Shown here in pieces: positions 1-16,931 of a stretch of DNA of 16,931 bases. Position 1 is the first letter of the stretch. Every line of letters starts with the position of its first letter. A model generated the notes under the pieces. It saw only the letters and a program-made list of their open reading frames with translations. It did not search any database and was not told the origin of the DNA. Origin of the DNA: Bacteriovoracaceae bacterium (GTDB taxonomy: Bacteria; Bdellovibrionota; Bacteriovoracia; Bacteriovoracales; Bacteriovoracaceae); the NCBI GenBank assembly GCA_041586955.1, contig JBFGZE010000076.1, forward strand, positions 1 to 16,931. Reading direction: 5' to 3'. Made by a program: the position numbers and the translations under genes.

Positions 1-2
1 AC

Positions 3-1463
3 AAAAATTCTAACGATAAAATGATTAAGGAAATTAATGTATTACTTGAAGAATTCATTTCAAGTAATAATAAAATGATAGATCAAATGATCAAAACCAC
101 TACCCAAAATAAACAGATTACTTACTATATAAAACTAGGATCTGATTTATCGTCACTAGCTTTTGGCATTTTTATCTTTTTTCTATCAACGAGTATTGGC
201 AACCGTATCAAGGATTTAAAATTTTCGATTTTAAAAGTTGTGGAAGGCAAAAAAGATCGTAAAATAGTTATTAGAGGGCATGATGATTTATCAGAAGTGG
301 CAAAATCATTTAACCTAATGCTAGATTCGCTTAACTCGACAACTGTCTCTAAGGATTATCTGGATAATATTCTCGGTTCTCTCACTGATATGCTTTTTGT
401 TCTCAACCCAATGGGAATTATCGAAAAGGTCAATCATACTGTTACCAATAATTTATTCCTCGAGGAAGCACAAATACTTGGAAAATGCTTTTCTGATTTT
501 ATTGATGTAGAAGAAGGCCAAGAACAATTAGACATTACCGATTACTTTAAGTCTATCCGTGGAATGCGAGACCTTGGAAAGGAAGTGAAATTTAAAACTC
601 CCTATAATCAGGACCTCTTTGCCCTTTTATCAATATCTTTTCTTAAAGACGAAAATAATATGTTCACTGGCTATGTCTGTGTGGCCCACGACATTACTGC
701 TTCAAAGAAAGTCAAAGAAGAACTAGAGTTAGAAAAAATAAAAACAATACAGGCCTCAAAACTATCCAATCTCGGTGAAATGGCAGCAGGTGTCGCTCAC
801 GAAATTAATAATCCGATGGCCATCATACATGGCTATGTCAGTCGCATGAACAAAATACTAAAGCGAGATGAATTCAACCAAGAGAAATTTCTTGTTATAT
901 TGGATAAAATCAATCATCAAAGTGAGAGAGTTTCAAAAATCGTCAACGGGTTAAGGACCTTTTCACGTGAAGGGTCAAATGATCTTTTTGAAAAGACCCC
1001 ATTAGAGGAAATAATCAATGAAAGTTTTGAATTATGCGTCTCTCGATTTAAATATAAAGGCATTGAATTAACTTATCCGGACTTTGATAAGAAGATTCAG
1101 ATTGAATGCCAAATGATCCCTCTTACTCAGGTTATCGTCAACGTTCTTAACAATGCCCATGATGCCATTAAAGATCTGCCCGAAAAATGGATAAAGTTAG
1201 AAATAAAAGACACTCCTCATACCGTGATTATCAGTGTCATTGATAGTGGCACAGGGATCCCTCTTAATATCCAAAATAAAATCTTGCAGCCCTTCTATAC
1301 CACAAAACCATTGGGAGAAGGAACGGGCCTAGGACTCGGAATCGCTGTCGGTATAATCAACAACCATAAAGGTGAATTTCGTATTGATAATAATCACAAA
1401 AATACAAAATTTGACATCATTTTACCCAAGGTCCATAAGCAGAAATTAAAAACCGCGTCCTAA
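3..1463 (+). CDS. Sensor histidine kinase (TM-HAMP-PAS-HisKA-HATPase_c), probably 5'-truncated by the window edge
   Basis: The frame is open from position 3, upstream of the ATG at 21. It has a TM helix (LAFGIFIFFL), a HAMP motif (DDLSEVAKSFNLM), a PAS domain (DMLFVLNPMGIIEKVN...HDIT), an H-box (AHEINNPM), an N-box (NAHDAI), G1 (DSGTGIP), F (PFYTTK) and G2 (GTGLGL). Confidence 0.95.
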   Translation, partial: KNSNDKMIKEINVLLEEFISSNNKMIDQMIKTTTQNKQITYYIKLGSDLSSLAFGIFIFFLSTSIGNRIKDLKFSILKVVEGKKDRKIVIRGHDDLSEVAKSFNLMLDSLNSTTVSKDYLDNILGSLTDMLFVLNPMGIIEKVNHTVTNNLFLEEAQILGKCFSDFIDVEEGQEQLDITDYFKSIRGMRDLGKEVKFKTPYNQDLFALLSISFLKDENNMFTGYVCVAHDITASKKVKEELELEKIKTIQASKLSNLGEMAAGVAHEINNPMAIIHGYVSRMNKILKRDEFNQEKFLVILDKINHQSERVSKIVNGLRTFSREGSNDLFEKTPLEEIINESFELCVSRFKYKGIELTYPDFDKKIQIECQMIPLTQVIVNVLNNAHDAIKDLPEKWIKLEIKDTPHTVIISVIDSGTGIPLNIQNKILQPFYTTKPLGEGTGLGLGIAVGIINNHKGEFRIDNNHKNTKFDIILPKVHKQKLKTAS

Positions 1464-1478
1464 AAGGATCAAGACCGT

Positions 1479-4004
1479 TTAGCCCTTTCCCTCTGTCGGA
1501 TCCATAGGCCAATAATGCTTAGGGTATCTGCCGGCCAATTCTTTTCGAACTTCAAAATAGTTTTTTTTCCAAAACTGAGACAAATTATTGGTCACCTGTG
1601 CTGCTCGACCATTGGGTGCCAAAAGTTCAATGGTCAAAGCGTATTGACCAAGGCCCAACAGAGGGCAAAAGTCCTCTCCTAATAACGCTTGAAGATACAC
1701 CGATATTTTAGGTCTCAAAAAATGGTCATAGAGGACCTTTACCCCTTTACCATTTGGTAATTTTAGAAAAATGGGTGCTTCCTTGTCGATAAAGTCTTTT
1801 TGGGCCTCATCCATAAGCATAAAAAAATAATCTTGTACAAGATCGTCCTTCCATTTATCAACTTTATTATAATCATCATATATAAGTTCCAAAATAGAAC
1901 GTATTTCTTCTTTATTAACCTTAGGGTCTAATTGAGGTAATGAAATTTGTGGACAATATTTATTAAGGAAAAGTAACCGTAAATGTAGGAGATTTAGCGC
2001 AGGAAACTTAAGCAAAAATTGATCCCAATCTGAAATAATAAGATTAATCGCCTTTTCTTTTTTCTCTTGTGGTGATAAACGAAGAGGCCGCAATTTCGAA
2101 ACGGGTATCCCCATAAAACAATCGGCTTCCTTCTCAATAGAAAGACCATTTCTATCGTCATAAATTATTTTTTCAATGGTTAATCGGTCTTTAAAATAGT
2201 GGCGAATCCAACTGGCCTCAATTTTAGAGGCGAAACTAACTTGGGCCTCAGCTTTGGGCCGATTGCTTAGGTTAGTAGGATTTAGACCCAGAAAATAGGA
2301 TCCTGATTTGACACAAGAAAATTCCGATAAAATAACCCCTCGTCCTCCTAACATCTTGCCTTTAAAGGGTTTATTTTTTCGACGCTCTACCAAGCGATCA
2401 GGATAAGAAAGTAATAATAATTGAGCGAGATCAAAATCTCGCCCTTTTAAATAAGGAAGGATCTCAATAGATTTTCCTTGAATGACTTTCCTCATCTTTA
2501 ATAATGCTTGGTAACTTTTATTAACTCTTTTAAGATGAGACGAGTTTACTTCATTTTTACCATAATACTGACGGTCTTTAAAAATTCCCAGACGGTAAGC
2601 AATATCACAATTAGCTTGATCAAATTCTTGATCAGGAGACACTTTCTTAATAATATCCCCGCCTTCTAATAAAGACGCCATTAAGGCCGCGTCTTCAAAA
2701 TGACCGCTATGATACCCATGAATGAGAAGGCTTCCCTGCCGGTGGCCACAATTTAAAGAAGCGAGAAGGCGACCAAAAGGCGTTAAATAATTCAGCTTGA
2801 GTGCGCCCATTAATTCCAAAACCTTTAACGAATAGACCTCAGACTCTTGTGTCCACCTTGTCGGGAATTCAAGCGGTTCCTCTGCTGGAAGAAGAGTCAT
2901 TAATAAAAGCATAAGATCAGTTAAATCCGTTCTTAAAATTTCCGGTGCTTGAAAATCATTCATGCGGCGGTGGTCAACTTTAGTCCATAAACGAAAACAT
3001 ATTCCCTTATGCTGGCGGGCAGCTCTCCCTGCCCGCTGATCGGCCGAGGCCTTAGATATTCTTTGCAAGCTTAATTGATCAACACCGACTTCCGAATCAA
3101 ATCTCATCACCTTAGCAAGTCCACTATCAACAATGATTTGAACCCCTTCAACTGTTAATGAAGATTCGGCAATATTTGTTGCTAAGATAATTTTACGACG
3201 GGATCCCTTATAGACTGCCTTATCTTGATCCTTTTGCGGAAGCTGCCCATGTAGTGGAAAAATGTCCAAATCGAGTTCCATGGTCAATAAGATTTTACGT
3301 AATCTTTCAATCTCTCCGGCACCAGGGAGAAAGGCCAATACATCGCCCTGATAGTCGGAATGCGAAAGGGCCTCCTTAATAGTTATTGCCATTGTTTCAT
3401 AGAAGTCTTGCGGCCGATTATAATTAAGAGATAATTCCCTATGATAAACTTCTAAGGGATATAATTGCCCGTTTGCCTGAATTATAGGAGCATTGTCAAA
3501 AAATTGCGAGACAAACTCAACATTAATTGTTGCCGACATAATCACAATTTTCAAATCGGGTCTTCTTGTCCGCCGCAAATATTTAATCCATGCCGCCGCA
3601 AAGTCTGTATGAAGATTGCGTTCATGAAATTCATCCAAAATGACAATACCAAAGCCATCCAAATTATTATTAAATTGGATTAATTTAGTGAACAGGCCTT
3701 CTGTTAAAACTTGAAGTTTTGTATCAGCTCCAATTTGACGATCAAAACGCACGGCATATCCTACTTCTTTGGCAACAGTCCAATTATTCTCCATAGCAAT
3801 TCGCTCGCAAGATAAACGGGCGGCCATTCTTCTCGGTTGTAGGAGCGCAATCTTCTGGTCAGTTAATTGGCAAAGAGCTGGAGGAATGCGAGTCGTTTTA
3901 CCAGAACCCGGAGGAGAAGAAATCACGACTACTCCCTGTTTCTCGAGAAGAGTTATAATCCGGGGTAAAAGAGAATCAATGGGAAGTGTCGGCCTTAAAG
4001 TCAT
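1479..4004 (-). CDS. hrpB: ATP-dependent DEAH-box RNA helicase HrpB
   Basis: Motifs GSGKTT, DEFHER, MSAT, ATNIAESSLT and QRAGRAAR, plus the HrpB-type C-terminus LLAPNGRAAQVT...FW...Y.EVRKELAGRYPKHYWP; 841 aa; AGGA upstream of the ATG. Confidence 0.95.
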   Translation of the reverse strand: MTLRPTLPIDSLLPRIITLLEKQGVVVISSPPGSGKTTRIPPALCQLTDQKIALLQPRRMAARLSCERIAMENNWTVAKEVGYAVRFDRQIGADTKLQVLTEGLFTKLIQFNNNLDGFGIVILDEFHERNLHTDFAAAWIKYLRRTRRPDLKIVIMSATINVEFVSQFFDNAPIIQANGQLYPLEVYHRELSLNYNRPQDFYETMAITIKEALSHSDYQGDVLAFLPGAGEIERLRKILLTMELDLDIFPLHGQLPQKDQDKAVYKGSRRKIILATNIAESSLTVEGVQIIVDSGLAKVMRFDSEVGVDQLSLQRISKASADQRAGRAARQHKGICFRLWTKVDHRRMNDFQAPEILRTDLTDLMLLLMTLLPAEEPLEFPTRWTQESEVYSLKVLELMGALKLNYLTPFGRLLASLNCGHRQGSLLIHGYHSGHFEDAALMASLLEGGDIIKKVSPDQEFDQANCDIAYRLGIFKDRQYYGKNEVNSSHLKRVNKSYQALLKMRKVIQGKSIEILPYLKGRDFDLAQLLLLSYPDRLVERRKNKPFKGKMLGGRGVILSEFSCVKSGSYFLGLNPTNLSNRPKAEAQVSFASKIEASWIRHYFKDRLTIEKIIYDDRNGLSIEKEADCFMGIPVSKLRPLRLSPQEKKEKAINLIISDWDQFLLKFPALNLLHLRLLFLNKYCPQISLPQLDPKVNKEEIRSILELIYDDYNKVDKWKDDLVQDYFFMLMDEAQKDFIDKEAPIFLKLPNGKGVKVLYDHFLRPKISVYLQALLGEDFCPLLGLGQYALTIELLAPNGRAAQVTNNLSQFWKKNYFEVRKELAGRYPKHYWPMDPTEGKG

Positions 4005-4088
4005 TTTTCCTAATGTCTGCGAGAGTCGTTATTTTTTTAATAATCCCTCTTTATTTATTGAGTCCTACTACTAGCAATTATTACTGTA

Positions 4089-4123
4089 TTGGTGATAATT
4101 ATCATCTATTTTATAATAATTAA
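4089..4123 (+). promoter_or_regulatory. Putative sigma70 promoter of the transglycosylase-like gene, overlapped by a 12-bp palindrome
   Basis: TTGGTG (4089-4094), 17 nt, perfect TATAAT (4112-4117), 6 nt, then ATG (4124). Palindrome TGATAATTATCA at 4093-4104. Confidence 0.45.
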
Positions 4124-5467
4124 ATGAGTTTATTAAGGACCGTTTTTGCTTTAACTTTTTTCACTTATTTTTCAAACTTCTTATTAATTGCTAAAGAAAA
4201 TCACTCCTTTTATTTTATCAATGGGGGAACACTTTCATCCCAAGAAGGTTATGTCATTCCCAAAAATACATATGCACAAATAATGAAGGAAAACTCATGG
4301 TCTGTCACCATTATGGTGTTCAATCAAAAGGGGATCCTCTTAAATAACGGAAGGCCCATAACAATTAGTAAAAAATGGTTCTATAAAGCAAGCACCGACT
4401 TGAGCTTAGAGCATTTTGTCAACCTATTGGCCGAAGGCCTTAATATTGAATCCATTCAACAAAAATACTGTCAAGAATCGGCCAAGCAATTAGGGCCTTT
4501 AAAAAAAGAAGAAATTAAAGCTGGGCCCTTACCCGAAAATAATATGTGGACTTTCTTAACAAAAAATCCAAACGAGTTGGAAAACTTTTATTCTTGTTAC
4601 CAAAAAGATAGATCCGCCCTGAGAGATTATTCTTTATACTTTAGACCAAGTATTACTGAAATCTCAGAGCAATATGCCAAATCATCTGAGGGAATTAACA
4701 GCGAACAAGTTAATGCCATTCTAGGGTGCCTACTTTATCGTGAATCTTCTCATTGGAAAGGAAAAGAGTCACATTCTGGAGCAGTTGGGATTGGACAATT
4801 TACAGGAACTGCTATTAATCGTGTAAAATCGATCCTCACCTTTAAGAGTAAAGATACGTTCCAAGCTCGCCTTGATAGTAGGTATAAAAAGCTAAGGGAA
4901 AAAAAATTATCCGCAACAAAAAGGCGTCAACTCCAGCGAGATATCAATATTATTAATGCAGAAAAAGCACGCTATATGCGTTTTAAAAAGCTTCAACAAT
5001 ATTGGAAACAATTAAACTTAAAAAAGAGACCGGCCGCTAGAAAGCTCAATCATACGTACTTTGCTGATAAAAACAATCACCAGTCAATTATTGCCATGTC
5101 CTCTCTCCTCTTGCTGGACTGTCAAATAGGATTTGAGCAGGCCGAAGTTAAGATGTCTCCCAAAACAGCGCTTTTGGCCTGTGCAGGGGCCTATAACATG
5201 GGGGCCCATGGATTCTTTAAAAACGCAATCAATAAGAGAACCTTAGATCAGCAAAACCTTCAATCATGGATCACTAATCTCGAGAGTTCTCACAGTCCAC
5301 AAAAAAAGGAAACAATCGGGCACCTCATATCTATTCATCGTTGCTCGCAAAAGGAGTCCAATTTTCCACCATGCGGAACAAACCATCATTATTGTAAAAA
5401 TTTACCTTTGACAAATCCTTGTCAATCCCCTGATAGCCTTAAATGCCCTAGGGAGAAATGCCAATGA
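4124..5467 (+). CDS. Secreted lytic transglycosylase-like (SLT/lysozyme-fold) protein
   Basis: N-terminal signal-like hydrophobic segment; SLT motif I (LLYRES, putative catalytic E207), motif II (SGAVGIGQF) and motif III (AGAYNMG); Cys-rich C-terminal tail. Confidence 0.8.
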   Translation: MSLLRTVFALTFFTYFSNFLLIAKENHSFYFINGGTLSSQEGYVIPKNTYAQIMKENSWSVTIMVFNQKGILLNNGRPITISKKWFYKASTDLSLEHFVNLLAEGLNIESIQQKYCQESAKQLGPLKKEEIKAGPLPENNMWTFLTKNPNELENFYSCYQKDRSALRDYSLYFRPSITEISEQYAKSSEGINSEQVNAILGCLLYRESSHWKGKESHSGAVGIGQFTGTAINRVKSILTFKSKDTFQARLDSRYKKLREKKLSATKRRQLQRDINIINAEKARYMRFKKLQQYWKQLNLKKRPAARKLNHTYFADKNNHQSIIAMSSLLLLDCQIGFEQAEVKMSPKTALLACAGAYNMGAHGFFKNAINKRTLDQQNLQSWITNLESSHSPQKKETIGHLISIHRCSQKESNFPPCGTNHHYCKNLPLTNPCQSPDSLKCPREKCQ

Positions 5468-5853
5468 AATACCTTCTCATAATCATTTTTTTAACACCTT
5501 CCCTCCACGCATTCAATTTCCAAGAATCCCCGCTCAAGTTAAGTCAATTGGAGACAGTTGAAATTAAGCTCGAGGAGTATCTTAAAAGAAAAGGTAAGAA
5601 TCAGATCGAAGCACAAGGAAAGAGCAACAACTGGGACCTAGAAACCCATTACCTAACGCTTTTATTCCCCTATCTATTGCCGGAGTCATTTCCAGGAAAA
5701 AATCTTTATATGGAATGCTATCTCGACTTAAAATCCTATACTGATAGTAAAAAGTCCTACGATTATCGGAAATGGAATAATTGTATTCAATACAAAAATG
5801 GCAATAGGCCCCATGCAATCACAAAAAAAATTCTCAAGGAATTAGCCCCCTAG
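5464..5853 (+). CDS. Small secreted hypothetical protein
   Basis: ATG at 5464 overlaps the upstream stop as ATGA, with GGGAG at 5451-5455. Signal peptide MKYLLIIIFLTPSLHA; two Cys. The ORF-track start at 5458 is less likely. Confidence 0.75.
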   Translation: MKYLLIIIFLTPSLHAFNFQESPLKLSQLETVEIKLEEYLKRKGKNQIEAQGKSNNWDLETHYLTLLFPYLLPESFPGKNLYMECYLDLKSYTDSKKSYDYRKWNNCIQYKNGNRPHAITKKILKELAP

Positions 5854-5907
5854 CCTATCGGCGAGCCGCATCATGACCTTCCTAATACTTCCACATCGGG
5901 GAGAATA

Positions 5908-7335
5908 TTAACGAGCTGGTGAAAACCAGACATCCCAAACGATTCCATCTTTCTTTTTGCCATTTTGAATGAAGGAGAATGTTCCCTTTTCTCGCACTTC
6001 TGCTCGATGAGAAAACTCAATATGGGCTTTTTGGTAATAAAGACTGATGGCCGAAACTCCCTTTTTCTTCAAGGGCGTCAATTCATTTTTAGAAGATTCA
6101 CCATCACCATTAATATCACGCCACAATAATAACTGAGAATAAACTTTATCTTTTTGATCGATACGATAATCAGCATTATGATCGTGATCTTTTAAACTCT
6201 CGAAGCCATTATCAAAACCATTACCATCTCCAAATAACTCTTTCGCCGATGAAATCCGGCCATCACCATCACGGTCAAGTGCCAATAGATAACCAGGAGC
6301 GCCTTTTTCTACCCAATGTACCACTGCCGCATCAGTGTAAAGAGGAAAGGAGCTACGTCCGCTAAAATTGGGTCTATTCGCATCAAAGAAAAGCATTAAA
6401 GGAGAATAATATGAACCACAAAAACGGTTCATCCCCAAAAAGGAGGGCTTAATATGAAGACATTGCTCAAATTCATTCAACGACTTTTCAATTTTATGAG
6501 TTAATTCGCGAGGCAAACCTTTTGAGTCATTTTGGTAGAAGAGAGTATTAACCAAAGAAGGTTTACCACTCACGAGATACTCTCCAGTCGTCAAATCCCG
6601 AGAAACTGTTCGTTTTTTAATATTCGCCCCGTTGAGTTCAACGATGATCTCTCCGCGTTTTCCATATTTATCTATCCGGCCAATTGACTTGCTAGATGTG
6701 ACTTTAATTTTATTAGAAAAATTTTCAAAACGATCCCTTAAACCACAATTAGCTGTGCCTATTTTTTTCTTATAAGATTTAACAGCGGCATAACCGGTTC
6801 CTGACCAATTATAAAAGAAAAGACAGCTAATCTTCTTGTTAAGCTCACCTTGTTTAGCAAGGTCCATCTCGCGGGTACATGATAGAGTATCATCGAGGAA
6901 CCACTTCGCCCTATTATAAGAACATTTATAGTTCACACTTTTTCCTTCAATTAAACAAGAAACCTTTTCACCACCACCAGTTACCCAAGTACAGCTTTGA
7001 CCATAGTTTTCAGGCCAAACGGATTTGATAGGAAAGGAAATATCGGCGTCAAAGACTTCTCCTTCATTTCGAATTTTCAGAGACATTTTGACATCATCGC
7101 CTTGAGGGTTAAGCGCAATACCGCCACCACGCATATTCGCTCCATAACAAGATGGTCTAATGATCACTTTTAAATACTTGGGATCGGTGCCATCACATCC
7201 TTTCTTTTTATAAACATTACCCAATTGTTTAACATACTCGTTTGGCGCATTTTGAGGGATAATAGAAAATTGCTGCCCGTAGCCAAAACCTGTCAACAAC
7301 GTGGTAAAAGATATTATGATAAATTTAGACCGCAT
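5908..7335 (-). CDS. Secreted Cys-rich protein with C-terminal EF-hand-like Ca2+-binding domain resembling the FrpC self-processing module
   Basis: AGGAG SD; signal peptide MRSKFIIISFTTLLTGFGYG; 10 Cys in the N-terminal ~310 aa; loops DRDGDGRISSAKE, DHNADYRIDQKD and DINGDGESSKNE; motifs PLML, LLALD, ELFGD, NGFESL, LLLWRD and GVSAISL. Confidence 0.8.
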   Translation of the reverse strand: MRSKFIIISFTTLLTGFGYGQQFSIIPQNAPNEYVKQLGNVYKKKGCDGTDPKYLKVIIRPSCYGANMRGGGIALNPQGDDVKMSLKIRNEGEVFDADISFPIKSVWPENYGQSCTWVTGGGEKVSCLIEGKSVNYKCSYNRAKWFLDDTLSCTREMDLAKQGELNKKISCLFFYNWSGTGYAAVKSYKKKIGTANCGLRDRFENFSNKIKVTSSKSIGRIDKYGKRGEIIVELNGANIKKRTVSRDLTTGEYLVSGKPSLVNTLFYQNDSKGLPRELTHKIEKSLNEFEQCLHIKPSFLGMNRFCGSYYSPLMLFFDANRPNFSGRSSFPLYTDAAVVHWVEKGAPGYLLALDRDGDGRISSAKELFGDGNGFDNGFESLKDHDHNADYRIDQKDKVYSQLLLWRDINGDGESSKNELTPLKKKGVSAISLYYQKAHIEFSHRAEVREKGTFSFIQNGKKKDGIVWDVWFSPAR

Positions 7336-7356
7336 AATCTTCTCCTGACTTGCTTA

Positions 7357-8337
7357 TCAAGGATTAACTTCTTTCTTTTTATTATCATCTCGATTAAATT
7401 CAACACTGATTGATGGCGAATCAATTGTTTCTCTATAAAAGCTAACCATATTGATATTATGTCCTACAATTTGTGACTTCCATTCTCCAGTTGGCAACTT
7501 TACTTCCCGTAATAATTTCCCAACGAGTACACCATTCTCTTTGATTGTTTGTATTTTATAACGCACAATTTTAACCGCTGAGATAAAGACAAAGTTGCCC
7601 AGCCCCTCGACATAAGGGGCCCTACGCAGCATTTTATCTGATGATGTGATTCTTGTTTTATCGCGTGGATCAATACTAATAAATTGCTTGTCCACATCCT
7701 CTGGGATTAATTTCCCCAAATGCTGATCGCGAGGGACCCACCCCATATAGGCAATTTTGTGGGGCGCCGAACTCCCGTCAGTAAAGTCCTTCACCCGGAT
7801 AGTACGACTAGCATAGAGATAAACTAATTTATTTTTTCTCCATGGTGAATTATATCTTTTTTCAAAAAAGTTCCCATGATTAAGGGATTTAAACTCCAAG
7901 GAATTTTTTGAATAAGCATCGACGGGGTTATACATCAATTCCTCTCCATTCACACCATCAGAAACGATAAAGGAAATGGTCTTACTATAGGCGCCCTCAA
8001 CCGATTCTCGGTACAGATTAAATTCTCTTTTACAATTGGTCACACAGGAAATATCCGAGGTAAAATCAAAAAAATTACGATTCATATCATCTGGTAATGA
8101 AAGGCTATTCAAAGAATGTTTCGCATGAAGAATATCCTCTTTTATTATTTGTTCCGTATAAAGATTATCTAAAGTTTCAATCATATTATCGCGACTGAGG
8201 GATACATCTTTTCTAACAATATCAAAAATTGCTCCACCGGCCATGAAGAGTAGGCCAACCATTGAAGCGGCAACCAACATTTCCACCATCGTAAAACCAT
8301 AATCATTTATTATTTCTTTTGGTTTCATTATTTTCAT
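7357..8337 (-). CDS. Type IV minor pilin/pseudopilin, PilW/GspJ-like (~326 aa)
   Basis: Class III signal peptide G|FTMVEMLVAASMVGLLFMAG with Glu at +5. ATG at 8337 lies 1 nt after the upstream stop; 8349 and 8328 are alternative starts. The PilW-like call rests on size and context. Confidence 0.8.
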   Translation of the reverse strand: MKIMKPKEIINDYGFTMVEMLVAASMVGLLFMAGGAIFDIVRKDVSLSRDNMIETLDNLYTEQIIKEDILHAKHSLNSLSLPDDMNRNFFDFTSDISCVTNCKREFNLYRESVEGAYSKTISFIVSDGVNGEELMYNPVDAYSKNSLEFKSLNHGNFFEKRYNSPWRKNKLVYLYASRTIRVKDFTDGSSAPHKIAYMGWVPRDQHLGKLIPEDVDKQFISIDPRDKTRITSSDKMLRRAPYVEGLGNFVFISAVKIVRYKIQTIKENGVLVGKLLREVKLPTGEWKSQIVGHNINMVSFYRETIDSPSISVEFNRDDNKKKEVNP

Positions 8338-8338
8338 A

Positions 8339-8794
8339 TCATTGACCATTAACCAAGAAGGTGTACTCTTTAAAGGTTTCAATATAACGTGCATGAGTTA
8401 CTTTAATCGTTAACTTATAAAGTCCTCTATAGGTTGTCAGAGGCTCAATAACAAAACCCATACGACCTTCACAAGCTGGGCATTGATCTACGTCAGTTAA
8501 TGTTTTTTCATCCCAGGCCAAAGGCAATTCCTTCATCAACTGGGCCTTAGAAGTCATACTTAAAAACACGCCAGCATTATAATCGACTTGATAAAGAGCA
8601 ACATTATTCTGAATATTGCGGGAAAGTGATAATGCTGCTCTTTCCACACTTAGCTTATTTTCCACATCATTAGAGAAGCGGTTTAGATACTTTGACCCCC
8701 CAATAAGCCCGGTTGCGACAATACCAATAATGGCGAATCCAACCAGCACTTCGACCAGGGTGAACCCATATTCGTTTTGTTTTAAACTTCTCAT
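8339..8794 (-). CDS. Type IV minor pilin, PilV/GspI-like (~151 aa)
   Basis: Class III signal peptide G|FTLVEVLVGFAIIGIVATGLI; ATG at 8794 forms an ATGA overlap with the upstream stop; C-terminal GLYKLTIKVT strand as in PilV/GspI-like proteins. Confidence 0.85.
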   Translation of the reverse strand: MRSLKQNEYGFTLVEVLVGFAIIGIVATGLIGGSKYLNRFSNDVENKLSVERAALSLSRNIQNNVALYQVDYNAGVFLSMTSKAQLMKELPLAWDEKTLTDVDQCPACEGRMGFVIEPLTTYRGLYKLTIKVTHARYIETFKEYTFLVNGQ

Positions 8795-11790
8795 AATGTT
8801 CCCGTCTTTACCCAAATCACTTTGCTCGAAAAGCGTCTATAGCGATTCGGTATTTTTGACCTGGTTGTCACTGCCGATCCCGTTGAAGGAATACCGATTT
8901 CAGGGTCGACTGTTGTCCAATTAAAATTATTGGAGCCGTGAATTACGAATTTCATCGGACTACATGATAAATAATCCGCTTGAACATTATTATTAAGAAA
9001 TGGAGACCAACCTGGCTCATCATCACTAAACTCACATTGGTCTTTTCCCATGGGTCGGCTTTCACGTCTTAAGTGCTTTTTTTCTCGCAAAAGACGAATG
9101 GCATGAGGGTGCCATATACTATAAAAATTGACTCCACTATTTCTTGCGTTCGGAGCAATCGTGAGTTTTTGTAAAATGATAGTTCCAATTATATTAAGCT
9201 CAGAGCGACGAGACTCAATAATCAATTCCTGACATACATAATTTCCAAAAACGAAATCAATATTATTTGGAACAATACACTTTTCAACAATCGATTTTGT
9301 CGGTACCCCGTTATAGAGGTAGGGGTCCATATCTTTTTCATCGAAAGTATGCATCGGAACAGGTTCAACTAATTTAGGGTCTTCAATTGTTACACCTGAG
9401 TGAGTCACGCTATAAAGCCAAGAAAATTTTGTATTTTTTGTAAAGGAAACATCCCATTCCGAAGAAGGTACCCCGTAAAAACCTTTACATTGCTCATCGA
9501 CCTCTTTGGCCCTGGCCGTTGTTATTCCATCTATCGGATAAAGGGTTCCCTTATAACTCCCATTCCAAACTTGTGGAGGCTCATTGCGTTTTGAATCATC
9601 CTTTCGAAGGAGAGCATAAGGTAGACCTTGGATTTTTTTATCAATCTCCTCACTATCGAGAGTGCGAAACTCTCTACGGGCAATATCATAATATATTTGA
9701 TTATATCGGCCATACTCCCACTTTCTTCTATTTGGGCCAGGTAAATGGTCCCAATCAGTTCGCTTACCGGTGCGATAATTATTAGTATTTTCAACAGCAA
9801 AATCAAATGCTACAAAATCCAGGTAAATTCTATTCACAACATTATTTAATAATTTATTATTTAAACTGGATTCATTTTTCATGTGCAATTTAAAATCTAG
9901 TTTATTGGCTAATTTATCCTGAGTCTTCATAACGATAGCTGGTGTAGCATCGACCAATTCCCCAACATCCCTAACCAGATCATCTTGACTTGCTTTAAAT
10001 AACTTCCATTCATTATCAACCATTGACACCGTATTCTCACAACGTGTATCTGTTTTCTCCACTGTTTTTGGTATTTCAACAAAAACTTCGACTTCTTGCT
10101 CGATCTCATTGCCATCTTTATCAATGACTTTAACAATTTCTTTTTTCTTTTCCTTACTCGTCTCTTCTACTCCATATTGGCAATTTGAAACCCCTGTTTG
10201 AGAAAAAGAATCAATCACCTTACGACAAGCTTCATGGTAATATTCGGCCGTCGTGGTTTTTCGCTCCCCCTCCGTAATCATATTTTCGCAATGTCTCTTT
10301 AGCTCATTGTAATGTTTTTCAAAGAGGTAAGGGTCTTTTAGGGCATCAAAGTCAATCTTTTCTTTATCCAGGTAAGATGAATCATCAATATCGACATCTT
10401 CTTTTATTTTTTTAAAGAATGAGACATCAGCAAGCGCAATTTCAAGTTCAGTGTTTCGCCCCATTAATAATTCATTATTGACATTTTTTCTGTCATTTAT
10501 TCCCACATCAATCTTCATAACAGGAGGGACATGTAAGTTATAAGGTGCATAGTGAACATCTAAACGGGCCAGGTATTCCTTATTCCCCTCTTCTTTGACG
10601 ACTCGGATTGCATCTTTATCCTCTTCCCAAAAATTTAAAATTTCTCTAAATTCATTTTTTGCAGAAAGCGCCAATTCATAATCGCCATTAGAGCCTTTTA
10701 TAAAGAGCCGAGAGTCTCTCGTAAGAAAAGGGTTCTCCATCATTTTACGACGGACAATACATATATCCATTAATGAATTTTTTGGATATTTATAACCCTG
10801 GCCAAAGAGGGGTGCCAAGCCTTTATCAAGTTCGGCCTCTAAAGTCACACCACCATTAAACCCATTAAAGGTTGTTAGTTGCCCATTTAATTGATTTGAT
10901 TGACCACCATAGCTCCTAGGGGAAAATAATTTCCCTTCAGATATAATATTTCCACTCCCGATGCGAACATCATCATAAAAACCAACGGGATAGAATCCTT
11001 TTGCCGGAACATAGACATCATTTTCGACATAAGTTTTGCCGAAAAACTTTACACCTTTACTTGCCGGGCTTCCAGTGAAGTTGGCAATATTAAGGTCTCC
11101 CGCTTTGATCACCGCAAATTGATTAAGAGTGCGCGGAAAAAAAGTCACCTCACTTTCTAGCGCAGGATCACCAACAAAATCACCACATCCACTGGTTGTT
11201 AGTTTTTTCATTTTTCCTGTTATCTTAATAAATAAACTTTTTTCATCACCCTTAGGTAAATTTCCTGACACCAGATATCTTCCAATCTTGACGGTAAAGG
11301 AATCCATGCAACGCTTTATTTTGGGAGTTAAAATAAGGTTTAAGGGGTGATTAACTCCAAGTACGGCCAGCGATGAGATGGGTACTTTCTTTTCTATTTT
11401 CATCAATTGCGGAGACCGGTGAATATCTACTTTATAGGTATTTTTATAACTTTCAGCAATTGCATCGGCAGCAACATTGGACCATAATAATCGTTCTAAA
11501 TTAAGGGGATTCAATACCACTTGTTTCATTTCTGTGCCGCCACAGGATTTATCTCTGCCCCAGCTATTATCCATACACCAACGTTCTTTAAGAGCATAAA
11601 CGGTGTAATTTAAAACCCCACGGGTAAATTTCTCCGCCGAATAATTCATATGATAATTTTTTCTTTTACCAGAGAGAGCGTCAACAATGGTATTCATATT
11701 AGTAACAAGAAACACCGACGCCCCTGCGGCCGCAAGAATAGTAAATAGCGAGGCACTCCCCTTTTGTGACTTTATCAAATTAACCAACAT
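8791..11790 (-). CDS. Giant PilX/GspK/ComZ-like pilin-family protein (~999 aa)
   Basis: AAAGGA SD before ATG 11790. N-terminus MLVNLIKSQKG|SASLFTILAAAGASVFLV is a basic leader, Gly and a hydrophobic helix lacking Glu+5, as in PilX/GspK. First gene of an operon with two canonical prepilins. Confidence 0.7.
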   Translation of the reverse strand: MLVNLIKSQKGSASLFTILAAAGASVFLVTNMNTIVDALSGKRKNYHMNYSAEKFTRGVLNYTVYALKERWCMDNSWGRDKSCGGTEMKQVVLNPLNLERLLWSNVAADAIAESYKNTYKVDIHRSPQLMKIEKKVPISSLAVLGVNHPLNLILTPKIKRCMDSFTVKIGRYLVSGNLPKGDEKSLFIKITGKMKKLTTSGCGDFVGDPALESEVTFFPRTLNQFAVIKAGDLNIANFTGSPASKGVKFFGKTYVENDVYVPAKGFYPVGFYDDVRIGSGNIISEGKLFSPRSYGGQSNQLNGQLTTFNGFNGGVTLEAELDKGLAPLFGQGYKYPKNSLMDICIVRRKMMENPFLTRDSRLFIKGSNGDYELALSAKNEFREILNFWEEDKDAIRVVKEEGNKEYLARLDVHYAPYNLHVPPVMKIDVGINDRKNVNNELLMGRNTELEIALADVSFFKKIKEDVDIDDSSYLDKEKIDFDALKDPYLFEKHYNELKRHCENMITEGERKTTTAEYYHEACRKVIDSFSQTGVSNCQYGVEETSKEKKKEIVKVIDKDGNEIEQEVEVFVEIPKTVEKTDTRCENTVSMVDNEWKLFKASQDDLVRDVGELVDATPAIVMKTQDKLANKLDFKLHMKNESSLNNKLLNNVVNRIYLDFVAFDFAVENTNNYRTGKRTDWDHLPGPNRRKWEYGRYNQIYYDIARREFRTLDSEEIDKKIQGLPYALLRKDDSKRNEPPQVWNGSYKGTLYPIDGITTARAKEVDEQCKGFYGVPSSEWDVSFTKNTKFSWLYSVTHSGVTIEDPKLVEPVPMHTFDEKDMDPYLYNGVPTKSIVEKCIVPNNIDFVFGNYVCQELIIESRRSELNIIGTIILQKLTIAPNARNSGVNFYSIWHPHAIRLLREKKHLRRESRPMGKDQCEFSDDEPGWSPFLNNNVQADYLSCSPMKFVIHGSNNFNWTTVDPEIGIPSTGSAVTTRSKIPNRYRRFSSKVIWVKTGTL

Positions 11791-12171
11791 CAAATACTGT
11801 CCTTTACAGAGTCCAATCAATTTCCCGTTCTCAACAACGAAACTGTATTCATGGATTCTTTTATTTTCTCATAGTTATATCGTTTTAGAATTTAGGCGCA
11901 GACTTTTCCCGTCCAGCTTTCTTAACGATTCCCATTATTTTAGTAAGTTATTTGGCTCTATGGATGAGTTACTCGCGCCAAGCCGATAAGAAGTAATCGA
12001 CAGATAAATATGGCATAATCAATTTAACAACGACCCTGTTTTTTGACATTTACGGCCCTGCCCATCAAAAAAGGCATCGCTTCACGATTTATTTTACTTT
12101 AACAGTCTGATTTTTATCGAATTGTTCATTTTTATTTTCTTGAAAGTGGCCTATGCCACATAATAAATTCC

Positions 12172-12558
12172 ATGATCGCGACACAACTTAACCTTAGGCA
12201 TTCCATCGTTAATGTATTCGGATACTTCCTCATTGGTGCATTCTTATGGCCTTACCATAATGCACTGTGGGCCTTCGCTCTCTTGATACTCCTGCTAATA
12301 TATCATTATTTTTATTTTCAAATAAGCTTTTCACAACGAGGAATAGGGCTCAATCGCTTTGTTTTCCTCAATTGGCAGCAATTGAATAAGATCCAAGTGG
12401 AGCGATATATTTTAGACAAGGCCTATCTAAGTATTCACCACCAAAAGGGTAAGATTTTCAAATTCAGCCTAACAACGGGGCAAATCCAGGAGTTCTCCCA
12501 ATTAGTGCAACAATATTCTGAACTCGATGTTGTTTATTTGCACGAATTAGGGGTTTAA
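12172..12558 (+). CDS. Small membrane protein (2 TM helices plus short soluble beta-rich, possibly PH-like, domain)
   Basis: 128-aa ORF with two hydrophobic helices followed by ISFSQRGI...FLNWQQLNKIQV, reminiscent of bacterial PH-like domains. Confidence 0.65.
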   Translation: MIATQLNLRHSIVNVFGYFLIGAFLWPYHNALWAFALLILLLIYHYFYFQISFSQRGIGLNRFVFLNWQQLNKIQVERYILDKAYLSIHHQKGKIFKFSLTTGQIQEFSQLVQQYSELDVVYLHELGV

Positions 12559-12746
12559 ACAAATCATGATATTTTTATCGTTTTATTGAATTCATTAAAA
12601 TCAAAGGGATAGGTGTGTAACAACCCGCTCATTCAATAAAATCACCTTCCCTTTAAAAAATACACTAAATTTTATTTACACGAGTCAGGTATTTATGTTA
12701 CATAGGAGCCCACTTATCAAATTGTCGGTGTCTTTAAGGAGTTGTT

Positions 12747-13010
12747 ATGGGTAATAAATTATACGTTGGAAATCTTCCCTACACTATTACATTGGAATCG
12801 CTAAGCGATGCCTTTTCGGTGTGTGGAACTGTCGAATCCGTTAAAATTATCACTGATAGAGAAACTGGTCGAAGCCGTGGTTTTGGTTTTATCGAGATGG
12901 CCTCTGGTGATCAAGCGCAAGAAGCCATTGAGAAATTTAATGGCAATGACTTTAATGGTAGGCCCTTAACCGTTAATGTTGCGAAGCCACAAACACCTAA
13001 ACATAGGTAA
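12747..13010 (+). CDS. RRM (RNP-1) RNA-binding protein
   Basis: RNP2 LYVGNL, RNP1 RGFGFIEM, IITDRETGRS and NGRPLTVNVAKP; strong TAAGGAG SD. Confidence 0.97.
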   Translation: MGNKLYVGNLPYTITLESLSDAFSVCGTVESVKIITDRETGRSRGFGFIEMASGDQAQEAIEKFNGNDFNGRPLTVNVAKPQTPKHR

Positions 13011-13145
13011 GGCCCATCGCCTAATTTGACGCTTCTCTCAGAGTTGGCTCAATTAGGTTCCGCATACCCTACATTCATATATACAATTATTCGGCATATA
13101 GGCCGACATTATAGTCCAAGAAACCCACGCTTAGTTAGGTCCACA

Positions 13146-13169
13146 CCGTGGCCTTAACTAGGCCAACGG
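13146..13169. terminator. Stem-loop between convergent RRM and exonuclease genes, possible terminator
   Basis: CCGTGGCCT-TAACT-AGGCCA(A)CGG forms a 9-bp stem with one bulge. It is followed by GTTTATT on + and lies just after the exonuclease stop on -. The U-tract is weak. Confidence 0.4.
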
Positions 13170-13171
13170 GT

Positions 13172-13756
13172 TTATTCCTGAATAAATTTTTGTAGATGAT
13201 AATAAAGCTCTAACCCAACCCAAGCATCCGTTGCTGCATAGTTTAGCTGGGCCGTTGTCAAGCGTGGCGCTTCCCAATTACTTAATTTGGTTTTTTTAAT
13301 CAATCTTTTACCCATAAAGATCGCCGCCAAAGAACGCAACCCTAAGGTTTTAATCTTTAAGGTTTTGGCATAATCGGCCAGCTCAATAAAGCCACCCGGA
13401 GTAAAGGAATTAATTTTTATCAACCCTTTAATATCATCATGAACAGCGACCCCTACCTTTTTAACAGACTCATCTGCCATCAGGTCTTTCAATTCTCCAT
13501 CAAAAGGAATTTTATTAAGCCGAAATAGAAATGCCGTATCTTTAGTCGATAACTGAAGGAGGCAAATACCATAAGACTCGCCTTTTTTAAAAGAAGGACG
13601 GCTTTCAGTATCAAAGCCAATGACATCCTCTTTTTTAAGTAGACGAATGGCATTAATATATTGTTGTTTATTGACGACTAATTGAATTTTCCCGGGAAAG
13701 GTCAATACAGGAAGCTCGTTAATCTCATCCTTCGTAATCTTTTTTGTAAAATCCAT
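13172..13756 (-). CDS. DEDDy 3'-5' exonuclease (WRN-exo/RNase D-like, stand-alone domain)
   Basis: ExoI GFDTES, LLQLST, ExoII region KVGVAVHDD, GLRSLAAIFMG, SNWE and ExoIII YAATDA. Confidence 0.93.
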   Translation of the reverse strand: MDFTKKITKDEINELPVLTFPGKIQLVVNKQQYINAIRLLKKEDVIGFDTESRPSFKKGESYGICLLQLSTKDTAFLFRLNKIPFDGELKDLMADESVKKVGVAVHDDIKGLIKINSFTPGGFIELADYAKTLKIKTLGLRSLAAIFMGKRLIKKTKLSNWEAPRLTTAQLNYAATDAWVGLELYYHLQKFIQE

Positions 13757-13897
13757 AGAGTTAATATATCGCTATTATGAGGGAAAATCGTCAAGCAATT
13801 ATTTCTTGCTATACAAGAGTTAATCTTCCTTTTAAAAAGTAAATGCTCATTTTTTGTCAAACACCATCGCCACAATTTCAGGCCAAAAAGATTGTTT

Positions 13898-15484
13898 CTA
13901 GGCCTTAGACTTTAGGTATTCGTCATAAGTCGTTTCTTTATCTTCCACCAATTTCACATCAATTTCGATAATTCGATTGGCCACGGTTTGTACTAATTCA
14001 TGGTCATGAGAGGTAAAAATCATCGTACCTTTATAGCGCTTTAGCCCCTCATTGACAGCAGTGATACTCTCTAGGTCCAAGTGATTGGTCGGCCCATCAA
14101 GGAGAAGGACATTGGCCCCTGAAAGCATCATTTTAGAGAGCATACAACGAACTTTCTCACCACCTGATAAAACATTCGTTTTCTTTAAGGCTTCCTCTCC
14201 TGAAAAGAGCATCTTGCCTAAAAAACCTCGAATAAAGCTTTCGTCTTTATCTTCTGAATATTGACGAAGCCAGTTCACAAGATCATATTTCCCATCTTCA
14301 AAGTACTTAGAATTATCAGTTGGAATATAGGATTGAGTCGTCGTCACTCCCCATTCATAGGTGCCGGAATCCGCTTTTGACTCTCCAGAGAGAATATCGA
14401 GTAAAGCGGTCTGGGCCTGATCGTTATCTCCAAGAAGAACGACTTTATCGCCTTTATTAAGCGTAAAGCTAATATTGTCGAGAATTTTTACTCCCTCAAT
14501 AGTTTTAGAAATGCCATTGACCCGTAAAATTTCCTTACCCGCTTCTCTTTTGGGTTCAAAATTAACAAAAGGATAGCGGCGACTGGAAGTCGGAAGATCA
14601 TTTAATTCTAGTCTTTCTAATTGCTTTTGGCGTGAAGTGGCCTGCTTAGACTTTGAAGCATTAGCGCTAAAGCGCTGAATAAAGGCCTTTAATTCTTTGG
14701 CCTTATCTTCAGACTTTTTATTTTGGTCTGCTCTTAATCTTTGCGCTAACTCGCTCGAAGTGCGCCAAAAATCATAATTGCCAGCAAAAGTGGTAATTTT
14801 TCCAAAGTCAATATCAGCAATATGAGTACATACTTTATTAAGAAAATGCCTATCATGGGATACCACAATGACAGTGTTTTTAAAGTCTAATAAGAAATTT
14901 TCAAGCCATTGAATGGCCCTAATATCTAAATGGTTGGTAGGCTCATCTAAAAGGAGAACATCAGGAGAACCAAAAAGCGCCTGGGCCAATAAGACCTTCA
15001 CTTTTTCTCCACCAGTTAGCTCCTTCATCGAGCGCTCATAATAATCAGCACCAATTCCAAGGCCTGCCAATAAAATACCGGCTTCAGACTCAGCTTCCCA
15101 ACCATTCATTTCAGCAAAATCAGCTTCTAATTCGGAGGCCTTAATCCCATCCTCATCAGAGAAGTCTTCTTTTGCATAAATGGCATCTTTCTCTTCCATT
15201 ATTTTAAATAATTTTTCATTGCCCATTAAAACGGTTTTAAGGACAGGGTACTCATCATAAGCAAAATGATCCTGCTTTAAGATTGAGAGCCGCTGACCAG
15301 CAGTAATATTAACTGAGCCACTTTGCGGCTCAATCTCACCCGATAAAATTTTAATAAAAGTTGATTTACCAGCACCATTGGCGCCAATTAAACCGTAGCA
15401 ATTGCCAGGGGTGAATTTAATATTTACTTCATCAAATAATTTGCGCCCGCCAAAACCTAGGCCGACATTAGATGCACTGATCAT
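13898..15484 (-). CDS. ABC-F family ribosome-associated ATPase (YbiT/YkpA-like)
   Basis: Two ABC domains and no TM segments: GANGAGKST, LTGGEK, LLLDEPTNHLD, VSHDRHFL, a linker, LSGGEK and TSHDHE. ATG at 15484 with GAGG SD is preferred over TTG 15496. Confidence 0.95.
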   Translation of the reverse strand: MISASNVGLGFGGRKLFDEVNIKFTPGNCYGLIGANGAGKSTFIKILSGEIEPQSGSVNITAGQRLSILKQDHFAYDEYPVLKTVLMGNEKLFKIMEEKDAIYAKEDFSDEDGIKASELEADFAEMNGWEAESEAGILLAGLGIGADYYERSMKELTGGEKVKVLLAQALFGSPDVLLLDEPTNHLDIRAIQWLENFLLDFKNTVIVVSHDRHFLNKVCTHIADIDFGKITTFAGNYDFWRTSSELAQRLRADQNKKSEDKAKELKAFIQRFSANASKSKQATSRQKQLERLELNDLPTSSRRYPFVNFEPKREAGKEILRVNGISKTIEGVKILDNISFTLNKGDKVVLLGDNDQAQTALLDILSGESKADSGTYEWGVTTTQSYIPTDNSKYFEDGKYDLVNWLRQYSEDKDESFIRGFLGKMLFSGEEALKKTNVLSGGEKVRCMLSKMMLSGANVLLLDGPTNHLDLESITAVNEGLKRYKGTMIFTSHDHELVQTVANRIIEIDVKLVEDKETTYDEYLKSKA

Positions 15485-15751
15485 TAAGAACCTCAAAAAT
15501 TGGAATCAATATTGACTTCTCTTTTACACAAAGTGTTATGAATAGACAAGCGCTTCTATCTCTTGGGCCAATTAATGCTCCGATGCAATTATTTTGCAAG
15601 CGACTAATAGCGCCTTATCTTTAAAGGTAAAAACACCTAACACCATGAATCATGGTTCCCCCTTTTCTTCAAAGCGACCCTATAATAAAAACCTTATTAT
15701 TCTCCTCATTTAGGGTTATAGTGGGCCGAAATCAATTAATGAGGAAGGTAT

Positions 15752-16015
15752 ATGAAAATTGATGTTAATTTTGACCAAGAGACGCAAACAGCACTTATTA
15801 CTTTTTTTGTCAAAGAAATGAAGGCCAATAAAGATTTTAGTATTTGCCAGTCCATCGTTCAAACCTTTAGTGCTGATTTCAATCTGGACCCGGAACTAGA
15901 ACGTGAAGACCTTGATGAAATCATCAAAGTGGCCAACGAAAAAGGTTCTAACTCCTTTATTTTTATGATCAATGAAGAAGGTATTGAGGTCGATATTCCC
16001 CTTACTCAGGAATAG
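15752..16015 (+). CDS. Small acidic hypothetical protein (87 aa)
   Basis: GAGGAAGG SD before the ATG; fills the gap between the flanking genes; D/E-rich globular-looking sequence. Confidence 0.8.
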   Translation: MKIDVNFDQETQTALITFFVKEMKANKDFSICQSIVQTFSADFNLDPELEREDLDEIIKVANEKGSNSFIFMINEEGIEVDIPLTQE

Positions 16016-16031
16016 GGCACTCAATAAAAAA

Positions 16032-16931
16032 TTATTCAATATCAAGTAAAATCATTTCACCACTCGGCGTAAACCCGACCTGCCTCATTTCATCCCAAAT
16101 AGCGTCGACATTATCATCTTTCATAATGGCCTTAACCCGGCGCTCTTTACCAGAGCGCTTGGCAATTTCTTTAGCAGTATTTTCCATTTTCCCAAGAAGG
16201 CCTTCAATATGCTCAACTTCAATTTTTTCCTTAGCATTTAGACTTCCCCTTTCGACTAAATCAACGTAGCGGCCAATTAATTCATCACCGGGTGTGAAAT
16301 TAGAAAATTTATCAGTCACAACATATTCATAATTCTTACCATGATCATAAATACGGGGAATAGTAAGGCCCTCAATACCCCGGTATTTATCCATCTCTTC
16401 GACAAAAACTTTATTGAATTTTCCTCTCTCGCCAGAGTTTTTAAGCCGCTCGGCACTGCGCGTACTCTTTGAGTAAAATGGTAGCCTCACCACTTTATTA
16501 GTGTCATTAGCAACTTCAAAAACCTGAGTTGTATTACCTGTACCTAGAAAATTTCCCAACTCTACGGCCGTTTTTTGATCATTAACCTTGGAAGTTGCAC
16601 TTACTAAATCTCCTTTTCGAATACTTAACATTGCTTGTTCATATTCTGTAATTTCCCCAAGATCGACATCTCTATACTCAAAAAGAGTTTTTTCGTCTTT
16701 TTTAATAATATTAAGTGATTTGTCCTCTAAATCTATTTCAATCACCTCAGCTTTAATATCCTTCTTTCCTGGATACTTTTTTAATAAGTGCTCGGTGCCC
16801 TCTGAAGAAAAAAGATCGTCTATATCACCTTTAGAGACTCGCTTGGCCACCCAATCAGAAAACTCAGGGTCGTTTTTCATCTGCATAAAGAATTTTTTAA
16901 TTTGTGGTGGCAATTTATTTCTTTCCTCTGC
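16032..16931 (-). CDS. 3' part of a protein ending in an atypical protein-kinase-like domain (5'-truncated by the window edge)
   Basis: The frame is open to 16931 (AEERNKLPPQ...). It shows a Gly-rich loop FLGTGNTTQVF, beta3 KVVRLP, an alphaC-like FVEEM, IPRIYD, a hinge YVVTDK and terminal MILLDIE. Confidence 0.6.
   Translation of the reverse strand, partial: AEERNKLPPQIKKFFMQMKNDPEFSDWVAKRVSKGDIDDLFSSEGTEHLLKKYPGKKDIKAEVIEIDLEDKSLNIIKKDEKTLFEYRDVDLGEITEYEQAMLSIRKGDLVSATSKVNDQKTAVELGNFLGTGNTTQVFEVANDTNKVVRLPFYSKSTRSAERLKNSGERGKFNKVFVEEMDKYRGIEGLTIPRIYDHGKNYEYVVTDKFSNFTPGDELIGRYVDLVERGSLNAKEKIEVEHIEGLLGKMENTAKEIAKRSGKERRVKAIMKDDNVDAIWDEMRQVGFTPSGEMILLDIE

Follow-up and report, generated by a model that had tools for sequence, protein, structure and literature searches.

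Can an FrpC-type self-processing module (SPM) still act on itself when serine replaces the aspartate of its scissile Asp-Pro bond, and what could such a module do beside genes for pilins? The question is raised by a gene for a 475-amino-acid protein (5908..7335; this gene and its cassette lie on the reverse strand) in the window analysed here, a 16,931-nucleotide stretch of the genome of a predatory marine bacterium of the Bacteriovoracaceae. The protein comprises a signal peptide, a disulfide-rich beta-sandwich domain, a Ser-Pro junction and a C-terminal domain of the SPM fold. A likely Sec signal peptide was judged by eye from the sequence and covers residues ~1-20 (7276..7335). Gln21 is kept in 32 of 33 close homologues, and export via Sec is likely. 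The N-terminal all-beta domain (residues ~45-305; 6421..7203) is weakly Ig/CnaB-like and carries a conserved C63-Y-G-A-N-M-R motif. Cys63 (7147..7149), the probable disulfide partner of Cys306, is kept in all 56 close homologues. The number of cysteines is even in 50 of 53 countable homologous proteins, six of these having just two. The even counts and the invariance of C63 and C306 suggest that the cysteines form disulfides and are not reactive groups, and a C63-C306 disulfide is likely. Neither sequence inspection nor a family search revealed RTX repeats or an RTX family match in the 475 residues, in agreement with the earlier note, which had described the protein as free of such repeats.

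The C-terminal part (residues 312-475; 5911..6402) belongs to the FrpC-type SPM fold family. Comparison with the SPM structure 6SJW gave a match at the level of both sequence and fold, and Pfam family PF26745, a precomputed annotation on protein P0001, covers the domain. This bears out the homology and collinear register that the earlier note had claimed, together with its two more specific points, a Ser-for-Asp junction and a degraded first DxDGDG motif. Within the junction C306-G-S-Y-Y310-S311-P312 (6400..6420), S311 aligns with FrpC D414 and P312 with P415; the residue before the proline is Ser311 and not the clip-and-link aspartate, and the protein falls outside the Asp clip-and-link functional class. 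The calcium site of FrpC D419/D421/D423 (6376..6390) is lost and its partner D456 corresponds to G348, which leaves the fourth calcium site of FrpC (DxDxDG plus D456) absent; position 316 within the lost site is Phe in 73 of 80 cassette-type domains.

The rest of the module is present at the sequence level, with three sequential EF-hand-like loops and a Trp pair. Loop 1 (D354-E366, FrpC D462-E474; 6238..6276) is intact here, though eroded in part of the SPM family, and is followed by loop 2 (D385-D396; 6148..6183) and loop 3 (D407-E418; 6082..6117). W341 (6313..6315; FrpC W451) belongs to the port and pairs with W405 (FrpC W519). The port residues L367, G369, D370 and G377 (6205..6237) correspond to FrpC L475, G477, D478 and G491. 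The last strand, D468-V-W-F471 (5923..5934), is taken as FrpC D579-L582 from the end register of the structural alignment and the family profile; the HMMER alignment ends at FrpC D579 and puts this residue three positions earlier. With this probable match of D468, the narrow-port set W451, L475, G477, G491 and D579 and the ligand D478 are all represented (W341, L367, G369, G377, D468 and D370). Both glycines are retained in 79 of the 80 cassette-type domains, which also show hardly any variation in Ser, Pro, the other port residues, the two Trp and loops 2 and 3.

Compared with the SPMs of FrpC and A. pleuropneumoniae ApxIVA (PDB 6SJW, 6SJX; PMC7078468), the protein thus shares the fold, the N-terminal Pro register, the three loops, the Trp pair, the port, the D478 and D579 equivalents and an aromatic residue before the junction residue. 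It differs in having Ser for the reactive Asp, in lacking the fourth calcium site, and in that the module is C-terminal, RTX repeats are missing, export is likely Sec-dependent and pilins are encoded alongside instead of FrpD.

The SPM gene is the last of four co-oriented genes. The first encodes a 1009-amino-acid protein with a pilin-like N-terminus that lacks Glu5 (8791..11820; probably in the PilK/PilX-like position), the second a small prepilin of 158 amino acids (8339..8815; PilI/PilV-like position; PF07963, E 3.3e-8; TIGR02532), and the third a mid-sized prepilin of 345 amino acids (7357..8394; PilJ/PilW-like position), which matches TIGR02532 above cut-off, is placed by synteny and probably starts later than its open reading frame. 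Gly21 of the 1009-residue protein is nearly invariant among 46 homologues, and searches of Pfam, NCBIfam and PDB returned no match, or in the last case no significant one. An Asp-Pro in this protein (W-T-T-V-D-P, residues 968-973) is invariant in 46 of 46 aligned homologues; it is probably a turn, because the residues that follow do not fit the first strand of an SPM.

A cassette gene adjoins the SPM gene in 75 of 78 related loci, and the remaining three end near the gene. The mid-sized pilin gene lies directly upstream in 70 loci, and the order is permuted in five (L004, L005, L024, L029, L070), with the SPM gene before the large pilin gene. Some Bdellovibrio genomes carry the whole cassette in tandem copies (L044, L048, L066, L072). 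One cassette was found in the present genome, which is 88% complete; ten more prepilin-like genes lie on G000 contigs C6, C20, C22, C27, C30, C39, C64 and C157, their match being limited to the N-terminal pilin segment. Convergent with the cassette is a gene for a likely secreted 447-amino-acid protein (4124-5467, forward strand) with a weak lysozyme-like match below cut-off (PF18013, E 0.0012). Ordinary neighbours are a PAS histidine kinase (21-1463, forward), an HrpB helicase (1479-4004, reverse), an RNA-binding regulator (12747-13010, forward), a 3'-5' exonuclease-like protein (13172-13756, reverse) and an ABC-F ATPase (13898-15496, reverse).

Sizes and order of the four genes agree with the B. 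bacteriovorus operons Bd2209-2212 and Bd2723-2726, as far as these are described in the portions covered of PMC12034629 and PMC6561027. From size, order and the labels of the named B. bacteriovorus loci we infer that the 475-residue protein is the counterpart of Bd2209 and Bd2723, although it has a longer N-terminal domain with eight extra cysteines. The named B. bacteriovorus genomes contain two such cassettes each (L069/L071 and L012/L049), all with Ser-Pro. In the same portions, Bd2209 is labelled 'frpC' in a STRING-derived table and AlphaFold-Multimer complexes of the four proteins reach ipTM values of 0.85 and 0.84 for the two operons (both PMC12034629), and no discussion of the SPM, its junction or its processing was found in either report. 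According to the part of PMC6561027 covered, Tn-seq insertions in Bd2210 and Bd2211 have a fitness near 0.001, and Bd2210 is attachment-defective. Bd2209 insertions scored 0.077 in the full screen but 1.56 on validation, where the neutral control stood at 1.80, and those in Bd2723 0.083 and then 0.84; Bd2209::tn still killed prey, and its predation defect did not validate. The pilins thus matter for attachment, but for loss of the SPM gene by itself no defect has been validated; it is possible that the paralogous cassette covers for the loss of Bd2209. Similar to the PilIJK plus PilC/PilY1 tip complexes, as presented in the part of PMC12918778 covered, the cassette combines three minor-pilin-like genes with one for a non-pilin secreted, calcium-binding protein, but this partner is a beta-sandwich with an SPM and not a PilY1 beta-propeller, and the protein in the PilK position is ~1000 residues long.

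To characterise the junction across the family, we tabulated the residue before the proline, which is Ser in 56 of 56 top homologues. When 251 genomes of the phylum were searched with a query from which the junction was absent, 82 of them matched, at 140 places with 138 distinct domains, most of which sit C-terminally on unrelated proteins. Among these domains, the junction residue is Ser in 125 and Asp in eight, three being probably mislocated and two unassigned; the Ser codons are TCN in 83 and AGY in 42 of the 125. A profile starting at the Pro matched 28,279 protein clusters at 50% identity, of which the best 150 were taken as a sample, and 120 listed out of a further 316 profile matches were added. 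All fetched domains with a locatable Pro amounted to 681, or 557 after dereplication at 80% identity, a pool that is shaped by the queries used and is not a census; 64 protein domains and two genome domains, mostly later tandem repeats, were dropped for want of a locatable Pro.

The junction alphabet differs with the state of the port. The 373 port-intact domains of the 557, in which the G369 and G377 equivalents are kept, have S in 250, D in 81, T in 20, P in 10, C in three and other residues in nine cases, and A and N in none. By comparison, the 184 domains that have lost one or both glycines show A in 58, S in 41, P in 38, T in 15, L in 10, D in eight and others in 14. Most of them are repeats, in tandem or at the C-terminus, of giant RTX proteins; P0247-P0395 have, close to their C-terminus, two to four SPM-like repeats that have lost the port glycines and carry Ala, Pro or Ser before the Pro. 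Such repeats likely represent a non-cleaving pseudo-SPM class. FastTree trees gave a corresponding picture. On the port-intact tree (369 domains, four doubtful junctions omitted), 46 junction changes were counted over a length of 173, including S-T 20, D-S 16 and C-S/T 3, and none of the 46 involved Ala or Asn. Asp and Asn swap freely within the calcium loops of the same domains. On the port-broken tree, 39 of 67 changes over a length of 82.5 involve Ala. Independent-pair tests had five to seven supported pairs and gave nothing significant; for port against D/S/T/C, 0.8 pairs behaved as expected and 1.2 in the opposite way.

The Ser form is widespread among bacteria. Within the samples drawn it is the majority form, and it is also found in FrpC-like RTX proteins: the internal position of RTX proteins typical of FrpC holds 20 Ser/Cys and 46 Asp forms. 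Ser/Thr/Cys forms together outnumber Asp forms in these samples, and many end non-RTX secreted proteins. The cargo of one Ser form is homologous to that of an Asp form (L192/L157, 37% over 235 amino acids), while some RTX cargo matches between the two forms may be repeat-driven. P0252, P0282, P0299, P0315 and P0317 form a group of port-intact domains with a Pro-Pro junction. In P0134-P0138, a Ser-type SPM comes right after a signal peptide and a short Cys-bearing stub, with 100-240 more residues downstream.

Together, these data lead us to favour, tentatively and at somewhat less than even chance, the reading that the SPM-fold protein encoded beside three pilin-like genes is a calcium-triggered self-processing pilus-tip subunit that acts via an N-to-O acyl shift at Ser311. 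The protein would be exported by Sec, and the SPM would fold on calcium outside the cell and strain the junction, as modelled for FrpC. The Ser311 hydroxyl could then attack the preceding Tyr310 carbonyl through a five-membered ring and form an ester; the upstream bond is proposed because Ser could reach its own carbonyl only through a four-membered ring. Asp468 would be a likely hydrogen-bond or base partner of Ser311; its equivalent hardly varies in Ser/Thr/Cys forms, but it is also ~94% conserved in Ala/Pro repeats and may be structural. The ester might then be hydrolysed, which would release the SPM, or pass to an amine or hydroxyl that a neighbour or the prey surface presents, which would leave the disulfide-stapled N-terminal domain covalently attached to the acceptor. 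Docking on the pilin complex is suggested by the published AlphaFold-Multimer model of the Bdellovibrio operons. The proposed chemistry is that of inteins, Hedgehog Hint, GAIN, SEA and Ntn hydrolase domains, which autoprocess by acyl shift. The junction residues would fit the Ser/Thr/Cys alphabet of these domains but would fit a capping role too, and the SPM resembles Hint domains in its C-terminal place behind unrelated cargoes; its fold is unrelated to theirs, and no His/Asn catalytic motif was seen. From peptide chemistry, an X-Cys-Pro acyl shift trapped by diketopiperazine formation is described in the part of PMC11284063 covered, but it depends on an activated Pro carbonyl and gives no more than a lead.

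The earlier note, whose interpretation is partly supported, had offered a non-cleaving calcium switch and altered Ser chemistry as alternatives. The comparative data shift weight towards a possible Ser chemistry, because Ser, Thr, Cys and Asp dominate wherever both port glycines are retained. For the Ser form, the Asp anhydride route is excluded. Nearly as likely as the Ser311 acyl shift, and likewise below even chance, is a non-cleaving calcium-binding domain in which the Ser311 hydroxyl caps a turn, by a hydrogen bond to Asp468 or the backbone or as a calcium ligand, and forms a rigid joint; at the pilus tip, the SPM would then be a domain for folding, docking or adhesion that depends on calcium. 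Known SPM chemistry requires Asp, D468 is retained in all non-Asp classes, and entire groups of SPM repeats evidently do not cleave. Before Pro, moreover, Asp, Ser and Thr are ordinary turn or cap residues, and the absence of Asn could come from selection against unwanted succinimide cleavage. The ten port-intact Pro-Pro domains, which have no nucleophile, count against the Ser route, as do the Cys at its 0.8% background frequency before Pro (3/373, two of the three in Cys-rich linkers), the stub-like N-termini (only ~20 residues separate signal peptide and Ser junction in P0134 and P0135), the missing validated defect of Bd2209::tn, the lack of significance in the independent-pair tests and, in 42 of 273 forms, a residue unfavourable to acyl shifts (one of Pro, Val, Ile and Thr) before the Ser/Thr/Cys. 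In addition, FrpC is modelled with its twist at Asp-Pro, the next bond downstream from that required here, and D414A abolishes FrpC cleavage, as stated in the part of PMC7846742 covered. A non-cleaving joint leaves unexplained, however, why port-intact lineages never arrive at Ala, although it is a single base away from TCN and common once the port is gone, and why there are at least 16 Asp-Ser switches, each of which would flip a protein between whole and self-cutting. Uncleaved FrpC SPM is reported as ~40 kJ/mol less stable than cleaved (PMC7078468); by losing the port, a non-cleaving domain could escape this cost, as the Ala-tolerant class did. Since the fold tolerates Ala once the port is lost, the simplest reading of a kept port that goes with a required hydroxyl, thiol or carboxyl is a junction still in use.

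Cleavage at Ser311|Pro312 itself is decidedly unlikely. Here calcium would twist this amide in the same way as for FrpC, the attack on the Ser carbonyl would come from Asp468, water or a target amine, and the hydroxyl would serve for positioning alone. This would keep the strained bond where FrpC has it, and the D468 equivalent is stricter in Ser/Thr/Cys forms (Asp in 264/265) than in Asp forms (46/77; 31 non-Asp). Against it, FrpC D579N still cleaves (PMC7078468), so D579 is not catalytic there, and the literature searched offered no precedent. A decayed relic of the Asp-type module would fit the loss of one of four calcium sites and the partial erosion of loop 1, but it is largely refuted by the conservation among the 80 cassette-type domains and the maintenance of Ser through two codon families, and appears very improbable. 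Least credible of all is an attack of Cys306 on the junction to give a thiolactone: a Cys precedes Ser by five residues in 106 of the 125 Ser forms of the phylum, but also occurs there in two of the eight Asp forms, Ser forms of RTX proteins without a nearby Cys exist, and the cysteine counts and C63/C306 pair indicate a disulfide.

The SPM fold and the Bdellovibrio cassette are already known, whereas the Ser-Pro variant of the module appears to be new. The structural description restricted the SPM to RTX proteins and linked it to Asp-Pro (PMC7078468). A Ser-Pro SPM was not found described in the portions covered of the FrpC/SPM, clip-and-link and Bdellovibrio literature, nor in those of PMC12538545, PMC6759196, PMC3034196, PMC12918778 and bioRxiv 10.1101/2025.05.17.654431; the 2004 clip-and-link paper and the supplements to the SPM papers may hold alignments that include Ser forms. 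It may be speculated, though we consider it rather unlikely as a whole, that Ser/Thr/Cys-Pro SPMs form a large class, so far undescribed, of domains that activate themselves when triggered by calcium, acting as a built-in 'sortase' that makes the C-terminus of unrelated secreted cargoes an ester and in predatory Bdellovibrionota arms a pilus-tip subunit bonding covalently to prey, and that the Asp anhydride of FrpC is a repeatedly evolved variant of this older system. If these modules do not self-process, the family still accounts for the origin of clip-and-link in a calcium-binding domain. NeissLock is an existing tool based on the Asp form; if the Ser/Thr/Cys forms self-process, they would provide a new way of ligating proteins on induction and a candidate for the covalent hold of bacterial predators on prey, encoded in an operon whose pilin genes prey attachment needs.

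Follow-up and report, generated by a model that had tools for sequence, protein, structure and literature searches.

A four-gene module that joins three pilin-like genes to a gene for a secreted, SPM-like protein is conserved in Bdellovibrionota, and its SPM-like domain carries a serine where the catalytic aspartate is expected. We think that the proteins of the module probably make up an accessory tip (priming) complex; the filament would be of type IV, most likely the type IVa pilus (T4aP), and the secreted protein a partner. The window, by which we mean the whole 16,931-nt stretch of Bacteriovoracaceae bacterium DNA that was analyzed (GCA_041586955.1 JBFGZE010000076.1:1-16931), contains the four genes, g1-g2-g3-g4, at 5908..11790 (Table 1). 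Read directly, they are tightly packed and co-oriented, all on the minus strand. The g1 stop (TGA, 8793-8791) and the g2 start (ATG, 8794-8792) share an ATGA overlap at 8791-8794; a single base, 8338, separates the g2 stop (TGA, 8341-8339) from the g3 start (ATG at 8337); and the g3 stop (TGA, 7359-7357) is followed by a 21-nt spacer (7356-7336), with AGGAG inside it, and then by the g4 ATG at 7335. An in-frame TTG at 11820 offers an alternative start for g1. The initial annotation had described this tight linkage, junction by junction, and we found all of it as described, along with the lack of FimU, of a PilY1 propeller and of assembly machinery that it had also reported: we saw neither a FimU-like gene nor an assembly-machine gene, and no match to PilY1 (PF05567), in the window, where six ORFs beyond the module were scanned with Pfam or NCBIfam and the three largest flanking ORFs were read as translations only.

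Table 1. Coordinates of the module and its features in the window
Feature	Position	Strand	Description	Basis
g1	8791..11790	-	999-aa giant pilin-like protein, GspK/PilX/ComZ-style N-terminus	ORF reading
g2	8339..8794	-	151-aa minor prepilin, GspI/PilV size; leader ...KQNEYG/FTLVE	
g3	7357..8337	-	326-aa minor prepilin, GspJ/PilW size; leader ...IINDYG/FTMVE	
g4	5908..7335	-	475-aa Sec-secreted protein	ORF reading
SPM-like domain of g4	5911..6402	-	residues 312-475	fold and sequence match to 6sjw
Ser311-Pro312 of g4	6400..6405	-	position of the scissile Asp414-Pro415 of FrpC	structural alignment
AGGAG ribosome-binding site	7342..7346	-	g3-g4 spacer	read in sequence

Conserved linkage and the three pilin-like genes

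Of the 251 genomes in our survey of the phylum, 41 have g1 and 82 a g4-type match. Linkage holds in both directions: 57 of the 60 g1-type loci have a strong g4-type (SPM) gene within 6 kb, and 57 of the 64 strong SPM matches adjoin a g1 locus. Three of the seven unpaired SPM matches were inspected, and each lies beside a 908-1134-aa protein and two pilin-like genes. When the genomes of 185,579 species were considered, a g1-family gene stood beside the SPM gene in 72 of 78 motif-selected loci, the six remaining loci being cut by contig ends, and the records of 73 of the 78 bear Bdellovibrionota-lineage names. Loci with the module come from records named Bacteriovorax, Halobacteriovorax, Peredibacter and Bdellovibrio. 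The gene order seen here recurs in one genome (G019), and linkage persists in two others (G015 and G036) in which g4 has moved to the front. Paralogous modules, two to three per genome, occur in Bdellovibrio-like genomes, and whole modules, g4 included, are tandemly duplicated in Bdellovibrio records (L109). The initial annotation had asked whether g4 homologues elsewhere lie apart from pilin genes; with few exceptions they prove to be linked to this same pilin-like trio, an outcome in favor of its reading. We found no published account of the four-gene module in the literature.

Profiles recognize the prepilin cleavage/methylation motif, G/F-T-L-x-E, in both g2 and g3 (N_methyl of Pfam, E 3.1e-8 and 0.0024; TIGR02532 of NCBIfam, E 2.5e-4 and 5.4e-4), and g2 also matches the gspI N-terminus (E 0.0012). 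Gly-1 is invariant in the family alignments of both, and Glu5 is at least 90% conserved. In a set of 49 modules, picked because two adjacent ORFs follow g1, the first of the two measures 145-172 aa (median 156) and the second 317-380 aa (median 337). When family profiles of g2 and g3 were compared with solved pilins, only the N-terminal helix matched, with no match to a globular GspI/J or PilV/W domain.

The largest protein, g1, begins MLVNLIKSQKG/SASLF, the residue at -1 being Gly and that at +5 Phe instead of Glu, and continues into a hydrophobic helix. As judged from sequence, this is an N-terminus of the GspK/PilX style (Gly-ending leader, hydrophobic alpha1, no Glu5), and g1 homologues have the same pattern. 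Profile scans gave no Pfam or NCBIfam match to g1, PilX_N (PF14341) and T2SSK included; no Pfam family rose above cut-off in 39 scanned members of the g1 family, which numbers 262 representatives at E<=1e-3, and PF14341 was not found in genome G000 or four relatives. PilX_N is carried by 7 of 30 Atlas look-alike clusters of g1. The AF2 model (pLDDT 73.2, pTM 0.49) places a helix at 17-69 and a last strand at 987-998, and its best PDB match, a weak one, is ComZ (6qvi; Foldseek E 1.1e-3, VIA Z 7.8, rmsd 12 Å over 250 residues), with further weak matches to GspK (3ci0_K, VIA Z 7.2) and XcpX (5vtm_X, Z 6.0); all of these, at Z<8 and a Foldseek E just above 1e-3, lie below the level that excludes chance. 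The N-terminal helix, the closing C-terminal strand and these weak matches suggest that g1 is pilin-like. Conservation is concentrated in a scaffold (~41-400 and ~761-999) that encloses a variable middle (~401-760), and a conserved scaffold with a variable insert is a pattern that g1 shares with g4. Of the three prepilin-type N-termini first claimed, those of g2 and g3 are thus borne out by profiles and that of g1 by eye only; the names PilX-, PilV- and PilW-like are tentative and drawn from size, order and N-termini, the fold evidence behind them being weak for g1 (Z 6-7.8) and confined to the N-terminal helix for g2 and g3.

Serine replaces the catalytic aspartate in the SPM-like domain

The N-terminus of g4 is of the Sec type and lacks a lipobox Cys; the protein also has DxDxDG loops and an EF-hand_5 match that is weak (Pfam, E 0.011), in agreement with the Sec-type signal and EF-hand-like loops first read in it. 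Its AF2 model (pLDDT 85.5) consists of a Cys-rich, variable beta-sandwich N-part (~46-305), for which the only fold matches are Ig/CnaB-like (Z 5-6), followed by the SPM-like Ca2+-binding domain. The C-terminal 164 residues align with the FrpC SPM (6sjw) at VIA Z 20.6, rmsd 2.6 Å and 27% identity (154 aligned, model 312-475 onto chain 1-172), and Foldseek (E 1.2e-9, TM to target 0.71) and phmmer (E 6e-11) give the same match; together they strongly confirm the label SPM-like that g4 was originally given. The g4 homologues listed all come with the precomputed family PF26745. Pfam gave neither a PF05567 match nor an RTX repeat family for g4 at E<=1, and no propeller occurs among the fold matches of the model. 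Conservation within g4 is found in the SPM domain and in residues 51-75, the remaining part being variable.

The structural alignment begins at P312, which corresponds to chain residue 1 and to P415, putting Ser311 at the position of Asp414. This Ser-Pro in place of the SPM scissile Asp-Pro was absent from the first reading of the sequence. Among 92 family members the residue before Pro is Ser in 61, Asp in 24, Thr in 7 and nothing else, and the Pro312 position is Pro in all 92. Within the pilin-linked clade Ser311-Pro312 is invariant (33/33), at a mean column identity of only 34%, and a quick tree sets the Ser-Pro clade apart, with 56 rows beyond one branch (SH-aLRT 100). HMMER alignment to 6sjw, with column counts, showed that the residues of Ca sites II-IV are kept (D354/D356/D358/E366, D385/N387/D389/D396 and D407/N409/D411/E418), as is the Trp451/Trp519 pair of FrpC (W341 and W405 in g4). 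Ca site I, which the available text of PMC7078468 assigns in FrpC to D419, D421, D423, G424 and D456, is lost: PLMLFFDANR replaces PLALDLDGDG, and F316 stands at the D419 position in 33/33 of the pilin-linked clade. Mapped against the same text, the port residues are kept (L367, G369, G377 and W341), and the strained-bond apparatus of FrpC has its equivalents in D370, at D478, and in the invariant D468, probably at D579. The g4 domain therefore has the fold of the SPM of the RTX proteins FrpC, FrpA and ApxIVA (6sjw/6sjx; PMC7078468, available text), and differs from it, apart from the serine and the missing site, in standing at the C-terminal end of a Sec-exported protein, without RTX repeats or T1SS context, and in being linked to pilin genes.

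In FrpC, as far as that text describes it, the Asp side-chain carboxylate attacks its own carbonyl to give an anhydride (PMC7078468). Replacement of the scissile Asp-Pro by Ser-Pro argues against the canonical self-processing chemistry, and we rejected g4 as a canonical clip-and-link SPM on account of the invariant Ser and the loss of Ca site I. Since an invariant Ser takes the place of the catalytic Asp, the domain most likely serves for Ca2+-dependent folding and docking and not as a canonical clip-and-link enzyme. The invariance of Ser311-Pro312 exceeds what a mere structural relic would need, leaving room for chemistry at the site. A Ser-Pro SPM could be active by an altered route, such as a Ca2+-triggered N-to-O acyl shift at Tyr310-Ser311 or cleavage at Ser-Pro, with the N-part of g4 being cut off and perhaps passed covalently to the pilus tip or to prey. 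Known self-cleaving sites include aromatic-Ser, and the residue before Ser311 is aromatic; the invariance of the pair despite low column identity, the restriction of the position to Asp, Ser and Thr, and the retained strained-bond apparatus point the same way. We nonetheless regard activity of this kind as unlikely, given that the mechanism in the available text of PMC7078468 needs an Asp carboxylate to form the anhydride, of which Ser is incapable, that Ca site I beside the scissile bond has gone, and that we found no paper on Ser-Pro SPM cleavage, the homologues in the available text of PMC12538545 being described only as Asp-Pro. Quite unlikely, in our estimate, is a Ca2+-triggered device with new chemistry that on export would cleave g4 and attach its variable adhesin domain covalently to the giant tip pilin or to the prey surface; if true, predatory bacteria would have pilus tips that are both exchangeable and covalently armed, and Ser-Pro self-processing would account in part for why predation needs Ca2+.

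A proposed tip complex and its partner filament

The priming complex of the type IVa pilus is usually encoded as fimU-pilV-pilW-pilX-pilY1, PilY1 being the Ca2+-binding beta-propeller tip adhesin. Like the FimU-PilV-PilW-PilX-PilY1 set of Pseudomonas and Myxococcus, the module brings minor-pilin genes together with one large non-pilin, Ca2+-binding, Sec-exported protein, and multiple alternative sets per genome occur both for the PilY1 type of Myxococcus, according to the available text of PMC13190605, and in the Bdellovibrio-like genomes surveyed here. In contrast to that set, the window has no FimU-like fourth pilin and the gene order is X-V-W; g1 is, at ~1000 aa and without a PilX_N match, unlike PilX, and g4, a beta-sandwich with an SPM-like domain, is unlike PilY1, with which it shares minor-pilin gene neighbors, a Sec-type N-terminus and predicted Ca2+ sites, features of like working that imply no family membership. 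The small, medium and large pilin-like trio also resembles GspI-GspJ-GspK (3ci0) and XcpVWX (5vtm); as in GspK/XcpX, the largest protein lacks Glu5 and would have a big insert in its pilin fold. Unlike the T2SS tip, the module always carries a fourth, non-pilin gene and gives no T2SSK or T2SSI profile match. A further likeness is to ComZ of Thermus thermophilus, for which we know of no SPM-like partner. In the available text of PMC6561018, ComZ (6qvi) is described as a tip-type minor pilin of large size whose pilin fold accommodates a big inserted module; it differs from the weakly matching, 999-aa g1 in its size of ~550 aa and serves DNA uptake.

In the assembly that we propose, g2 and g3 would be cleaved by PilD, as g1 probably would too, and the trio would come together at the inner membrane in the manner of GspI-GspJ-GspK or PilV-PilW-PilX, with the giant g1 on top. 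We infer that g4 would be exported by Sec, fold in the Ca2+-rich periplasm or exterior via its SPM-like domain with three EF-hand-like sites, and then bind this pilin complex at the filament tip, in the place held by PilY1 in other bacteria. The conserved ends of g1, together with residues 51-75 and the SPM domain of g4, would form the docking scaffold, and the variable middles of g1 and g4 may lie exposed and be exchanged, serving contact with prey or surfaces.

Of 51 same-family genomes, 7 have g1 and 8 the SPM protein, whereas PilM occurs in 24 of 24 same-family relatives and PilM_2 in 41 of 41 relatives. Since the module is patchy while PilM is universal, it is likely to be an accessory tip set rather than a core primer, and the stand-alone alternative module envisaged at the outset fits this distribution beside a universal T4aP machine. 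Three other loci of this genome encode filament systems: a T2SS locus (on C20) already furnished with genes of the G, H, I, J and K-like kinds, a T4aP locus (C6) with no minor pilins, and a Tad-like locus (C72) with a different pilin type. We take the three together as pointing to the T4aP as the likeliest partner machine. Further large pilin-like gene sets lie on C39, C64 and C157, so there is more than one candidate filament for the module, which we count against our main explanation. PilY1 family matches were found neither in this genome nor in five near-complete module-bearing relatives, a negative result that is weak because the positive control for the family was above cut-off in 0 of 14 control genomes.

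It could be argued that g1-g3 form a pseudopilus-type tip and that g4 is a co-regulated cargo, exoprotein or periplasmic helper instead of a structural partner. Its Sec signal is ordinary, the sources of its homologues label them 'hemolysin-type calcium binding protein / bacteriocin' or 'EF-hand domain-containing protein', and conserved linkage by itself is no proof of binding. This reading seems improbable to us, as the linkage outlasts deep divergence and changes of gene order, tandem duplication takes in whole modules including g4, a conserved SPM domain beside a variable remainder is what one would expect of a scaffold for docking that bears an exposed insert, and the T2SS of this genome already has five pseudopilins of its own. 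We judge it very unlikely that the module is, where present, essential to the T4aP as its core priming set rather than optional, even though the T4aP locus here has no minor pilin genes and neither PilY1, PilX_N nor another recognizable PilVWX set was found. Against a core set stand the contrast between universal PilM and patchy g1 and SPM protein in the same family, the other pilin-like sets of this genome, and the two to three paralogous modules of Bdellovibrio-like genomes, which suggest interchangeable sets.

Gene anatomy and linkage of the module

The window is an entire 16,931-nt contig from an assembly of 3.46 Mb in 194 contigs (88% complete), and its closest protein matches bear Halobacteriovorax names. 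Four genes, g1 to g4, are arranged head to tail within it. Direct reading of the sequence bore out the junctions described in the initial annotation: an ATGA overlap between g1 and g2, a single nucleotide between g2 and g3, and 21 nt containing AGGAG between g3 and g4. The accompanying claim of three prepilin-type N-termini holds by profile for g2 and g3; the g1 N-terminus has a short basic leader whose last residue is Gly, then a long hydrophobic helix, and carries Phe rather than Glu at +5. As far as its sequence indicates it is of GspK/PilX style, and g1 matched no Pfam or NCBIfam model. Between positions 5400 and 12700, scans for promoter-like sites (36 versus 24.3±5.2 in shuffled sequences) and terminator-like sites (4 versus 6.5±3.4, none at gene junctions) were uninformative because the DNA is so AT-rich. 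Recent transfer into the contig was considered and rejected: there is no break in GC or skew, and the ORF translations of the window include no mobile-element gene.

Coordinates of the genes and segments discussed, as window positions
Feature	Position	Strand	Extent	Description
g1	8791-11790	minus	999 aa	giant pilin-like protein
g2	8339-8794	minus	151 aa	minor prepilin
g3	7357-8337	minus	326 aa	minor prepilin
g4	5908-7335	minus	475 aa	secreted Ca2+-binding SPM-like protein
g1 segment	about 9367-9489	minus	residues 768-808	candidate partner-binding segment
g1 segment	about 8839-8934	minus	residues 953-984	candidate partner-binding segment
Convergent gene	4124-5467	plus	447 aa	signal-like N-terminus

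The 447-aa protein gene, together with a 131-aa ORF, converges on the module; its product matches Phage_lysozyme2 below threshold (E 0.0012, residues 188-298) and gave no tblastn match in fetched loci L011-L016.

The proposal that g4 belongs with the pilin genes turned above all on whether the two are linked elsewhere, and the pairing is kept in nearly all loci examined. All four genes occur together in two genomes of the same family and one of another (G019, G015 and G036), in the order of the window in G019 and with g4 at the front in G015 and G036. Of the 251 genomes searched in the phylum, 41 have g1 and 82 a g4-type match. Linkage was counted over all g1 matches (60 loci) and the 64 g4 matches with E<=1e-27, the weaker ones, mostly larger proteins with the domain alone in common, being dropped. 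A strong g4 match lies within 6 kb of g1 in 57 of the 60 loci, and 57 of the 64 strong g4 matches have a g1 locus beside them. The three g1 loci without a g4 match come from assemblies split into 80 to 300 contigs, where a contig break may separate the two genes. Of the seven unpaired g4 matches, three were fetched, and each follows a 908-1134-aa protein, missed by the g1 query, and two pilin-like genes.

A scan of one genome per species (185,579 species), using the alignment and motif of the g4 clade as query, recovered 78 matching loci, 73 of them titled Bacteriovorax, Halobacteriovorax, Peredibacter, Bdellovibrio or higher Bdellovibrionota names and five titled only Proteobacteria or Pseudomonadota. 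A g1-family gene stands beside the SPM gene in 72; in the other six, the sequence upstream of the match is shorter than 2.2 kb. Within the 72 modules g4 comes first in five and last in the remainder, and in the 49 modules with two adjacent ORFs after g1, these have median lengths of 156 aa, then 337 aa, Gly-1 and Glu5 being conserved in both.

Tandem modules occur in some Bdellovibrio records: a named Bdellovibrio sp. chromosome (L109) carries two complete g1-g2-g3-g4 modules, and in L081, L085, L093 and L102 the end of one module directly precedes the next. Inspection by eye shows a recombinase-like ORF immediately upstream of the G160 module (L034:9899-10915) and a transposase-like ORF some kb away from that of G015 (L012:15320-15916), a hint that the module may be mobile. 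A different pilin cluster in G014 (L016:4341-11425) includes a gene for a 1059-aa protein, after which come pilin-like genes of 560, 553 and 201 aa; at its N-terminus the 1059-aa protein has an Asn-Gly repeat, and it weakly matches the g4 Ca2+ loops (E 8.5e-12).

The SPM-like domain of g4

Behind a Sec-type signal, and with ten cysteines within its first 306 residues, g4 is modelled by AlphaFold2 in two parts (pLDDT 85.5, from 92 sequences). The beta-rich N-part (residues about 46-305) gave no usable match in an Atlas search, and its structural matches are only generic Ig/CnaB-like domains at Z 5-6, values of a common beta-sandwich, so that kinship with Gram-positive pilus domains was rejected. 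Residues 312-475 superpose on the SPM (self-processing module) found in FrpC from Neisseria meningitidis (PDB 6sjw) with VIA Z 20.6 and an rmsd of 2.6 Å over 154 residues at 27% identity (Foldseek E 1.2e-9; sequence search E 6e-11), confirming the SPM-like label of the initial annotation.

Residues were mapped from the HMMER alignment, column counts and the description in the available part of PMC7078468. By this mapping g4 retains Ca2+ sites II, III and IV and the Trp451/Trp519 pair (as W341 and W405). The FrpC port residues are kept as L367, G369 and G377; FrpC D478 corresponds to D370, D579 probably to the invariant D468, and Pro415 to P312, present in 92 of 92 family members. Ser311 stands in for the catalytic Asp414, and Ca2+ site I is missing, F316 occupying the D419 position. 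Throughout the pilin-linked clade (mean column identity 34%), Ser311, Pro312, Cys306 and Phe316 are each found in 33 of 33 sequences. In a quick tree of the domain, a branch of SH-aLRT 100 has 56 Ser-Pro sequences to one side, and the 24 Asp-Pro sequences form one group (support 95). Since the mechanism set out in that part of PMC7078468 has the Asp carboxylate attack its own carbonyl, g4 cannot be a canonical clip-and-link module.

All g4 homologues fall in a precomputed family, PF26745, of which the literature searched makes no mention; those of B. bacteriovorus are named by their sources 'EF-hand domain-containing protein', 'hemolysin-type calcium binding protein / bacteriocin' or hypothetical. 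Genomes of a different family in the phylum encode proteins of 743-866 aa (L035:9182-11413, L015:5253-7853) whose N-termini resemble those of lipoproteins and which end in an SPM-like domain that is also Ser-Pro (C-x-K-Q-Y-S-P) yet keeps a site-I-like DLTGEG loop; the L035 protein adjoins a g1-g4 module.

Conserved and variable regions of the giant protein

Built from 21 sequences (pLDDT 73.2, pTM 0.49), the g1 model places an N-terminal helix at 17-69 and closes with a C-terminal strand (987-998). Solved structures match it weakly at best, and the best of them are without exception tip-type or ordinary pilins: ComZ (Foldseek E 1.1e-3, VIA Z 7.8, rmsd 12 Å), GspK (Z 7.2), S. sanguinis PilA (Z 7.1) and XcpX (Z 6.0). 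A full scan of 1.84 billion representatives yielded 262 relatives at E<=1e-3, typically matching about 1-430 and 760-997 with the middle unmatched; for 39 of 150 relatives among the matches listed, none exceeded a Pfam cut-off and three had sub-threshold matches only. A short relative, P0156, used as query in metagenome contigs, found no related locus. By column conservation, g1 has a scaffold at 41-400 and 761-999, while the middle between them (401-760) is variable and often absent; g4 has the same design, with 51-75 and 301-475 conserved and about 100-300 variable. Two g1 segments hold invariant residues (W779, D780 and W791 in one, N955, W958, D962 and P963 in the other) at pLDDT <50 in the monomer model; these may fold only against a partner.

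Filament assignment and proposed role

The source genome encodes several systems that the module might serve. We reject a T2SS tip, since the T2SS locus on contig C20 already comes with a G, H, I, J and K-like set; a Tad-like locus (C72) has another pilin type. By translated ORFs the T4aP locus (C6) encodes PilQPONM, PilD, PilA, PilC, PilT and PilB, with family matches to T2SSE, secretin and PilM_2 on the same contig, and the locus contains no minor pilins, as would suit a module that is the essential T4aP primer. PilM_2, however, is present in 41 of 41 relatives, g1 in only 7 of 51 same-family genomes, and Bdellovibrio-like genomes carry two to three modules each; an optional, exchangeable set is therefore a better reading than one core primer, a role we regard as very unlikely. 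PilY1 (PF05567), the usual tip adhesin, had no match in the source genome and five near-complete module-bearing genomes, which is weak evidence because the family control exceeded its cut-off in none of 14 control genomes.

The analysis establishes how the genes are arranged, that g4 has a Ser-Pro version of the SPM fold and that the linkage extends across the lineage. On this footing we propose that g1-g3 would assemble like GspK-I-J or PilX-V-W, that g4 would fold in a Ca2+-dependent manner after Sec export and dock via its conserved parts in the role of PilY1, and that the variable middles of g1 and g4 would face outward. That g4 is mere cargo, linked to the pilins and exported without such a role, seems improbable to us. 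The FrpC fold has so far been tied to RTX toxins and serves as a protein-ligation tool; its large Ser-Pro sister clade, which occurs in a very different context, makes one ask whether such a fold can work as a plain Ca2+ switch or supports a second chemistry. The invariance of Ser311 and Pro312 in the clade speaks for an active Ser-Pro chemistry in g4, the loss of the catalytic Asp against it; such chemistry is, to judge from sequence, similarly improbable.

We know of no prey-recognising component at the Bdellovibrio pilus tip, and the module, lineage-wide and often multi-copy, is a concrete candidate for one. Type IV pili are required for prey entry by Bdellovibrio, according to the available part of PMC3818213. 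A conserved scaffold with a variable insert in the two largest proteins is as expected of exchangeable recognition surfaces, and homologous modules are present in the genetically tractable B. bacteriovorus. Literature searches on SPM with type IV pili, homologue accessions and source names returned nothing on the module, nor did Bdellovibrio minor-pilin papers, by title or abstract, among the matches listed; a 2026 Tad preprint, in its available part, concerns Tad pilins only.

Further large pilin-like genes of the source genome lie on contigs C39, C64 and C157. A gene on C64 (C64:1122-2369; L118:123-1370) encodes a 415-aa prepilin-type protein with a Peptidase_S74 domain, the endosialidase intramolecular chaperone, at 290-341 (E 5.5e-13); the protein is predicted to be a pilin with a self-cleaving trimerisation module.
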